NCBI GenBank assembly: GCA_963664825.1
Contig: OY761614.1
Location: 2,784,001-2,848,000 of the forward strand
From: an uncultured Holophaga sp.
GTDB lineage: Bacteria; Acidobacteriota; Holophagae; Holophagales; Holophagaceae
Direction: 5' to 3'
DNA length: 64,000 nucleotides
In this document: positions 1 through 64,000 of the stretch, in pieces
Numbering within the stretch: position 1 is the first letter of the stretch
Layout of the letters: each line of letters opens with the position of its first letter
Translations under genes and position numbers: made by a program
The notes under the pieces: model-generated
The model's database searches: none
Seen by the model: only the letters and a program-made list of their open reading frames with translations
Told to the model about the DNA's origin: nothing

Positions 1-2
1 GC

Positions 3-1016
3 GCCGAAGCCAACCGGACCCTGCCTTCGGGCCTAGCTTTTCGTCTGGGCATTGGAGGGCGAGATCTGAAACCTCAAAATGTGGAAATCAAAGGAAATCT
101 CAGCAAGCAGACTGGGGCCTTCGCTTATGGCGTTGATCTCCAGTTCGCGAAGGCCTCCGGCTATTCCCTGGGCTTTCGCATCCAGGCCTCCTTTGGCCGG
201 GAACCTCGCACGGGGAAATGGGCCATGGATGGCCGTTCCATGGCGGGTCAGGGAGCCGTCTCCCTGGTCGCCTTCAAGGACAATAATGGCAACAAGGTCC
301 TGGATCCGGGAGAACCCGTGCTCCCAGAGACGCAGTTCAAGGTGGGCACGGCGGCCATCGAGAACGCCATCCAGGATTCGAAGGTCGTGTTCCGGCCCCA
401 ACTCTCCCGAGGCCAGGACACGCTGATCCGGGTGAACGAATCCAGTCTGGAGGATTCCTCTTTCCAGTCCACTGTGAAGGCTTATCGCATTCTGCCCAGA
501 TCCGGAAAGGTCATGCGCCTCGATTTCCCAATCACGGTGTTCGGCGAGATCAATGGCACGACTCGCATCCGCCGCACCCAAAAGCCTGAGGAATTCGGGG
601 GCCTCGAACTCGAACTCCTCCGGGCCAATGGCCAGCGGGTGAAGCTCTTCCGCAGTGCCTACGATGGTTTCTTCGAACTACGAGATTTGCCCATTGGAGA
701 CTATGTGCTCCGGGTGAGCTCCCAAGAAATTGAACGTTTAAAGATCCAGGAACCCCCCGCCAGGAAATTCCATATCACGAATGAGAAGAGTCTTTTCGAG
801 GGGCAGGACTTCATCGTCGAGGCTCCACAGCCCGCTCCGGATCCAACCCCCGCTGCGATGCCAACACCAACGGTCTCAGCGGACCCAGCCTCCGCGCCGT
901 CTGCCCCCAAAATCGTTCTCAATCCGGTTCCCGCTTCAGCAACCGATTCAAGACCACGTACAACCCCGATGCCAAGCCCGACACCGGATTCACCCGCACC
1001 CGGAGGAAAACCATGA
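3..1016 (+). CDS. 3' part of a large outer-membrane usher-like / carboxypeptidase-regulatory-like domain protein (runs off the left edge)
   Basis: Frame is open from position 3 to TGA 1016. Contains an SdrD/Cna-B-like motif (AFKDNNGNKVLDPGEP), a carboxypeptidase-regulatory-like segment (SAYDGFFELRDLPIGDYVL) and a Pro-rich tail. Overlaps the next gene (ATGA). Confidence 0.55.
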   Translation, partial: AEANRTLPSGLAFRLGIGGRDLKPQNVEIKGNLSKQTGAFAYGVDLQFAKASGYSLGFRIQASFGREPRTGKWAMDGRSMAGQGAVSLVAFKDNNGNKVLDPGEPVLPETQFKVGTAAIENAIQDSKVVFRPQLSRGQDTLIRVNESSLEDSSFQSTVKAYRILPRSGKVMRLDFPITVFGEINGTTRIRRTQKPEEFGGLELELLRANGQRVKLFRSAYDGFFELRDLPIGDYVLRVSSQEIERLKIQEPPARKFHITNEKSLFEGQDFIVEAPQPAPDPTPAAMPTPTVSADPASAPSAPKIVLNPVPASATDSRPRTTPMPSPTPDSPAPGGKP

Positions 1017-1942
1017 ACCGATCGCTTCTGTTCCGGATCATGTTCGGCGCACTGGCCTGTGCACCCGCATTCCCTCAGGCCAAGATGCTCCCACCCGAAA
1101 TTCAGATCATCCAGTCTATGAACTTTGCTGGGTTGCTGGTGAGCCCCTTGGGGGGTAGCATCACCCTGACTTCGGATGGTGCGCTCATCCCCGATGGTGA
1201 TGGCATCGTGCCAAGTTCCCAATCGACCTGCACCGAGGCTAGGTTCCGGCTCACCGGGCCTCCGGGGGCCACGTTCACCCTCCAGGTGGAACCCTCAACC
1301 CCCGTTCTCGTGGCTGCTGGGCGCTCTATTCGCCTGGCAGAATTTCACGCTTCTCTGCCATGGGCGCGAGGCACGGAGTTGCGAGGAACCTTCGATGCCA
1401 CAGGACAGGCCGAAGTTAAGCTCGGGGGCCGCCTCGATATACCCGCCGGAACCCCTCCTGGGCTCTATCGCGCGGCTCAGGTGAAGCTCCAACTCCAGGT
1501 TCCCGGCAGAGATGCGGCGAACCTGCCCTTCTTGATTTCTGCCCTGTTGCGGGCACCTTTATTCCTGACCTCCACAGGCACCTTGGATTTTGGAAGCATC
1601 ATCCCTGGCGACCAGATCGGGCGTTTCGATGTTTTGCCCTCAGGAGGCCATCAATCCCAGACCTCTGGACCGAGCCTATTCAGGGGTCTGCCTGCTCCTG
1701 CTTCTTTCCAACTCGATGGGCCCGTCGGCACGAGCTATTCCATTCAGCTGCCCAAGGGTGTTCAACTGCTGGGCCGCGGTCAATCACTTCGAGTTGAGAA
1801 CTTCACATGCAGCACGCCAATGAGCGGAGTCTTGCCTCCAGGTGGCCTCCGGTTCGGAGTCGGTGCCGGACTAGTCGTTCCTCCTGATCAGGTGCCAGGG
1901 GTTTATCGTAGTGTCTTTACGGTGACGGTGAATTACCTGTAA
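1013..1942 (+). CDS. Secreted protein with two DUF4402-like (fimbrial subunit-like) domains
   Basis: Signal peptide followed by two similar beta-rich units (MNFAG...GGRLDIP...PGLY and LDFG...VGAGLVVP...PGVYRSVFTVTVNY). Confidence 0.65.
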   Translation: MNRSLLFRIMFGALACAPAFPQAKMLPPEIQIIQSMNFAGLLVSPLGGSITLTSDGALIPDGDGIVPSSQSTCTEARFRLTGPPGATFTLQVEPSTPVLVAAGRSIRLAEFHASLPWARGTELRGTFDATGQAEVKLGGRLDIPAGTPPGLYRAAQVKLQLQVPGRDAANLPFLISALLRAPLFLTSTGTLDFGSIIPGDQIGRFDVLPSGGHQSQTSGPSLFRGLPAPASFQLDGPVGTSYSIQLPKGVQLLGRGQSLRVENFTCSTPMSGVLPPGGLRFGVGAGLVVPPDQVPGVYRSVFTVTVNYL

Positions 1943-1979
1943 TAAGATCAGGGGCCTCCACGGAGGCCCCTGATCTTAT
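1942..1979. terminator. Perfect 18-bp inverted repeat between convergent genes (bidirectional terminator or REP-like)
   Basis: ATAAGATCAGGGGCCTCC-AC-GGAGGCCCCTGATCTTAT. Confidence 0.7.
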
Positions 1980-2005
1980 GGGGAACGATTCCAAATTGGG
2001 AACAG

Positions 2006-2587
2006 TTACTGGGTCGTGAGGGTGCCAATCTTGAGGTCTGGCAAGGGGCCGATTGTATTGGTGGTGCCGTGGCTCAGAATTTGAGATTTGGTCAGATCCG
2101 GGGTCAGGGTGATGACCGAGCCGATGGCTTGACCGGTTTCCAGATCCAGGGCGATCTGGAGCAGGGGGCCGTTCAGAGTCTTGGTGGAACCGACACCGCG
2201 CTCGGTCACCACTACTTGCAGGCAGCCGCCGCTGAGTTTGCCTTTCACGATGGCGTTGCTGGCGAAGACGTTGCCATTGGTCACCAGCGCGGTGCCAGAG
2301 ACATTGCCCCAGGTCGCCTTGGTCGTGTCCAGGTTCAGCGTAAGCACGACTCCGCTGCCCGTGACAGGGGTGACTGGGCCATAGAGGTCCAACACCAGGT
2401 GAGTGCCGGAAATACTGTTCTTCTTTAAACAGAAAGACGTAGCCGGGACGCCCGCAGGGTCGGTGTAGGCAATCACCGTAGCGATTGGCGTGGGAGGAGG
2501 TGTCGACTTGCTGCTGCCACCTCCGCAGGCTAGGAGATACAGCAAGGAGATCGAAGGAAAGGCGAGGATGCGAAGGCGCTGGGTCAT
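2006..2587 (-). CDS. Putative lipoprotein
   Basis: Lipobox-like LLAC followed by GGGSS and a Pro/Thr linker; lies directly downstream of the M6 protease gene. Confidence 0.65.
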   Translation of the reverse strand: MTQRLRILAFPSISLLYLLACGGGSSKSTPPPTPIATVIAYTDPAGVPATSFCLKKNSISGTHLVLDLYGPVTPVTGSGVVLTLNLDTTKATWGNVSGTALVTNGNVFASNAIVKGKLSGGCLQVVVTERGVGSTKTLNGPLLQIALDLETGQAIGSVITLTPDLTKSQILSHGTTNTIGPLPDLKIGTLTTQ

Positions 2588-2598
2588 GGGTTTCTCGA

Positions 2599-5466
2599 TC
2601 AGAAGCCGAGGCTCTTGAGTAGCAGGTTGAGATCGGCTTCGCCGACGGTGGCATCTCCATTCAGGCGAGAACGGCTGGTCGTTGTGCCCCAGTCCAGCGC
2701 CAGGGTGAGGATATCCCTGAGATCGAAGACCGCATCCCCATTCACATCCAGCGTCTTGACTGTGAGGACCGAGGTGGCGGTCTTGGTGGGGTATAGAGAA
2801 TTGGTGAGGGTCACTGTGGCGCTGGTATCGGTGAGTTGATTGGCAAAGGGGGGGGCCGTGTATGTGTTACTGAGTCCTGAGTCGGCACTCAGTGAACCCG
2901 GGCCTGAAAGGCTCCATCGGATGGTTCCGTTGCTGGTGGTGCCCGCGAGGGCCAAGGCTGCACCGTAAACCAGGGTGGCGGTGGGATGATCCACAGAGAG
3001 GGCTATTGTGGTCGGCTCCACCAGGGTGAGCGTGGCCGTGCCTGGCACATTGGGAGTCTCCACGGGTGTGGCCGTCAGGGTATAGATCCCGGCCGTGTTG
3101 CTGGTCGTCAGTGTGGTTGCCACGCCACTGGCGGTCTGGGGAGCATTGAAACTGCCCCCGCCAGCGCTGATGGTCCAGTTGACCCTGTTATCACTCTGGA
3201 AGTTGGAAAGGGTCGCAGTGAAGGGCAGCAATGCGCCGATGAGGGCCGTGGTGCTCGCGGGCAGGATGGTGGCCGTGGTGTTTGTGGTCCAGGAAACGTT
3301 ATCCACCCAAGCGCCATCGTTATCGGGAGCGCTAGCAAGATCCTTGGCGTAAGTCCAACGAAGCAAATGCGAACCTGCAGGAATGTTAAAGGTCTGCTGG
3401 GCAAAGTCGATGGTACCGCTGATTTTTCCGATCAATCCTCCTCCATCGACATTTGCGCTCTTTCCATCCACGTTAAAGGTGAGAAAGTCATAGTCGAGTT
3501 CGGAGTTTACTTTCCAGTAGAACGTCAGGATGCCCGGTCCTGTGACTCGTGTCTGGAGGTAGGTGCGGCTGCTATTCGGAATGACCGCGCTCCGGGCGCA
3601 ACTGCCGCCCAGATGTGAGGTGCTGGTGGTGGCGGTCCAGGGGCCCAGACTCGTGAACGTAAGATTGGCATTATCCAGCACCGCACGATCGAAGACGGGC
3701 AGCGCAATAGCTAGCGGGGCACTGGAATCGGACCAAGCGCTCTCCATGGAAAGACCATTCAGAACCGTCACCCGAGCATAAAGGGGAACGCCATCCTGCA
3801 CGCCCAGATCGGTGAGAGTCTTGGTCAGCGCATTGAATATGCGGCCATTGAAAATATCGCAGCCACCCAGCGATGTGCCCACCTGAAGGTGGTAGCCGGA
3901 GATGCCGGAATCGAGATCTACCGCATTCCCTTGGTTCCAGGTGAAGGTCATGGTGTCTTGCACGGTGGAAGCCACGGGCGCACTGGGGCGTCCCGTTGGC
4001 GGCGTCGGGTCGATGATCTGGGAAACATCGAAGGTCATGGTTGCGCCCGGATCCGAGATATTCTTTACGCCCATCCCCGTTGAAGCGCCGTCGTAGCGCA
4101 TGCTGTTGGGCAGGCTTGCGGGGCCAAAGGTCTTGCCGTTGATCCAGTAATCCCCGGCATTGACGTCAGCGGACAATGTTTCGATTTCCTCCAGGCCATC
4201 GGCCTCCATGAGACGTAGCAGCTTGTGGGCCGTGTAGGAGTTGTCGAATTGATAATCTGTGCCCGCGCTATTCAACCGCGAATCCACATGCCAGATCAGC
4301 AGGCCATCCGCAGGGTATTCCCTACTGGGATCGTTATCGTTCTGCACGCGCTGGCGGTTCTGGACCATGAAGAATTCTCCGAAGCTGCCGCCCGGATTGG
4401 TATCCATGATGACGGCGGCCTCGGGGGTGCTTCCTGAGGCCTGCAATGTCACACCTGGGGCGCCAGCGGTATAGACCGTGGGGGTGATCCAGTCTAATAA
4501 CCATTTGCTGAAGCAGTTATGGTCTCCCCAGTTGCCATGCATCATGTCCAGGCTTCCCACACCTCCCCCAGGGCCGACGGCGGTGTCGTAATCGTAGTAG
4601 TCGGGTAGGCCCAAGGCATGGCCCGTCTCATGGATGAGTACCCAGGGATCAAAATTTGGTGCCTTCCGGGTGGGGTAGCCCGCGTTGGAGACCCACTGCC
4701 AGACGTATTTCCCGAGAGTCTTTCCATTCAGCACGGGAGATGGGGTTTCGCTCCAGGCTGTCTGGTAGGCCCACCAGAAGTTGGCCCACCCGTTGTCGGG
4801 GCCTGTCCAGAGCACGGCGAAGAAATCAATCACGCCATCTCCGTTGTTGTCGTAATGGCTAAAGTCGTGTCCCACCTGAGCCTGCAAAGCCTCCCGGATG
4901 AGGTTCTCGCGCTGGGCATCCGTGGGATTGGTGCCCATGCTGGCACGGGTGTAGGAGGGCCGGTAGTAGGCCAGTACGTTTCCCGTCAGGGTGAGCAGAC
5001 CGTAGGAGGACCGGTAGTAGAAGCTCTTCAGGCTCTCGTAGGGAGCCGCCTGCACGCCATCGCCATCTCCGAAGATCCGCGAATCAATAGTCGCCGCCGT
5101 ATTGGCGGGGTCCGCGGGGTAGTCACTGAAATCGATCAGGAGCACGAACATCTTCGGCGTGCCCTTGGTGGGCATGCCTCGCCAGCTGCTGGGAGGGGCC
5201 GACAGGATCGAGGCTTGGTTGGGTATTTGCACGCCCTGGCTGGTCGCGAGGCTGCGCAAGCGCCGCTCCGCATCCAGAACCAGCTGGGGATCCACCCGAT
5301 GGTTCCCGATCCGTTCGGCCCGTTCCAGCCGTTTCTTCCATGTGCCATCGGCCTTGTACTGCCGGACCATCTCGGGGGTGGGGGGTGGCATGGCGGGCAG
5401 CCGCTGACCCAGGAGAACCATGAGCATTACGCCCACACTGAATAGGAATGACTTGGTGAGTTCCAC
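2599..5466 (-). CDS. M6 family (immune inhibitor A-like) secreted metalloprotease with FN3/Ig-like and dockerin-like C-terminal modules
   Basis: HETGHALGLPDYY zinc motif, MFVLLIDFSD, LDMMHG and GLLIWHVD motifs; C-terminal DVNGDAVFDLRD. Start placed at GTG 5466 (GGAG upstream); the ORF is open to 5613. Confidence 0.85.
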   Translation of the reverse strand: MELTKSFLFSVGVMLMVLLGQRLPAMPPPTPEMVRQYKADGTWKKRLERAERIGNHRVDPQLVLDAERRLRSLATSQGVQIPNQASILSAPPSSWRGMPTKGTPKMFVLLIDFSDYPADPANTAATIDSRIFGDGDGVQAAPYESLKSFYYRSSYGLLTLTGNVLAYYRPSYTRASMGTNPTDAQRENLIREALQAQVGHDFSHYDNNGDGVIDFFAVLWTGPDNGWANFWWAYQTAWSETPSPVLNGKTLGKYVWQWVSNAGYPTRKAPNFDPWVLIHETGHALGLPDYYDYDTAVGPGGGVGSLDMMHGNWGDHNCFSKWLLDWITPTVYTAGAPGVTLQASGSTPEAAVIMDTNPGGSFGEFFMVQNRQRVQNDNDPSREYPADGLLIWHVDSRLNSAGTDYQFDNSYTAHKLLRLMEADGLEEIETLSADVNAGDYWINGKTFGPASLPNSMRYDGASTGMGVKNISDPGATMTFDVSQIIDPTPPTGRPSAPVASTVQDTMTFTWNQGNAVDLDSGISGYHLQVGTSLGGCDIFNGRIFNALTKTLTDLGVQDGVPLYARVTVLNGLSMESAWSDSSAPLAIALPVFDRAVLDNANLTFTSLGPWTATTSTSHLGGSCARSAVIPNSSRTYLQTRVTGPGILTFYWKVNSELDYDFLTFNVDGKSANVDGGGLIGKISGTIDFAQQTFNIPAGSHLLRWTYAKDLASAPDNDGAWVDNVSWTTNTTATILPASTTALIGALLPFTATLSNFQSDNRVNWTISAGGGSFNAPQTASGVATTLTTSNTAGIYTLTATPVETPNVPGTATLTLVEPTTIALSVDHPTATLVYGAALALAGTTSNGTIRWSLSGPGSLSADSGLSNTYTAPPFANQLTDTSATVTLTNSLYPTKTATSVLTVKTLDVNGDAVFDLRDILTLALDWGTTTSRSRLNGDATVGEADLNLLLKSLGF

Positions 5467-6013
5467 GGAGCATCTCCGAGAGGCTTGGGCAAGTGGGAAA
5501 CCAGGGGAGCGGAATGGGGTCGAGGGCCATTTCTGGGCATCCTCGGAGGGAATTTGCTTTTGCCCAGGGAACGATTTGGGCGACCCACGGGATTGGATGC
5601 CGACCCTAAGCATATGTGAAAAACCTAATCGTAAATACGAATTTCGACTGCCTAATTCCTAACTCAAGGAAGGATCTTGAAGGCCTTTCCCGTGGATCAG
5701 GATCATCCTCCGGATCGAAGCACCGTCTCGTGATCTAGGGCCCGGAGTCTTGTGTTCTTCAAGTCATTCACCGACACGGCCTTTCGGGGATCTTTTCCGC
5801 AATGGTCGCGGATAACGGCGCGGAGCTGGGGATAAGGTGGTGCGATTTCAAGTCGGAAGGACACTGCACAGTTGCGAGTGCAGTGCCATCCCCGCGACCA
5901 TCGGCTAGCGGCAGGTTCCAGGTAGGGCACGGAGGGCAGCGCCGAATGAGCCCCGCCTCTACCGTCAAAATGCGGCAAATGCAGCCCTAGTCAAACCGGC
6001 TACATAGGCATCG

Positions 6014-6047
6014 AAAAGCCCCGAAACCAAGCGGTGACGGGGCTTTT
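6014..6047 (-). terminator. Rho-independent terminator just past the duplicated tRNA 3' end (probably the original tRNA-Thr terminator)
   Basis: AAAAGCCCCG...CGGGGCTTTT hairpin adjacent to the att repeat. Confidence 0.65.
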
Positions 6048-6050
6048 GAT

Positions 6051-6099
6051 TGGAGCCAACTATAGGATTCGAACCTACGACCTTCTGATTACGAATCAG
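6051..6099 (-). repeat. Attachment site: 49-bp duplicate of the tRNA-Thr 3' end
   Basis: 48/49 identical to 13963-14011; the single difference is T6084 vs G13996. Confidence 0.95.
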
Positions 6100-6187
6100 A
6101 AAGTCATGTTTCAATCATAATTGATAAAAGTTGAAAGTGTTGATACTGAAGATGTTATTTCGTTCAATATCGCAACTGTGTTCACCT

Positions 6188-6245
6188 TGGAACCGGTGGT
6201 TCCACCATGAAAGTGGAACCAGAGTAGAATTCAAAGTGGAACCAG
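6188..6245. promoter_or_regulatory. Cluster of (AAA)GTGGAACCA motifs, likely integrase arm-type sites
   Basis: AAAGTGGAACCAG at 6210-6222 and 6233-6245, an inverted copy TGGTTCCAC at 6197-6205, and the same motif at the other end of the element (13896-13918). Confidence 0.6.
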
Positions 6246-6260
6246 GAGGCTGGAGGGGGC

Positions 6261-7562
6261 ATGAGAAAGTCCGACCAAGAACTGACCACGACCATCTGCG
6301 AACGGACCAAGGCGACGGCCAAAAAACAATCCCTCTGGGATTCGAAAACCACCGGTCTTTGCCTGGTCATCACACCGATGAGGGAAGAGAAACGGGGCGG
6401 GAAGACCGTGACCATCGGCGGGGCCAAGACGTGGTATTTCGTGGCGCGCCGTGCTGATAAGCAGCTCTGGGTGAGGATTGGGGGCTTTGTCCCGAGGGGT
6501 GAGGGCTGGACGCTGGCGAGAGCCAGAACAGAAGCGGATCGCCTGCGCCTCATCCATGACCAGGGGCATGACGTGAAGGCGGCGAAGGCGAAGGAACGCA
6601 CACTTCCCACGGTGGCCAAGCTTGTTGAGGAATATAAAGAGGAGCTGCTTGGCAAGCTCAAGCCCAAGTCCCAGAAATGCGCAGAGGGATACCTGACACG
6701 CGAAATCCTGTCTCGCTTCAAGAATCGGTTGGTGGCTGAAATCGGCGTGGCAGACCTTCAGAAGATGCATGATGAGATTGCCGGGGCAGGGAAGCCATAC
6801 GCCGCCAATCGTGTGATAGCCGCTATGAGCAGGCTCTTGAACGTCGCGGAGAAGAAGGGTTGGCGTTCGATGGGGACGAACCCCACGACGCACGTCGAAC
6901 GAAGTCCTGAAACGGCGAGAAAGACGGTTCTTGATGTTGAGGGCTACGCTGCCACGGAGGTGGCCCTGGTGAAGCTTTGTGCCAAACCAGGGAAGCTTGA
7001 AGGACGCCGCCCATTCCGTCCCGCCGCCGCTGATGCGATTCGCTTCCTTGCCCTGACAGGGCTACGGCTGAATGAAGCTCTGCACCTGACATGGGCCGAT
7101 GTGGATCTGGTGAAGGGTTTCATGGTCATCCGTGACCACAAGACGGTCAAACAGCATGGGGAACGAACCCTTCCGCTCAACTCTCACGCCCTGGCCATCG
7201 TGAAGGCGCGAGAGGGGAAGAGCGTTAGCCCTTACATCTTCTGGGGCAAGCCCAGCGCCAAACAGGTGTTCAAGCCCTTCGTGGGGCTCCAACATGCCTG
7301 GGAACGTGTTCGAGAAGAGGCGAAGCTAGGCGATCTTCGGCTTCACGACTTCCGCAGGAGCTTCAACAGCGTGGCCGCAGAGCTGGGATACCCCGCCGCT
7401 GTGTTTGATACCCTTCTGGGCCATGCTCTGCCTGGAGTCCAGCAGGTCTACACCCGCTTGAATGTGGCTGGCATCCTCGCCACTGCCTCTCAGGACGTGG
7501 GCGACTGGATCAAGGCCGCGATGGATGGGCAGGCGCCGAAGCTGGGAGAGAAGCGGGTCTGA
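6261..7562 (+). CDS. int: Tyrosine recombinase / phage integrase (P4-like, with N-terminal arm-binding domain)
   Basis: Catalytic set R (LTGLRLNE), K (DHKT), HxxR (HDFRR), H (LLGH) and Y (QVY); N-terminal WDSKTTGL...GAKTW arm-binding-type segment; adjacent to att. Confidence 0.95.
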   Translation: MRKSDQELTTTICERTKATAKKQSLWDSKTTGLCLVITPMREEKRGGKTVTIGGAKTWYFVARRADKQLWVRIGGFVPRGEGWTLARARTEADRLRLIHDQGHDVKAAKAKERTLPTVAKLVEEYKEELLGKLKPKSQKCAEGYLTREILSRFKNRLVAEIGVADLQKMHDEIAGAGKPYAANRVIAAMSRLLNVAEKKGWRSMGTNPTTHVERSPETARKTVLDVEGYAATEVALVKLCAKPGKLEGRRPFRPAAADAIRFLALTGLRLNEALHLTWADVDLVKGFMVIRDHKTVKQHGERTLPLNSHALAIVKAREGKSVSPYIFWGKPSAKQVFKPFVGLQHAWERVREEAKLGDLRLHDFRRSFNSVAAELGYPAAVFDTLLGHALPGVQQVYTRLNVAGILATASQDVGDWIKAAMDGQAPKLGEKRV

Positions 7563-7583
7563 AGCCCAAGAAGGCACAAAGTA

Positions 7584-7612
7584 GGCCCCCATCCGACGAA
7601 GGACTGGGGGCC
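7584..7612 (+). terminator. Hairpin downstream of the integrase
   Basis: GGCCCCCA...TGGGGGCC inverted repeat. Confidence 0.4.
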
Positions 7613-7739
7613 AATTTAGGGTTGTGATGAGAACCACGGAACCATAAGTTCAGAAAAACAGGATGGATGTGAATCACGCAAAAAAGCGCTTGCATCTATT
7701 CTTGATCGATCCTATCTTTAGGTGTCGAGAAGGATTCGA

Positions 7740-8201
7740 ATGGGAAGGAAGAAGCTCGAAGAGGACCAAAAGAGGGTTTCTATTACGGTTCGTCTCCATC
7801 CAGAGGCACGAGAAATTGTAGAATCAATTTTGGATGCATTTAATAAAATAGCAATTGCATGCCCAGGACTACCATTGCTCTGGAAGGATTCACCCGCAGG
7901 GGAATGGCCTAATTCGAGATCCGATGCTGTAAATTGGTTATTGAGAAGAAGTGATCATACCGTTAATTGGATATTGAGACCACTAGCATCAGCCGCTATA
8001 GCTGGATTGGAAAATCAAAAAACTATCAAAATTATTAAAATATTAAAAGATGCTCTTGCTGATGGCAAAGACACTGAGCTTAAAACAATGGTTAACGCTG
8101 TAGAAATGTTCCTTGTGAATAAGGATGAAAACATAAGGGCAGACAAAGAACGGGTAAAGCAGTTGATAATAATATCAAAACAAGTTCAAGAGGAGACGTA
8201 A
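7740..8201 (+). CDS. Hypothetical protein with a ribbon-helix-helix-like N-terminus (possible regulator); AT-rich
   Basis: MGRKKLEEDQKRVSITVRLHPEAREIVESI; GAAGGA before ATG 7740; visibly lower GC than its flanks. Confidence 0.55.
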   Translation: MGRKKLEEDQKRVSITVRLHPEAREIVESILDAFNKIAIACPGLPLLWKDSPAGEWPNSRSDAVNWLLRRSDHTVNWILRPLASAAIAGLENQKTIKIIKILKDALADGKDTELKTMVNAVEMFLVNKDENIRADKERVKQLIIISKQVQEET

Positions 8202-8359
8202 ATAAAAGCTTCCCCCCATATCTGCCCAGTCTTGGCGGACGACAGAAGTGGGGGGGACCGAGCAGCACACCAAAGCACTAGCACCGGCTCCCCAATGATG
8301 GGCCAAGGGAACACCCGGTGCAACCTTCACGGCCCATCATCGCGGAAGGAATACCATCA

Positions 8360-8584
8360 ATGAAACCTCTCACCCCCAACATCCCGGCCCTGCCGACCCC
8401 GCAGGACTACCTGACCAGTCGTGAACTGGGCCTTCAATACCGCATGTCCTGAGCCTACCTGAGCATGATGAGGTGCCGTGGCGAAGGCCCCCGCTTCATG
8501 CGTCTTGGAGTGCGGAAGGTGCTCTACCTCCGTGCGGATGTGGAAGCCTGGATCCAGGCCCACGCGGTCGAAACGGCGAGCTAG
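8360..8584 (+). pseudogene. xis: Excisionase / AlpA-HTH_17-type protein interrupted by an in-frame TGA (8450-8452)
   Basis: My translation (absent from the ORF track): MKPLTPNIPALPTPQDYLTSRELGLQYRMS*AYLSMMRCRGEGPRFMRLGVRKVLYLRADVEAWIQAHAVETAS*; GGAAGGA RBS upstream. Confidence 0.8.
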
Positions 8585-8597
8585 GGGGATCACGACA

Positions 8598-9023
8598 ATG
8601 ACGACCACGAATAGCAAGACCACGCCGAAGGCCTGCCCGGAATTGAACACCATCACCCAAGGGGCCAGAAAGGGACTGCCCCTCTCCCGTCCTTGGGATG
8701 GGATCGGGATCAATACCTTCAGCCGAACCCATAGGAAGGTTCCAGCGCCTCAGACCTGCATCATTCCCGAACTCTGGGAAGCCGGAGAGGAACACTCGGT
8801 GATCTTGGCAGGTGACCGCGGTTCCCTTCCAGGGTGGCTCTTCGTCCCTGGTGACACGCTGCTTGACGGCTCTCCCGCCGTGCTTCTACTCCCGCGCCGA
8901 GCGACCCGAGCAACCCAGCGTGAAGCCCTCTTTGCGATCCGAGATTTCTACCACGCTCAGAACCTCATGGAGCGAAGACGCCAGAAAGCGGAACTGCTCG
9001 ACGTTGAAGTTGACCCGGGCTGA
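8598..9023 (+). CDS. Hypothetical element protein
   Basis: ATG 8598 with AGGGGG upstream, directly after xis; 141 aa. Confidence 0.55.
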   Translation: MTTTNSKTTPKACPELNTITQGARKGLPLSRPWDGIGINTFSRTHRKVPAPQTCIIPELWEAGEEHSVILAGDRGSLPGWLFVPGDTLLDGSPAVLLLPRRATRATQREALFAIRDFYHAQNLMERRRQKAELLDVEVDPG

Positions 9024-9072
9024 GAAGCACACGCATTCAATCGAAATCAATCATCCAATCGGAGAGATACCA

Positions 9073-9369
9073 ATGAAGACCATCACCGCTTACCGCTGCG
9101 AACACTGTGCCCCTGGACACGGCAGGCCCTATGCCTCCGCAAGCTCCTGCAAGGCCCATGAGGCCCGGTGTCATGACAACCCGGCCTCCCACTCCTGCGC
9201 TACCTGCCGGTTTAAGGCACAGCGTGATGTCGGTGCCCCGGCCGCATTCCAAAAGGAATACCCGGGCGCGACGACGCTGGAATACTTCTGCCAGGCCAAG
9301 AAGCCCGGAAAGTGCCTCACCACGCTTTGCCCGTCCTGGAAGCTGCGAGTGGATGAGGTCTCGGAATGA
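9073..9369 (+). CDS. Small Cys/His-rich (zinc-finger-like) phage-type protein
   Basis: YRCEHC...SCKAHEARCHDNP...SCATC; GGAG RBS; ATGA overlap with the next gene. Confidence 0.65.
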   Translation: MKTITAYRCEHCAPGHGRPYASASSCKAHEARCHDNPASHSCATCRFKAQRDVGAPAAFQKEYPGATTLEYFCQAKKPGKCLTTLCPSWKLRVDEVSE

Positions 9370-10310
9370 GGGACCTTCCAATCAGTTCAATCCGCATGGA
9401 TGGAGGCACTCAAACCCGCGCCGCCTTGGATTCAACGACCTGTGCTGAATACGCCGATGCGATGAAGGCCGGGGCCATCTTCCCGCCCGTCACCGTGTTC
9501 CATGACGGCACCGATTACTGGCTTGCCGACGGCTTCCATCGTGTGGAAGGGGCCCGCCTAGCAGGGCTCCAGGACATCCCCGCCGAGATCCGGCAGGGAA
9601 CCCAGCGCGATGCCCGTCTCTTCGCCGTGGGGGCCAATCAGACCCATGGCTTGCGCCGGACCAATGCCGACAAGCGCCGCGCCGCCTCCGCCCTCCTCGA
9701 TGACCCCGAGTGGAGCCAATGGTCAGACCGGGAGATTGCCCGCCGATGCGGAGTCTCCAATCAATTTGTCTCAAACATGCGATCCGAGCGGGTGTCAACC
9801 GTTGACACCCCGAGGGTGTCATCCAATGACACTCCCGAGGTGGCCACGGTTGAAGCCTGGATCCCTGCCCCCAACTTTGGGGCGCATGGAAAGTGCGCGG
9901 TGGATGGGGTGCGATGGGACGCCTTCATCATGCCCTCAGAATCTTTCGAGTCATCGTCCCGTAGGAATGTGGATGGAAACGACTACCTGTATGTCGTGGT
10001 GACGAAGATTGCCCCCAGCGGAGCAGGTGAAGTCATGGGCACGAAGAGGCCGATCCATAGGAACTTCGTCACTCGAGGGCTTAAAGAAGAGTCCTTCCCC
10101 CTCGCGGAGGCTGCATGGGATCAATTCCCCGTGTCCGACGAACCCGATGGTGAGGAATTGACCTTCGAGAAGCGCTGGTCATGGCCTCACCTGGTTTTTG
10201 AAACCCATCGGGATTGGATGGATCAAGAGCGTTGGTGGACGCTACCCCATGACGACCCGGCCTATCTGGACGCAATCAAGGCTCGAACGCTTTCAGGAGC
10301 GCCGGAATGA
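9366..10310 (+). CDS. ParB/Srx N-terminal domain + HTH protein (phage-type ParB-like)
   Basis: GGTQTRA, FPPVTVF, WLADGFHR and ANQTHGLRRT motifs; HTH SDREIARRCGVSNQFVSNMR. Confidence 0.85.
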   Translation: MRDLPISSIRMDGGTQTRAALDSTTCAEYADAMKAGAIFPPVTVFHDGTDYWLADGFHRVEGARLAGLQDIPAEIRQGTQRDARLFAVGANQTHGLRRTNADKRRAASALLDDPEWSQWSDREIARRCGVSNQFVSNMRSERVSTVDTPRVSSNDTPEVATVEAWIPAPNFGAHGKCAVDGVRWDAFIMPSESFESSSRRNVDGNDYLYVVVTKIAPSGAGEVMGTKRPIHRNFVTRGLKEESFPLAEAAWDQFPVSDEPDGEELTFEKRWSWPHLVFETHRDWMDQERWWTLPHDDPAYLDAIKARTLSGAPE

Positions 10311-10519
10311 GCGGATCCAGACTTCTTCTTCAGCCCGCCGTCTGGCCACACCTCGCGCTCAATCCCGAGCCCTTCGGCACCTCCATGGACCCGGATTCCA
10401 TCGAACGCTGGTATCAGGAGATCCTGCACATGGAGCCCGAACCCGCCCCCTGTCACCTCCCGAAGCCGCAACCCGTTCGCCGCTCGGGAGGTGGCCACTA
10501 CTTTCAGCGGAGGCGGTGA
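10307..10519 (+). CDS. Small hypothetical protein
   Basis: Overlaps both neighbours (ATGA and TGATG), consistent with translational coupling. Confidence 0.5.
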   Translation: MSGSRLLLQPAVWPHLALNPEPFGTSMDPDSIERWYQEILHMEPEPAPCHLPKPQPVRRSGGGHYFQRRR

Positions 10520-11598
10520 TGGCGAGACGACCTAGCTTCCAGTTTTACCCTGGCGATTACGCAGCCAATACCAACTTGCGCCGCTGCACCCATGAGGAGA
10601 AGGGGGTCAACATGGACTTCCTTTGTCTCGCACATGACAGCGATGAATACGGGATTGTGCGCTGGCCCTTGAAGGAACTGGCCCAGGCCATCGGCTGCAA
10701 GGCATCAATCCTTGTCGCTCTCGTGAACAAGAACGTCATCAAGGGAGCCGACGAAGGGACGATGTGTGATGTCTTCGTGTTCACCCCTTGCCATGCGGGG
10801 CAGCGTGGGCTTCCTGTGGAGCTGATACCAGAGCAGCCGGGACCACTCTGGTATTCCAGTCGCATGGTGCGAGACGAATACGTGAGGCAGAACCGAGGGA
10901 AGGCCAGCCGGTTTATCAGTGAAGGTGGACAACCCCCCGATGACTCACCCAACCCGTCACCAATGCCCCCACCAATGCCCCCCTTTGGAGACGGCTCTTC
11001 ATCTTCATCTTCATCTTCATCTTCATCTTTTAATCCTTTGCTTCGCTCGGATTCTGCCCCCAGCCAGGGAGGGGAAAATCATGGGTCGAACCCCGATCCC
11101 GTGCTCCTGGCTCTTCTCTGGTTTGCGAAGGTGGCAGACGCCCGCCGTCAAGTTGAGAGCCTGGACCGTTCCAAAGTGGTCCAGGCCGCATTCGCCCTTG
11201 CGGATCGCGGGGATGAGGTATGGCCTGAAGTGTTCTTGAACTCAGTCACAGTGACACTTCCCGGTAATACCGCCGTTGAAATTACAGCGCGCTACCAGAA
11301 GGCCGTAGCCGGTGAACAGGTCGCCATTCTCGAACAGGCTGAAGATGCCCTTGCGGAAGTGAAGACCATCATTGGTTGTGCCGAACTCTCGTTATCGGTT
11401 GCGTTCAATCGGGTGGGACTCGGAAGCGACTGGAAGCAGGTTCGAACCGCCGACATCGTGAAGGCTTGGCCCCAGGCCACGAAGGCTTCGTTCATCGCCG
11501 CCAATGGCGAGGAAGCCTATACCGCGCTCTTGCAGGGCAGGCTTGGCCTTGAAGCCGCATTGGGCCTGTTCCGGCCCGGACTCGTGAAGGAGAACTAG
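10519..11598 (+). CDS. Phage-type replication initiator (DUF1376/YdaU-like N-terminus)
   Basis: MARRPSFQFYPGDY...LRRCTHEEKG...SDEYG, WYSSRMVRDE, then a Pro-rich/poly-Ser linker; GGAGG RBS. Confidence 0.75.
   Translation: MARRPSFQFYPGDYAANTNLRRCTHEEKGVNMDFLCLAHDSDEYGIVRWPLKELAQAIGCKASILVALVNKNVIKGADEGTMCDVFVFTPCHAGQRGLPVELIPEQPGPLWYSSRMVRDEYVRQNRGKASRFISEGGQPPDDSPNPSPMPPPMPPFGDGSSSSSSSSSSSFNPLLRSDSAPSQGGENHGSNPDPVLLALLWFAKVADARRQVESLDRSKVVQAAFALADRGDEVWPEVFLNSVTVTLPGNTAVEITARYQKAVAGEQVAILEQAEDALAEVKTIIGCAELSLSVAFNRVGLGSDWKQVRTADIVKAWPQATKASFIAANGEEAYTALLQGRLGLEAALGLFRPGLVKEN
10945..11029 (+). repeat. Iteron-like 12-nt repeats plus a (TCTTCA)5 tract inside the replication gene (candidate origin)
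   Basis: TCACCCAACCCG/TCACCAATGCCC/CCACCAATGCCC, then TCTTCA x5 at 10996-11025. Confidence 0.5.
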
Positions 11599-11600
11599 CC

Positions 11601-11894
11601 ATGGCCATTGACTGGGAAAATGCCAAGACAGTCTACCGGAAAGACACCGGTGAAGCGTGTTCCTTGCCTGAGAGTGAATTCAATAAGCTTCGGGATATGC
11701 CTTGGCTGTACTCGAACGGCCTGCTTTCAATCCATCCGGTGAAAAATCCGCCGAAGAAGGCCCCTCATAGCTGGATTCCGAAATTGGATGACTCGCCCAA
11801 GGCCCCACAGGTCAAAACGGAACCCGAGAACCCGCTCGACCCCCCGCCCATGGACCCGAAGCCAGGTGCCGACTGGAAAGACTTGGTGGGCTGA
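11601..11894 (+). CDS. Hypothetical protein
   Basis: AAGGAG upstream; starts 2 nt after the replication gene stop. Confidence 0.55.
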   Translation: MAIDWENAKTVYRKDTGEACSLPESEFNKLRDMPWLYSNGLLSIHPVKNPPKKAPHSWIPKLDDSPKAPQVKTEPENPLDPPPMDPKPGADWKDLVG

Positions 11895-11899
11895 TTCGC

Positions 11900-12148
11900 A
11901 TGAGCCGCCGCGCCTGGGCCTTCGCATCCACCACACCGCCGCCCCGCTTCGTCCTGGTGCCCTCGTTTAATGACGGGACACCAGAGGCACAGGCAGAACT
12001 TAGCGCCTTCCTGGAGGCTCACCAGGGAGCCCAGGTGCTGGTTTGCCGAAGGGTGGACGGGCGCATCAATCGAGAAAAGAGGAACCCATGGCGTCACTGC
12101 CCGGAGGGATACGGGTTTAGGGCTTGCATCATGTGTGACAATCTCTGA
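11900..12148 (+). CDS. Hypothetical protein
   Basis: In-operon position; C-terminal Cys pattern; no recognised family. Confidence 0.4.
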   Translation: MSRRAWAFASTTPPPRFVLVPSFNDGTPEAQAELSAFLEAHQGAQVLVCRRVDGRINREKRNPWRHCPEGYGFRACIMCDNL

Positions 12149-12185
12149 TAGCCAACCTGCCTAACATGGATCTGGAGGAGCATCC

Positions 12186-12635
12186 GTGACCGCCCCCAAG
12201 TATCAAGTGCAAGACGTTGCTAAGTATTTCCTCGCTTTGGTTGATCGTGAGGTGGACGCAATCGACCACCTCAAGCTTCAGAAACTGTGCTATTACGCCC
12301 AAGGCTTTCACCTTGCCTTGACTGATGCTCCTCTTTTCCCAGAGGCCATCGAGGCTTGGCCTCATGGTCCCGTGTGCCCCGATCTCTATCATCAATTCAA
12401 AGAATATGGGCGGGGGCCAATCCCGGAGGATCCTGATTTTGACACGTCTCTCTTTGATGACACCGCTAAGTCAATCATCGAGGAGGTTTACGATGTGTAT
12501 GGGCAGTACACCGGGTGGAAGCTCCGGAACATCACCCACGCAGAGCCTACCTGGAAGTCTGCAATTGCTCGGGATAACAAAACAATTACCTTCGAAGAGA
12601 TGGCGACATTTTTTAAGACCCAAATTGAAGCGTAA
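12186..12635 (+). CDS. Panacea-domain antitoxin (SocA/DUF4065/GepA family)
   Basis: VAKYF...HLKLQKLCYYAQG...LFPEAIEAWPHGPV...L.N.TH.E.W signature; GGAGGAG RBS. Confidence 0.9.
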   Translation: MTAPKYQVQDVAKYFLALVDREVDAIDHLKLQKLCYYAQGFHLALTDAPLFPEAIEAWPHGPVCPDLYHQFKEYGRGPIPEDPDFDTSLFDDTAKSIIEEVYDVYGQYTGWKLRNITHAEPTWKSAIARDNKTITFEEMATFFKTQIEA

Positions 12636-13042
12636 TGAACCAAATTAAGCGCCCCAAATCCAACGACGGTCAACGGATCAAAAGCCCTACCATAGGAGTC
12701 TCATCGGACGATCAAAAGCCTGCGTTTTCTCTTGAGCACATGGTCTCGGGTCGGTGCCTCAGAGACTGTATAAAAGACGAAAAAGCCGCTTTTGCAATGG
12801 CCCTTCTGGAAAGAAGTTCAAGCACATGGAAGGAGTTGCGCATGGCACCCCGTCACGGGTTGGGGTACGAGCGCATTGAGAAAAATGCAATAAAGTGTGG
12901 GATCCCCTCGGTGGTCCCAGACGACACAGACCTCATCGCCTTTCGTTTTGCAGGGAACGCGCCGATGGTCGGCTATAGGAAAGAACGGACGTTTTTCATT
13001 CTATGGCTGGACCGTGACTTTACGCTCTACGACCACGAATAG
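12635..13042 (+). CDS. Putative cognate toxin (RelE-like / MAG6450-like nuclease)
   Basis: TAATG overlap with the antitoxin; C-terminal FRF.G...MVGYR...FFILWLDRDFTLYDH pattern. Confidence 0.65.
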   Translation: MNQIKRPKSNDGQRIKSPTIGVSSDDQKPAFSLEHMVSGRCLRDCIKDEKAAFAMALLERSSSTWKELRMAPRHGLGYERIEKNAIKCGIPSVVPDDTDLIAFRFAGNAPMVGYRKERTFFILWLDRDFTLYDHE

Positions 13043-13278
13043 GAAGTGATGGGGGCGGATGAAATTCCGGTCACCAATAGGCAGAGGCCCCCAGTGATGG
13101 GGGCTTTGTCGTGCTGGGAGTTCTCCCCAAATTCGGAAGAAACCTTGCCCCTGGAACTTCTGCTCATTTTTGAGAAAAAGCCCATGCGCGCGCGGGGACG
13201 GCAAAGGACGGATAATCCGGCCTTTGAACCCGCACCGCCGTGGTGTTCCCAAATGTGGGATATTCCCACATTTGATCC

Positions 13279-13758
13279 GTGAGCCCCCTCGCCTATGCGT
13301 TCTCCCGGCAGGCGGATCGTCGGAATACCACCGATGCCGACATCATGCGGGCGGTGGGGGTCATCGATAACCGGAAGAGCCGGACGGACAACCTGAAGCA
13401 CGGCCAAGAAACCCCCGATACGCCATGTGGCGTATCGGGAAACCCCGCACCACCATTGGATCTACAAAACCAGGCATCGGCCAAAAAACCCCGCTCCAGC
13501 TCCCAGACCGCCAAGATTATCGGGGTATCCGAGCGCAAGGTGGAGCGGGTTCGGACAATCGCGGATCGTGCGCTATTTGAAGCCCTTCGCCCGCGCGCGC
13601 GGGGATGGTCCGACCTGCATCGCGCCCCGCTACGGATCCTGGTTCCTTCGCCCGCGCGCGCGGGGATGGTCCGTCTGAGCCCACCCGGGAAGCAACCCCA
13701 GGACCCCTTCGCCCGCGCGCGCGGGGATGGTCCCCAGGAGTTCCATCATTTGAAATGA
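13279..13758 (+). CDS. Truncated ParB-like HTH protein whose 3' part runs through the CRISPR repeats
   Basis: YAFSRQADRRNTTDADIMRAV and HTH SQTAKIIGVSERKVERVRTI. Sequence after about 13583 is translated repeat/spacer. No clear RBS, so it may be a remnant. Confidence 0.5.
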   Translation: MSPLAYAFSRQADRRNTTDADIMRAVGVIDNRKSRTDNLKHGQETPDTPCGVSGNPAPPLDLQNQASAKKPRSSSQTAKIIGVSERKVERVRTIADRALFEALRPRARGWSDLHRAPLRILVPSPARAGMVRLSPPGKQPQDPFARARGDGPQEFHHLK

Positions 13759-13856
13759 CGGAACCCCTCCTCTCCCCTCGCCCGCGGGGATAGGGGGATA
13801 ACATCCGTAGTTTGGATGTCATCGGTAGGCCTCTCTCCGCGCGCGGGGATGCTGGG
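13584..13856 (+). CRISPR. Cas-less type I-E-like CRISPR mini-array: 3 conserved + 2 degenerate repeats, 4 spacers
   Basis: CCTTCGCCCGCGCGCGCGGGGATGGTCC(G/C) at 13584-13612, 13645-13673 and 13706-13734 (61-nt period, 32-nt unique spacers); degenerate copies at 13769-13797 (20/29) and 13830-13856. Confidence 0.9.
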
Positions 13857-13925
13857 TGCTCACCGAATCCGGGGACCTCAAAACCAGCCTGCCTGAAAGT
13901 GGAATGGAAGTGGAACCAAAACAAA

Positions 13926-13948
13926 ACAGCCACCCGGGCGGTGGCTGT
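13926..13948 (-). terminator. Element-supplied terminator downstream of the intact tRNA-Thr
   Basis: ACAGCCACC/GGTGGCTGT stem followed on the minus strand by TTTGTTTT. Confidence 0.65.
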
Positions 13949-13962
13949 AAGTGTTGTAATGA

Positions 13963-14038
13963 TGGAGCCAACTATAGGATTCGAACCTACGACCTGCTGA
14001 TTACGAATCAGCTGCTCTACCAACTGAGCTAAGTTGGC
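13963..14038 (-). tRNA. tRNA-Thr (CGT)
   Basis: 76-nt cloverleaf GCCAACTTAGCTCAGTTGGTAGAGCAGCTGATTCGTAATCAGCAGGTCGTAGGTTCGAATCCTATAGTTGGCTCCA; encoded CCA. Confidence 0.97.
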
Positions 14039-14225
14039 CCGGACGAGCCAGTGTGCCAGAAGAGTCACCCGGGCTCAAGGGGTGAGTGATCGGGGCCTCG
14101 AAGGGGGCTCGAGAGGAATGCGCTCTCAGAGAGGGCTCCTTGTGACCTCTCGTCACGAAGTCTATACGTGCCTGTCACGAGGTGGTGCTAGGCTTCGTCC
14201 CATCACCACTTCAATGGGGAGTCCC

Positions 14226-15554
14226 ATGGTCGCATCCGCCAAGAAGGTCTTCGTCCTGGACACCAATGTCCTGCTTCATGATCCCCAGGCGATCTTTCAC
14301 TTCCAGGAGCACGACATCGTGATCCCCATCGTCGTGATCGAGGAAATCGATACCTTCAAGAAGGACCAGACCGAGATCGGACGGAACGCCCGCTCCGTTT
14401 CCCGGCAGTTGGACAAACTGAGGGCCCTCGGCACCCTCAGTCAGGGTGTGACCCTGGAAGGGGGTGGGATCCTGAAGGTGGATGTAACGCCCTATCGCCA
14501 GGATCTGGGTTTCTCCACCCTGGACAAGCACAAGGCGGATAACCAGATCTTGGCCTGCGCCATGGCCCTGCTCAAGGAACGCAAGGAGAAGGTGATACTG
14601 GTCAGCAAGGATACGAACGTGCGCATCAAGGCCGATGCTGCGGGGCTGTTGGCCGATGACTACAACACGGACCGGGTGGAGATGGACGGGCTCTATACGG
14701 GCACGGCCCAGTGGGATGTGGAAGGGGTTCAGATCGATCTCGTCTATGAAGGTGGTTTGGTGCCCGATGAGGCACACCCCCTCCATCCCAATCAGTTCGT
14801 CACGCTGGTGGATCGCGCCAATGACAGCCATACGGCCGTGGGGCGCTTCTACGCCGCCGATAACCGCATCCATCCCCTCAAGCGCACGGAACAGCCGCCC
14901 TGGGGCATCAAGGCCCGGAATCGGGAGCAGCAGTTCGCCCTGGAACTCCTCCTGGATGATTCGATCCAGGTCGTCACCCTGCTGGGCAAGGCAGGCACCG
15001 GCAAGACTCTGCTCGCCATCGCCGCGGGCCTGCAACAAGTGGTGGACGACGAACGCTACAACAAGCTCCTGGTGAGCCGTCCCGTGATGCCCATGGGCCG
15101 CGACCTGGGCTTCCTCCCCGGGGATATTGAGGAGAAGCTCCGGCCCTACATGCAGCCCATCTACGACAACCTGGATTTCATCGTGTCGGCCAATACCGAG
15201 ATGAGGCGGCGTTCCACCATGACCGTGGGCCAGCTGGAGGAAGGCGGCTATCTCAGCGTCGAGCCCCTGACCTATATCCGCGGCCGCAGCATCCCGAATC
15301 AGTATCTCATCGTAGACGAGGCCCAGAACCTGACGCCCCATGAGATCAAGACCATCCTCACCCGGGCCGGGGAGGGCACGAAGATCGTGCTCACCGGTGA
15401 CCCTCACCAGATCGACAACCCCTATGTGGATGCCAGCACCAACGGCCTCAGCTACCTAGCCGAGCACTTCAAACACCTAGCCCTCTCGGGCCATGTGACC
15501 CTGACCAAGGGCGAACGCTCCCCCATGGCCGAACTGGCCAGCAATCTCCTCTGA
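14226..15554 (+). CDS. PIN-PhoH (PhoH2/YlaK-type) protein
   Basis: FVLDTNVLLHDP PIN start, Walker A GKAGTGKT, IRGRSI and DEAQN motifs. Confidence 0.92.
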   Translation: MVASAKKVFVLDTNVLLHDPQAIFHFQEHDIVIPIVVIEEIDTFKKDQTEIGRNARSVSRQLDKLRALGTLSQGVTLEGGGILKVDVTPYRQDLGFSTLDKHKADNQILACAMALLKERKEKVILVSKDTNVRIKADAAGLLADDYNTDRVEMDGLYTGTAQWDVEGVQIDLVYEGGLVPDEAHPLHPNQFVTLVDRANDSHTAVGRFYAADNRIHPLKRTEQPPWGIKARNREQQFALELLLDDSIQVVTLLGKAGTGKTLLAIAAGLQQVVDDERYNKLLVSRPVMPMGRDLGFLPGDIEEKLRPYMQPIYDNLDFIVSANTEMRRRSTMTVGQLEEGGYLSVEPLTYIRGRSIPNQYLIVDEAQNLTPHEIKTILTRAGEGTKIVLTGDPHQIDNPYVDASTNGLSYLAEHFKHLALSGHVTLTKGERSPMAELASNLL

Positions 15555-15566
15555 GGGAAGGGTTTC

Positions 15567-16061
15567 ATGGGTGATGGCAGCTGGGATAACTCCGGGGTTC
15601 CCCTTTCCAAGAAGGGGATGCCCCTCTGGGGCAAGATCCTCACGGGCTGTGGGCTGGTCCTCCTGCTGCTCCTGGGGAGTTGCGTGGGACTGGCCTGTTG
15701 GGGCATTCACAGGGTTGGAAGCCTGGCCGACAAGACCTGGGGCGAGATGGACAGGTCTGTGCGCGGCCTGAAGACTCCGGAAGGCGCCCGGGACCTCTAC
15801 CGGGCCAATCCAGGCCTAGCCGAGAACTACCCGACCGAGGAGGATTTCCTCAAGGCTGCCGAAGGGTGGCGGTCCAATCTGGGGGAATTTCCCTCTCGGC
15901 GACCGAATCTCCGCGACCTGATGCAGGAGCAGAAGGTGGGGGGGCATTTCACGGTCAGCACCCAGAATCACACCACTCGGATCGAGTACCAGATTCCCAA
16001 GGGGGGGCGGCTCTACCTCCAAATGGAGTCGGAGCGACTGGTGGATCTTCGAGTGGAGTAG
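15567..16061 (+). CDS. Hypothetical membrane-anchored protein
   Basis: N-terminal hydrophobic helix ([16 protein letters not shown]). Confidence 0.6.
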
Positions 16062-16093
16062 CAAGGCGGGCCATTTTCAGCGAAGATGCTCAC

Positions 16094-17287
16094 ATGAGCA
16101 CTGATTCCATAAGCGATGCCCTCGAACTTCTGCTCAAGGGCACGATCACCTGTCACACCACGGCCATGCTTGAGGCTCGATTGAAGGCGGGCCGCCCGCT
16201 TCGCGTGAAGGCTGGCTTCGATCCCACGGCTCCCGATCTCCATCTGGGCCATGGGGTGCTGCTCCGGAAGATGGCCCAGTTCCAGAAATTGGGTCATACG
16301 GTGATCTTCCTGGTGGGGGACTTCACCGGCATGATTGGCGATCCCACGGGGAAGAAGGCCGCTCGCCCCCCCCTCACCCGGGAGGCGATCAACCTCAACG
16401 CGGAGACCTACAAGGCCCAGGTCTTCAAGATCCTGGACCCCGAGAAGACCGAGGTTCGCTTCAACAGTGAGTGGATGGATCCCCTGCATGGTCCCGACTG
16501 GATCCGATTGGCCTCCAAGTTCACCGTGGCCCAGATGCTGGAACGCAACGATTTCCAGAAGCGCATGGCGGCCAGCGAGCCCATCAGTTTCCATGAACTC
16601 CTCTATCCGCTGGTGCAGGCTTACGATTCCGTGGCCCTTCATACGGATGTGGAACTGGGCGGCAATGATCAGCTCTTCAATCTCATGCGGGGGCGAGATC
16701 TCCAGGAATCCTTGGGACAGCCGCCCCAGGTCGTGCTGACGGTGCCCCTGCTGCTGGGCCTGGATGGCGTGGAGAAAATGTCCAAGTCCATGGGCAACTA
16801 CATCGGGTTCTGCGAGAGCCCCGATGACCAGTTCGGCAAAGCCATGAGCATCTCGGACGCCCTGATGTGGGAGTGGTATCTGCTTCTCACCGACAAACTG
16901 CCCTCCGAGATCGAGGCCATGAAGATGGGCCACCCCATGGACGCCAAGAAGGGGTTGGCCCGAGAGATCGTGGCCCAGTTCCACGGCATCGCCGAAGGGC
17001 GGGGGGCCGAGGAACGCTGGGTGCGCCGCTTTTCCGAGCGGAAGGTGGAGGATGCTCCCGAGACCTCCGTGTCTGCCACCGGAGGCAAAGTCCCCCTCAG
17101 CCGCCTGCTGGTGGAGCGCGGCATGGCGGCGTCTCGCAAGGAGGCCGAGCGGCTCATGGCTCAAGGGGCCGTGAGCCTGGATGGCCAGAAGGTGTCCGAC
17201 CCGCAGCACAGGCTCGATCTCCGTTCCGGCGATCAGGTGTTGGTCCGGGCCGGGAAACTGAAACTCGAACGGTGGGTGGTGAAATGA
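16094..17287 (+). CDS. tyrS: Tyrosine--tRNA ligase
   Basis: [26 protein letters not shown] and a C-terminal S4 domain. Confidence 0.97.
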
Positions 17288-19023
17288 GCGCAAAGGCCCT
17301 CCAGGACCTCTTCCGGCGCCACCGAGAGAAGGCCACGGGCCTCTGGAAACTGGGGCAGGATCCCAGTCGCACGGTCTACTTTGATTCAGGGGATATCGTG
17401 TTCGCCCAGAGCACCCACCCCATGGACCGCCTGACGCATCTCCTGGTGGAGCGGGGCAAGCTCACACAGACCCAGCTCGATTACGCCTTGGCCAATCTGC
17501 GCCAGGGCATCAGCATCGGCAAGAACCTGATCGAGATGGGCTTCATCACCCAGCGGGACCTCCTGGAGGTGGCCCGGGCCCAGGTGGAACGGGTCGTCAG
17601 CGGATCCCTGGCCACGACGGACCTGGAGCCGGCTTTCGAGGCCAAAGAGTTGGATGCCACGGTCGTTCGCTTGCCCTTCGATACCCCCGAGCTCCTCCTC
17701 AATGGTCTCCTGGGCCTCAAGGATCGAGAGGGGCTCCTGGAACTGTTGGGGCCGCTGAACCAGGTGGTGGTCCTGCAGGGACGGCGGCTCCTGGAGATGA
17801 CCCTGCCCGCAGACCTCATCAAGCTGCCCCCCTTGTTGGACGGCACCCACACGCTGCTGGAACTGAGCCGCGAATCCCTGGCGGAGCCTCTGCGCCTGGG
17901 TATCTTCGCGCTCTTCCTGCGGGAGATGGGGTGGGCGCGGCTCCATGAGATGCCCGCCATGGATCGGAGCGCCCTGGCTCTAGCCCTGACTCCCGAGCCG
18001 GAGCCTCTCTCTGCCCCCCTCCCGGCTATCGAAACGGTTCCTTCCCTCTTCTCCTCCATTCAGGCGGCGGCCAAACCGACCACCAATCTGGAACATCTTT
18101 CCCAGGCCTTCGATGCCCTTCCGGAATCGCAGGCTCTTTCGGGCCCCGGAGCGGAAGAGGAGGGCTCGGGATTCTCCGTGGAAAGCGGGCAGGCCTTCCT
18201 GCCGACGCCCCAGGCCCTGTCTGAGCTCCAGAAACCGGCTTCCCAGGCTTTCGAACCCGAAGCACCTATCGCGCCTGTGGAACCCGCGGTGACCATTCTG
18301 CCTTCCACCCTCACAGGCCCCGGTCCCACGCCCACCGAACCCGTCCCCGATTTCGAAGAGGAATTGCCGAAGAGCCACGGGGGCCTCCTGGGAGTCGTTC
18401 TGGGACTGCTGATCTTGGGTGTGGCGGGCACCTTCATCTGGTCCAGGTTGCGACACCGTAGTCCCAGGCCGGCGGTGCCCGTGGCGCCGGTGAAGCGGCC
18501 CGAGCCTCCCAAGGTGGAAACGCTTCCTGGGGCGATGCCCCAGGAGGTCGTTCCCGAACCCCTCTCCGAGACCAAGCCTCCCGAGAAACCTGAACCTAAG
18601 CCGGAACCCAAACCTGAACCTAAGCCTAAGTCTGAACCCAAGCCCATGGCTTCCAAGGAAGCGGGGACTTCGGTGGGGGAGCGGGTGGCGGCCCTGCGGA
18701 AGGGGGATGCGGCGCTGGCCGTGCGTCAGGGGCAGAAACTCGCCAAGGGATTGCCGAAGGGCCACTGGACCCTCCGCCTGGAGATCGCATGCCAACCGGA
18801 AACCCTCCGCCGGGCTGTAGATCTCTTCGGGGATTCCAAACCCGATCTCTGGGTGCTGCCCATGAGCCTTCGCGATGGTCGGAGCTGTTTCCAGGTGTTC
18901 CATGGCCACTATGCCAGTCGAGCCCTGGCGGAGAAGGCCATCCGGAAACTGCCGGTGGCCTTCCGGGGCGGGGGAAGTCGGCCCAAACCGTTCAAGATTG
19001 GGGAGATAGCGCTCAAGCAATGA
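17284..19023 (+). CDS. DUF4388-like N-terminal domain, Pro-rich linker, TM and SPOR-like C-terminal domain protein
   Basis: [14 protein letters not shown]...[14 protein letters not shown] repeats; single TM; terminal [15 protein letters not shown]. Confidence 0.65.
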
Positions 19024-19179
19024 GGTAGGTTCCCCTAGCAACCTGTCAAGGCGAATGGAAGTCGTTTGGGGTCAATGCCCTTCGTCTCAGGGGCATTGCG
19101 GGGACAATACTTTACATTTTGGAAGATTTGGTTATAATAATGGATACGGTCAAACAGACCCCGATCTTTCTGGAGCGTC

Positions 19180-20031
19180 ATGGAATTCAACCCTCTATCC
19201 ACTCAAAACTGGAGCCGTGCCTTCAATGTCTGGATTGAAGACATCCAGATTCAATTCCAACCTGTGATGGAATTGGAACGGGCGCTCATTCGGGGTGGCT
19301 TGCTGAGGAGGGTCCGCAGTGTCACGCGGGTTTCGGCCGCTCTTGTCGCACTCTTTTTTACAATCCATTGCACCAAGGCTCAGGTGCTACCCCGCATCTC
19401 AAGTCCTGAGCCCATTCCCATGGGGGGATTCACCCCTGGTGAGTATTCCGAACTGGGGGAGGCCAGCTGGTACGGGGGCGGTGAGGATGGATTCGAGGGC
19501 AAGTCCACGGCCAACGGGGATATCTTCGACTCGAATCGATTCACCTGCGCTCACCGCACGCTGCCGCTCGGGAGCTACGTCGAGGTGCAGAACCTCGATA
19601 GCGGGAAGAAGGCCACCTTCCGGGTCAACGACCGGGGTCCCTTCGCACGAAGCCGTGTGCTCGATGTTTCCAGGCAAGGGGCGAAAGAACTCGGATTCCT
19701 CGGGGAGGGTGTGGCCAGGGTCAAGCTCCGGGCGGTCAATCTCGATGGCAGTCCCGCGCTCCTCGATCCCTTTATCGATCAGGAGAACCCCTTCACCGTC
19801 GAGGTCGCGGCCCTGACCGAACCGAACAACCTTGAGCGTCTCAGCCGTGATCTGGAAGATACCTTCGGCCCCGTCACCCTCCAGGACGGGCATGCCCCCG
19901 GTGAGGGAGACGTGAAGCGGGTCCGGGTGGGATCCAATACGCGCATCGAGGATGCCCAGAAGGCCGCAGAGGAGATCGTCAAGCATTTCGGAGATCGTGG
20001 TGTCGAACCCTTCATTGCCAGGCGACGCTAG
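19180..20031 (+). CDS. rlpA: Septal ring lytic transglycosylase RlpA family
   Basis: GEASWYG, TANGD, TCAHRTLP, VNDRGPF and LDVS motifs plus a SPOR domain; true start may be further downstream. Confidence 0.88.
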   Translation: MEFNPLSTQNWSRAFNVWIEDIQIQFQPVMELERALIRGGLLRRVRSVTRVSAALVALFFTIHCTKAQVLPRISSPEPIPMGGFTPGEYSELGEASWYGGGEDGFEGKSTANGDIFDSNRFTCAHRTLPLGSYVEVQNLDSGKKATFRVNDRGPFARSRVLDVSRQGAKELGFLGEGVARVKLRAVNLDGSPALLDPFIDQENPFTVEVAALTEPNNLERLSRDLEDTFGPVTLQDGHAPGEGDVKRVRVGSNTRIEDAQKAAEEIVKHFGDRGVEPFIARRR

Positions 20032-20695
20032 GCCCTATCTGTTGATACCGGCCGGGGGCCAAGGACTCCGAATGGGGGGCGGTATCCCCAAACAGTTCAG
20101 GGACTGGGGAGGCGTTCCGCTCCTGCGCGCGACCGTCCAGGCCTTTCTCGCGGAGGGCATGTCCCCTCTTGCCGGTATCGCCCTTTCGGTGCCTGAAACG
20201 CGTGTGGCTGAGGTGCGGAGCTGGGACTTCGGTTGCCCCCTCTGGGTGACCGAGGGGGGTGCCACTCGCCAAGCCTCGGTGGCGGCCGCACTGGCCCTAT
20301 TGCCCGCTCAACCCGACGGCCCGGTCATGATTCACGATGGGGTGAGGCCCTTTCCTCCCGCGGATTCCATCCGATTAGCCTTGGCGGCTCTGGCATCTGC
20401 CGATGGCGCCCTTCTGGCGGAGGCTTCCACGGACACTCTGAAACGGGTGGATGCCCAGGGCTGGGTGGTGGCCACGGAGCCTCGAGAATGTATCTTCCGC
20501 GCCCAGACCCCCCAGGTGGCCCTGCTCTCCACCTGGCGTCGCGCCTTTGCCTGGGCTTCCGCGCAGGGATTCGTTGGAACCGATGATGCTTCGATCCTCG
20601 AGGCCATGGGGTTGCGGGTGAGGGTCATCGCGGCCTCGGCCTCCAATCTCAAACTCACGACTCCGGAAGACTGGGACCGAAACGCTCCCCGGTGA
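19997..20695 (+). CDS. ispD: 2-C-methyl-D-erythritol 4-phosphate cytidylyltransferase
   Basis: PAGGQGLRMGGGIPKQF, GGATRQASV, IHDGVRP, AQTPQ, TDDAS and NLKLTTPED motifs. Confidence 0.9.
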   Translation: MVSNPSLPGDARPYLLIPAGGQGLRMGGGIPKQFRDWGGVPLLRATVQAFLAEGMSPLAGIALSVPETRVAEVRSWDFGCPLWVTEGGATRQASVAAALALLPAQPDGPVMIHDGVRPFPPADSIRLALAALASADGALLAEASTDTLKRVDAQGWVVATEPRECIFRAQTPQVALLSTWRRAFAWASAQGFVGTDDASILEAMGLRVRVIAASASNLKLTTPEDWDRNAPR

Positions 20696-20808
20696 CCACA
20701 TGCGTGGTGGACTCGCCCACAGGATGAATTTAGATTACATGCGTAAGCGTTATAAAAAGAGGTTTTGCACATAGGCACGGCTTTTGCTTAAACAGCTTCG
20801 AGGCCCCT

Positions 20809-21729
20809 ATGCCCCGAAGCCGTCATCCCCAGACTCTGCGCCAACCGGTTACCGTGACCGGGCATGGGCTCCATTCCAACCGACCCTGTCGCGTGACCAT
20901 CCATCCGGTCGAGCAGGCCTCTGGCTTGCGCTTCCTGCACACGCCCACGGGCATTGAAATCCCTGCCAAGGTGGACCTGGTGGGAGACCTGAGCCTGGCC
21001 ACGACGCTGGTCAAGGATGGCCTGCGCTTCGGCACGGTCGAACATTTGCTCGCTGCCCTGGCCGGGTTGGAGATCGAGCATGCCCTGATCGAGGTGGATA
21101 GCGAGGAACTGCCCATCCTGGACGGCAGCGCCGCGCCCTGGGTCGAAGCCATCGTCGCCGCAGGCGCGAGGGATCTTCCGGGCTTCCGGCGTTTCATCAA
21201 GATTCTCCGCCCCGTCGAGTTGATGGGAGGGGATAAATGGATGCGCGTTTCCCCTTACCCGGGTTTGCGCCTCCGCTATGCCATCGATTTCGCGCATCCT
21301 TCCATTGGTCGGCAGAGCCGGGAACTGAGCCTGGATCCCGAGAAGTTTCGCCGGGAGCTGGCCTCGGCCAGGACTTTCTGCATGGAGAAGGACATCGAGT
21401 TCATGCGAGCCCATGGTCTAGCGCTGGGTGGGAGCCTGGCGAATGCCATTGTCTTTTCCGCCACAGGGCCCCTCAACGAGACCCTGCGCTATGAAGACGA
21501 GGCTGTGCGCCACAAGATGCTCGATCTCGTGGGTGACTTGGCTCTGCTGGGGGCACCTCTCCTGGGGCTCGTGGAGGCTCATGCCGCAGGGCATGCCCTG
21601 CATGTGGCCTTGGTGAAGGCTCTATTGGCCGACACCGAGGCCTGGACCTGGAGCGAGGGCGGTGAGATCACGGCCACCCGGCCGATCTTTGGTCAGCGGA
21701 TCCCCTCCGCGCACCCGATTCCCGCCTGA
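20809..21729 (+). CDS. lpxC: UDP-3-O-acyl-N-acetylglucosamine deacetylase
   Basis: GLHS, TVEHLLAAL, ELPILDGSA, ARTF and HKMLDLVGDL motifs. Confidence 0.96.
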   Translation: MPRSRHPQTLRQPVTVTGHGLHSNRPCRVTIHPVEQASGLRFLHTPTGIEIPAKVDLVGDLSLATTLVKDGLRFGTVEHLLAALAGLEIEHALIEVDSEELPILDGSAAPWVEAIVAAGARDLPGFRRFIKILRPVELMGGDKWMRVSPYPGLRLRYAIDFAHPSIGRQSRELSLDPEKFRRELASARTFCMEKDIEFMRAHGLALGGSLANAIVFSATGPLNETLRYEDEAVRHKMLDLVGDLALLGAPLLGLVEAHAAGHALHVALVKALLADTEAWTWSEGGEITATRPIFGQRIPSAHPIPA

Positions 21730-21888
21730 TACTAGGGTGCGATCAAGGATAGCGATCTGCGTTAGCAGATTGCGTAGAGCGGCAGCTCTGGAATCGGCCC
21801 ATAGGGCCCATTCCAGAGCAGAGCGGCTTTGATCGCCCGGACTTCATTCCTCTTCTTTTGAACGCAACTTAGTATGATTCATCGCAAT

Positions 21889-21928
21889 CCATAAGAAAGG
21901 CCCTTCCGTGGAAGGGCCTTTCTTATGG
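21889..21928. terminator. Perfect 19-bp inverted repeat between convergent genes
   Basis: CCATAAGAAAGGCCCTTCC-GT-GGAAGGGCCTTTCTTATGG. Confidence 0.7.
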
Positions 21929-21946
21929 TGGGTGTCGTGATTCGGC

Positions 21947-22360
21947 TTAGAAGATGGGATCACCGGGCTTGCGGCGCCAGGCTTCGGCCTTTTGCTTACC
22001 CTTGCCATCGGCCTTGGCCTTGAGGTCCTTGACATCCTTGGCGCCCGCGAGGGTTTCCAGGAGTCCCACCCCTACCCGTGTGGCGACGGCCTTGGTCATG
22101 GCGGGTTTCACCGCGAGTTCTGGAAGGGGCGCTTCCGCTCGCGCCGGGTCCAGCTTCTCGGTCTGTTCTCGAAGGCGCTTTTGATACCAGGCCTTTCGTT
22201 TGGGGTCGATCCTCCGAACTCCCAAGAGGCTACCGGCCTTGCGCGTGAGCATTTTGGGCTTGCTCTCTTTGCGGTCCTCGCGGACTGCGGATTCAGGATT
22301 GGAGGCTTCCTCCAGGATCTTTGCCAGGTCCGCCAGGCTTCCGAGGCCGCGTTTACTCAT
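21947..22360 (-). CDS. Basic hypothetical protein
   Basis: AAGGAG RBS; Lys/Arg-rich 137-aa ORF. Confidence 0.6.
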   Translation of the reverse strand: MSKRGLGSLADLAKILEEASNPESAVREDRKESKPKMLTRKAGSLLGVRRIDPKRKAWYQKRLREQTEKLDPARAEAPLPELAVKPAMTKAVATRVGVGLLETLAGAKDVKDLKAKADGKGKQKAEAWRRKPGDPIF

Positions 22361-22551
22361 GGGTGGTCACTTCTCCTTGTGGGGCATCTGCGCGCCCAAC
22401 CTTTAAGCCTACCGGCTGAAGCCTCTTCATCCAAGCCCAGAACCTACATCTGTCGACGGGAATTCGTGAATCGATAAAACAACCTGCATTTTCTCCGTTG
22501 AAGGCGATAGGCTTGCAATCAGTCCCAATCCCAATGCACAGATGGAATTCC

Positions 22552-25500
22552 ATGATCCCAAGTCTCCGTGAATTCGCCAAACAGCTGATCCTGTTGGTAA
22601 TCCTATCGCTGGCTTGGGCCGGTATCGCCTTGGCAAGCCCTCCCGGGAGAATTTCCTTCAAGGCCTATGGGGCAGAGCAGGGGCTCAGCAATTCCTCCCC
22701 ATGGGCGCTCGCCCAGGATGGTCAGGGATTCATCTGGGTGGGGACAGAAGGGGGGCTCTATCGTTTCGACGGCCAGCGATTCCAGGCCTTTGGACTAAAG
22801 GATGGCCTGCCCTCGGTCTTCGTGAAGGCCCTCCATGTGGATGAGGAAGGCTTACTGTGGGTGGGGACCTATAAAGGGTTGAGCTGCCTCCGGGAAGGCC
22901 GGTTCCAGGCCGCAGCGCTGCCCCAGGCTCAAGTGAACGCCATCAGCAGCGGACCGGATGGCCAGGTCTGGGTGGGGATGACTGAGGGACTGTTCCGGCG
23001 CCTCCCGGATGGGCGTTTCCAGGGCGTGCCGGGATGGCCCGGCGGCGCCGTGACCGCCCTCTGGAGTCGGCCCGGCAGCGAGGCCGTTTGGGTTGCCTCC
23101 TGGCTCGATTCCCGGGCCACCGTCCTGCGTTGGGATGCCAAGGGGTGGCGTCCCTGCGAAGGAGGGAAGGCTTTTACCCAGGAGAGGATCGACGCCCTGG
23201 CCGTGGATGGACGCGGCAGCGTCTGGGCTCGCTCCCTTGATCACCTATGGTGCCTGAACGCGGGCAAGGGAGTGTTCGAGCACTCCAAGCCTACACTCCC
23301 CTCCGCCCGTCAGAAGGGGAACCTCTATGTGGATCCCCGGGGCCGACTCTGGGTGACCACGGACCAGGGGCTCTTCCTGAATACAGGGGGGAAATGGACG
23401 CGCATGGGATTAGCCGAGGGGCTTCCCAGGACCACGCTCCTTTCGATCCTGGAGGACCGGGAAGGTTCGCTTTGGATTGCGGGCGAGGGGCTGTGTCGCC
23501 TGCTGGGAGGGGGTGTGCTGAGGTCCTATACGGAGACCGAGGGACTGCCCAATGACGCCGTGTGGTGCATCTTCCGGGACAAGGCAGGGGCTCTATTCCT
23601 GGGGACTGATGACGGTCTCGCCCAGGCTCAGGAGAGGGGATGGAAGGCGGTTCCAGGCACGCGCAATTTTCAGGTCCGCAGCATCGTGCAGGGGCCCGAT
23701 GGGGCCCTGTACCTGGGGGGTGGGCCCCAGATCCTGCGCCTGGACCCGAAGGGGAGCATCCGGCGCTTCGGAAGCGCGGAGGGCATCGCCACCTCGGGCC
23801 GGATCTTCCGCCTCCTCTTCGACAGACAGGGGAACCTCTGGGTGGCCACGGATGGGGGCGGACTGCTGAAGGGGCAGGGCCTCGGAAATCAATGGCGCTT
23901 CCGGCGGCAGGACATTCCCGGAGGGACGAGCACGGAGCGCTTCAGTGACCTCTTCCAGGACGTTTCTGGCCGCCTCTGGGCCACCGGTGAACGGGGGCTG
24001 GCCATGTGGGACGGGAATGCTTGGCGGCGCTTCACCGTTCAGGACGGTCTGCGGAGCGATCACATTTCCCATATACGTGCCAATGGGAAAGGAGAACTGC
24101 TCATCTCCTATTTCGATCCCTATGGGCTGTGCCGGGCTGCCTATACCCAGGGCGCGTTCAGGGTCCTGGGACACATGGATCAGATCTTCCCCCAGGGGCA
24201 GCAGGTCTATCTCTATGAGGAGGATCCCCGGGGCAATCTCTGGGTGGGCACCGGCCAGGGGCTGGATATGGTGAGTCCGGAGGGGCGGGTCGAACACTTT
24301 GGCCGTGGGGAAGGTCTGGTGGGTGAGGACACCAACGCCATGGCCATCCTGCCTGAGGCCAATGGTGATGTGTGGATCGGCACCAGCAGCGGCCTGGCTC
24401 GGTTCGATGCGGGCTCCTACAAGGGCGTACCCAAGCCTCCCGGAACCGTCTTCCTGGAATGTCGTCTGGGCACCCAGGAATATGCCAGTTCTCCTTCCTC
24501 GGACGTGGTCCGGATTCCCCATGGGGCCAGCACCTTTGTCGTGAAATTCGCGGGGCTGAGCTACATCCGAGAAGGCAAGGTCCAGTATCAGGTGCGCCTG
24601 GAAGGCCTCGAACACGACTGGCATTTTTCTGAAACGCGCGAAGAACGCTATCCAGCCTTGTCTCCCGGGAAATACCGCTTCGATGCTCGTTCTCGGGTCG
24701 GGCAGGGGGAATGGGGCCCCATCTCCTCCTTCGCGTTCCAGGTCCTGCCTGCCTGGTGGCAGACGTGGTGGTTCCGGGCCCTCATGTTGCTGGGTGGCGC
24801 GGGGGCCCTGGCGCTCGTCATCCGGTGGCGGGTGGATGCCCTTCATCGCCGCAACCATGCCCTTGAGGGTATGGTGGCCGCGCGCACCCATGAAGTGGAA
24901 GCCAAGGCCAAGGAACTCGAACAGGCGAACGAGGCCCTGAGGAACCAGAGCCTCACGGATCCCTTGACGGGACTGCGCAACCGCCGCTACCTCGGCGTCT
25001 GCATGCCCAAAGATGTGGCCCAGGTGCAGCGCGTCCACCGGGATGTGGTCGCCACCCGGACCAACAGGGTCCTGCTCAATATCGACCTCGTCTTCCTGAT
25101 GGTGGATATCGATCACTTCAAGTTTGTCAATGATCACTACGGTCATGCCGCCGGTGATCAGGTCCTCCAGCAGGTGGCCGAGATCCTCCGGCAGGTCACC
25201 CGGGATTCGGATACGGTGGTGCGCTGGGGGGGCGAGGAATTCCTGGTGGTGGCCCGCAATGCCGCGAGGCGGGAATCGGTCATCCTAGCGGAGCGCATCC
25301 GGAAGCAGATGGCGGAGCATGACTTCCTGCTGGAGGATGGGACGACCCTGCATCGGACCTGTTCGGTGGGATTCACGTTCTATCCCTTCGTGCCCGAGAA
25401 CCCGAATTTCCTGCCCTGGGAACAGGTGTTGGATATCGCCGATCACTGTCTCTTTGCGGCCAAGCGAGGAGGGCGGGACGCCTGGGTGGGGTTGTTCCCC

Positions 25501-25635
25501 CGGGATGGCTGTGACACGACCAGACTCCAGGCGGGTCTGCCCATGGATATTCCCGGCCTTCTGGGATGTGGGGAGGTTACCGTCGCGACTTCCCTGCCGG
25601 ATACCTGCGGGTTGGATTGGGATTTGAGGACCTGA
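22552..25635 (+). CDS. Sensor diguanylate cyclase (two-component regulator propeller + Y_Y_Y + TM + GGDEF)
   Basis: Repeated QDxxGxLWVGT blades, PAWWQTWWF, TDPLTGLRNRR, DIDHFK and RWGGEEF. Start approximate. Confidence 0.92.
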   Translation: MIPSLREFAKQLILLVILSLAWAGIALASPPGRISFKAYGAEQGLSNSSPWALAQDGQGFIWVGTEGGLYRFDGQRFQAFGLKDGLPSVFVKALHVDEEGLLWVGTYKGLSCLREGRFQAAALPQAQVNAISSGPDGQVWVGMTEGLFRRLPDGRFQGVPGWPGGAVTALWSRPGSEAVWVASWLDSRATVLRWDAKGWRPCEGGKAFTQERIDALAVDGRGSVWARSLDHLWCLNAGKGVFEHSKPTLPSARQKGNLYVDPRGRLWVTTDQGLFLNTGGKWTRMGLAEGLPRTTLLSILEDREGSLWIAGEGLCRLLGGGVLRSYTETEGLPNDAVWCIFRDKAGALFLGTDDGLAQAQERGWKAVPGTRNFQVRSIVQGPDGALYLGGGPQILRLDPKGSIRRFGSAEGIATSGRIFRLLFDRQGNLWVATDGGGLLKGQGLGNQWRFRRQDIPGGTSTERFSDLFQDVSGRLWATGERGLAMWDGNAWRRFTVQDGLRSDHISHIRANGKGELLISYFDPYGLCRAAYTQGAFRVLGHMDQIFPQGQQVYLYEEDPRGNLWVGTGQGLDMVSPEGRVEHFGRGEGLVGEDTNAMAILPEANGDVWIGTSSGLARFDAGSYKGVPKPPGTVFLECRLGTQEYASSPSSDVVRIPHGASTFVVKFAGLSYIREGKVQYQVRLEGLEHDWHFSETREERYPALSPGKYRFDARSRVGQGEWGPISSFAFQVLPAWWQTWWFRALMLLGGAGALALVIRWRVDALHRRNHALEGMVAARTHEVEAKAKELEQANEALRNQSLTDPLTGLRNRRYLGVCMPKDVAQVQRVHRDVVATRTNRVLLNIDLVFLMVDIDHFKFVNDHYGHAAGDQVLQQVAEILRQVTRDSDTVVRWGGEEFLVVARNAARRESVILAERIRKQMAEHDFLLEDGTTLHRTCSVGFTFYPFVPENPNFLPWEQVLDIADHCLFAAKRGGRDAWVGLFPRDGCDTTRLQAGLPMDIPGLLGCGEVTVATSLPDTCGLDWDLRT

Positions 25636-25654
25636 GTATTCCTACCTGCGGGGT

Positions 25655-26938
25655 TTACCTCATGGCTTCCATGGGAGATAGCCGCATGGCGCGGAAGGCC
25701 GGGTAGAGGCCGAAGAGGATGGCGAGGCTCAGCGCGACGGCCCAGGCCGTGACTAGGCCATAGGTATTCACCACCAGCCCCCAGGGGAAGCTCGAGGAGA
25801 GCACACGGCAGAGGACGGAGCCCGCCACCGCCCCTGCGAGGGCGCCTAGGGCGGCCAAGACCACGGCTTCCAGGAGGAACTGGATGAAGATCTGGTGGTC
25901 GGTGGCGCCCATGGCCTTGCGCAGTCCGATCTCGTAGCGGCGGTCGGAAAAAGAGATGAGCATCACGCTGAGGACGCCCACACCCCCCACCAGGAGCACG
26001 GTGGCCGCAAGGCTCTGAAGGACCACCTTCCAGCCCCAGATCTGGTCCTCGAATTGCTGGTAGGCGCGCACCAGTTCGGCGGCGAGATCGGTGGTCTCCA
26101 CATCGTCGATGCCATGATGGGCCTGCCTGGCCCGGGAGAGCAGGGCCGAGGTCACTTCGTTGAGGTCCTCCTTGTGGGCCATCTTGACGTAGAGGCGGTC
26201 CAGGGCGTGTTTGGTGTCCATGCGGTCCATGTAGGCTTCGATGGGCATGAGGAGGCCGTTGGCGTCCAGCCAGGTATCGTCGCTCATGATCTGGAGAGGC
26301 GCCAGCACACCGATGACCTGGAAACTCTGGCCATCGGCGGTGACGGTGCGTCCCACGGGATCGGTGCCGCCGAAGAGCTTGGAAGCCAGGCTGCCCCCCA
26401 GCACCACCACGGCGCTGCGGCGGCGGGCGTCGTCCTCGGTGAGGGCGCGACCGCTAGCGATGGGGCGGTTCTGCCAGGGGAAGTACTCGGGCGTGACTCC
26501 GGTGGCGAAGGTGCGTTCCAGTCCCGTGCCGATGCGGATGCTGGCCTGCTTGGTGGCTCGGGGCAGGAAGGCCTTGACTGCGGGGTGGGGCGCGGTGAGG
26601 CGGGTGAGATCCTCGTAGCGCAGGCCTGGACTGAGGGCAAAGCGCTTCTGCTCTTCAGTGGTCTCAGGGGCCTTCTCGCTGAGCTGGATGGTGCCATCGA
26701 AAGACAGGCCCTGGAAGCCCAGGGAGACCTTGTCCACGATGCCATCCATCACGCTGGTCATCACCACCAGCGCGAAGACGCCTAGCGTCAGCAGGGTCAG
26801 CGTGAGCAGGGACCTCAGGCGGTGGGACCAGAGTTCGCTCAGCCCGCTGAGGACCACTTCCCACAGCAGCCCTGCCCAGGCGAAGTGCGATGGCTTCCGG
26901 AGGGCGGGAAGGGCCATGGAAACGGCAGACTCACTCAT
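25655..26938 (-). CDS. ABC transporter permease (MacB/FtsX-type)
   Basis: RSLLTL, VGGVGVLSVML, EIGLRKAMGA and GLYPAFRA motifs. Confidence 0.9.
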   Translation of the reverse strand: MSESAVSMALPALRKPSHFAWAGLLWEVVLSGLSELWSHRLRSLLTLTLLTLGVFALVVMTSVMDGIVDKVSLGFQGLSFDGTIQLSEKAPETTEEQKRFALSPGLRYEDLTRLTAPHPAVKAFLPRATKQASIRIGTGLERTFATGVTPEYFPWQNRPIASGRALTEDDARRRSAVVVLGGSLASKLFGGTDPVGRTVTADGQSFQVIGVLAPLQIMSDDTWLDANGLLMPIEAYMDRMDTKHALDRLYVKMAHKEDLNEVTSALLSRARQAHHGIDDVETTDLAAELVRAYQQFEDQIWGWKVVLQSLAATVLLVGGVGVLSVMLISFSDRRYEIGLRKAMGATDHQIFIQFLLEAVVLAALGALAGAVAGSVLCRVLSSSFPWGLVVNTYGLVTAWAVALSLAILFGLYPAFRAMRLSPMEAMR

Positions 26939-27074
26939 AGTGCAGCGCCTCCATGGTCGCGACCATGTGGGTCGCTCCGCACGCTCCGGTGGAGCGTGCG
27001 GAGCGGGGCCCCACAGGGAGCGAATCACGTTGAGGGGATTCCAGGCGTCTACTCATAGTGCAGGGCCTCCATGG
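26931..27074 (-). repeat. Structured insert flanked by a 24-bp direct repeat of the gene junction
   Basis: 26933-26956 vs 27051-27074 (23/24); internal 15-bp perfect hairpin at 26973-27005. Confidence 0.8.
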
Positions 27075-28302
27075 GGGAGAGCTTGCTGGCCTTCCACGCC
27101 GGATAAAGCGCGAAGAGGAAGCCGCAGACGGCCGCCAGCAGGTAGGCCCAGAGGAAGCTCGCCAGGTTCATGGCCAGGGGCACGCCCAGGACATGGGTGA
27201 TGGCCCAGGAGAAGGCCACTCCCAGGCCGAGACCCACGAAACCGCCCAGGGCCGTGAGGAGCAGGGCCTCGGTCATGAAACCCTTGAAGATCTCCGAACC
27301 CGGGGCGCCGATGGCCATCTTGATGCCCACTTCCCGCACCCGTTCCTTGAGGCCCGCCAACTGGATATTCACGTTGACGAGGCCCCCGCCCAGCAGCGCC
27401 AGCACGCCGCTGAGCATGAAGATGATGTTGTAGGCGTCGCCATTGTTGTCCCGCTTGCGGATGCGGGCCTGGACATCATCGAGGCGGAAATCCTCCTCCA
27501 GTCGGTGATTGGGCTTGAGGATGCCCTGCAGGGCCTGAGTGAAGGCGGGCATGGCGTCGATCTTGGGCAGACGGTAGGTGATGCGGTCCAGCCGGGCGTG
27601 GACATCGCCCTGGAGGCGCCGCTGCACGAGGCTTGCGGGCACGGCGATGATCCGGTTCTGGCGCCGGAACATGTTGTGGCGCCCCTCCACCTTGCTGAAG
27701 CGGAAGAACCGCTCCTGCAGCACGCCCACGACCTGTACGGGCGAATCGCCCACGCGCATCGTGGACCCCACGGCATGGCCCGATGGGAAGAAGGTCAGGG
27801 CGGCTTCGCTGCCGAGGAGGACCACCGGCGCCGCCGAAGTCAGGTCCTGGGTCGAAAGGGCGCGGCCCTGGGCCACTTCGTAGCCCTCCATGGCCAGGAA
27901 ATCGCCACCGATGCCGCTCACGGAACGCTCCTGGTCCCCCTCGGCGGAGCGCACCCGGGCGCGCAGGCTCTTCATCATGGAGATGCCCTGGACATCCTGG
28001 GGGGACACCTGCTCGGTGTCATCCCGATCCTCCTGGCGCAGTCCCAGGTTGGCGGCGCGCAGGGCCGTGGGTTGGCCCTCCGGGGCCGTGGGATTGTTCT
28101 GCACGGTGAGCTTGTCCAGGCCGCCGAGCTTCACGTAGAGCTGCTCGCTGCGCTGGCGGAAGGAATCGGTGATGGAGAACCCACCCAGCACGGAGGCCAC
28201 TCCCAGCATGACGCCGAGGCTCTGGAGGGAGGCGCGGCCAAGATTCTCCCGGATCTCCGTCCAGGCTTCGAAAACCCGTTCCCGGAGGACGCCGCGGTTC
28301 AC
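27049..28302 (-). CDS. ABC transporter permease (MacB/FtsX-type)
   Basis: ERVREVGIKMAIGA and LYPAWKASKLSPMEALHYE motifs. Confidence 0.9.
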   Translation of the reverse strand: MNRGVLRERVFEAWTEIRENLGRASLQSLGVMLGVASVLGGFSITDSFRQRSEQLYVKLGGLDKLTVQNNPTAPEGQPTALRAANLGLRQEDRDDTEQVSPQDVQGISMMKSLRARVRSAEGDQERSVSGIGGDFLAMEGYEVAQGRALSTQDLTSAAPVVLLGSEAALTFFPSGHAVGSTMRVGDSPVQVVGVLQERFFRFSKVEGRHNMFRRQNRIIAVPASLVQRRLQGDVHARLDRITYRLPKIDAMPAFTQALQGILKPNHRLEEDFRLDDVQARIRKRDNNGDAYNIIFMLSGVLALLGGGLVNVNIQLAGLKERVREVGIKMAIGAPGSEIFKGFMTEALLLTALGGFVGLGLGVAFSWAITHVLGVPLAMNLASFLWAYLLAAVCGFLFALYPAWKASKLSPMEALHYE

Positions 28303-28985
28303 GGTTCGGTCTCCATGCGGGCGATGAGGCCGTCGGAGATCTCGACGCGGCGCCTGGCCTGGGAGGCGATGCCGAGATCGTGGGTCACCAGGATCACCGT
28401 GTTGCCTGCGGCATTGAGATGGCCGAAGAGTTCGAGAATCTCCGCACCGGTCTTGGAATCCAGGGCGCCGGTGGGTTCGTCGGCCAGCAGCAGGGCAGGG
28501 CCCGCCGCCAGGGAACGGGCGATGGAGACCCGCTGCTTCTGGCCGCCGGAGAGTTCGCCCGGTAGTTTGGTGGCCTTGTCGGGGATGCCTACCTGTTCCA
28601 GCAGGTGCTGGGCGCGCTCCCGGCGCTCCTTGCGGCCCACTCCCGCGTAGAGCAGGGGCAGTTCGATATTGCGAAGCACGGAGGCCTTGGGGAGCAGGTT
28701 GTAGGCCTGAAAGACGAAGCCGATCTTGCGGTTGCGGATGGCGGCCAGTTCCCGGCCCGAGAGGCCCTGGACTTCCACGCCATCGAGGGTATAGGTGCCG
28801 GAGGTGGGGCGATCCAGGCAGCCCAGAATGGCCATGAGGGTGGACTTCCCGGAGCCGCTGGGGCCGATGAGGGCCAGGAATTCGCCTCGCTGGACCTCGA
28901 GATCGATGCCCCGGAGGGCATGGACCGCCGTGCCGTTGTTGCCGAAGGTCTTGGTGATGGCTAGGGTCTGGATGACGGGCTGCAT
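28299..28985 (-). CDS. ABC transporter ATP-binding protein (MacB/LolD-like)
   Basis: GPSGSGKST, LSGGQKQR and LLADEPTGALD motifs. Confidence 0.95.
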   Translation of the reverse strand: MQPVIQTLAITKTFGNNGTAVHALRGIDLEVQRGEFLALIGPSGSGKSTLMAILGCLDRPTSGTYTLDGVEVQGLSGRELAAIRNRKIGFVFQAYNLLPKASVLRNIELPLLYAGVGRKERRERAQHLLEQVGIPDKATKLPGELSGGQKQRVSIARSLAAGPALLLADEPTGALDSKTGAEILELFGHLNAAGNTVILVTHDLGIASQARRRVEISDGLIARMETEP

Positions 28986-30196
28986 CACATGTCCTCGTCC
29001 TTCTCGACCTTCTTGCGGGTGGGATCCTCCAGGCAGATCTGATCGCCTTCGCCGAGGCCCGAAAGCACTTCCACGCGTTCCAGTGTGGCTAGACCGGCCT
29101 TGACGTTGACCGATTCGAAGAACTCCCTCCAGTGCTCCGAGAGCCAAGTGAACTTGCCCCGGCCCCCGAGTCCTTCCTTGGCTCTCTTGAAATCCTCGGG
29201 CTTGAGGCCCTTCTTCAGCCGGTAGGCCACGGTCTGACCCTCCTTGCGGTGGAGGGCCTCCAGGGGGATGGAGAGGGCCTTGGTCCGGCGTTCGCCCAGG
29301 ATCTCCACATTGGCGCTCATGCCGGTGCGGAAGGCCTCGGTGAGTTCATCGAGGGCCACTTCCACCTCGAAGACCTTGATCTTCTCGGCCAGCTTGGCGG
29401 CCGGGGCCACGAAGCGCACCTTGCCGGTGAAGGTCTTCTGGGGATAGGCGTCCAGGGTGACGCGCACGGGGAGGCCCACCTGGACCTTGGCGATATCGAC
29501 CTCGTTGAGGTTGACGCGGATGATGAGGCTCTTCAGATCGGCCACGGTGAAGACGATGGTGCCTGCGCTGAAGCTGGAGACGCCGCTGGTGATGGTGTCG
29601 CCCAGTTCCACGCCCTTCTTGATCACGACTCCATCCATGGGGGACGTGACCCGGGCCCGCTGGCTGGTGGCGTTTCCGCCGATGGGAATGCCGCGATCCT
29701 CCACGATCTGGTAGCGGATCTCGGCGGCCTTGAAGACTTCTTCGGCCAGATCCCGGGTGGTCTTGGCGGCGCGGTAGGCCTGTTCGGAGACGAGGCCCTC
29801 CTTGTAGAGGGAAGCCTGCTGGACAAAATCGCGCTCGGCGTTCTTGAAACTGACCCGGGCCTGGGAGAGGCTGCCCTTCACATCGGAAAGGGTCTGGGCC
29901 TGGTTCACGTCCGGCTCCACCTCCGCCAGCACTTCGCCCGCCCTCACCACGGCCCCCTCCCGCACCTTCAGGCTGAGGATCTTGCCGCTGACGGTGCTCT
30001 TCACGTCCACCTTGGTGACGGGGTCCACGGCACCCACTTCCCGGACACTGATCTGCAGATCCTCCAATTGGACTTTGCCCAGACGGAAGGGAGTGGCCTC
30101 CTCTCCCTTGGTCGATTTCCCGGCCCTGCCCGCCGCGAGCAAGGCCGCCACCACCAGGACGCTGGAAGCCCCCACGATCCACCACCGTTTTCTCAT
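28985..30196 (-). CDS. Efflux periplasmic adaptor subunit (MacA-like)
   Basis: N-terminal TM, VKSTVSGKI lipoyl-like halves, SPMDGVV and NEVDIAKV motifs. Confidence 0.9.
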   Translation of the reverse strand: MRKRWWIVGASSVLVVAALLAAGRAGKSTKGEEATPFRLGKVQLEDLQISVREVGAVDPVTKVDVKSTVSGKILSLKVREGAVVRAGEVLAEVEPDVNQAQTLSDVKGSLSQARVSFKNAERDFVQQASLYKEGLVSEQAYRAAKTTRDLAEEVFKAAEIRYQIVEDRGIPIGGNATSQRARVTSPMDGVVIKKGVELGDTITSGVSSFSAGTIVFTVADLKSLIIRVNLNEVDIAKVQVGLPVRVTLDAYPQKTFTGKVRFVAPAAKLAEKIKVFEVEVALDELTEAFRTGMSANVEILGERRTKALSIPLEALHRKEGQTVAYRLKKGLKPEDFKRAKEGLGGRGKFTWLSEHWREFFESVNVKAGLATLERVEVLSGLGEGDQICLEDPTRKKVEKDEDM

Positions 30197-30381
30197 GGCA
30201 CCCCCCGCTAAGACAGATCTCGAGCCCGTCGATAAAGAGCCTACGAGGGGAGGATGGCATCGTTTAGGCCGCTGGCTCGGGCCATTCGGCCACAGCCCCG
30301 GGAGCACCGGCGAATGGTTCCGGGCGGGCGGGGAATGGAAAACGGGGCCCGGAGGCCCCGCTTATGAGGATTCCGATGGGT

Positions 30382-31560
30382 TCAGATGAACTTGGCTGTG
30401 TAACGGGCGATCATCAATTCCTCGTTCGTGGGCACAACGGCCACGGCCACCCGGGAATCGGGCGTGGAGATGAGGCGATCGTCCTTGCGGCGAGTGTTAT
30501 TGATGCCCTCATCCAGCTTCAGGCCCAGCAGGCGTGTGAGGCGGTTGCAGACCCAGGAGCGGAGGGCAGGGGCGTTCTCCCCGATGCCGGCGGTGAAGGT
30601 GATCGCATCCAGGCCGTTCATGGCCGCGGCGTAGGAACCGATGTACTTCAAGACGCCGTAGCAGAGCACATCGTGGGTGAGGCGCGCACGATCATCGGTG
30701 TCCATGGCGGCCTCGATCTCGCGGCAATCGGAGGAAATGCCGGAGAGGCCCAGCATGCCGGATTGTTTGTTGAGCAGATGGTTGAGGCCCTTGACGTCCA
30801 GGTTTTCCTTTTCCATCAGCGTGATGAGGGCGCCGGGGTCCACATTACCGCAGCGGGTGCCCATGATAAGGCCTTCCAGGGGCGTGAGGCCCATGCTGGT
30901 GTCCACGCTCTTTCCGCCATCCACGGCCGTGACGGAGCTGCCATTGCCCAGGTGGCAGGTGATGATCTTGAGCTGCTCGAGGGGCTTGCCCAGCAGGGCT
31001 GCCGTGCGCTCGGCCACGTAGCGGTGACTGGTGCCGTGGAATCCGTAGCGACGCAGGCCCAGCTTGGCATTGAGCTCATGGGGCAGGCCGTAGGTGTAGG
31101 CGTAGTCGGGCATGCTGTGGTGGAAGGCGGTATCGAAGACGGCCACGTGAGGCACGCCAGGGAACATCTCCTGGGCGGTGCGGATCCCCATGGCGTTGGC
31201 GGGATTGTGGAGGGGCGCGTAGAAGGCCAGTTCCTCGATCTCCTGGAGGATCTTGGGGGTGACGATCATGGGTTCGCCAAAGTGGGGGCCTCCGTGGGTC
31301 ACGCGATGGCCGACGCCAGCCACGTCCTGGTCCTTCAAGACGGTGGCCTGGAGCCTCTCCATGATGTGTCCCAGGGCCTGGCGGTGGTCGTTCATATCCA
31401 CTTCCAGGCGACCCTTCTCGCCCTGGATGCTCCAGCGGAGGAAACTGCCTTGGATCCCGATGCGCTCGACGATGCCCTCGGCGAGGGATGCCTCGGTGGC
31501 CACGTTGATGACGTTGAACTTCAGGGAACTGGAGCCTGCGTTCAGGGTCAGGACGATCAT
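30382..31560 (-). CDS. ackA: Acetate kinase
   Basis: NAGSSSLK, GHRVTHGG, APLHN, FDTAFH, YGFHGTSH, HLGNGSS and TNEE motifs. Confidence 0.97.
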   Translation of the reverse strand: MIVLTLNAGSSSLKFNVINVATEASLAEGIVERIGIQGSFLRWSIQGEKGRLEVDMNDHRQALGHIMERLQATVLKDQDVAGVGHRVTHGGPHFGEPMIVTPKILQEIEELAFYAPLHNPANAMGIRTAQEMFPGVPHVAVFDTAFHHSMPDYAYTYGLPHELNAKLGLRRYGFHGTSHRYVAERTAALLGKPLEQLKIITCHLGNGSSVTAVDGGKSVDTSMGLTPLEGLIMGTRCGNVDPGALITLMEKENLDVKGLNHLLNKQSGMLGLSGISSDCREIEAAMDTDDRARLTHDVLCYGVLKYIGSYAAAMNGLDAITFTAGIGENAPALRSWVCNRLTRLLGLKLDEGINNTRRKDDRLISTPDSRVAVAVVPTNEELMIARYTAKFI

Positions 31561-31712
31561 GGGGTTCTCCTTGGATCAAGACGGCAAAGGGTCTGACAGG
31601 CAAGAGCCTAGCCCCTACGATAGCCCCGAGGGCTGTGCATCCTTGCTGGGCCGTTCTTCCAAGTGTAGGAGTGATTCCTCCCTCAAGGCAAAGAGGGGGA
31701 AGGGTTTTGCGT

Positions 31713-32585
31713 TTAATCACTCGCCCCGCACAGCTCCACCAGAGGGCAGGCGGCGCAGCCTGGCAGGGAGCGGAGCCCTGGGCAGTCTCCGAGGATGCCC
31801 AGGTGGGACAGGGGGAAGTCGAAGCGGAGGGGATCCAAGGGGTCCAGGGCTTGAAGGGCCTGGGTGATCTCCAGGGCCATCCGGCCATCCGGCGTGGCTC
31901 TCGAGGTGAGGCCGATGAGCCGGGAGATCCGGGCCACATGGGTATCCAGAGGGATCACGAGGGCCTCCCGGGGGTAGGCTCGCCATAGGCCGAGATCGGG
32001 CCAGGCCTCCCGCACCATCCAGCGCAGGAACATCCGCCAGCGCTTGCAGGCCGCCCCTTCCAGAGGGTCGGGCAGGGAAAACCTGAGCCCATGAGTGGCC
32101 GGGAGTTCGAGCCGGAGCCGCTGGACAAGGGCCGAGAGCGCTTCGTCGGCCGAGCGCCCGGCACCCGGCAGGAGATCGTTTTCCATACCCTGGTGGCCAT
32201 TGCCCTCGTCGAGACGCTTCCAGGCCAGGATCCAGGCGATCATGTCCTCCAGGGTGTGGAAGCGCCAGACCCAGTTCGGCAGGGCGGCCTGCATGGCCCT
32301 CCGGATTTCCGCAGCATCCTTGGCGCGGAGCCAGGTGCTGGGCGAGGGCCCCAGGGGCCCCAGGAGGCTCCGGATGGCTCTCTGCATGGGGGCGACCCGG
32401 CCATAGGCCAGATGGGCCGCGATCCAGGCGGCCACCTCCCGGTCCATGGGGTCGACGAAGGCGAGGGGGATGGCCAACGGATCGGCATCCAGGGCCCGGG
32501 CCTCCTGGTATTTGACGGTCAGTGCTTCCAGGGAGGCTTGCAGGGCCTTGTGTCGGCGAGGGTCAGGAACGCTGGGTTTGCTCAT
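31713..32585 (-). CDS. TIGR02757 / DUF2400 family protein
   Basis: ADPL..P, DREVAAWIAAHLAYGR, ACKRWRMFLRWMVR, PLDTHV and DPLRFDF motifs. Confidence 0.88.
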   Translation of the reverse strand: MSKPSVPDPRRHKALQASLEALTVKYQEARALDADPLAIPLAFVDPMDREVAAWIAAHLAYGRVAPMQRAIRSLLGPLGPSPSTWLRAKDAAEIRRAMQAALPNWVWRFHTLEDMIAWILAWKRLDEGNGHQGMENDLLPGAGRSADEALSALVQRLRLELPATHGLRFSLPDPLEGAACKRWRMFLRWMVREAWPDLGLWRAYPREALVIPLDTHVARISRLIGLTSRATPDGRMALEITQALQALDPLDPLRFDFPLSHLGILGDCPGLRSLPGCAACPLVELCGASD

Positions 32586-32638
32586 GTAAGGGGCCGTCCA
32601 TCTTTGACGGAAGCCCCGGGGCTGGCCCTCCGATGCAC

Positions 32639-33241
32639 TCAGAATCGGGGAATTTTTACCCGCAGTCCATCCTCATCTACGCAAAGGGTGGCGTGGAGGG
32701 CATTGCCTGCGTACAGGCTCCAGCGCGCGCTGATATCCCGGGGGCGCGTTTCCATTTCTGGCCGGAGGCTTTCGGGGATCACGGTCGTGTGGGGCCAAGT
32801 CAATTGCCACTCCCTGGAATCGGCGCTGCTGAGGATCTCCAGGGATTCGCACTGGACGTAGGGAAGGACCTGCCGTGTGAGGGCCAGGGCATAGCTGCGG
32901 AGGAGTTCCCCTGGCCAACGATCATCGGCGGATTCCCCCGCAAAGTGGACGTGGAAGTGGCGGCGGAAGAGGATGCCCAGGGGATTCAGCTGCTCCTCGA
33001 ACTGGTGCCGCCAGTCCTGCCCGGATTCCACCATGGATTCGGGCAGCGTGCCCATGGCCAGATGGCGGGAGCGATCCAAGGCCACCATGCCATCGGCGAT
33101 GACCGCGTCGAGGCGGGACTGGTCCCGGGGTGTCAGGGGCTGTTGGGGGTCGCTCAGCTCCAGGATGCCCCGGATGCCGCACAGCACATTGGCCAGGTCG
33201 TGGAGGGCCGATCTCATCAGGGCTTCTGAGGCGGGGTCCAT
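32639..33241 (-). CDS. Hypothetical protein with a HisKA/phosphotransferase-like N-terminus
   Basis: ALHDLANVL..IRG..EL H-box-like segment; no clear ATP-binding G boxes. Confidence 0.5.
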   Translation of the reverse strand: MDPASEALMRSALHDLANVLCGIRGILELSDPQQPLTPRDQSRLDAVIADGMVALDRSRHLAMGTLPESMVESGQDWRHQFEEQLNPLGILFRRHFHVHFAGESADDRWPGELLRSYALALTRQVLPYVQCESLEILSSADSREWQLTWPHTTVIPESLRPEMETRPRDISARWSLYAGNALHATLCVDEDGLRVKIPRF

Positions 33242-33320
33242 GGGAATCCTTAGCGTCTGGCGTCTAGCCGAGGTTAAATGTAGACTTCTTCCAATCGTAA
33301 TGCAGAAAGGTTCTTGCCCA

Positions 33321-34193
33321 ATGGCCTCGGAGACCAAGAAACTTGGAGAAATGCTGCTCGACGCGGGGCTGCTCGACGCCGCCCAGCTGTCGGAGGCCCT
33401 TCGCCACCAACGGATCGCCGGTGGGCGCATGGGCAGTAACCTCGTGGCCCTGGGCTTCGTGAGCGAGGAAGTCCTGATGGAATTCCTTGCCCACCAGACC
33501 GGCGTGCCCCGGCTGGATGTCCGGAATCTGGATGTGCCCGTCGAGGTGCTCAAGCGGATTCCCCGGCGCCTAGCGGACCAGTTAAACATCCTTCCCGTCA
33601 GCCTCCAGGAACCCAAGTCCTTGATGCTGGCCATGGCCGATCCCTCGGATCTGAATGCGATCGATAGCGCTCGTTTCGCTTCGGGGCTCAATATCGAACC
33701 GATGGTGGTGTCCTACTCCTCCCTCAAACTCGCCATCTCTGAGCAGTACCGGAAGTTGGAGACGCCAAGCGGCAGCGGCCCCATCGAGGTCGGCATGGGC
33801 CTGCCGCCCGAAAGCCTGGCCGTGCCCTTCGAAGTGCCCCCCCAGGCCGATCCCCGGGCGACCCACCCTCCGGTGGCGAAGTACGCGAGAGACCCCTTCT
33901 TCGACGATATGTCAGCCTCAGGGGAACCCAATCCCTTCGGGTTTTTCGCCTCCGATGCCGCGGAGACCCTGGATTCCCCCCTCCCGCCGGCGCGGATGAT
34001 GCCGGATTCACCCATGGTCATCCACGCCCGTTCCGCCGGTGCCCAGCAATCCCGGCGCCTGGAAACCTTCCAGACCCGGACGCTGGTGTTCGGGGTCATC
34101 AAGATGCTTCAGCGCCGGGGCATCCTCGGAGATGATGAGCTCCAGCGCTTCATCACGAACCTGTTGGAAGCCGGTGAACTCAAGGACGAGTGA
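33321..34193 (+). CDS. MshEN (T2SSE_N) domain protein without an ATPase domain; candidate c-di-GMP binder
   Basis: KLGEMLLDAGLL...QLSEALRHQ and RMGSNLVALGFV tandem motifs; LAMADP. Confidence 0.8.
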   Translation: MASETKKLGEMLLDAGLLDAAQLSEALRHQRIAGGRMGSNLVALGFVSEEVLMEFLAHQTGVPRLDVRNLDVPVEVLKRIPRRLADQLNILPVSLQEPKSLMLAMADPSDLNAIDSARFASGLNIEPMVVSYSSLKLAISEQYRKLETPSGSGPIEVGMGLPPESLAVPFEVPPQADPRATHPPVAKYARDPFFDDMSASGEPNPFGFFASDAAETLDSPLPPARMMPDSPMVIHARSAGAQQSRRLETFQTRTLVFGVIKMLQRRGILGDDELQRFITNLLEAGELKDE

Positions 34194-34368
34194 TGATGCC
34201 TTTGGCCAGCCGTTGATCCCGTTGCTTGGCCGGGCAGGTCTTGGACGAGCAGTTCCCGCAGCCTGAGGCGCATTTGCCCTTTCCCCGAAGCTCGGCGGCA
34301 GTGGAACGGACGAAATAGATCAATGCGGCGCCGACGGCGATCAGGGCGATCCAGGTCTGAAGGGTCAT
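34180..34368 (-). CDS. FeoB-associated Cys-rich membrane protein
   Basis: TM helix then CASGCGNC...C; lies directly after feoB. Confidence 0.75.
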   Translation of the reverse strand: MTLQTWIALIAVGAALIYFVRSTAAELRGKGKCASGCGNCSSKTCPAKQRDQRLAKGIITRP

Positions 34369-34371
34369 GGC

Positions 34372-36597
34372 TCACGCATAGCCGAGGATTCGGCCCACAT
34401 GGAGGGTGGCCCAGGCCAGGAGCCAGCCTAGCCCCAGTCCGTAGGCGATCGAGAAGGAGGTCCAGGCCCAGCTTCGGGTCTCCTTGAGGATCATGCCCAC
34501 CGTGCCCAGGCAGGGGGTGTAGATCAGCGTGAAGACCATGAAGGCCAGGGCCGTGAGGGGAGTCATCCCGGAACGGTGGCGCAGGGTCTCCTGGAGGGGA
34601 CTCAGGGTGGCGCCCTCCCCGGGTTTCTCGGCCTGGGCCTGGTGCACGACGGCCATGGTGCCCACCACGATTTCCTTGGCGACGAAACCGGCTGTGAGGG
34701 CCACGCCATCCTTCCAGGCCTCCGGGCGGGTGTGGTCGGGGTCGAGAATGGGCGCCAGGGTGGGCTGGAGGAGCTTCCCGAAGCGGGCCGCCAGGCTGGA
34801 ATTCATGACACGGCTCTCATGCTGGAGTTCGATGGCTTCGAGTCGGGTGGCCTCTTCCCCGGGGCTGAGCTTCTGCGCCCGGACAGCGAGCTCCTGCTGC
34901 AGCCGTTCCGCGGTCCACTGCCGGTTGGCGATGCCAGGGTAGTGGGACAGGAACCAGACCAGCGTGGCCCCCGCCAGGATCACGGTGCCGGCCCGGGACA
35001 GGAAGATGCGTCCCCTCTCCCACATGTGGATGAGGGTGCTCTTGAAGACGGGCAGGCGATAGGGGGGCAGCTCCATCACGAAGGGGGCGTTCTCTCCCCT
35101 GAAGAGGGTGAGCCGGAGCAGCTTGCCCATGAGCATGGCCAGTCCGAAGCCCAGGAAGTGCATGGCCAGGATGGCGAAGGCCGCCTGGATGGGAGGGAAG
35201 AAGGTGCCCGCGATGAGGATGTAGACCTGGAGCCGGGCCGAACACGAGATCAGGGGGCTCACCAGGATGGTAATGAAGCGATCCGTGTGGCTTTCGATGG
35301 TGCGTGTGGCCTGCACCGCCGGCACATTGCAGCCCGTGCCCATGATGAGAGGAATGAAGCTCTTCCCATGGAGGCCCATGAGGTGCATCAGGCGATCCAT
35401 GATGAAGGCGGCTCGGGCCATGTAGCCGGAGTCTTCCAGGAAGGCGATGCAGCCCATGAGTAGCATGATGACGGGCACGAAGACCACCACGGCGCCCACG
35501 CCGGGAATGATGCCATCCACCAGCAAGCTGGCCAGTTCCCCCGGGGGGCAGTGGGAGGAGGCCCATTGATGAAGATGGCTGAAGCCCGCCGCGATCCAGT
35601 CCTGGGGATACTTGCCCAGGAGGAAGGTGAGCGCGTAGACCCCCACCATGATGGCCAGGAAGATGGGGATGCCCAGCCAGCGGTTCGTCAGCAGCTTGTC
35701 GAGGCGATCGGTCGTGGTGCGATGACCATTTCCCGTCTCCCGCAGGGCCTCCTTCACGAGCCCATGGGCGAATCCATAGCGCCGCTCCGCCAGCAGGGTG
35801 GCGCCGTCGGCTCCCAGGTGCTTTTCCAGGAAGGCGAGGCTCTGCTCGAGCTGAACGCGGATGGCGGCCTGGGCGTGGCTCTGGGCCACGAGGGATTCGG
35901 CCTCGGGGGCGTGTTCGAGGAGCTCCAGGGCCAGTCGACGGGGGGCGTATTCCCGGGCGAGGCACTCGTCCCGGGCGACTTCGCGCTCCAGTTTGGCGAG
36001 TTCCCGGTCAATGTCCTCGCCGTAGGCCACCGCGATGGGGCGCCGGGTGGGCTCCTGGGCCGAGGCCACCCGGAGGATGGCCTCCTTGAGCTCCTGCATG
36101 CCATCCTCGCGGTTGCCCACCGTGGGGATGACGGGCCCTCCTAGTAGGGCGGAGAGGGCCTTCAGATCGATCTTGGTGCCGCGGCGCTCGGCGTCGTCCA
36201 TCATGTTCAGGGCGAACACGATGGGGCGCTGAAGTTCGAGGAGCTGGGTGGTGAGGTAGAGATTGCGCTCCAGGTTCGAGGCGTCCAGCACGTTCACGAT
36301 GACATCGACCTCGGGGGCGGCGAGATAGCGCGCCGCGATCCGCTCGTCTTCGCTCTGGGCCGACAGGGAATAGGTGCCCGGTAGATCCACCACCTCCACA
36401 ACGAGGGCGCCCATCTGGCTCAGGCCGCTGCGGCGTTCCACGGTCACCCCAGGCCAGTTGCCGACGTGGTGCCGGGATCCGGTCAGGGCGTTGAAGATGG
36501 AGGTCTTGCCGCAGTTGGGATTGCCCGCCAGGGCGATGACGAGGGGGCCCTGGGAAAGGTCTCCCTCGGTTTCGGGCGTTGCGGGATGGCTCGCCAT
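34372..36597 (-). CDS. feoB: Ferrous iron transport protein B
   Basis: GNPNCGKT, VGNWPGVTVE, DLPGTYS, EDSGYMARAAF and YTPC motifs. Confidence 0.96.
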   Translation of the reverse strand: MASHPATPETEGDLSQGPLVIALAGNPNCGKTSIFNALTGSRHHVGNWPGVTVERRSGLSQMGALVVEVVDLPGTYSLSAQSEDERIAARYLAAPEVDVIVNVLDASNLERNLYLTTQLLELQRPIVFALNMMDDAERRGTKIDLKALSALLGGPVIPTVGNREDGMQELKEAILRVASAQEPTRRPIAVAYGEDIDRELAKLEREVARDECLAREYAPRRLALELLEHAPEAESLVAQSHAQAAIRVQLEQSLAFLEKHLGADGATLLAERRYGFAHGLVKEALRETGNGHRTTTDRLDKLLTNRWLGIPIFLAIMVGVYALTFLLGKYPQDWIAAGFSHLHQWASSHCPPGELASLLVDGIIPGVGAVVVFVPVIMLLMGCIAFLEDSGYMARAAFIMDRLMHLMGLHGKSFIPLIMGTGCNVPAVQATRTIESHTDRFITILVSPLISCSARLQVYILIAGTFFPPIQAAFAILAMHFLGFGLAMLMGKLLRLTLFRGENAPFVMELPPYRLPVFKSTLIHMWERGRIFLSRAGTVILAGATLVWFLSHYPGIANRQWTAERLQQELAVRAQKLSPGEEATRLEAIELQHESRVMNSSLAARFGKLLQPTLAPILDPDHTRPEAWKDGVALTAGFVAKEIVVGTMAVVHQAQAEKPGEGATLSPLQETLRHRSGMTPLTALAFMVFTLIYTPCLGTVGMILKETRSWAWTSFSIAYGLGLGWLLAWATLHVGRILGYA

Positions 36598-36842
36598 CAG
36601 TCCTTCTCCACCAGGATGCACTCGCCTTCCTCCCGCCTGAGCGAGAGGTGGTAGCCCTTGATGACCAGTTCCATGGGATCCCCGAGGGGGGCGAGTTTTT
36701 CGATTTTCAGAAGCGCGCCCCGGATGAATCCCATTTCCAGGAGCCGTTGCCGGACCGGGCCCAGGGCCAGGACCCGCAGGACTGTGGCCTCCTCTCCTGG
36801 ATGCAGGTCACTCAATCGTATGGGGTTATCTTGAGACGCCAT
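36597..36842 (-). CDS. feoA: Ferrous iron transport protein A
   Basis: RLLEMGF..G, APLGDP and LSLRREE motifs. Confidence 0.93.
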   Translation of the reverse strand: MASQDNPIRLSDLHPGEEATVLRVLALGPVRQRLLEMGFIRGALLKIEKLAPLGDPMELVIKGYHLSLRREEGECILVEKD

Positions 36843-36847
36843 CTCAA
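36831..36847. promoter_or_regulatory. Possible Fur-type operator overlapping the feoA start
   Basis: TTGAGA-CGCCA-TCTCAA inverted repeat; iron-uptake context. Confidence 0.35.
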
Positions 36848-36947
36848 CTCCATTTTGAGTCTAACGTCCAACCCGAGAATGGCAAGGCATGGTCCTGAGA
36901 CCTGTGTCACATTTGGTCCAGCTACAATGCAATCATCGCTGGATCCA

Positions 36948-37523
36948 ATGCTTATAACTCTGCCCAATATCCTGACGCTCCTGCGCATCCTTGCGGTGCC
37001 CTTCTTCGCCATCGCCCTCTGGTATGGGCATGCGATGGAGGCTTGTCTCATCTTCGTCGGGGCCGGGTTCACGGATCTGCTGGACGGGTTCATCGCCCGG
37101 CGCTTCAACCAGAGTTCCGAGCTGGGGGCGATCCTGGACCCGGCTGCCGACAAGCTGCTGATGACTACCGCCTTCGTTCTCATGGCGCTGCCGGGAACGC
37201 GCCTGGTGGCCCGCATTCCGGCCTGGGTCTCCATCCTGGCCATCTCCCGGGATGCCATCCTGTCGCTGGTGGCCGTCCTAGCCTTCGATCGCCTGGGGAG
37301 GGAACGCCTGAAGCCGACCCTGCTGGGGAAAGTCACGACGGCCACGGAGCTGGGAGCCATCTCCCTCGGGCTCCTGATCAACGCCATCGGCCTGCGTGGC
37401 TGGACGGCCTGGGTGATCCCTTGGGTCTACTACCTGGTGGCCGGGCTCGTGCTCGCCTCGGGGTTGCACTACTTCTTCCGTGCCACACAACCCAGGTCCG
37501 GATGCCCTAAGCCCAGGGCATGA
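36948..37523 (+). CDS. CDP-alcohol phosphatidyltransferase family protein
   Basis: LPNILT, TDLLDGFIAR and GAILDPAADK motifs. Confidence 0.9.
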   Translation: MLITLPNILTLLRILAVPFFAIALWYGHAMEACLIFVGAGFTDLLDGFIARRFNQSSELGAILDPAADKLLMTTAFVLMALPGTRLVARIPAWVSILAISRDAILSLVAVLAFDRLGRERLKPTLLGKVTTATELGAISLGLLINAIGLRGWTAWVIPWVYYLVAGLVLASGLHYFFRATQPRSGCPKPRA

Positions 37524-37565
37524 TGGAAGAGGGGCTTGGCCTGGCCTGGAAGGAGCTTGTGAATC

Positions 37566-38123
37566 GTGACGAAAAGAGCAGCGCTGTTCATCGATCGGGA
37601 CGGGACCCTCGTGGAGGAGGTGGACTATCTCCATCGTCCCGAAGAGACCGTGCTGACGCGGAAGGCCGGTCCAGCCATTGCGGCGCTGAATGGGCGAGGC
37701 ATTCCCGTTCTCGTCATCACCAACCAAGCGGGCATCGGGAAGGGGATGTTCGGCTGGAAGGACTACGAGGCCGTGATGCAGCGTCTGGGTGAACTCCTGT
37801 CGGTCTGGGACGCGCATATCGATGAGGCCTACGTCTGTCCCTTCCACCCCGAAGCCCTGGACGACTATCGCTACGAGAACCACCCTGAGCGCAAACCCAA
37901 TCCCGGCATGCTCCTGAAGGCCGCCGAAGAACACGGCATTGATCTGGCGCGGTCCTGGATGATCGGGGACAAAGCCATCGACCTGGAAGCGGGGCGGAAC
38001 GCCGGATGTCGGGTGGCCCTGGTGCGCACGGGCTATGGCAGCAAGGTCGATCCGGCCCTCGCCGATCTCGTGGCGGAGGATCTCGCGGAGGCCATCGAGG
38101 GGATCCTGGCCACATGGTCCTGA
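37566..38123 (+). CDS. gmhB: D-glycero-D-manno-heptose 1,7-bisphosphate phosphatase (HAD IIIA)
   Basis: FIDRDGTL, TNQAGI, CPFHP, RKPNPGM and MIGDK motifs. Confidence 0.85.
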   Translation: MTKRAALFIDRDGTLVEEVDYLHRPEETVLTRKAGPAIAALNGRGIPVLVITNQAGIGKGMFGWKDYEAVMQRLGELLSVWDAHIDEAYVCPFHPEALDDYRYENHPERKPNPGMLLKAAEEHGIDLARSWMIGDKAIDLEAGRNAGCRVALVRTGYGSKVDPALADLVAEDLAEAIEGILATWS

Positions 38124-38860
38124 TCGAGAAACGGAATCTTGTACCCGGGCGGATTGTGAAGCGCTACAAGCGCTTCCTGGCAGATGTGGAGCTGGAGGAT
38201 GGCCGCCTCGTAGTGGCCCATTGCACCAACACGGGCGCCATGAGCACCTGCTGGGAACCCGGGGATTTTGTGCTCCTGGAACCCGCCGCCAACCCGGATC
38301 GCAAGCTCAAATACACCTGGATCGCCTGCCGCCGGGAGGGCACCTGGATCGGCGTGGAGACCGGGCTTCCCAACAAAGTGGTGGCCGAGGCCGCGCGCCG
38401 GGATGCTCTGCCGGGATTGCCCGGACTGCGGGAGGTCCGCACGGAAGTGAAATACGGCGCCGAAAACAGCCGGGTCGATGTCTGGGCCCTGGATGCCGAG
38501 GGCCGCCAGGCCTACATCGAGGTGAAGAATACGACCCTGAAGATCCTGGACCTGGCCTGCTTTCCGGATGCCGTCACCCAGCGAGGCCTCAAACATCTTC
38601 GGGAGCTGCAGGGGATGGTGCGCGCCGGGCACCGCGCCGCCATTGCCTTCTTCGTGCACCGGCAGGACGTGTCGGCCTTCGACGCGGCCTGGGAGATCGA
38701 TCCCGCATACGCCCAGGAGCTGGATGCCGCCATCCAGGGCGGTGTCGAACTGCTCGCCCTCCAGGCGCGGATGGAAGCCGGGGAGGGAAAGTCCGGGGAA
38801 TGGAGCCTCTCGTGGAGTTTGGATGGGCTGCTGCCCTGGGTCCAGCGGGCCAGGTTGTGA
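38114..38860 (+). CDS. sfsA: DNA/RNA nuclease SfsA
   Basis: RYKRFLADV, AHCTNTG, SRVD, IEVKNTT and FPDAVT.RG.KHL motifs. Confidence 0.92.
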   Translation: MVLIEKRNLVPGRIVKRYKRFLADVELEDGRLVVAHCTNTGAMSTCWEPGDFVLLEPAANPDRKLKYTWIACRREGTWIGVETGLPNKVVAEAARRDALPGLPGLREVRTEVKYGAENSRVDVWALDAEGRQAYIEVKNTTLKILDLACFPDAVTQRGLKHLRELQGMVRAGHRAAIAFFVHRQDVSAFDAAWEIDPAYAQELDAAIQGGVELLALQARMEAGEGKSGEWSLSWSLDGLLPWVQRARL

Positions 38861-38939
38861 CCAATCTCAAGAGGGGGTTTGCCATGGGTGTGAACTAGAA
38901 TCAAAGCATTTCGTAATCCAATCCTCTTGGGAGAACGCC

Positions 38940-40205
38940 ATGGCCAGCGCAAAGAAGCAGACACCTCTGTTCGATTGGCATAAGGCGCACGGAGCCAATA
39001 TCGTCGAATTTGGCGACTACCTCATGCCCGTTTGGTACGCCAGTGCCCGCGCCGAACACCTGGCGGTCGTTTCCCAGGCTGGGCTCTTCGATACGAGTCA
39101 CATGGCGGCTCTGCGGGTGTTCGGGGCGGACGCCTTCGAGGTGCTGCAGTGGTGCTTCACACGCAACCTGAACGCCTGCGTGGGCAAGGACAACGCGCCC
39201 CTGGTCGACGGCAAGTGCGTGTATGGCCTGTTCCTCGACGAGCACGGCCACGCCATCGACGATAGCCTCGTCTACAAGCTCCAGGACGGGGAATACATGG
39301 TCGTGGTCAATGCGGGCATGGGCGGCGCCATCGCTGCGCACCTAGTCCAGCAGGCCAAGGGTCGGGATCTTAAGGTGATCGACCTCACCGATAAGCTTGG
39401 CAAGATCGATATCCAGGGGCCGGCCTCCATCAAGATCATGGCCAAGCTCCTGAAGAACCCCGAGGTCGTCTTCGATAAGCTCCCCTACTTCTCGGCCAAG
39501 GGCCACTTCGATCCCGCCTCCAAGCTGGCCGGGCAGGTGCAGTTGTTGGACGGCACGCCGGTGCTGCTATCCCGTTCGGGCTACACCGGCGAGGTGGGCT
39601 TCGAACTCTTCGTGGAGCGGACTCATACCGTGAAGCTGTGGGAAGCGATCCTGGAAGCGGGAGAAGCCTTCGGCCTGACGGCCTGCGGCCTGGCGGCTCG
39701 CGATTCCCTGCGGGCGGGAGCCGTGTTGCCGCTCTCCCATCAGGACATCGGACACTGGCCCTGCATCCGCAACCCCTGGCCCTTCGCCCTGCCCATGGCC
39801 TCCGATAGCGTCAGCTTTACGAAGAAGTTCCTCGGTTCCGAGGCTCTGGAGAAGGCGACGGACGCGGCCTATACCCTGACTTTCGTCGGGCACGATCTCC
39901 GGAAGGTGGATGCCCACGAGGCCCGGGTTTATCTGGATGGCCAGGAGATCGGGACCGTCCTGACCTGCGTCACCGATATGGCCATCGGGCGCTTCGAAGG
40001 CAAGATCTATAGCCTTGCCTCCCAGGACAAGCCCGAGGGGCTGGCCATCAAGGGCCTCTGCTGCGGCTTCATCAAGGTCGGATCCCAGTTGGCCCCCGGC
40101 ACCGCCGTGGAGATCAGGGATGGCAAGCGCGCCATCCAGGTGCTCATCGAGACCGATGTCCGGCCTGCCCGCACGGCCCGCAAGGCGCTGAAGACCTTCC
40201 TGTGA
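38940..40205 (+). CDS. gcvT: Aminomethyltransferase (glycine cleavage T protein)
   Basis: TPLFDWH, LFDTSHM, IQGP, RSGYTGEVGFE and GLAARDSLR motifs. Confidence 0.9.
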   Translation: MASAKKQTPLFDWHKAHGANIVEFGDYLMPVWYASARAEHLAVVSQAGLFDTSHMAALRVFGADAFEVLQWCFTRNLNACVGKDNAPLVDGKCVYGLFLDEHGHAIDDSLVYKLQDGEYMVVVNAGMGGAIAAHLVQQAKGRDLKVIDLTDKLGKIDIQGPASIKIMAKLLKNPEVVFDKLPYFSAKGHFDPASKLAGQVQLLDGTPVLLSRSGYTGEVGFELFVERTHTVKLWEAILEAGEAFGLTACGLAARDSLRAGAVLPLSHQDIGHWPCIRNPWPFALPMASDSVSFTKKFLGSEALEKATDAAYTLTFVGHDLRKVDAHEARVYLDGQEIGTVLTCVTDMAIGRFEGKIYSLASQDKPEGLAIKGLCCGFIKVGSQLAPGTAVEIRDGKRAIQVLIETDVRPARTARKALKTFL

Positions 40206-40324
40206 TTTCCCAAAACCCCTCTCGGTAGCTCCTCTACCGAGCGCTGAACCGGCGGGCGTCTGCTCCCTTTGACCCCGTCTCGCCCAAGTCCTACTACACT
40301 GATCCCATCCCCTGTGGAGGCTCC

Positions 40325-40711
40325 ATGTATCCTGCCGACTGCAAGTACACCAAGAACCACGAATATCTGAAGCCCCTGGGGGATGGAACGGCCCTCATCG
40401 GCATCACTCATTACGCCCAGGAAGCCCTGGGCGATGTGGTGTTCGTCCAGCTCCCGGAAGTCGGGACGGCCCTGGCCACAGGCGACGAGTTCGGCACGGT
40501 GGAATCCGTGAAGACGGTTTCCGAATGCTACCTGCCCTCCGGCGGCGAGGTGGTGGCCGTCAATGACGAACTGGAGGCCCATCCCGAGTTCGTGAACGAG
40601 GATGCCTATGGCAAGGGCTGGATGCTGAAGATCAAACTGGTTGGCGATATCAATCCCGAACTCCTGGATGCCAAGGCCTACGAGGCCCATGTGGCCAGCG
40701 AGGCGCACTGA
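40325..40711 (+). CDS. gcvH: Glycine cleavage system H protein
   Basis: GITHYAQEALGDVVFV, lipoyl-Lys motif VESVK, and VNEDAYGKGW. Confidence 0.95.
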   Translation: MYPADCKYTKNHEYLKPLGDGTALIGITHYAQEALGDVVFVQLPEVGTALATGDEFGTVESVKTVSECYLPSGGEVVAVNDELEAHPEFVNEDAYGKGWMLKIKLVGDINPELLDAKAYEAHVASEAH

Positions 40712-42460
40712 GTGACTTTTTCACCACTCCGTCTGGGTCGGATGGCGCTGATCCTCGCCGCCCTTGGGGGGGTGGGGGTAGGTGCCGTGCCGCCTCCGGC
40801 AGAGGTTCCACCCGTCGAGAAGTCCCTCCAAGCTCCCCATGAGAGCGCGATCCTGCGTTTGAAATCCCTGGTGGAGGCCGCCGAAAAGGCTCTGGAGGCC
40901 GAGGACTCGGATACGGCCTCCAATTGCGCCGAGGAGGCCGAGGTCCTGATCGCCGATTGGTCCCCGGAAGTCCTCCGCCGGGCCGATATCTCAAAGCTCA
41001 TCGAGCGGCTGCGGGATGTCCTGAAGCAGACCGAAGCTGATTCCGAAGAGGCCGACGAAGGCCTCCAGATCACCGAGGAGGAGGTCTCTCTTTCCGAGGG
41101 GGAACTCAAGGCCGAGCGGGATCAGGTGCTGGCCGCAGAGCAGGGGGCGGTCTTCGATTTCCCCATCGACCTCAATGACAAGGTGCTCACCTGGGTCAAT
41201 ATCTTCACCGGGCGCATCAAGAACAAGATCGAGGCCAGCCTTTCCCGGGGCTCCCGCTACCTCCCCTTGATCCGGCAGATATTCGCCGAGGAAGGCATCC
41301 CTCAGGACCTGGCCTTCCTACCCATCGTGGAATCCGGCTATATCAACTACGCCCGCAGCCCCGCCAAGGCCGTGGGCATGTGGCAGTTCATGCCTGCCAC
41401 CGGCCGCATCTTCGGACTCACCGGCAACGCCTGGATGGAGGAGCGCCGGGATCCCGCCAAGGCGACCCGGGCCGCGGCCCGCTATCTGCGGAACCTCTAC
41501 AGGGATTCCGGGGATTGGTATCTGGCCTTGGCCGGGTACAACAACGGCCCCGGCCGCGTGGAGTCCGCGGCGCAGGCCCTCCAGTCCCGCAATTTCTGGG
41601 ACATGGCCCGCTCCCGCTGGATGCGGGACGCCACCAAGAGCTACGTGCCCCAGATGTGCGCCGCTGTACTCGTGGGGCGCTTCCCCGAGCGCTACGGCCT
41701 GCACGTGGCCCAGGAGGCCCCCTTCGTCTTCGAGACCGTCGAGGTAGACCGGATGACGAGCCTCGCGGTGCTGGCTAGGCATGCGGGCACGGGCATCGAT
41801 GCGCTGAAGGACCTCAATCCCGAACTCCTGCGCGCGACAACCCCGCCGGGGCACTACACGTTGCGCGTTCCCCCCGGCACAGCCAGCACGGTAGCCCACG
41901 CCCTGGCGAAGATCCCGGCCGCCGAGCGGGTGGATTTCAAGGCCTATGTCATCCGGAAGGGTGACACCCTGGCCAAGGTGGCGGCGCGCTTCGAAATGAG
42001 CCCCGGGGATCTGCTGGCGGCCAATGGCATCACCAAGGCCAAGTTCAGGCCGGGCCGGAAAATCCAGGTGCCCCCCCCCTCGGTCCTGCCCCCCGTGGAG
42101 GCCAAGTTCAAGGCCGAGGAGGAAAAGCCCAAGGTGCTCTCCGATCAACCCCTGGAACCCCTGCCTGTCATTCCGGGCTCCACGACTGAAACCAATGGGG
42201 CCATCAAGGCCCCCCAGACGCCTCCGGTGGAGGCGCCCGAAAAAGCGGCTCCCGCACCGGTTCCTCACCCGAAGGACGTCCCTGTGGCGGTTGCCAAATC
42301 CGAAGCGATCCGGCCCAAGGTCCATCTGGTGAAGCGGGGTGAGACCCTCTTCTCCATCGGTGAGCGGTACGGCCTCGAACTCAAGGATCTGCGGAAGTGG
42401 AATAGGATCAAGGGCAACAAGCTCCAGGCCGGACAGCGATTGCGACTTCAGAAACCTTGA
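40712..42460 (+). CDS. Lytic transglycosylase with LysM domains (MltD-like)
   Basis: LPIVESG, AVGMWQFM..TG and LALAGYN motifs; two clear LysM repeats. Confidence 0.9.
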   Translation: MTFSPLRLGRMALILAALGGVGVGAVPPPAEVPPVEKSLQAPHESAILRLKSLVEAAEKALEAEDSDTASNCAEEAEVLIADWSPEVLRRADISKLIERLRDVLKQTEADSEEADEGLQITEEEVSLSEGELKAERDQVLAAEQGAVFDFPIDLNDKVLTWVNIFTGRIKNKIEASLSRGSRYLPLIRQIFAEEGIPQDLAFLPIVESGYINYARSPAKAVGMWQFMPATGRIFGLTGNAWMEERRDPAKATRAAARYLRNLYRDSGDWYLALAGYNNGPGRVESAAQALQSRNFWDMARSRWMRDATKSYVPQMCAAVLVGRFPERYGLHVAQEAPFVFETVEVDRMTSLAVLARHAGTGIDALKDLNPELLRATTPPGHYTLRVPPGTASTVAHALAKIPAAERVDFKAYVIRKGDTLAKVAARFEMSPGDLLAANGITKAKFRPGRKIQVPPPSVLPPVEAKFKAEEEKPKVLSDQPLEPLPVIPGSTTETNGAIKAPQTPPVEAPEKAAPAPVPHPKDVPVAVAKSEAIRPKVHLVKRGETLFSIGERYGLELKDLRKWNRIKGNKLQAGQRLRLQKP

Positions 42461-42520
42461 GAGGCGGCCCTGTTTTTTTGCTTGATCGCCGTCCCGACCC
42501 GTGGTTAACTAGTGTTTCCC

Positions 42521-42596
42521 GGGGCTATAGCTCAGCTGGGAGAGCGCCTGCATGGCATGCAGGAGGTCAGCGGTTCGATCCCGCTTAGCTCCACCA
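42521..42596 (+). tRNA. tRNA-Ala (GGC)
   Basis: GGGGCTATAGCTCAGCTGGGAGAGCGCCTGCATGGCATGCAGGAGGTCAGCGGTTCGATCCCGCTTAGCTCCACCA. Confidence 0.97.
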
Positions 42597-42597
42597 A

Positions 42598-42620
42598 AAC
42601 GCCGCCGCGAGGCGGCGTTT
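42598..42620 (+). terminator. Terminator after tRNA-Ala
   Basis: AAACGCCGCC-GCGA-GGCGGCGTTT. Confidence 0.7.
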
Positions 42621-42947
42621 CTGCGTACCCATGGACGGGATCGGACCGCTGAGAAAGCGCGGCGGCCCGGCTGACTCGGGCTTCCAGCCCTCGCCCCTTC
42701 GGGGCCGCCATCGGCTTCGCCGCTGCGGTCCTATCCGCTTGCGCGTATGGTGGCCGCAACGAGCAATGCCCCGGTGGGGCCTGCGCAGTGGCCGCCCGCG
42801 CGCGTTCGATGCCGCGCCAGGGCTCCGTCAGATTCCGCTTCGGTACCTCCGTTCTTGGGGCTCCTCCAGACTCCTGTGCATGGGATGAGGCCGCCCCGCG
42901 GTAATCTAAAAGATCCGCGCTTGCGGTTTTCCCGGATGTCTTCCACG

Positions 42948-44963
42948 ATGCTTGCTTCTTTGAACCATGCCCACCTCTGCTTTGGTCCCCAGGAAGTCCT
43001 GAAGGACGTCACCTGGGCGTTGCAGGAAGACGAATGCTGGGGGGTCATCGGGCGCAACGGTGCGGGGAAGAGCACCCTCTTCAAAGTGCTGCTGGGCCAG
43101 CTGGAACTCGATGACGGCGTGGCCGTGCGCCCCTCCAGGGAACGCGGCATCCGCATGGGGCACTATGCCCAGGATCTCGAACCCGAGACGAACGGCGGCG
43201 TCATGGAGGAGACCCTCGCGGCCTTCGGCGAAATCGAAGCGCTCCAGCGCTCCATGCGCGAATTGGAACATCAGATGTCGGATACCGGTGCGGATCTGGA
43301 ATCCGTCATGGAGCAGTACCAGGTGGCCACCGAGGCCTTCGAGCGCCTGGACGGGTTCACCATCCGCGCCCGGGCCGAGGGGATTCTCTTCGCCCTGGGT
43401 TTCGCGCCGGACATGCTCGAGAAAAATATCCACGAGCTGAGCGGTGGCCAGAAGAGCCGCGTGATGCTGGCCAAGGCCATCCTGCAGGGCCAGGATCTGT
43501 TGCTGCTGGACGAGCCCACGAACCATCTGGACCTGCCCAGCCTGCGCTGGCTGGAGAGTTTCCTGAGCGATACCACAGCCACGGTGGCCGTCATCAGCCA
43601 TGACCGCTACTTCCTCGACGGCGTGGCCACCAGCATCCTGGAGATCGAAGCCGGTCGCAGCCGGGCCTACGAGGGGGGCTACACCGATTTCATCGAGAAG
43701 AAGGAACAGGAACTGGAGATCGCCGAGAAGCATTTCGAACAGCAGCAGGGCTACATCAAGCGCCAGGAGGAATACATCCGGCGCAATATCGCCGGCCAGA
43801 ACACCAAGATGGCCCAGGGGCGCCGCACGCATCTCAGCAAGCTCCAGCGCCTCGATAGGCCCCTGCGGGATCGCCGCAAGGTGAAATTCAGCTTCCCCGA
43901 GACTCAGCGCAGCGGAGATACGGCGCTGGTCCTGGAGAAGGTAAGTGTGGGCTGGGAGGGCGTGCCGCTCTTCGCGCCCCTGGACCATCTCCAGGTGAAG
44001 CGCGGGCAGAAGCTGGCCATCGTGGGCTTCAACGGCACCGGCAAGTCCACGCTGCTGAAGGCCATCGCCGAGGAAATCCCCTTCCTCGCTGGCACCTGCC
44101 GCCTGGGCAGCCAGGTGAAGCTGGGCTACTTCGATCAGCATCACCGGAACCTGGATTCCCGCAACACGGTCTTCCAGCAGATCCAGGGCGTGATCCCCAT
44201 GGCGCCCAAGCAGGATGTGCTGGGCTTCTTGGCCAAGTTCCAGTTCCGGGGCGACGACGTGGATAAGCCCGTGACCGTCCTCAGCGGCGGGGAACGCGCG
44301 CGGCTCTCCATCGCCACCTTGATCCGGGAAGGCGTCAATCTGCTCATGCTCGACGAGCCCACCAACCACATGGATATCCACTCCATGGAGGCCATGGAGG
44401 ACACGATCCTCAGCTTTACGGGAGCCGTGGTGCTCGTGACCCACGACCGCTACCTGCTGGGTCGCGTGGCCGATTCCCTGCTGCGCATCCACGATGGCAA
44501 GGCCGAATTCCGGGAGGGTGGCTACGAGGAACACCAGGCCTGGGTGGATCTGGATCTGGGCCAAGACACCGGCGAAGCCGAAGCCAAGGCCAAGGTGGAG
44601 GTCCCCAGTCTCGGGAAGGTGCATAAGACCGGGAAGGTCCCCAAGGTGGAAAACGCTCCCAAGGCCGAGAAACCCAAGGTCCTGCCGAAGCCCAAGGCTC
44701 TGGCGAAGCCCAAGCCTGTCGCCATCGACAAGGAACGCCAGAAGAGCCAGAAACGCCTCGAGCGCCTGATCGGTGAATCCGAGACCAAGGTCGCGGCCCT
44801 GGAGGCCCAGGCCGCAGTCCTGAACGGGGAACTGGTCACCGTGGACCCCTCCGACTGGAAGAGCTTCCAGGAAAAGACCGATGCCTTGAAGGCCATCGAG
44901 ATGGATCTGGCCTACGCTATGGCCGAATGGGAGGAGCGCCAGCGTTCGCTGGAGGAACTCTAG
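42948..44963 (+). CDS. ABC-F family ATPase
   Basis: Two NBDs (GRNGAGKS/LSGGQ/DEPTNHLD and GFNGTGKS/LSGGE/DEPTNH), no TM, C-terminal coiled coil. Confidence 0.93.
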   Translation: MLASLNHAHLCFGPQEVLKDVTWALQEDECWGVIGRNGAGKSTLFKVLLGQLELDDGVAVRPSRERGIRMGHYAQDLEPETNGGVMEETLAAFGEIEALQRSMRELEHQMSDTGADLESVMEQYQVATEAFERLDGFTIRARAEGILFALGFAPDMLEKNIHELSGGQKSRVMLAKAILQGQDLLLLDEPTNHLDLPSLRWLESFLSDTTATVAVISHDRYFLDGVATSILEIEAGRSRAYEGGYTDFIEKKEQELEIAEKHFEQQQGYIKRQEEYIRRNIAGQNTKMAQGRRTHLSKLQRLDRPLRDRRKVKFSFPETQRSGDTALVLEKVSVGWEGVPLFAPLDHLQVKRGQKLAIVGFNGTGKSTLLKAIAEEIPFLAGTCRLGSQVKLGYFDQHHRNLDSRNTVFQQIQGVIPMAPKQDVLGFLAKFQFRGDDVDKPVTVLSGGERARLSIATLIREGVNLLMLDEPTNHMDIHSMEAMEDTILSFTGAVVLVTHDRYLLGRVADSLLRIHDGKAEFREGGYEEHQAWVDLDLGQDTGEAEAKAKVEVPSLGKVHKTGKVPKVENAPKAEKPKVLPKPKALAKPKPVAIDKERQKSQKRLERLIGESETKVAALEAQAAVLNGELVTVDPSDWKSFQEKTDALKAIEMDLAYAMAEWEERQRSLEEL

Positions 44964-45041
44964 GCAAGCGTGTGCAGCTTCAAATTGTCCACGACTCGAA
45001 ATGCCTCACGAAACCCGCGTTTGAGCTGAAGGCCCACGGCC

Positions 45042-45770
45042 CTAGAAGACAGCCGTGGCCCCGCCGTCGATGGGAATGAGGGTGCCTGTGGTCCACCGGC
45101 TCTCGCTGGAAAGCAGATGGGTGGCCAGGGCCGCCACCTCTGCCTCTAGCCCCAGGCGATGGAGGGGGTTGACGCTGGCGAGGCGCTGGAGAGCGCGCGG
45201 GGGATCGGCGCTCTCCTGCAACCGCGCTTCCACCATGGCCGTGTGGACGGGGCCGGGGGCGATGGCGTTGCAGCGGATCTCCCTGGGCCCCCATTCCAGG
45301 GCCAGCACCTGGGCCAGCATGTGCAGGCCGGCCTTGGATACGGAGTAGGCGGCGGAATCGGGAATGGCCCGGATGCCGATATTGGAGCCCACGAGCACCA
45401 CGCTGGCTCCCCTTTTCAGCCTGGGCCCCAGGTGGTGGCAGAGCAGCCAGGGGCCCCGCAGATTGGCCCTGATCATCCGATCGAAATCCTCGACAGGGGT
45501 GGATTGGACACTGCCTGTCCGCAGTTGTCCGGCGGCCAGGAACATGCCGTCCAGGGCCGGGCATTGGGCTGCGAAGGCCGCCACAGCCCCGTCATCGGAA
45601 TGGTCGAGAGCCGCATGCTGGACAGCGGGAAGGGTTTCTTGGAGCGCCTCGAGGCCCCTGCCCAGGAGAATCAGTTCGGCGCCTGCGGCTTCGAAATACC
45701 GTGCCGCGCAGCGCCCGATGCCGCTGCCGGCGCCACTCACCAGGATCCGCTGGCCCTTCAGCTCTCGCAC
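45042..45770 (-). CDS. SDR family oxidoreductase
   Basis: SGAGSGIG, YSVSK and NAIAPG motifs. Confidence 0.92.
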   Translation of the reverse strand: MRELKGQRILVSGAGSGIGRCAARYFEAAGAELILLGRGLEALQETLPAVQHAALDHSDDGAVAAFAAQCPALDGMFLAAGQLRTGSVQSTPVEDFDRMIRANLRGPWLLCHHLGPRLKRGASVVLVGSNIGIRAIPDSAAYSVSKAGLHMLAQVLALEWGPREIRCNAIAPGPVHTAMVEARLQESADPPRALQRLASVNPLHRLGLEAEVAALATHLLSSESRWTTGTLIPIDGGATAVF

Positions 45771-46387
45771 GGTTTTTCAGTGTGGTGTTTGATCGGCGCC
45801 ACCACGCCACCGCTGACGGCCCAGGTAAAGGCCTGTTCGGGACCGATATCGACGGGGCGGACCTTGCTCTCCTCCAGCATCACGACGTAGCCGGAGGTGG
45901 GATTGGGGGAGGTGGGGACATAGACCGCGATCATATTTTCGCCCCCCTCCACCGCCCAGCTGCAATCCCGGCGGGCCACGAAGGCCAGGGTATAGCAGCC
46001 GGGATGGGGCCACTCCACCAGCACCACTTCCTTGAAACTGCCGCCCTGGCCGTTCTGGATGGCGCCGATGACCTGCTTGGTGGCGCCGTAGATGCCCTTG
46101 ACGCCGGGAATGTGCAGCATGATCTCGTCCAGCCAGGCCAGGAGTTGGCGGCCCAGGAGGTTACCCACCAGCAGCCCCACGACCAAGAGCAGCAGCAGCG
46201 TGGCCGCCGCCGAAAGCAGGGCCAGCATCCAGGTGGGAGGCAGGGGCAGGCCCGTGAGATGCGCGATCCCGCTGAGGGGACCCCGGGAGATATCGATCAG
46301 GCCGAACAGGATGGCCTTCAGCAGCCAGAGCGTCACCACCAGGGGCAGGAGGGTAAACAGGCCCGCGAGGAGGTACTTCCGTATCAT
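45758..46387 (-). CDS. DUF502 family membrane protein
   Basis: RKYLLAGL..LLP, IPGVKGIY and VYVPTSPNPTSG motifs. Confidence 0.88.
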   Translation of the reverse strand: MIRKYLLAGLFTLLPLVVTLWLLKAILFGLIDISRGPLSGIAHLTGLPLPPTWMLALLSAAATLLLLLVVGLLVGNLLGRQLLAWLDEIMLHIPGVKGIYGATKQVIGAIQNGQGGSFKEVVLVEWPHPGCYTLAFVARRDCSWAVEGGENMIAVYVPTSPNPTSGYVVMLEESKVRPVDIGPEQAFTWAVSGGVVAPIKHHTEKPCES

Positions 46388-46439
46388 CACAGCCCCCCGA
46401 TTCGGCAGTCGGACTTCGAGGAGGACGGGGCCTCGGGCA

Positions 46440-47126
46440 TCACCGGAGTGGCTCCTCGGGTTTCTCGTCCCCCGTGAGGCGGCTGGTGCCGCTCAGAATG
46501 CGGTCCCCGATCTTCAGCCAGAAGGCATGGAAGTAGCGTATGGCGCTCCAGATGGCCAGGATGAGGGCGATCCACATGAGGATCTGCCCCAGGCCCACGA
46601 AGAGGCCCCAGGGTTCGGTCGTGTGGAGGGCGCCACGGAAGAACGTGGCCACACTCCACTGGCGAAAGACTTCCAGGCCGGTCCAGAAGTGGAGCCAACC
46701 ATCCAGCACGGGGCCGAAGATGAGACATGAAATGGCCGCGATCTGGGCGCCCAGCTTCCACTTGCCCATGCGGTCGGCGGCGATGGTGATGCCTTCCTCG
46801 CTGGCGATGCCCCGCAGGCCCGTGATGGCCATCTCCCGGGCCAGGATGATGAAGGCCATCCAGGCCGGGGTCTTATCGAGTTCGATGAGCGAAATCAGGG
46901 CCGCCGAGATCAGCAGCTTGTCGGCCAGAGGGTCCAGCAGCTTGCCCAGCACGGTCACCTGGCGGTACTTCCGGGCGAAGTAGCCGTCGTAGAAGTCCGT
47001 GATGGAGGCGATCCAGAACACCACCGCGCCGATGATCTGGTGGTGCTGGACACGGGTCATCAGCACCACCACAAGGATGGGCACCATCAGGATCCGGGCG
47101 AAGGTGAGGTAATTCGGGAGGTTCAT
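46440..47126 (-). CDS. pgsA: CDP-diacylglycerol--glycerol-3-phosphate 3-phosphatidyltransferase
   Basis: MNLPNYLT, TDFYDGYFAR, GKLLDPLADK and REMAITGLR motifs. Confidence 0.88.
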   Translation of the reverse strand: MNLPNYLTFARILMVPILVVVLMTRVQHHQIIGAVVFWIASITDFYDGYFARKYRQVTVLGKLLDPLADKLLISAALISLIELDKTPAWMAFIILAREMAITGLRGIASEEGITIAADRMGKWKLGAQIAAISCLIFGPVLDGWLHFWTGLEVFRQWSVATFFRGALHTTEPWGLFVGLGQILMWIALILAIWSAIRYFHAFWLKIGDRILSGTSRLTGDEKPEEPLR

Positions 47127-47172
47127 GGAGGGTTGACCTTGCAAGGGGATTACGATCCCTCCAGCCTAGCAT

Positions 47173-47775
47173 CTAGAGCACCGTGAACCCCCCCTTGCCG
47201 AGGATGATCTGCCACTGGGCATCCTCCATCGGCTCGAAAGGCGTCTCGGAACGCCCCAGGTAGTCCAGGCTCCCCCGGGAAAGGCGCACGGAGATGCCTC
47301 GCGCCTGGAGGCCTCGGAGCAGCTCCAGGGCGCGGGGATCCTCCAGCAACTCCAGCGCATCGTGGGCGAGGAGCACCCAGGGTGTGCCTGCCTCCAGGTG
47401 CTCCAGGACGCCCAGGAGCAATTGGCGCCCCAGGGCGCGATCCCCGGGGGCGAAGGCGCTGCGGAGGAGGAGTAGGGGCCTGGGCCCCGATGGGGCAGGG
47501 GCCGGAGCCTCAAGGGCGGGAAGCGCCTGGGGCTGGAGGGCAGGGATCGGGCTGGGATCTCCGGGCACATCCAGCTGCCAATGGGAGCCCAGGGAGCGGA
47601 GGGAGGCAGGGCGGCCCTGGCGCTCCAGAAAGCTCGCCAGATTGACGCGCAGCATCTCGTCGGAATCCACCAGAATCCGCATGGCGATGCCTGGATGCCG
47701 CTCCATGGCGTTCTTCACGTCCAGGAGGGCGCGGGAGACGGTGACATCGAAGAGCTCAAGGGTCAGGATGTCCAT
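47173..47775 (-). CDS. Hypothetical protein, TusA-like + DsrE-like (YedF-type) architecture
   Basis: GDRALGRQLL, SRGSLDYLG and an N-terminal ILVDS...NL..FLE pattern; the usual Cys residues are absent. Confidence 0.45.
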   Translation of the reverse strand: MDILTLELFDVTVSRALLDVKNAMERHPGIAMRILVDSDEMLRVNLASFLERQGRPASLRSLGSHWQLDVPGDPSPIPALQPQALPALEAPAPAPSGPRPLLLLRSAFAPGDRALGRQLLLGVLEHLEAGTPWVLLAHDALELLEDPRALELLRGLQARGISVRLSRGSLDYLGRSETPFEPMEDAQWQIILGKGGFTVL

Positions 47776-47791
47776 GGAAGGAGTCTATTCC

Positions 47792-48760
47792 TTGAACGGC
47801 GAGGATCCACAAAACTTCCGGGAATGGCTGAGGGACCAGGCCTTGGCTGAGGGTTTCGCCCGGGTGGGCTTCGCGGCCTGCGGGGGCTTTTCAGAGGAGC
47901 GGGAGCGCCTTGAGGCCTGGCTGACGGATGGGGGCCGGGAGCTCTTCCCCTATCTGGATCATCCGGACCGCCTGGAACCGGCGCGCCTCCTGGAAGGGGC
48001 TCGCACGGCGCTGGTGGGATTTTTCCCCTACGCCCGGGCCCAGGCCGTGCCTGGGTCCAGCACCGGGAGCCTGAAACTGAGCCGCTACCTCTGGGGGCCG
48101 GACTATCACGGTGTGCTCAAAGGGCGGCTCAAGAGGCTTCTGGAGCGGGCCCAGGAACGGATGCCGGACCTTCAGGGGCGGGCCTGCGTGGACACGGCCC
48201 CCCTCCTGGAACGCCAGCTGGCGGTGCGGGCGGGATTGGGGTGGCAGGGGCGGAATACGCTGCTGATCGCGGGCAAGGCCGGGAGCTGGGGCTTCCTGGG
48301 CGTCCTGCTGCTGGACGTGGAACTGCCTCCGGACAGGTCCTTCGAGGGTCACCGCTGCGGCACCTGCCATGCCTGCCTGGACGCCTGCCCCACCCAGGCC
48401 CTCTCCCCCTTCCGCCTGGATCCCCGGCGCTGCCTGACCACCTACACCGTGGAGACAGAGCAGGAGCCGCCTCTCGATATCGCGAGGACTATTGCGCGCA
48501 TGGCCTGGGCCGCGGGTTGCGATATCTGCCAGGAGGCCTGTCCCTGGAACCGATCACCTGTCTGGGGCGACCCCCAGCTCTGGGGGGGGCCGAGCCCACT
48601 GCACACGCGGTCCGGGGCGGAACTGCCTCGGGGGACGGCCCAGTGGCAGAAACTCACTCAGGGGACGGCCCTGCGACGCGTGCGCCATCGGCATTGGGTG
48701 GCCACGCTGAACCGAATTCTGGGGCCTGAACCGGAGCCTCCTCACATTTCATTGGATTAA
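47792..48760 (+). CDS. queG: Epoxyqueuosine reductase
   Basis: SRY.WG.DYH, VDTAPLLER, GWQGRN, CGTCHACLDACPT and GCDICQEACPWN motifs; TTG start with AAGGAG. Confidence 0.9.
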   Translation: MNGEDPQNFREWLRDQALAEGFARVGFAACGGFSEERERLEAWLTDGGRELFPYLDHPDRLEPARLLEGARTALVGFFPYARAQAVPGSSTGSLKLSRYLWGPDYHGVLKGRLKRLLERAQERMPDLQGRACVDTAPLLERQLAVRAGLGWQGRNTLLIAGKAGSWGFLGVLLLDVELPPDRSFEGHRCGTCHACLDACPTQALSPFRLDPRRCLTTYTVETEQEPPLDIARTIARMAWAAGCDICQEACPWNRSPVWGDPQLWGGPSPLHTRSGAELPRGTAQWQKLTQGTALRRVRHRHWVATLNRILGPEPEPPHISLD

Positions 48761-48818
48761 CCCTCCCGTTTTCCCTTTAATTGGGCTTCAGCCCTTGTTG
48801 CTCCCGGAGAACCCCTCG

Positions 48819-50711
48819 ATGGCCATGAAACCCTTCACGATCCAGGATGCGACCGAACTCTACGGCGTCAAAGAGTGGGGTGACGGCTACTTCGGGATCA
48901 ATAGCAAGGGGCATCTGGAGGTCTATCCCACCCAGGATGAAAACCTCTGCGCCGATCTCTACGAGATCGTCCAGCACCTGCGGCAGAAGGGCGTCCACAC
49001 CCCGACGATCCTGCGCTTCCCCCAGATATTGGCCAACCGGGTGCAGGAGATCAATGAGGCCTTCCGCAAGGCCATCAAGGAATCCGAATACGAGGGCGAT
49101 TACCAGGGCGTCTTCCCGGTGAAGACCAACCAGATGAAGGAAGTCGTCGAGCAGGTCGTGAAGGCGGGCTTCAAGTACCGCTATGGCCTGGAAGCGGGCT
49201 CCAAGCCCGAACTGATGATCGCGCTGTCCATGAACCTGCACGCCGAGGCCCTGATTCTCTGCAACGGCTACAAGGACGAGAACTTCATCCGCATGGCGCT
49301 GCTGGCCAAGAAGGCCGGGCGCAACGTGCTCATCACCGTGGAAAAGATGACGGAATTGCCCCTGATCCTGAAGGTGGCCAAGGAACTGAAGGTGGAGCCC
49401 CTCATCGGCCTGCGGGCCAAGCTCAACGCCCTGGGGGCGGGCAAGTGGGAATCCAGCGCCGGGGATCACGCCAAGTTCGGCCTCACCACCCGGGAGATCC
49501 TGGATGCCATCGAGGTCTTGGAGAAGCGCGGCATGCTCGAGAGCATCATCGAGCTGCACTTCCACATCGGCAGCCAGGTTACCGATATCCGCCGGGTGAA
49601 GGCGGCCCTGAAGGAGGCCACGCGCCTCTACGCCAAGCTGCGCAAGATGGGCCTGCCCCTGCAGTACCTGAACGTGGGCGGGGGCCTTGGCGTGGACTAC
49701 GATGGCAGCAAGACCACCTTCAGCAGCTCCATGAACTACACCGTGCAGGAATACGCCTCGGACGTGATGTGGACCACCAAGGATATCTGCGCCCAGGAGC
49801 AGGTGCCCATGCCCAATATCCTCAGCGAATCGGGCCGTGCCATCGTGGCCTTCCACCAGGTGGTGGTGGCCGATATCATCGGCCTCATCGATACGACCTA
49901 TTCCAAGTACAGCGTCGTGCTCACCGGCCAGGAACCCCAGATCCTCAAGGATCTCGCCTACACCCGGGATGCCATTTCCGTGAAGAACTTCTCGGAGATG
50001 TACCACGACGCCATCACCCAGAAGGACGAGCTGCTGACCTTGTTCAACCTGGGCTACCTGAGCCTAGAGGACCGTTCCAAGGGGGAGACGATCTTCTGGG
50101 AGGTCTGCCGCAAGCTCAATCGCATCCTCAGCTACAAGTCGTTGAAATACATCCCCGAGGAGTTCCAGGATCTCAACAAGAGCCTGGCCGATAAGCTCAT
50201 CGCCAACTTCAGCGTGTTCCAGTCCCTGCCCGATCACTGGGCCATCGATCAGCTCTTCCCCGCCATGCCCCTGCATCGGCTGAAGGAAAAGCCCACCCTT
50301 TCGGCCACCCTCTGCGATATCACCTGCGATAGCGATGGCAAGGTGGACAAGTTCATCGATCTCAAGGATGTGCGGGACGAGCTCCCCCTCCACGAGCCCA
50401 AGCCCGGGGAGCCTTACTACATCGCCTTCTTCCTCACGGGCGCCTACCAGGACACCCTCGGCATGCGGCACAACCTCTTCGGCACACCCAACGAGGCCCA
50501 TATCATCGTCAACGAGGACGAGGATTTCCGCATCCAGCAGATCGTGCCCGCCCAGACCATCGACGATGTGCTGCGCAGCGTCCACTACAACCCCGATGAG
50601 CTCATCCAGGGGCCCAGCCGCAAGGTCAAGCGCACCGAGACCGATGCCACCGAGGCCCTGCGGGCCCTCCTCTCCGAACAGCGGAAGCTGCACACCTACC
50701 TGGAGATGTAG
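48819..50711 (+). CDS. speA: Biosynthetic arginine decarboxylase
   Basis: FPVKTNQ, GLEAGSKPEL, CNGYKD, HFHIGSQ, GGGLGVDYDG and DITCDSDG motifs. Confidence 0.96.
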   Translation: MAMKPFTIQDATELYGVKEWGDGYFGINSKGHLEVYPTQDENLCADLYEIVQHLRQKGVHTPTILRFPQILANRVQEINEAFRKAIKESEYEGDYQGVFPVKTNQMKEVVEQVVKAGFKYRYGLEAGSKPELMIALSMNLHAEALILCNGYKDENFIRMALLAKKAGRNVLITVEKMTELPLILKVAKELKVEPLIGLRAKLNALGAGKWESSAGDHAKFGLTTREILDAIEVLEKRGMLESIIELHFHIGSQVTDIRRVKAALKEATRLYAKLRKMGLPLQYLNVGGGLGVDYDGSKTTFSSSMNYTVQEYASDVMWTTKDICAQEQVPMPNILSESGRAIVAFHQVVVADIIGLIDTTYSKYSVVLTGQEPQILKDLAYTRDAISVKNFSEMYHDAITQKDELLTLFNLGYLSLEDRSKGETIFWEVCRKLNRILSYKSLKYIPEEFQDLNKSLADKLIANFSVFQSLPDHWAIDQLFPAMPLHRLKEKPTLSATLCDITCDSDGKVDKFIDLKDVRDELPLHEPKPGEPYYIAFFLTGAYQDTLGMRHNLFGTPNEAHIIVNEDEDFRIQQIVPAQTIDDVLRSVHYNPDELIQGPSRKVKRTETDATEALRALLSEQRKLHTYLEM

Positions 50712-50810
50712 GCCAGAGACGGTTCTCTCGTCGATCCCTTCACTGTTCTCCCCGTTCTCACTGGTTCGAATGCTTTTCAACCGGTGGAAACAGTGAAGAA
50801 GGCGATGGCC

Positions 50811-51239
50811 CTAGTCGAAGTCCTTGCCGCCCCTGGAGCGCTTCTTCTCACTGGTGATGCGCTTGCCATCCAGCCGCCGGGTCTTGGAGCCCTTGGTGGG
50901 GCGCGTGGGGCGGCGGGGGATGGGCGGCACAATGGCTTCGGCGATGAGCTGGAGGGCCTTGGCGCGGGCATCCTCCAGGTTCTTAGCCTGGTCCCGGGTC
51001 TTCTCGCTGATGACCATCCAGCGGCCATCCCCGTCCAGCCGGTTGCGGACGGCATGGCGCAGGCGCTCCAGGGCATCCGGGGGGAGGCCCTCGATGGCTT
51101 CCATCCGGATCCGCAGCTCGATCTTGGAGGAGACCTTGTTCACGTTCTGCCCGCCCGGGCCGCCCGAACGCGAGGCCTTCACGGCGATGGCCTCCGCGGG
51201 AACCCTTACCGAAGTGCCGACCAGGATGGGCTCGGCCAT
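50811..51239 (-). CDS. arfB: Alternative ribosome rescue factor / peptidyl-tRNA hydrolase
   Basis: SGGPGGQNVNKVSSK and a basic C-terminal tail. Confidence 0.92.
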   Translation of the reverse strand: MAEPILVGTSVRVPAEAIAVKASRSGGPGGQNVNKVSSKIELRIRMEAIEGLPPDALERLRHAVRNRLDGDGRWMVISEKTRDQAKNLEDARAKALQLIAEAIVPPIPRRPTRPTKGSKTRRLDGKRITSEKKRSRGGKDFD

Positions 51240-51547
51240 CAGGGGCGGATCTCGAAGAGCTGGCCGAAGTTGACGGCATCGAAAATCGCTCCCAGGGCCG
51301 GACTGGGGCCCTTCACTACGATGCGGCTGCCGTTAAGCTCGGCCTCCTCCCGCAGCAGGAGGAGCACGCCCAGGGCGCTGGGTTCCAGGAGGGTGACGGC
51401 GCTAAAATCCAGGAGCAGTTCCGATACGCTCCCCGCGTCCAGGAGGGCCTCGGCCTGGGCCTTGAAGCCTGCGCTCGCCTCGAAGGTGAAGCGCCCTTCG
51501 AGCCTCAGGGTGCCCCTGGCGCCTTCGATCTGGGTGGTGCAGTTCAC
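51239..51547 (-). CDS. STAS domain protein (anti-sigma antagonist-like)
   Basis: LEGRFTF, LDFSAVTLLEPSALGVLLLL and NFGQLF motifs. Confidence 0.8.
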   Translation of the reverse strand: MNCTTQIEGARGTLRLEGRFTFEASAGFKAQAEALLDAGSVSELLLDFSAVTLLEPSALGVLLLLREEAELNGSRIVVKGPSPALGAIFDAVNFGQLFEIRP

Positions 51548-51649
51548 GGATGCCTCCCGCCTATGCGACTGCCCATCTTACGATGGGAGGCGCTCCGAGG
51601 CGCCACGAATCGGAAAGGGGACGATAATGGAGGCCCCTTCGGAGTCCCC

Positions 51650-51991
51650 ATGGCGATCACCCTTCCTTTCAGGCAAGGCCAACTGGTGGTGGTGGTCCTG
51701 CGGGAGCCCCGGGAGCGCCTCTGGGGCCGCCTCCTGGGGCTGGAGGCCGCGGGCGTCGCCCTGCGTGGCCTCGATGTGAGTCCCTGGGACGAGGTGCTGA
51801 GCATGGTGCGCCGGGGGGAGGCCGAGCAGGTTTCCCTCTCCAGCCGCTTCTATCCCATGCACCGGGTGGAGTCCCTGTACCTGGATGAGCCCAGTTCCGG
51901 TGTGCCGAGCCTCGGCGAGGTGTTCGAGGCGCGCACGGGCGTGGATCCTCTGGATTTTATGGCCGACCGGGAGGCCCAGCCTTCAGAATGA
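51650..51991 (+). CDS. Conserved hypothetical protein
   Basis: GGAG RBS; VVLREPRERLWG...FYPMHRVE..LDE. Confidence 0.65.
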   Translation: MAITLPFRQGQLVVVVLREPRERLWGRLLGLEAAGVALRGLDVSPWDEVLSMVRRGEAEQVSLSSRFYPMHRVESLYLDEPSSGVPSLGEVFEARTGVDPLDFMADREAQPSE

Positions 51992-51995
51992 AGGC

Positions 51996-52586
51996 ATGGA
52001 TAAGATCGCGCTCTTCATCTCCGGCACCGGCGGCAACGCCCTGAATATCCTCCGAGCCTGCCGGGAGGGGCGGGTGCCAGCCGAAGTCGTGCTGGGGATC
52101 AGCAGCCATCCCAAGGCCCTCGGGATCCAGCGGCTCCAGGCCGAGGGCCTGCCCGTGCGCGTCTTTACGCGAAAGGAATTCAAGGATGACGCGGCCTATT
52201 CCGAGGCCTGCCTGGGTGCGGCGGAGGCCAGCGGGGCCACGGTGGTATGCCTCTGTGGCTGGCTGAAGAAACTCCGGGTGCCTAAGGCCTGGGAGGGGCG
52301 CATCCTCAATATCCATCCGGGCCTGTTGCCTGCATTCGGAGGACCGGGGATGTACGGCCACCATGTCCACGAGGCGGTGATTGCCTCCGGGGCGCGAGAA
52401 TCGGGCTGCACGATCCACCTGGTGGATAACGAATTCGATCATGGTGAGCATCTCGCCGAGGCCCGGGTCAGCGTCTTACCGGGCGATACGCCTGACGCGT
52501 TGCAGGAGCGGGTCTACGAGCAGGAGATGCGGCTCTACCCCATCGCCCTGGCGCAATACCTGGAAAGGAACGCCTCGAGGGGCTAG
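51996..52586 (+). CDS. purN: Phosphoribosylglycinamide formyltransferase
   Basis: ISGTGGN, LNIHPGLLP and SGCTIHLVD.EFDHG motifs. Confidence 0.93.
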   Translation: MDKIALFISGTGGNALNILRACREGRVPAEVVLGISSHPKALGIQRLQAEGLPVRVFTRKEFKDDAAYSEACLGAAEASGATVVCLCGWLKKLRVPKAWEGRILNIHPGLLPAFGGPGMYGHHVHEAVIASGARESGCTIHLVDNEFDHGEHLAEARVSVLPGDTPDALQERVYEQEMRLYPIALAQYLERNASRG

Positions 52587-52649
52587 CCTAGTTGGCGGCG
52601 CGGTGCTGACCGGCGCCCACTGGATACGATTCCATCGCGGGGAGTTGCC

Positions 52650-53609
52650 ATGACTAAGTTGCGCGTTGCTGTCTCGGGAGTCGGAAGCCTGGGCCAGCAC
52701 CATGCCCGGATCGCTGCGGCCTCGGAGCGCACGGAGCTGGTGGCCGTGGTCGATCCCAGCGAGGCCCGGGGCAGGGAGATCGCTGCGAAGTTCGGCACCT
52801 CCTGGGTGGCTTCCCTGGCGGAAGTCCTGCCGAGGGTCGACGCCGTGCAGATCGCCGCCCCCACGGGCTTCCATCATGCCCTCGGGCTTCAGGTCCTGGA
52901 GGCTGGCAAGCACCTGCTCATGGAGAAGCCCCTGGCGGCCTCCCTTTCTGAGGGCGAGGCCATGCTGAAGGCCCTGGCCCAGGCCCGGGTGGCTCATCCC
53001 GGGCTGGTGAGCGCCGTGGGGCATCTGGAGCGTTTCAATCCGGCGGTGCAGGCCCTGCGGAAGCTGGCCTTCAAGCCTCGCTTTGCGGAAGCCACCCGCG
53101 TTTCGCCCTTCCCCATGCGCAGCATGGAAGTGGACGTGATCATGGATGTGATGATCCACGATCTGGATCTGCTGCTGGCCCTGTGGGGCAAACCCGTGGT
53201 CAGCGTGGAAGCCGTGGGCGTGCCAGTGCTCACCAAATACGCCGACGTGGTCAACGCCCGTCTGAAGTTCGAGGGGGGCGGCTTCGCCACGGTGACGGCC
53301 AGCCGGGTGGCTCGCAAGAAGGAGCGCACCCTGCGCGTCTTCGGCGAGAACGCGTACGCCAGTCTCGATTTCGCGGCCCAGAAGTTGGAGGTCCTGCGCC
53401 TCGTGGCGGGGTCCGGGGGGCCGCAGGTGGTGCCCGAAGTGGTCGATATCGTCGAAGGGGAACCGCTGAAGCTGGAACTGGAATCCTTCTATGCGGCCTG
53501 TCAGGGCGAAGGGGGGCGCACGGTGCCCTGGGCCGATGCCTTCGAGGCCATGCGCGTGGCCGATCAGATTCAGAAGGCCGTGGCCAAGAGTCTCGAGGAA
53601 CTACTCTAG
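52650..53609 (+). CDS. Gfo/Idh/MocA family oxidoreductase
   Basis: GVGSLGQHHAR, EKP, VGHLERFNPA and DVMIHDLD motifs. Confidence 0.9.
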   Translation: MTKLRVAVSGVGSLGQHHARIAAASERTELVAVVDPSEARGREIAAKFGTSWVASLAEVLPRVDAVQIAAPTGFHHALGLQVLEAGKHLLMEKPLAASLSEGEAMLKALAQARVAHPGLVSAVGHLERFNPAVQALRKLAFKPRFAEATRVSPFPMRSMEVDVIMDVMIHDLDLLLALWGKPVVSVEAVGVPVLTKYADVVNARLKFEGGGFATVTASRVARKKERTLRVFGENAYASLDFAAQKLEVLRLVAGSGGPQVVPEVVDIVEGEPLKLELESFYAACQGEGGRTVPWADAFEAMRVADQIQKAVAKSLEELL

Positions 53610-53617
53610 GCCTGAAG

Positions 53618-54577
53618 ATGCCCTTCTTCGATCTGGCTTCCCTCACCAAGCCCCTGGTGACCGCGCCCCTGGTGCTCCAGCACCTGGACCTGGATGCCGA
53701 TAGGCGGCATCAGCTCGGTTTCGAGGAACGCACCGATCCCCTGACTGTCCGACAGCTGCTGTCCCATTCCTCGGGGCTTCCCGCCTGGCTGCCCTATACG
53801 GGTGAACCCCTGGCCGAACAGCTGCGCCGGGGAATGCCCGAGGGCCATCCCCTCTTCCGGGAGGGGCGGCAGGGCCTGGCCGTCTACTCGGACCTGGGCT
53901 ACCGGCTCCTGGCCGAACTCCTCGAACGCGAAACCGGGCGGGCCTTCCCGGAACTGGGCCTGGAGGCTACGGGTCTTGTGCCCGCGCCCTGGGAAGATTC
54001 GGTCGAGGCCATTCCCGATGGCCCGGACGCCGCGGCCTGGACCCTGGCCGAACCCCAGTGCCCCCTTCCTTCCCGGGCGGCCAATCTCCCCCACGACGCC
54101 AATGCCCGTGCGGGCATGAGGGGACATGCGGGGTTCGGCTGCACGCCCGTCCAGATGAAGACCTGGCTGCGGGCCTGGGCGGGTTCCCGCACCCCGGCCC
54201 GCATGGCCGTGGAGACGGCGCGCGCCGCGGATGGAACGGTCTGGGGCCTCGGATTGCAGCGGGTCTTCGACGGGGCCTGGCACTTCGGACAGTTGCTTTC
54301 CAGGATCCCCCTGGGGATCCAGGGCGTCCACGTGTTGAGCTCCACGGCAACCGATCTGCCTCTTCCGCTGCCGGTGCCCAAGCCCGGAGCGGGCAAGCCC
54401 ACGGCCTTCTGGATGCACTTCGGCTACACGGGACCGGCCCTCTTCATCCGTCCGGAGGATGGCCTCTGCCTCTGCCTGCTCCTGCATCGCCGCGGCCCCG
54501 AGGGTGAAATCCTCGATCTAGATACCCTGCGCGCCCGTCGCTGGCGGATGCTGGAGGCCTTCCTGGCGCAGTTCTGA
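53618..54577 (+). CDS. Serine hydrolase (beta-lactamase-like family), N-terminally short
   Basis: FDLASLTK (SxxK), LLSHSSGL, YSDLGY and HFGYTG motifs. Confidence 0.8.
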   Translation: MPFFDLASLTKPLVTAPLVLQHLDLDADRRHQLGFEERTDPLTVRQLLSHSSGLPAWLPYTGEPLAEQLRRGMPEGHPLFREGRQGLAVYSDLGYRLLAELLERETGRAFPELGLEATGLVPAPWEDSVEAIPDGPDAAAWTLAEPQCPLPSRAANLPHDANARAGMRGHAGFGCTPVQMKTWLRAWAGSRTPARMAVETARAADGTVWGLGLQRVFDGAWHFGQLLSRIPLGIQGVHVLSSTATDLPLPLPVPKPGAGKPTAFWMHFGYTGPALFIRPEDGLCLCLLLHRRGPEGEILDLDTLRARRWRMLEAFLAQF

Positions 54578-55294
54578 AACAGCTTCCCCCTCTGGATGGG
54601 CCCAGGCCCGGGTCATGCGCCGCAGGGGAGGATGGGCCATCCGCGCAGCGGCCAGGAGCCGTTCCTCGGGTGAGAGGGCCTTGATCCAGGGCGCTGCGTG
54701 GCCCAGCACCAGCGGGCAATCCGGGCCACGGAAGGTCTGGTCCATGGCCCACAGCACCTGATGGGCGACGGGGATGACCTCCCGCCAGCGGGATTGCACC
54801 AGGGCCTCCACATGCTCGGGCAGGAGGGGCGGTTGGATGAAGGCCACCAGGGCCTCCATCCCCAGCTTGGGATGCTGCAGGAAACTTTCGATCACGCGCC
54901 TATCCCGCAGGCGCCAGATGTGCGACCAGAATTGCGGAGGGGCGTGGAGCGCGAAGGAGCGCCGCTCACCGGTGGTGATGGCGCTCCAGAGTGATTGGAG
55001 GCGCTCGATGGCCATGGCGCGGGCCTGGGGGTGGGCGGCGGCGTCTCCGGCGATCTCGCTCAGGGCCCTCCAGGGCAGGCGGGGCAGGAGGCTCATTCGG
55101 AGAGAGGCGGGCGTCTTGCGATGTTGGGCGATCCAGCGCAGGAGGGGAGGGCGCCTCTGCACCTCCGGGAGTTCGGCGGCGGCCTCGAGCCAGCCCCTGG
55201 GAGGGGAGGGATGCCTCAGCAGCCTCAGGAACTGAGGCCAGGGCAGCTGGGGGGGGAGGGGCCATTCCACAGGCCCATTGTGGCCCAGGGCCAT
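54518..55294 (-). CDS. Hypothetical helical-repeat protein
   Basis: 258-aa ORF filling the gap with host-like codon style; start uncertain. Confidence 0.55.
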   Translation of the reverse strand: MALGHNGPVEWPLPPQLPWPQFLRLLRHPSPPRGWLEAAAELPEVQRRPPLLRWIAQHRKTPASLRMSLLPRLPWRALSEIAGDAAAHPQARAMAIERLQSLWSAITTGERRSFALHAPPQFWSHIWRLRDRRVIESFLQHPKLGMEALVAFIQPPLLPEHVEALVQSRWREVIPVAHQVLWAMDQTFRGPDCPLVLGHAAPWIKALSPEERLLAAARMAHPPLRRMTRAWAHPEGEAVSELRQEGLQHPPATGAQGI

Positions 55295-55355
55295 GGGCCC
55301 TTCCTCCTTTTGTTTGAGGACCGGTGAGAACCCGCACTGGTGTCACACTCGTTCC

Positions 55356-55988
55356 ATGGCCATTGAATTCACCATCCTGGGGCGGGGCCGCGCGGGGCGC
55401 GCCCTGGCGGCGGCCTGGGGCGACCGTGTGGCGCTGACATCCCACGAGGGCTCTCCAGGAGGCTGGGTGCTGCTGGCCGTGCCCGACGCCGCCGTGGAAG
55501 ACCTCGCCTCGAAATTCCAGGGCCGCTGCGTTCACCTGAGCGGCAGCCTTCATCTGGAGGGGGTGCCCTGCGCCCACCCTCTCACTAGCTTCGATGGGGA
55601 GGCCCGGGATTGGCGGGGCACACCCCTGGCCGTGACAGGGGAACTGCCCCTGGGGATCCGCACGGCCTTCGAGGCCCTCGGTTTTATGCCCTTCGTCTTG
55701 CCGGCGCACCTGAAGCCTCTCTACCACGCATGCGCCGTGCTCAGTTCGGGCCATGCCGCCAGTCTCTGGGTCGGCGCCGCCAGGCTTTTGGAGGAGGCGG
55801 GTGTGGCCTTGCCGGGCCGGGGGTTTCTGCCCCTGGCGGAAGCGACCCTCCGCAATGTGGCCGAGAAGGGCGCCGAGGGACGCACAGGCCCCTTCGGGAG
55901 GAAGGACGAGGCCACCATCGGGCGGGACGCGGAGGCTCTGCCTGCCGAATGGCGGGAGATTTTCCTGCGCCTGGGGAGAATGATTTGA
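55356..55988 (+). CDS. Rossmann-like / DUF2520 domain protein
   Basis: ILGRGRAG, LAVPD, HLSGS, HPL.SF, LYHA and TGP..R.D motifs. Confidence 0.85.
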   Translation: MAIEFTILGRGRAGRALAAAWGDRVALTSHEGSPGGWVLLAVPDAAVEDLASKFQGRCVHLSGSLHLEGVPCAHPLTSFDGEARDWRGTPLAVTGELPLGIRTAFEALGFMPFVLPAHLKPLYHACAVLSSGHAASLWVGAARLLEEAGVALPGRGFLPLAEATLRNVAEKGAEGRTGPFGRKDEATIGRDAEALPAEWREIFLRLGRMI

Positions 55989-56230
55989 ATCCACTGGATT
56001 GGGATTTGGGGAATATCCCTCCGGGCATCGCCTGGGGCGGCGTCGATGGGGGGTCCCGCTCCGCGATCCAGGGCCGAAGGGCCTGGGAGTGGGAGGACGG
56101 CCCGGTGGGCCGTCCGTTCGCGGGCCGCCCAGTGCTTCATCCCGCCGCCCCTGCCTGGAGGCTGAATTGAATCCATTGGATTGGGATTTAGGAAATATCC
56201 CACCGGGCATCGCCTGGGGCGGCGTCGATG
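55985..56230 (+). repeat. 64-bp direct repeat of the rnhB 5' end flanking a 118-bp structured insert
   Basis: 55985-56048 vs 56167-56230, 60/64 identical, all four differences synonymous. Confidence 0.9.
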
Positions 56231-56973
56231 AAGCCGGCCGGGGCGCCTGGGCGGGGCCGGTGGTGGCCGCCTGTGCGGTGCTGGATCCGGCTTCGGTCCA
56301 GCGCTGGAGTCACGTGCTGCGCGGCGCCAGGGATAGCAAGAAGCTCAGCCCCGAGCGCCGGGAGGCTCTCGCCTCCGAACTCAGGGTCGTGCTCCCGGCC
56401 TGGTCCGTGGCCGTCATCGATAACCTCGCCATCGACCGGGAAAATATCCTCCAGGCCACTCTCCAGGCCATGCGACAGGCTGTGTCCAGTCTGGAGGTCC
56501 GGCCCAGGATCCTCTTCGTGGACGGGGATCGCGCCCCCCGCACGGGGCTGCCGGAGCGATTGTTGGTGGAGGGCGATGCCCTCAGCTGCGCGGTGGCCTG
56601 TGCCTCTATTTTGGCCAAGACCCACCGGGACGCGCTCATGCGGGAGCTCGATGCCCAGTATCCCGACTATGGCTTCGCCAAGCACAAGGGATACGGTACG
56701 CCGGAGCACAGCCGGGCCCTGAAGGCCCTGGGAGCCTGTGCCGTGCATCGCATCACCTACGGGCCCGTGGCCGCCCTCCTGCGCCCGGATCCCGCCCTGA
56801 GGGAGGCCCTGATGGCCTCCCTGGAGGCCTGCTCGGATATCCCCGGGATGCAATCCTGGGTGGAGACGGCGCTGAAGCCTGCCTATGGGCGCCTTTCGGC
56901 GGCCTGGGTGGAGGCCCTGCGGGATCGTTACGCCGAAAGGCTCGCCGGATTTGCCGTCGCGGGAAACGCATGA
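56167..56973 (+). CDS. rnhB: Ribonuclease HII
   Basis: GVDEAGRGAWAGPV, DSKKL, VDG, ASILAK..RD and YGFAKHKGYGT motifs; TTG start with GGAGG. Confidence 0.93.
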   Translation: MNPLDWDLGNIPPGIAWGGVDEAGRGAWAGPVVAACAVLDPASVQRWSHVLRGARDSKKLSPERREALASELRVVLPAWSVAVIDNLAIDRENILQATLQAMRQAVSSLEVRPRILFVDGDRAPRTGLPERLLVEGDALSCAVACASILAKTHRDALMRELDAQYPDYGFAKHKGYGTPEHSRALKALGACAVHRITYGPVAALLRPDPALREALMASLEACSDIPGMQSWVETALKPAYGRLSAAWVEALRDRYAERLAGFAVAGNA

Positions 56974-57386
56974 TCCGCATCGAGGCCTCGATCGCGCTGA
57001 TTGGTAGGGAGGGGCGCTGGTTCCTGCAGCGCCGGGATTCGGCTTCCAAGGTGTTGCCCGGGCTCTGGGAATTCCCGGGGGGCAAGCTCGAGTTGGACGA
57101 GGATCCCCCCTCGGCCCTGAGGCGGGAACTCCGGGAAGAGCTGGGCTGGGAGCCCTCTCGAATCCAACCCCTTCCGGTATTCTCGGATGTGAACCTGGAG
57201 CGGGAACTGCGGCTCCATCCCTTCGTCTGCGAGGGGCCGGGCAGGCTCGGCACAGATCTCGCCTGGGGCTGGTTCACCCTTCCCGAGGCGAGGCGACTGC
57301 CCCTTCCCCCGGCCAGCAGGGCCCTGCTGGATATCTCAAGCCTCCCCGTCCCCCAGGGCCGAATGGATCTGCTTGGCAAGTTCTGA
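56970..57386 (+). CDS. NUDIX hydrolase (MutT-like)
   Basis: WEFPGGK.E...ALRRELREELG Nudix box. Confidence 0.88.
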   Translation: MIRIEASIALIGREGRWFLQRRDSASKVLPGLWEFPGGKLELDEDPPSALRRELREELGWEPSRIQPLPVFSDVNLERELRLHPFVCEGPGRLGTDLAWGWFTLPEARRLPLPPASRALLDISSLPVPQGRMDLLGKF

Positions 57387-59816
57387 AACTTTGAAGGGCT
57401 TCTGCAGGAAGCCCTGGGCCCCCTGGTCCAGGACGTACTGGGCCTCTCCCTCGAGGGCGAAGCCTGTGGCGACCAGGACCTTCACGGCCGGGTTGATCCC
57501 CTTCATGGCCAGGAAGGTGTCCTTCCCGGAGAGCTTCGGCATGATCATGTCGAGAATGACCAGATCCAATTCCCACCAGTGCTCCCGGTAGAAGGCCAGG
57601 GCCTCCTCTCCGTCGGGGCAGTGATGGGCTGAAAAACCCATCCTCCGGAGCATTTCCAGGAGCACTTCGGCGACCATCGGTTCGTCCTCCGCCACCAACA
57701 GGCGGGCGCTGGGGATGGCGGGAAGGAGGAGGTCGTTATCCTCGACGGGCTCCTTGCTTCGGGAGCTCAGGGGCAGGTAGATCTCGAAGCGGGTCCCCCG
57801 ACCAAGTTCGCTGGTCACCTGGATGGCCCCCCTGTGCTGCTTGATGGTCCCGTACACCGAGGCGAGTCCGAGTCCCGTGCCCTGGCCCAAGGCCTTGGTG
57901 GTGAAGAAGGGCTCGAAGATGTGCTGGCGGGTCTCCTCGTCCATGCCAGAACCGTTGTCCTGGATGCTCAGGAAAAGGAAGGTGCCGGGTGCCAAATCGA
58001 GGAGCGCGTGGGCCTCCAGGACCCGGAGCTCCGTGCAAAAACTGAGAATTCCCCCCTGGGGCATGGCGTCCCGGGCATTGAGGGCCAAATTCATCAGGGC
58101 GTTCTCCAGCATGGCGGGATCCCCCAGCAGGGTGGAGGAGGCCGCGTTCAGCTGAAGGCGGATCTCGATGCGCTTATCGAAGCTGTGGCCCACCAGGTCG
58201 GCCACTTCCCCCAGGAGTTCGTGGAGGTCCACGGGGACCGAGAGGTACTTGCCCTTCCGGGCGAAGGCTAGGAGCTGCCGAGTCAGATCCGCAGACCGGG
58301 AACAGGCCTTGGAAATCGTGTCTGCATAGTCCCGGAGGCGGGGGTCCTCGAGCTGGAGGCTGAGGAGTTCCGCGCAACCCAGGATGGCGGCGAGCTGGTT
58401 ATTGAAGTCATGGGCCACCCCGCCCGCAAGCTGTCCGATGGCCTCCAGTTTCTCCCCTTGGCGGAGGCGCTCCTGGAGCTCCTCCCGCTCGGCTTCAGCC
58501 TTTCGCAGTTCGGCGATATTTCGAACCGAAGAAACCACCCGTTGATGGCCCCCGATCATGCAAGCCCGGAGCGTCACCTCCCCGAGGAACATTGCTCCGT
58601 CGCTGCGGCGGCACTGCCATTCGAAGATTTGCGGTCCCTCCTCGAGAGCCCGACGCACGTGGGCCATGGCTTCAACCTGAGAATAGGGAGCCGTCGCCGA
58701 ACTCAGGTCCCCCAGGGAGAGCTTCAATGCGGTGTCGCGCTGGTAGTCGTACATGGCGCACATGGTCTGGTTCACATCCAGGATCTGCCCGCCCGGGTCC
58801 AGGATGAAAAGAGCGTCGCTGGTGGTATTGAAAATATCGCGGTAGTCCTGCTCCCGCTCCGCCAGGGAGGCCTCAGCCTTCTTTCGTTCCGCCAGTTCCC
58901 GGAGGAGAGCCAGGGTCCGCTTGCGCACCTGGCCCCGGAGGGACCAGGACCAGGCGATCACTCCGAGGAGTAGCGTGCCGATGGGCACCAGGATCACCAG
59001 GGCGCGCCTCATTACCTGGCGGAACGTGAGTTCCTGCGCCTCGATCACCGCGAAGTGCCGGTCATAGATCTCGCGGAACCGGCCGGATTCCTTGAATACG
59101 AAGATGGCCTCGTTGAGCTTGCCCAGGGTCTCTTCCTCTCCCTTGTGCAGAGCGAAACAGTATTTCAGCGTCGGGAAGTTCACATCGAGGCGTTGGAGGT
59201 TCTGGATCCTGTCCCGGTGGAGGATGTAGAGGGCGACGCCCTTATTGAGGAGCGCGCAATCGCCCTTGCCGGAGGCCAGCTCCCGGAGGGCATCCTCCGG
59301 CGTGGGGAGGCCCACCACGGGGTATTGCATGGAAACGAGGTGATCGAAGTAGGTATCGCCCTTCTGGGCCAGGATGATCCGGTGGGCCAGATCGGCTTCC
59401 GAATGGAGGCTGGGCCCACCCTTGCGGATGAAGAGGCTCCAGCTGATCTGGGTGAGAGGTACCGAAAAGAGGTAGCGCCCGGCGCGTTCCTCGGTGAAGG
59501 CCCATCCGGAGAGCATATCGATGCGCCCGGATTCGAAGTCCTCGCGGACCTTCTTGAAGGGGCCCGTGCGTATTTCGATGGGCAGCCCAACTTCCTGGGC
59601 GAGCGCCTGGATCAGCTCGACGTTGAAACCGGCGGGGCGCCCCTGGATGTCCTGGTACTCGTACGGGGGATAGTCGGCATCACAGCCCACGATCAGGGGC
59701 CGGGGTGGCTCTGCCTGCAAGGGCAACAGGCCGATCAGGGCACAGAACACGGCCTCCAGCAGGCGGGCGAAGGCGCTTTTCCCCTCTGCGCGTGCCGGGT
59801 GATGGATGAGGCTCAT
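57336..59816 (-). CDS. Hybrid sensor histidine kinase (periplasmic binding domain, PAS, HisKA/HATPase, receiver)
   Basis: DYPPYE, AHDFNN, NARDAM, DNGSGM, GTGLGL and LDMIMP motifs. Confidence 0.93.
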   Translation of the reverse strand: MSLIHHPARAEGKSAFARLLEAVFCALIGLLPLQAEPPRPLIVGCDADYPPYEYQDIQGRPAGFNVELIQALAQEVGLPIEIRTGPFKKVREDFESGRIDMLSGWAFTEERAGRYLFSVPLTQISWSLFIRKGGPSLHSEADLAHRIILAQKGDTYFDHLVSMQYPVVGLPTPEDALRELASGKGDCALLNKGVALYILHRDRIQNLQRLDVNFPTLKYCFALHKGEEETLGKLNEAIFVFKESGRFREIYDRHFAVIEAQELTFRQVMRRALVILVPIGTLLLGVIAWSWSLRGQVRKRTLALLRELAERKKAEASLAEREQDYRDIFNTTSDALFILDPGGQILDVNQTMCAMYDYQRDTALKLSLGDLSSATAPYSQVEAMAHVRRALEEGPQIFEWQCRRSDGAMFLGEVTLRACMIGGHQRVVSSVRNIAELRKAEAEREELQERLRQGEKLEAIGQLAGGVAHDFNNQLAAILGCAELLSLQLEDPRLRDYADTISKACSRSADLTRQLLAFARKGKYLSVPVDLHELLGEVADLVGHSFDKRIEIRLQLNAASSTLLGDPAMLENALMNLALNARDAMPQGGILSFCTELRVLEAHALLDLAPGTFLFLSIQDNGSGMDEETRQHIFEPFFTTKALGQGTGLGLASVYGTIKQHRGAIQVTSELGRGTRFEIYLPLSSRSKEPVEDNDLLLPAIPSARLLVAEDEPMVAEVLLEMLRRMGFSAHHCPDGEEALAFYREHWWELDLVILDMIMPKLSGKDTFLAMKGINPAVKVLVATGFALEGEAQYVLDQGAQGFLQKPFKVSELAKQIHSALGDGEA

Positions 59817-59924
59817 GCTCCCTCGGGAGTGGGATGACTTCGTTGCAGGGGTGCTGGCGCGGATTGGAGATGGATATAGGCAACCATCCTAATGCACCCG
59901 GCTGGGAAATGAGCATGCCCTGTG

Positions 59925-60488
59925 TCAGACCCCAGCGGCGTAGGCGTCGATGCGCCGACTGTAGCTCCCGATGGTGTCTTCGAAGCGCTGCACAACGCGG
60001 ATCGTTTCATCCAGGACGAAGAGGGCCTGGGTGGCCTGGGCCCGGCTTTGGGGGTTGGGGAAGGCCCCATCCTCGGCCAGGTTCTGGACGAGATGCTCCC
60101 GGCGCTCCGCCATCTTGATGCGCATGAGCTCCCACCACTGGCCGAAACGGCGGACCCGGCGCCCAGCCTTGAGGAAGAAGTCGCGGTCTCTGGGTTCGTG
60201 ATCGATTTGGCTCTCGAGATTCTCCATCATCTCCCGCAGGCTGGCCTCGAAGGCGAAGCCCATGGGGGTGCCGCTATCCAGCACCTCGGCGCCGAAGCAG
60301 GCTCGCAGTTCCTCGAAATCCGGGCGCCGGGTGAAGGCTTCGGCCGCCTCACGGTGCGCCTCCAGCACCTCTGCATCCATTCGTCGCACCAGGGCCCGCA
60401 CCTCTTCGATGGCGGCGGGATTCCTCCTATCGCACGCCGATCCTGCTCCCAGCAGGATTCCCGCCACCATCAGAGTCAGGGTCTTCAT
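59925..60488 (-). CDS. Putative lipoprotein
   Basis: MKTLTLMVAGILLGAGSAC signal. Confidence 0.6.
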   Translation of the reverse strand: MKTLTLMVAGILLGAGSACDRRNPAAIEEVRALVRRMDAEVLEAHREAAEAFTRRPDFEELRACFGAEVLDSGTPMGFAFEASLREMMENLESQIDHEPRDRDFFLKAGRRVRRFGQWWELMRIKMAERREHLVQNLAEDGAFPNPQSRAQATQALFVLDETIRVVQRFEDTIGSYSRRIDAYAAGV

Positions 60489-60684
60489 CGATTCACCTGC
60501 CGTGATCATAGGGCCTTCCGGGTGCGGGCCGGGGGAACAGATCGGGTCTCAAGAAAGGCTTTCCCCCGCGCGTCCCGCACCTGGCGCTCCAGGCGGACTC
60601 GCACGAGCCGGCCACGGCGCCCTGTGTGCGACCAGGGTGGGCGCCTGATAGGATGGGAATACGGAAATCCCCGCGGGAGTGTCC

Positions 60685-61971
60685 ATGAATCGATGGCTGC
60701 TAGGTCTGCTGCTCGCTTTCTCCCAGCTGCTTTGGGCCCAGGCGCCCCCGCAGGAGGTGGTGTTGAGCGCTTCCGGGGGCTCGAAACTGGGCATTGCGGT
60801 GCCCTCTCCCTCGCTTTCGGGGATTAGCGTGGACCGGGCCAATCGGGATTTCCACGAAGTGTTGGTGCGGGATCTCGAAGAGGCCGGGCCCTTTGCCGTG
60901 GTCAAGGATCGGCATCCCAAGGCTGGTGATGCCACCGGCCTGAAGGCCTGGATGGAAGCTGGCACCGATTGGCTGGTGAGCCTCAGGATCAGTCGCTCCC
61001 AGGCGGAGGATCTGGAAGTGGTGGCCCAGGTCACCGATATCAAGTCCTCCAAGGCCATTTTCACGAAAAATTATCGAGGGAAGGATGCCGCCCTGCGCCG
61101 CATCGCCCATTCCATCTCCGATGATCTCGTCGCCAGGCTCACCGGCGAGAAGGGCGTGGCCGGAACGCGGATCGTCTTCATCCGCCAGCTCTCGCCCCTG
61201 GTCAAGGAGGTCTTCCAGGTCGATCGCGATGGTTCCAATGTCGCGCAACTCACTCACCACCGGAGCCTGACGCTTTCTCCCACCGTGGCTGCCGATGGGC
61301 GTGTGGCCTACATGACCTACAAGAGCGGGCCGCCTGAACTGTGGGGACAGCGGCGACCGGGAGGGCCCTTCGAGCGGCTATTCCCCGCCAAGACCGGTCC
61401 CCAGGGCCCCTGCATGGCACCGGGGTGGTCGCCGGACGGCAAGCGCATCGTTTTCGTTCAGGGGGATAAGCGCGGCAACACCGATATCATGGTGCTCGAT
61501 GTGGCCTCGGGCCGTGCCCGGCGCATCACCGACAGCAACTGCATCAACACCGAGCCCAGCTGGAATCCCGCGGGAACGCAGATCGCCTTCACCTCGGATC
61601 GGGATGGGACTCCCCAGGTCTATCTCATGCAGGATGATGGCTCCAATGTGCGCCGCCTGACCGGGGAGGGCTCCTACAACGCCAGTCCTGCCTGGAGTCC
61701 TTCGGGGGCGATGATCGCCTACATCTCCCGCTTCGAGGGCAAGTTCGATCTCTTCGTCTACAAGCTGGGGGAAGGCAAGTCCTACCAGATCACCACGGGA
61801 GTGGCCAGCAGCGAATCCCCCGACTGGTCCCCGGATGAGCGCCGCTTGGTCTTTTCCAGCGGGAGTCGAGGGGGAATGCAGCTCTATACCACTGATCTTT
61901 CGGGCAACACGCTCCGCCGCCTGACGAATTTCGCAGGCTGCCAGAGCCCGAAATGGACCCGAGCGCGGTAA
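60685..61971 (+). CDS. tolB: Tol-Pal system beta-propeller protein
   Basis: Signal peptide, AHSISDDLV..LTGEKG, repeated P.WSPDG (PD40) units; upstream of pal. Confidence 0.9.
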   Translation: MNRWLLGLLLAFSQLLWAQAPPQEVVLSASGGSKLGIAVPSPSLSGISVDRANRDFHEVLVRDLEEAGPFAVVKDRHPKAGDATGLKAWMEAGTDWLVSLRISRSQAEDLEVVAQVTDIKSSKAIFTKNYRGKDAALRRIAHSISDDLVARLTGEKGVAGTRIVFIRQLSPLVKEVFQVDRDGSNVAQLTHHRSLTLSPTVAADGRVAYMTYKSGPPELWGQRRPGGPFERLFPAKTGPQGPCMAPGWSPDGKRIVFVQGDKRGNTDIMVLDVASGRARRITDSNCINTEPSWNPAGTQIAFTSDRDGTPQVYLMQDDGSNVRRLTGEGSYNASPAWSPSGAMIAYISRFEGKFDLFVYKLGEGKSYQITTGVASSESPDWSPDERRLVFSSGSRGGMQLYTTDLSGNTLRRLTNFAGCQSPKWTRAR

Positions 61972-62032
61972 AAAAATGCCTCTCCCTGCATCAGGGAGCG
62001 TTAAACTGATCTCATCCACGGAGGAATAACCC

Positions 62033-62758
62033 ATGCGATACGCTTCCTATCTCGTTCCTGCAACGGCACTGGTTGTCATTGGGACTGGTCTGGGCTGCAA
62101 GCCCCCCAAAACCCAGGAACAGATCCAGCAGGAAACCCAGGCTGCCTTCAACGAGGGCATGCAGGCGTTCAAGGATGGGAAGGCGCGCGACACCAATCCC
62201 TATGTGAACGACAAGGCCAATGCCCACAAGGCCCAGGGTTGGTTCAACGGCTGGGACAAGGCCAAGGCTGACAAGGCTGAAGCCGATCGCAAGGCTGCCG
62301 AGGACAAGGCCGCTGCCGATCGCAAGGCCGCTGAGGATGCCGCCCGTGAGAAGGCTGCGGCTGAAGCTGCCGACGCGGCTCGCAAGGCTGAGTCCGAGAA
62401 GATGGCTGCCTACAAGCACGCCGCCGAAGCCGCCCTCAAGGACATCAACTTCGCCCTGGACAAGTCCGCCATCCGCGAAACCGATAAGCCCAAGCTCCAG
62501 GCCATTGCTGATTTCCTCAAGGCCTTCCCCCAGGGCAAGCTGCAGGTCGAAGGCCACTGCGATGAGCGTGGCACCACCGAGTACAACCTAGCCCTGGGCG
62601 AGCGTCGCGCTCATGCCGCGAAGAGCTACCTCACGGGTCTGGGCGTGGCCGAGGATCGTCTCTCCACCATCAGCTACGGCAAGGAGCGTCCCAAGGTCGA
62701 GGGCAAGGACGAGGCGTCCTGGCTCATCAATCGCCGCTGCGAGTTCAAGATCCAGTAA
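62033..62758 (+). CDS. pal: Peptidoglycan-associated lipoprotein (OmpA domain) with an N-terminal extension
   Basis: Lipobox GLGC; EGHCDERGTTEYNLALGERRA, SYGKERP and NRR motifs. Confidence 0.92.
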   Translation: MRYASYLVPATALVVIGTGLGCKPPKTQEQIQQETQAAFNEGMQAFKDGKARDTNPYVNDKANAHKAQGWFNGWDKAKADKAEADRKAAEDKAAADRKAAEDAAREKAAAEAADAARKAESEKMAAYKHAAEAALKDINFALDKSAIRETDKPKLQAIADFLKAFPQGKLQVEGHCDERGTTEYNLALGERRAHAAKSYLTGLGVAEDRLSTISYGKERPKVEGKDEASWLINRRCEFKIQ

Positions 62759-62776
62759 GGTGTCAGTGGGATCATG

Positions 62777-62809
62777 AAAAAGAAGCGGAGGCCTGCCTCC
62801 GCTTTTTTT
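62777..62809 (+). terminator. Rho-independent terminator after pal
   Basis: AAGCGGAGGC-CT-GCCTCCGCTT followed by a T-run. Confidence 0.75.
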
Positions 62810-62838
62810 ATGAATTCGGATTCCTGTCAGGAGGTGTC

Positions 62839-63567
62839 ATGCGCGTTCAATCCGTTCTAAGGGCAGCGGCCCTTTCGGGCCTTGTCGTCACCGTGGGATG
62901 CAATACCGGCGAACAGATCCGGAAGGTCGAACTGGAAGTGGGAGACCTGAAGCTCGAAGTCTTCAAGCTGCGTCAGCAGATGGAAGATGCCAATAAGCGC
63001 GCCGAGGCCGACCACGTGACCTCCACCGAATCCCGCAACCTGGATCGCCGCTTCCAGGCCGATCTCCAGGAGACGCTGCGCCAGCTCCAGGACAGCACCC
63101 GCATCCTGAATAACCGCTTGAGCGATCCCGTGCGCGCCAGCCGCGCCTCCGGACGGGCAGCTGCGGAGCCCGTCGCCCAGGCGGCTCCCAGCGAGGACGA
63201 GAGGGCCTTTTCCGCCGCGCTTCTGGATTACAACCGGGGCAACTACCAGCTTGCCGGCGATAGCCTCGAACTCTTCCTCAAGAGCAGCCCCTCGAGCCCC
63301 AAGCGTCCGGAGGCCCTCTTCCTCCTGGGCCTCTCCTACTACAGTCAGAAGATCTACGACAAGGCTCAGAGCGCCTTCGACCACATTCTGAAGGAACATG
63401 CGAGTTCGACGCAGTTCCTTCCCGCCAAGCTCAAGCGCGCCCAGTCCCTCCTGAAGCTGGGCCTCAAACCTGCCGCCGTGAAGGGTTTCAAGGAAATCTC
63501 CGAGGGTTTCCCGGGCACGCCCGAAGCCCGCACCGCTCAGCAGGAACTGGCTGACCTGGGCTTCTAG
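62839..63567 (+). CDS. cpoB: Tol-Pal TPR protein (YbgF/CpoB-like)
   Basis: Coiled coil plus TPR repeats ending FPGTPEA; follows tolB-pal. Confidence 0.8.
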   Translation: MRVQSVLRAAALSGLVVTVGCNTGEQIRKVELEVGDLKLEVFKLRQQMEDANKRAEADHVTSTESRNLDRRFQADLQETLRQLQDSTRILNNRLSDPVRASRASGRAAAEPVAQAAPSEDERAFSAALLDYNRGNYQLAGDSLELFLKSSPSSPKRPEALFLLGLSYYSQKIYDKAQSAFDHILKEHASSTQFLPAKLKRAQSLLKLGLKPAAVKGFKEISEGFPGTPEARTAQQELADLGF

Positions 63568-63998
63568 GAACCGGAGCGCAGCCGTTTGAGGAGCCCCGCC
63601 AGCGGCGGGGCTTCGTCGTAGAGGGCCGGAGGGGTGCGGAGGAGCTCCTGGAGGCGCTGATCCCGGCGCCCCATGGGAAGGGTAGGGAGCACGCTCGCCT
63701 CGACCCAAAGCAGGCCCTTGGGCGCGGGGAAGGGGGCTTCCAATTCCAGGGCCAGGGGGTGGACATGCTCCCGGCGATGGGAATACACCTGGGTCCAGCC
63801 CGGCCAAGTGCGTGCCTCGGCGAGTCCGTAGGGGAAGGGCTCCTCCGCGGCCCCTTCCAAGGCGCGCTCCCAGGGCAGGGTGGGCCAGCGCCAGAGCCCG
63901 GCCAGCAGGCCGCGGGCGGCTGGGGGATGGAGGAGCCAGCTCCCCTGGGAGGCCGTGGCCAGCAGCCAGAGCTCCACATCCAAAGGGATGGCGCGGGG
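63564..63998 (-). CDS. mutY: C-terminal part of A/G-specific adenine glycosylase (runs off the right edge)
   Basis: GLLAGLWRWP and QVYSH NUDIX-like C-terminal domain; frame open to the window edge. Confidence 0.6.
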   Translation of the reverse strand, partial: PRAIPLDVELWLLATASQGSWLLHPPAARGLLAGLWRWPTLPWERALEGAAEEPFPYGLAEARTWPGWTQVYSHRREHVHPLALELEAPFPAPKGLLWVEASVLPTLPMGRRDQRLQELLRTPPALYDEAPPLAGLLKRLRSGS

Positions 63999-64000
63999 CT

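Follow-up and report, generated by a model that had tools for sequence, protein, structure and literature searches.

A short CRISPR array carrying a perfect copy of its host's own chromosomal DNA was found on a mobile island of an uncultured Holophaga sp., within a window of 64,000 nucleotides. In the reading we prefer, to which we give a probability of roughly 60%, an old array on the island was extended in place by the Cas1-Cas2 enzymes of the host type I-E system, its crRNAs are probably not interfering and the self-derived spacer is tolerated. Cross-talk between a host system and a mobile element at the adaptation step can be read from the sequence, in which the signs of an extension in place are clear, and the locus appears to be a natural example of such cross-talk rather than a proven weapon. 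If this reading is right, a natural genome shows that host adaptation enzymes can write into an array on a mobile island.

The array and the older units behind it comprise the following features (window coordinates).

13584-13612, plus strand: repeat 1, the copy nearest the leader side, consisting of 28 nt and a spacer-owned G
13613-13644, plus strand: spacer 1 (S1), 32 nt
13645-13673, plus strand: repeat 2
13674-13705, plus strand: spacer 2 (S2), 32 nt, copy of host chromosome with AGG flank
13706-13734, plus strand: repeat 3 with final base C, probably the ancestral repeat and the ancestral next base
13735-13768, plus strand: old unit S3, 34 nt, containing a near-perfect 25-nt palindrome
13769-13797, plus strand: decayed repeat 4, 69% to the reference repeat
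13798-13829, plus strand: old unit S4, containing an inverted repeat
about 13830-13858, plus strand: decayed repeat 5, retaining the 14-mer CGCGCGCGGGGATG

Repeats 1 and 2 are both CCTTCGCCCGCGCGCGCGGGGATGGTCCG (29 nt) and repeat 3 is the same except for a terminal C in place of G, with repeat-to-repeat spacings of 61 and 61. The motif GCGGGGAT is found again 63 and 122 (2 x 61) bases past its position in repeat 3, so that the register is kept into the decayed part. The three 29-nt repeats at a 61-nt period, the two 32-nt spacers and the two degenerate repeats described in the original prediction were all confirmed from the sequence, as was the type I-E geometry (29-nt repeat and 32-nt spacer, or 28 + 33, with a period of 61), which is identical in the main array of the host. 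When the 24-base repeat core was searched for with up to three mismatches, the three island copies were the only ones in the 3.47-Mb genome.

The surroundings of the array differ from those of a resident type I-E locus, as had been predicted. Repeat 1 is preceded by a gene's 3' end and not by an AT-rich leader, the preceding sequence having GAAG alone in common with the host leader, and the cas operon lies 2.3 Mb away from the island. The Cas1, Cas6e and Cas7e families each had one match site, within 465.9-469.1 kb of the contig, where the window covers 2784-2848 kb; the 64 kb are therefore free of these genes.

The search for a host type I-E locus that the prediction had called for recovered a complete operon on the same contig, in which cas3, cse1, cse2, cas7, cas5, cas6e, cas1 and cas2 occupy about 461-469.7 kb. 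Every one of them is an open frame that scores above a curated NCBIfam cut-off; cas3 does so with two domain models but not with the full-length model. A single Cas1 locus was detected in the genome-wide search. Beyond the cas genes lies the main array of 109 repeats and 108 spacers, every spacer being 32 nt long. The host repeat is CCGTTCCCCGCACACGCGGGGATGATCCG, and the island repeat is identical to it at 23/29 positions, with mismatches at positions 3, 5, 6, 12, 14 and 25; in the whole genome, island repeats 1 and 2 are the only sequences outside the main array within six mismatches of the host repeat.

These mismatches were compared with the variation seen in the family. Seven relatives' loci were taken and one without a consensus was left out, and among the host and the remaining six (7/7 arrays) T5, C6 and A25 are invariant, while variation occurs in the loop as well as at positions 3, 4 and 26. 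The island repeat has C5, G6 and G25. The original prediction had noted a G in place of the usual C in the stem and had taken the stem to be shortened to 5 bp; the first part stood, but the stem is not simply one of 5 bp, as RNAfold draws G6 as a bulge with two further pairs beneath it, compared with a clean 7-bp stem for the host repeat. The island repeat retains the 3' stem strand and seven of the eight handle bases. The deviant positions thus fall at the stem base (the bulged G) and at position -5 of the crRNA 5' handle, which corresponds to repeat position 25. For E. coli Cascade, base-specific handle contacts are described at -7, -5, -3 and -2, and both handle sequence and length matter (PMC4288178).

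The clearest evidence on the history of the array comes from spacer 2. S2 matches the host chromosome at G000:C1:1700705-1700736 (minus strand) over 32/32 bases, and over 33/33 when the preceding G is included; the three bases preceding the protospacer are AGG. The protospacer begins two bases ahead of the stop codon of an AhpC/TSA peroxiredoxin gene and extends into an intergenic hairpin that precedes a carboxymuconolactone decarboxylase (AhpD-like) family gene. Five of eight congeners align with the terminal part of the peroxiredoxin gene at 85-91%, whereas the hairpin segment is missing from the four aligned congeners, placing the protospacer across the border of conserved and lineage-specific DNA. 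Because it spans this junction, S2 must have been copied from the chromosome of this lineage and not from a free mobile piece. AGG is reported to belong to the interfering PAM group of E. coli type I-E and to be among the top five non-AAG PAMs in naive adaptation (PMC6568314). The search for an AAG-like PAM thus has an answer for S2, while the source of S1 was not found.

The same evidence bears on whether the region is a CRISPR array at all. If it were instead a tandem repeat arisen by chance, or island repeats bound by a protein, this would account for the operator-like palindromes of S3 and S4 and for an Rfam scan in which tRNA was the only family matched and no CRISPR-repeat family appeared. 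The period of exactly 61, the 23/29 identity to the host repeat, shared within this limit by no other sequence outside the main array, and a spacer whose chromosomal source is exact and which has a PAM and the G signature described below all speak against it, and the S2 evidence brings this non-CRISPR explanation close to refuted.

The arrangement of the repeat ends suggests how the array grew. In E. coli, type I-E integration adds 61 bp, of which 28 bp are a copy of the repeat and 33 bp the spacer (PMC11788318), and the PAM-derived G is the first spacer base (PMC7054753). The island array can be parsed in the same way, as 28 bp, G + S1, 28 bp, G + S2, 28 bp and C followed by older sequence: the base is G after repeats 1 and 2 and C after repeat 3, and the G preceding S2 is present in its chromosomal source. 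The C after repeat 3 is as expected of an ancestral base, with the two G's probably brought in by the spacers. All three repeats carry the same six departures from the host repeat, indicating that the repeat used as template was already deviant.

We therefore propose, from the parse and the S2 source, the following course. An old decayed array of type I-E descent, now repeats 3, 4 and 5, would have been present on the island, and the host Cas1-Cas2 would have integrated twice at its first repeat, in this host lineage, each time copying 28 bp of repeat and inserting a 33-bp spacer led by the PAM G. The outcome would be three repeats identical over these 28 bp and spacers 1 and 2, of which S2 was captured from the cell's own chromosome, as in unprimed adaptation. 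Two integrations by the host enzymes at the first repeat are the simplest reading of the array, and the single Cas1 locus of the genome points to these enzymes as the integrator. The likeness of the upstream DNA to the host leader, limited to GAAG, speaks against this reading.

A perfect self-match with a usable PAM in a cell with intact cas genes should be harmful. The lineage would nonetheless have survived the gain of S2 and, judging by array order, have gained S1 later. No host spacer among the 108 matches the genome over its full length (23/25 at best, with exact 17-mers for eight spacers). A perfect self-derived spacer is able to persist in the island array, with none in the main array. 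The survival of a self-match with PAM beside intact cas genes, together with a main array that lacks one, suggests that the island crRNAs are poorly made or poorly loaded. If Cas6e did cut the island array, the resulting 61-nt crRNAs would start with AUGGUCCG; poor cutting by Cas6e or poor loading into Cascade would explain why the self-match is tolerated. An anti-CRISPR protein or repressed cas genes could equally explain the tolerance, and no known anti-CRISPR family was found among the island proteins.

The array lies at the tRNA-proximal end of an island of 7.9 kb with an integrase and att repeats at both ends, the other features of which are listed here.

6051-6099, no strand assigned: left att copy, formed by a displaced tRNA-Thr 3' fragment, 48/49 identical to the right copy
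6208-6229, plus strand: candidate integrase arm-type site (TGAAAGTGGAAC...); further copies at 13894-13926, close to the right end
6261-7562, plus strand: tyrosine integrase gene (Phage_integrase 1.9e-18, Arm-DNA-bind_3; phrog_1 3.7e-45)
8606-11114, plus strand: 2.5-kb module comprising a ParB-like gene (9366-10310) and the greater part of a 466-aa gene
12186-12635 and 12635-13042, plus strand: SocA/Panacea-type antitoxin gene and its partner gene (SocA_Panacea 1.6e-22; phrog_1281, phrog_8366)
13279-13583, plus strand: helix-turn-helix gene, the frame of which continues into the array to a stop at 13758
13926-13948, minus strand: tRNA terminator hairpin; the same module stands behind tRNA genes in congeners
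13963-14038, minus strand: tRNA-Thr(CGT), the 3' 49 nt of which (13963-14011) are the right att copy

The 49-nt direct repeat, the integrase and the tRNA-Thr(CGT) bear out the att-bounded element that had been predicted, and the distance from the last decayed repeat to the tRNA is about 105 nt, as given there. The motif at 6208-6229 and its right-end copies may be integrase arm sites. The protein genes listed between the att copies are all on the plus strand, and the product of the 466-aa gene matched no family. The description of the element as satellite-like found no support: neither capsid, packaging nor primase genes were found among the island genes, which comprise the integrase, the ParB-like gene, a toxin-antitoxin pair, the helix-turn-helix gene and others with no assigned function.

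The gene directly upstream of the array bears on how the array would be expressed. In a diverged metagenome contig, 12 of the 18 differences in the helix-turn-helix frame fall on third codon positions (hand count), and a 108-aa homologue of the protein is 71% identical and departs just past the helix-turn-helix; on these grounds the gene is judged to be real. Its start is preceded by a palindrome. Because its frame enters the array and no plus-strand terminator-like site was found between the two, the array is likely to be co-transcribed with this gene, and the island crRNAs would then be carried on its transcript.

The original prediction had proposed that the element uses host Cascade and Cas6e in trans to attack a competitor or a helper phage. 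In such a scheme, host Cas6e would cut the island RNA, host Cascade would load it, S1 would aim Cas3 at the competitor or helper phage, and S2 would be a harmless accident. The complete host system, the retained 3' stem strand and seven of eight handle bases, and the sense orientation of the array behind an island gene with no terminator between are all in its favor, as are the virus-borne mini-arrays described as targeting related viruses (PMC11656645) and a second island in the same genome, described below, where 28 bases behind the array coincide with a phage antirepressor gene that has a GAG flank. No such target was found for the present array. The match of S1 in its own genome stops at a 17-mer in a ubiE-like gene, which is at chance level given that 8 of the 108 host spacers have exact 17-mers, and S1 had no source in 60 relatives, in 50,697 phage records or, by exact match, in IMG/VR. 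The only target found for the island array, as far as these searches reach, is the host chromosome. Moreover, an active array would be expected to kill the cell, given its perfect self-target with the AGG flank, and the repeat, 23/29 identical to that of the host, deviates at family-invariant positions. The part of the prediction that supposed a host system capable of acting in trans was thus borne out, while its effective use is disfavored by the deviant invariant positions and the tolerated self-spacer, and we consider a weapon of this kind unlikely. For the spacers of the main array, no protospacer was found in the phage records or in 133 family genomes, where all matches were to other arrays and to a repeated end element.

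The location of the S2 match at an operon junction, together with the reports of self-targeting type IV-A arrays on mobile elements that repress host genes (PMC11656645), raises a further explanation, in which S2-guided Cascade at the peroxiredoxin/AhpD-like junction alters the expression of these genes to the benefit of the island. A perfect match with a usable PAM and an intact cas3 predicts cutting and not mere binding, and there is no conservation that would support selection. In addition, the crRNA would pair with the template strand inside the operon, which is the weaker arrangement for a transcription block. Known regulatory crRNA-like RNAs pair only partially with their targets in the account of bioRxiv 10.1101/2024.10.29.618823. 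Gene control by S2 is, in our estimation, very improbable.

A different role would be that of a decoy or sink, in which the variant repeats bind Cas6e or Cascade subunits unproductively or the array diverts Cas1-Cas2 integrations from the main array. The layout of a helix-turn-helix gene with a palindrome before its start and an array behind it resembles anti-CRISPR loci, the island repeat is a near-mimic altered at contact positions, and the tolerated self-spacer shows an integration that did not prove lethal. Mobile elements are described as inhibiting I-E and I-F systems through repeat mimics (PMC10651486), and prophage arrays of crRNA-like RNAs as silencing I-E systems (bioRxiv 10.1101/2024.10.29.618823). 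On the other hand, the 32-nt spacers are of full length, compared with spacer-like parts of 21-24 nt in one characterised array of the latter kind (same source), no anti-CRISPR family was found among the island proteins, and sibling and related islands are without the array, which is hence not a conserved part of the island. PAM-proximal matches to the cas locus were at chance as well: in 14.7 kb, runs of at least 8 numbered 1, 3, 0 and 1 per spacer where about 1.8 were expected, and the best runs around the locus (9 for S1, 10 for S2 and 8 for S4) were at no cas promoter with a PAM. Weighing these points, we regard a decoy or sink as quite unlikely.

A more specific form of the sink, to which we likewise give a small probability, supposes that island arrays can be written by Cas1-Cas2 while their crRNAs cannot be used by Cas6e and Cascade, so that new memories, those against the island itself included, are diverted. 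Such a sink would amount to an anti-CRISPR strategy directed at memory formation, perhaps with Cas6e sequestered as well, and its footprints would be the tolerated self-derived spacer and the 61-nt array on the second island.

The second island, unrelated to the first, is 9.1 kb long, lies at a tRNA-Arg at about 1.866-1.876 Mb with a 51-nt att repeat, and encodes an integrase, an HTH_17 gene and a RepB_primase/DUF3631 gene. Its array consists of three copies of a 28-33-nt unit with an exact 61-nt period and, when parsed as 28 + 33, each following unit begins with G; there is no fourth repeat after the third copy. Past the third copy, 28 bases agree without a mismatch with a Rha-type antirepressor gene in one Gordonia phage cluster (13 records, best E 1e-4); the match sets in precisely at the 28-nt boundary, and the phages have GAG as the flank. 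A remnant of a Rha-like gene was ruled out as the source of this match, there being no Rha domain around it. The likeness of the unit to the host repeat is weak, the 33-mer was not found in IMG/VR, and the array region is missing from related islands in two relatives. This array looks like another product of type I-E integration on a mobile island, less certainly than the first. Neither S1 nor S2 had a spacer match in this island or in the sibling island described next.

The array was then sought beyond this locus. A sibling island at 2.52 Mb in the same genome (tRNA-Ser) shares the 2.5-kb module at 8606-11114 at 98.5% and has an AlpA-like gene in the place of the array at the matching end. 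Among 60 relatives, the array region matched nothing but the 40-nt tRNA terminator module, and no related island with the array in its unexpanded state was found in the relatives and metagenomes searched. Judged from these comparisons, the array is not conserved across the island family. The exact 24-mer repeat core had no match in 185,579 species genomes and in the metagenome contig collection. A degenerate form of the repeat keeping the odd G was found at no fewer than 119 loci (at least 119), with a single match and no array in every locus among the matches listed, and the plasmid search returned only repeat-level likeness to I-E arrays, mostly on Streptomyces plasmids. The 466-aa protein had no match in IMG/VR and only partial relatives in 133 family genomes, apart from the sibling island of the same genome. 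For the helix-turn-helix protein, seven weak 26-residue matches were obtained in metagenomes and two weak ones in 157 class genomes, in addition to the one 71% homologue.

The locus belongs to known kinds: mini- or orphan arrays on mobile elements, off-target or trans integration, and self-targeting spacers. Nivala, Shipman and Church reportedly described in 2018 neo-CRISPR loci arising from off-target spacer integration by the E. coli I-E Cas1-Cas2. The present array agrees with these in its 61-bp steps, the copied 28-bp flank, the PAM-derived G leading the spacer and the cell's own DNA as a spacer source, but differs in that the integration site is not ordinary DNA, being repeat-like (23/29) and followed at +63 and +122 by decayed repeats that keep the register. 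For chromosomal arrays, self-targeting spacers are said to have been reported by Stern et al. in 2010 and by Wimmer and Beisel in 2019. These share with S2 a perfect spacer-genome match beside intact cas genes, whereas the island spacer sits in a separate array of variant repeats and the 108-spacer main array is without a self-match.

CRISPR mini-arrays carried by viruses were reportedly described by Medvedeva et al. in 2019. The mini-arrays of viruses and mobile elements, as presented in PMC11656645, are likewise short and cas-less, with one to a few spacers and a host-related repeat, and need host Cas proteins in trans. In that account, however, their repeats are identical to those of the host and most of their spacers match related viruses, while the island repeat differs at 6/29 positions and the sole spacer with a source matches the host chromosome. 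The same source describes plasmid type IV-A3 arrays that gain spacers in trans via the host I-E adaptation module; there too, the host I-E Cas1-Cas2 extends the array of a mobile element, but type IV-A3 plasmids bring their own effector genes and the island has no cas gene.

RNA anti-CRISPRs (Racr) are described as solitary repeat units on phages and plasmids (PMC10651486). Like these, the island array is a repeat mimic on a mobile element for which targeting is not required, but a Racr is in that description a single unit without a full spacer, compared with three repeats and 32-nt spacers on the island. The island array may conceivably act as a Racr-type decoy. Cracr arrays, in which phages carry crRNA-like regulatory RNAs that shut down cas promoters, resemble the island array as I-E-type arrays of two to three spacers with slightly altered repeats on prophages and plasmids, and differ from it in their short spacer-like parts (bioRxiv 10.1101/2024.10.29.618823). 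Those arrays were selected, according to the same preprint, by at least nine PAM-proximal matches to host regulatory RNAs targeting cas promoters. A Cracr-type reading of the island array was ruled out, the seed scan of the cas locus being at chance with no promoter match with a PAM.

Extension of the old array by the host enzymes, if correct, raises the question of whether integration tolerates repeat variants that crRNA processing or Cascade loading rejects. Should integration alone be so tolerant, such arrays would be silent records or sinks, and not every mini-array on a mobile element should be taken for a weapon.

Four sequencing runs were compared, all of them as contigs; in those with the locus, the array was identical or the contigs were broken at the repeats, and one contig was identical over 11085-13992. 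The runs carry two organism labels, come from two studies and may not be independent of one another, and the single RNA-labelled run is probably DNA.

The old units were also compared with the host spacers for inverted repeats with no more than one mismatch. The maximal stem length was 11 in S3, 8 in S4, 4 in S1 and 5 in S2, with a maximum of 7 among all 108 host spacers, so that S1 and S2 are ordinary in this respect while the palindromes of S3 and S4 exceed any in the host spacers, which a plain decayed array would not predict. The second array reaches a maximal stem of 11 twice, in its first unit and in the one behind its third copy. The chromosomal source of S2 itself adjoins a hairpin with a 16-bp stem.

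The features of the host genome that bear comparison with the island array include a second short array, which was located as follows on the host contig G000:C1.

G000:C1:1873469–1873651 (locus L010, 7469–7651), outside the window: second island array, on a tRNA-Arg island unrelated to the first

In this array, a unit of 28–33 nt is repeated three times with a period of exactly 61 nt. A phage Rha-type antirepressor gene contains an identical match to the 28 bases 3' of the third copy; this match begins at the 28-nt boundary and is flanked by GAG in the phage, and no fourth repeat comes after the 28 bases in the island. In both island arrays, the older units contain inverted repeats of 8–11 bp (window 13735–13829; L010 7497–7651); the maximum for the spacers in the main array beside the host type I-E cas operon, of which there are 108, was 7.

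A close relative of part of the island itself was also found in the same chromosome.

G000:C1:2519300–2530400 (locus L025, about 3265–14400), outside the window: sibling island, adjoining tRNA-Ser(GGA)

The region 8606–11114 of the window is 98.5% identical to this sibling island, which is without an array and whose tRNA end is occupied by an AlpA-like gene. Adjoining it, a dispersed repeat (126-nt and 33-nt families) is present in 7–8 copies spaced 300–1000 nt apart (L025 15989–19491, outside the window).

Around the island array, the tRNA-Thr gene is followed by a 40-nt terminator hairpin module (window 13922–13962), which recurs with 85–88% identity after tRNA genes, including different tRNAs, in four congeners (L012, L013, L014 and L017). 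Immediately 5' of the start of the helix-turn-helix gene upstream of the array, an 11-bp perfect inverted repeat (window 13247–13275; CAAATGTGGGA ... TCCCACATTTG) is likely an operator. Within this gene, the minus strand carries a hairpin of 13 bp followed by a T-rich tail (window 13412–13441), a structure that would stop antisense transcription arriving from the tRNA side. A 16-mer located 407 nt 5' of repeat 1 (window 13186–13201) matches the array repeat core at 15 of 16 positions and may be a chance occurrence or a further decayed repeat.

An exact 17-mer from spacer 1 of the island array also occurs in a ubiE-like methyltransferase gene (G000:C1:1694881–1694897, outside the window). The target of spacer 2 is just 5.8 kb away from this site, at which the seed of spacer 1 is unmatched. 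Since exact 17-mers were found for 8 of the 108 host spacers, this match is at chance level.

Directly beyond the end of the host array, we found an element of roughly 50 nt (L026 about 6840–6893; G000:C1 about 476340–476393, outside the window) with 82–92% identity in many relatives, frequently at contig ends, a recurrence suggesting that it is the end of a mobile element. When phage records were queried with the host array repeat, repeat-like stretches were detected (records H21–H38) in Streptomyces and Saccharomonospora phages and one further phage record, and phage-borne I-E-like repeats are therefore present in public records.

Follow-up and report, generated by a model that had tools for sequence, protein, structure and literature searches.

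Palindromic inserts in a leaderless CRISPR-like array on a Holophaga mobile element: a possible case of off-target integration by host Cas1-Cas2

Introduction

In 2018, Nivala, Shipman and Church reportedly described neo-CRISPR arrays that arise by off-target Cas1-Cas2 integration. Published accounts document such integration at repeat-like sites (PMC6698737; 10.1101/148544) and give the type I-E integration geometry as a 28-nt repeat with G-starting 33-nt inserts (PMC7054753). Virus-borne mini-arrays carry repeats identical to those of the host, and most of their spacers hit related viruses (PMC11656645). Racrs are solitary, expressed repeats, and RacrIF1 is processed by Cas6 (PMC10651486). 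Finally, template switching is known to turn imperfect inverted repeats of bacterial noncoding DNA into perfect ones (PMC5941160).

Here, we compare these systems with a CRISPR-like array found in a 64,000-nt stretch of DNA from an uncultured Holophaga sp. (hereafter, the window). The array resembles neo-CRISPR arrays in its leaderless repeat-like site, 28-nt duplication, G-starting 33-nt inserts, host-derived spacer, and leader-end-like bases (PMC6698737; PMC7054753; 10.1101/148544), and a host Cas1-Cas2 of the matching subtype is present. Unlike them, it is natural, lies on an integrative element, shares its motif with an unrelated phage contig, and is backed by older units with palindromic centers. 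Virus-borne mini-arrays likewise have few units and no cas genes and sit on a mobile element in a host of the matching subtype (PMC11656645), but the repeat of the window array differs from that of the host at 6 of 29 positions, and its stem is bulged; of the spacers, S2 alone has a match, which is in the host chromosome, while S1, S3, and S4 are unmatched, also in a sister element. With Racrs, the locus shares repeat mimics on a mobile element and nontargeting flanks (PMC10651486), but it has five repeat-like units in tandem, no promoter that we could find, and repeats that are predicted to misfold. Multi-unit I-E-like arrays with degenerate distal repeats, mobile elements, and a nearby toxin-antitoxin pair recall the Cracr and CreR systems (10.1101/2024.10.29.618823; 10.1101/2023.03.03.530964); however, the window spacers are full length and self-folding rather than short and have no PAM-proximal match of at least 9 nt to cas or toxin promoters. 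Template-switch homogenization offers a neutral route to perfect inverted repeats, but the published account (PMC5941160) concerns the correction of existing arms, and that a whole CRISPR spacer could become a palindrome in this way is an extension that we propose here. Among the matches listed in open-access literature, we found no description of palindromic or hairpin spacers as such. We regard the locus as a variant of orphan or neo-CRISPR arrays and likely a silent by-product.

The element and its host

The array belongs to an 8-kb element that has inserted in tRNA-Thr, and it sits close to the element's right end. The main features of the element, in window coordinates, are as follows.

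6051 to 6099, no strand: left att copy and left element end, a 49-bp repeat of the tRNA-Thr 3' end (98% by blastn to 13963-14011)
6261 to 7562, plus strand: tyrosine integrase (Pfam PF00589, E 1.9e-18; Arm-DNA-bind_3)
9366 to 10310, plus strand: ParB-like protein (phrog_1033, E 3.6e-26), with palindromes inside the gene at 9790-9850
12186 to 13042, plus strand: Panacea/SocA antitoxin (PF13274, E 1.6e-22) and 135-aa partner
13288 to 13572, plus strand: internal fragment of a second ParB-like gene, without N- or C-terminal part, with 80% identity to the 337-aa P0001
13896 to 13948, no strand: probable arm-type sites (AAGTGGAA) and a minus-strand terminator behind the tRNA (from the sequence and a terminator scan)
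13963 to 14038, minus strand: tRNA-Thr(CGT), right att site

The element also encodes several unknown proteins, and no cas gene was recognized within its 8 kb. The 135-aa partner of the Panacea antitoxin has 206 homologues (phrog_8366) and no Pfam or NCBIfam family, and we consider it a candidate for an uncharacterized toxin; what appears to be a terminator-like hairpin lies behind the pair near 13080-13110. The motif AAGTGGAA(CC) is repeated at both element ends (6184-6250 and 13896-13920), probably as integrase arm-type sites. Strong palindromes occur inside both ParB-like genes (9790-9850 and 13414-13439) and are possibly their own parS-like sites; P0001 has a peptide similar to that at the second of these palindromes. 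A short excisionase-like frame at 8362-8571, upstream of 8600, appears by eye to be broken by a stop near 8450. An Rfam search of the window returned tRNAs only.

The host carries a I-E locus in which all eight genes (cas3, cse1, cse2, cas7, cas5, cas6e, cas1, and cas2) are unbroken and in which cas1e and cas2e score above curated cutoffs; its CRISPR array has 109 repeats and 108 spacers. A sister element at tRNA-Ser (C1:2519200-2529500, L057) shares 2.5 kb at 98.5% with window positions 8606-11114. It has a different 3' half in the replication-like gene, followed by what by eye is a terminase-like gene. The array module is absent from this sister element, which has a near-identical ParB, and from three related family elements.

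Repeats and fresh inserts

The array and the repeat-motif copy upstream of it comprise the following units.

13177 to 13204, plus strand: R0, a copy of the repeat motif that lies upstream and is not part of the array; left arm of a long fold-back
13202 to 13226, no strand: hairpin directly behind R0, 11 of 12 pairs, reaching the last 3 to 4 nt of the motif
13250 to 13274, no strand: perfect 11-bp inverted repeat
13584 to 13611, plus strand: R1, 28 nt; its stem is bulged by a G at position 6, and its 14-bp core is a perfect palindrome
13612 to 13644, plus strand: S1, a G-starting 33-nt insert, unstructured
13645 to 13672, plus strand: R2, identical to R1
13673 to 13705, plus strand: S2, a G-starting 33-nt insert matching the host chromosome
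13706 to 13733, plus strand: R3, identical over 28 nt, the next base being C and not the PAM-type G
13734 to 13768, no strand: S3, 35 nt in the 28+33 register, with a palindrome at 13736-13768
13769 to 13796, plus strand: R4, a degenerate repeat whose altered 3' end pairs either with the 5' end of the same repeat or with the R5 start
13797 to 13829, no strand: S4, G-starting and 33 nt if R5 starts at 13830, with a palindrome at 13797-13823
13830 to 13855, plus strand: R5, a degenerate repeat that lacks about 2 nt of the GC run, with no strong hairpin after it

The repeat of R1 to R3 is identical to the host I-E repeat at 23 of 29 positions and differs at the other 6; the motif of the array has the pattern TCGC-N-CGCGCGCGCGGG. 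The 13-mer GCGCGCGCGGGGA has four copies in the 3.47-Mb genome, namely R0 (at 13186), R1, R2, and R3. Directly upstream of R1 stands GAAGC, where the host leader ends in GAAGT, and AAG is the commonest leader-end triplet in viral array flanks (9 of 53, among the matches listed).

S2 matches the host chromosome perfectly over its full 33 nt (C1:1700705-1700737, minus strand, PAM AGG), such that the match, including the initial G of S2, directly follows AG. AGG is listed among the proposed optimal PAMs of Escherichia coli (PMC5904413), which may not be those of this host. The target lies at the junction where an AhpC-family gene ends and a CMD-family gene, seemingly ahpD-like, begins, and it overlaps by 19 nt a perfect 15- to 16-bp inverted repeat right after the ahpC stop codon; an overlap of this kind is found for 0.18% of genome 33-mers. 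S1 has no match in its own genome or, at up to 3 mismatches, in 132 family genomes. These features argue strongly that host Cas1-Cas2 integrated S1 and S2, duplicating 28 nt each time, and that S2 came from the host.

Silence of the array

A live guide that targets its own chromosome perfectly should be lethal, and therefore something silences S2. The ParB-like fragment ends 11 nt upstream of R1 and thus leaves no room for a leader there (the contig of run X6 diverges from the window at 13571), and a promoter scan of 12000-14200 returned no promoter-like site. Because of the G at position 6, R1 to R3 have lost the base-of-stem pair: the predicted probability of the pair between positions 6 and 21 is 0.0 in R1 and R3 versus 0.99 in the host repeat, and the probability of the local stem in context is 0.0 for R1 to R3 versus 0.16 to 0.79 for four host repeats. 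In a predicted long transcript, the 14-bp palindromic cores of R1 to R3 cross-pair instead of forming local stems. We posit that the array is probably silent, yielding little or no crRNA, and that the self-match of S2 is thereby tolerated; the tolerance could also be accounted for by an anti-CRISPR protein or by repression of the cas operon.

Palindromes in S3 and S4

The two palindromes lie where the sequence-only reading had placed them, and its pair counts were correct: S3 pairs at 13 of 15 positions around a 3-nt loop, and S4 pairs at 9 of 10 around a 7-nt loop. Folded as plus-strand RNA, S3 reaches -13.1 kcal/mol (z -4.08; equaled by 0 of 200 shuffles) and S4 reaches -11.0 kcal/mol (z -2.93; equaled by 4 of 200). 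The same reading saw no such symmetry in S1 and S2, and indeed their folds are within chance, with 178 and 121 of 200 shuffles, respectively, being as good.

With a palindrome score defined as matches minus mismatches, S3 scores 11, which is reached by none of the 108 host spacers, by none of 388 distinct viral I-E spacers among the matches listed (maximum 10), and by 17 of 20,000 random genome 34-mers. The score of S4, 7, is reached by 1 of the 108 host spacers, 10 of the 388 viral spacers (among the matches listed), and 402 of 20,000 random genome 30-mers, which puts S4 in the top 2 to 3%. The viral set was taken from the best 80 of 126 viral stretches plus two further loci. The symmetry of S3 is exceptional and that of S4 merely uncommon, and most of the signal comes from S3. 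The earlier judgment that two consecutive palindromic spacers are unlikely to result from random acquisition survives the comparison with host and viral spacers; a rough estimate of the joint chance of an adjacent palindromic pair among four spacers, made post hoc, is about 1e-4.

All three mismatches in S3 and S4 are A.C on the plus strand and G.U on the minus strand, and the minus strand folds better (S3, -21.4; S4, -13.5; 0 of 200 shuffles each). G.U pairs favor the minus strand in S3, S4, and the hairpin of the phage contig L216 described below, and they favor the plus strand in R4 and R5, a split that suits symmetry at the DNA level better than a single RNA strand.

Separately, two viral I-E mini-arrays, L132 and L097, have one strongly palindromic spacer each (scores of 10 and 9); the one in L097 is terminator-like and lies between degenerate repeats.

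Older units and related modules

R3 ends in C, and R1 and R2 end in G. In viral arrays, among the matches listed, the last base of the terminal repeat is off mode in 27 of 42 cases versus 67 of 314 internal repeats, and R3 therefore looks like a terminal copy. Beyond it, the core-to-core spacings of 63 and 59 nt each occur in 2 of 320 viral I-E spacings (among the matches listed). R4 and R5 share their first six letters, keep the canonical stem base, and, if R5 starts at 13830, form with S4 a 28-nt repeat plus a G-starting 33-mer; they may be old true repeats. An equally good alternative alignment of R4 to R3 posits a 6-nt loss in the CG run. The local stem of R4 is predicted to form in context with a probability of 1.0, but its handle is paired.

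Hairpin pairing extends into the 3' end of the repeat at both R0 and R4, and the symmetry axes of S3 and S4, as read from the folds, are 2 nt off those of the flanking repeat pairing. We infer that the older units (R3-S3-R4, R4-S4-R5, and R0 with its hairpin) are long quasi-palindromes. Seven inverted repeats lie within 13202-13948. R0 heads a 70-nt fold-back, behind which comes the perfect 11-bp inverted repeat (13177-13274 in all), and a weak repeat-like GGGAT lies 62 nt past R0's own.

Outside the window, the combination of motif and hairpin is known from two examples. One is a contig of run X8, from another study, which follows window positions 12983-13201, continues through 36 other letters, and returns to 13177 with a 61-nt period. 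Judged by eye, the inserted letters may form a hairpin together with the end of the motif; by depth, only about 20 letters seem to match, and the contig is a hint. In run X5, depth is 156 over 13192-13277 versus 19 to 79 in neighboring pieces, and this piece may be common to several elements; an X5 contig over 13676-13981, the only other contig covering S3 and S4, shows 0 differences.

The other example, the one match of a tandem-motif scan of viral contigs, is an unrelated phage contig (L216/L218) in which the module stands behind terL. Two 28-nt copies have the same noncanonical 19-nt core and the same upstream GAAGC as the window, neither of which was fully specified by the search pattern, and their 28+33 duplication encloses an unstructured G-starting 33-mer. 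After the second copy comes a palindrome and then, 62 nt on, a third copy, whose alignment is marginally better in the inverted than in the direct orientation; it pairs back onto the second, and the unit forms a single 88-nt hairpin (z -5.7). In L216, the 3' handle of the repeat is different, and the hairpin is followed by a run of T and may be no more than a terminator. As to setting, L218:1-4671 (L216:980-1285) shows a tail-less packaging order (HNH, adaptors, terS, and terL) followed by the motif module, and a short palindrome near L216:1150-1165 resembles what we take to be a DnaA box.

In the window, L216, and X8 units alike, the next motif-like copy comes about 61 to 63 nt on. Across the window and L216 loci, the palindrome score after the motif is 4, 4, and 4 for the three copies with a fresh insert and 10, 12, 8, 4, and 12 for the other five copies; as background, a following-palindrome score of at least 8 is found at 8 of 509 genome GCGGGGAY sites.

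Searches for targets and homologues

Searched whole or as halves, S3 and S4 found no target in their own genome or in viral, metagenome, phylum, or family collections. At up to 3 mismatches, S3 was found in 0 of 200 other phylum genomes; its exact sequence was absent from viral contigs, and its degenerate palindrome pattern was absent from metagenomes. By blastn, S3 and S4 had no match in 60 relatives or 132 family genomes, no divergent homologue came to light, and the element, the sister element, and the genome held no second copy. PAM-flanked seed runs, taken in six registers for each insert and searched in the cas locus, the element, the sister element, and the ahpC region, were at best 6 to 7 nt, which is the chance level.

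Searches with the repeats and their surroundings were similarly unproductive. The array region matched phages and plasmids by blastn only at the chance level or through ordinary Streptomyces arrays. The repeat pattern occurred in no viral contig and in nine genome contigs as single matches without array context; these, and five repeat-site matches outside this genome that likewise had no array-like context, seem to be chance matches in coding DNA. None of the 132 family genomes held the tandem-motif pattern or an empty single-copy site. The R0 region was absent from 400 phylum genomes and had chance matches only in plasmids, as did the L216 module in plasmids and phages, and loci of the ParB fragment and of P0001 elsewhere showed no context with the motif.

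A proposed origin

In total, the observations outlined above incline us, if only slightly, toward an explanation in which a palindromic motif of mobile elements, without a leader, serves host Cas1-Cas2 as an integration site and S3 and S4 are inert fold-back DNA, either native or remodeled. The events would begin with an element carrying a GC-rich, host-repeat-like motif with a 14-bp palindromic core and a leader-end-like AAG upstream, as seen at R1. Host Cas1-Cas2 would then very probably have inserted S1 and S2 at this motif, with a 28-nt duplication at each insertion, and drawn S2 from the host chromosome. With leader and promoter absent, the stem bulged, and the repeats cross-pairing, little or no crRNA should result. 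The central hairpins of the older units may be the element's native motif-plus-hairpin module; alternatively, template switches during replication, from one self-complementary repeat to another, may have turned old inserts into symmetric ones. We consider these two origins about equally probable. A template-switch origin would explain the CRISPR-like spacing, the lost starting G, and the pairing into the repeat ends of R0 and R4, but the 2-nt axis offset fits poorly with a single template switch.

In favor of inert fold-back DNA stand the 28+33 geometry, the self-target of S2 beside eight cas genes, the missing leader and promoter, the predicted misfolding of R1 to R3, the palindrome scores behind the motif copies, the pairing into the repeat ends at R0 and R4, the failure of S3 and S4 to match a target in the collections searched, and the L216 module. 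Against it stand the canonical form of R4-S4-R5 if R5 starts at 13830, the axis offset, the possible terminator nature of the L216 hairpin, the small number of outside examples (two), and the lack of an empty site among the genomes searched, as well as the perfect inverted repeat overlapped by the S2 target, which points to biased capture or survival of spacers linked to palindromes.

If this explanation is true, the locus shows, in nature, a CRISPR array arising off-target on a mobile element; its units can be ordered by age, with fresh spacers at one end and old, folded-back units at the other, and the perfect self-spacer that the cell tolerates marks the array as silent. It would also caution against taking the palindromic "spacers" and degenerate repeats of orphan arrays for guides as a matter of course. 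Do mobile elements keep sites that divert adaptation? With this unusual repeat also present in an unrelated phage contig, the question can be tested, and such sites, if real, would be a new anti-CRISPR strategy. In that vein, it is possible, though we hold it unlikely, that unrelated satellite-like elements share an undescribed CRISPR mimic, with a bulged, fully palindromic I-E-like repeat, a leader-end AAG, and hairpin pseudo-spacers set at CRISPR spacing, that works as a decoy. As part of that same reading, the decoy might act as DNA, with host Cas1-Cas2 drawn into a silent array that serves as an anti-adaptation sink, or as RNA, with Cas6e and Cascade tied up by nonpairing guides.

Alternative explanations

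Could S3 and S4 instead be authentic spacers, captured whole from palindromic DNA such as terminators, operators, or origins? The 19-nt overlap between the S2 target and a perfect inverted repeat (seen for 0.18% of 33-mers) would fit, as would the reading of S4 as a G-starting 33-mer and the 3 of 388 viral spacers (among the matches listed) that score 9 to 10. Hairpin-biased uptake is also on record, but for type III-A and not for I-E (PMC8860593). The absence of a protospacer from 200 phylum genomes, 132 family genomes, and the viral and metagenome collections speaks against capture, as do the 35-nt length and initial C of S3 and the lack of palindrome bias in the host's 108 spacers; moreover, capture alone does not give the pairing into the repeat ends at R0 and R4. 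We judge it an unlikely origin. Its variants (capture that favors hairpins, self spacers that are survivable because they fold on themselves or hit palindromes, or aim at fixed palindromes of rival elements) are likewise unlikely when taken jointly. Less probable again is that R3 to R5 are transcribed as a Racr-like decoy, in which Cas6e and Cas7 bind the repeat mimics, the hairpin pseudo-spacers do not pair, and the cell is shielded from S2. This was among the options of the sequence-only reading, and the architecture does speak for it: motif-hairpin-motif units at about 61 to 63 nt recur in the window, L216, and X8, the local stem of R4 is predicted in context with a probability of 1.0, the host I-E locus is intact, and I-E Racrs as well as multi-unit I-E Cracr arrays with aberrant repeats exist (PMC10651486; 10.1101/2024.10.29.618823). 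However, neither leader nor promoter was found at the array, no acr gene was identified, the G.U pairs are split between strands, and the L216 repeat has a different 3' handle. In addition, R1 to R3 are predicted to lack the base-of-stem pair of the Cas6e stem, a pair whose loss abolishes RacrIF1 in type I-F (PMC10651486), and the perfectly self-targeting S2 is tolerated in the same would-be transcript.

The option of DNA sites, also raised by the sequence-only reading, fares unevenly. It says that S3, S4, and the palindromes of 13202-13274 are sites for proteins of the element or a helper phage (ParB-like, recombination, or packaging) and that the CRISPR integration is incidental. The symmetry is indeed of a DNA-level kind, with mismatches that are strand neutral overall; there are seven inverted repeats in 13202-13948, the ParB genes carry palindromes within their own coding sequence, and the L216 module likewise comes last in a block of packaging genes. 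Yet the palindromes are unlike in sequence, in the length of their arms, and in their loops; the hairpins have no sequence in common with one another and only a few letters with the ParB palindromes; neither S3 nor S4 occurs a second time in the element, the sister element, or the genome; and the sister element has a near-identical ParB without the module. We consider protein sites improbable. Far more doubtful is the remaining option, that S3 or S4 represses a cas or toxin promoter as a Cracr- or CreR-like short guide through a partial PAM-proximal match. A toxin-antitoxin pair (the toxin being putative) does lie 540 nt upstream, and I-E Cracr arrays are known (10.1101/2024.10.29.618823), but no full target exists in the collections searched, cas and toxin-antitoxin DNA yielded no match of PAM plus seed, the best seed runs fall short of the 9-bp criterion given in the Cracr paper, and the seeds are locked in the stems of S3 and S4. 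For this host, the idea is nearly refuted. Of the evidence used here, the self-targeting S2, the host I-E locus, and the hairpin-bearing R0 had not figured in the sequence-only reading.

Further candidates were tried and rejected. As a terminator, S3 fails for want of a U-tract on either strand, and its arms have just 5 to 6 letters in common with integrase arm sites. S4 bears a partial likeness to a parS copy, with the arms in the opposite order. For an antisense structured RNA, the G.U bias is inconsistent across the hairpins. Three candidate loci proved to be ordinary CRISPR arrays.
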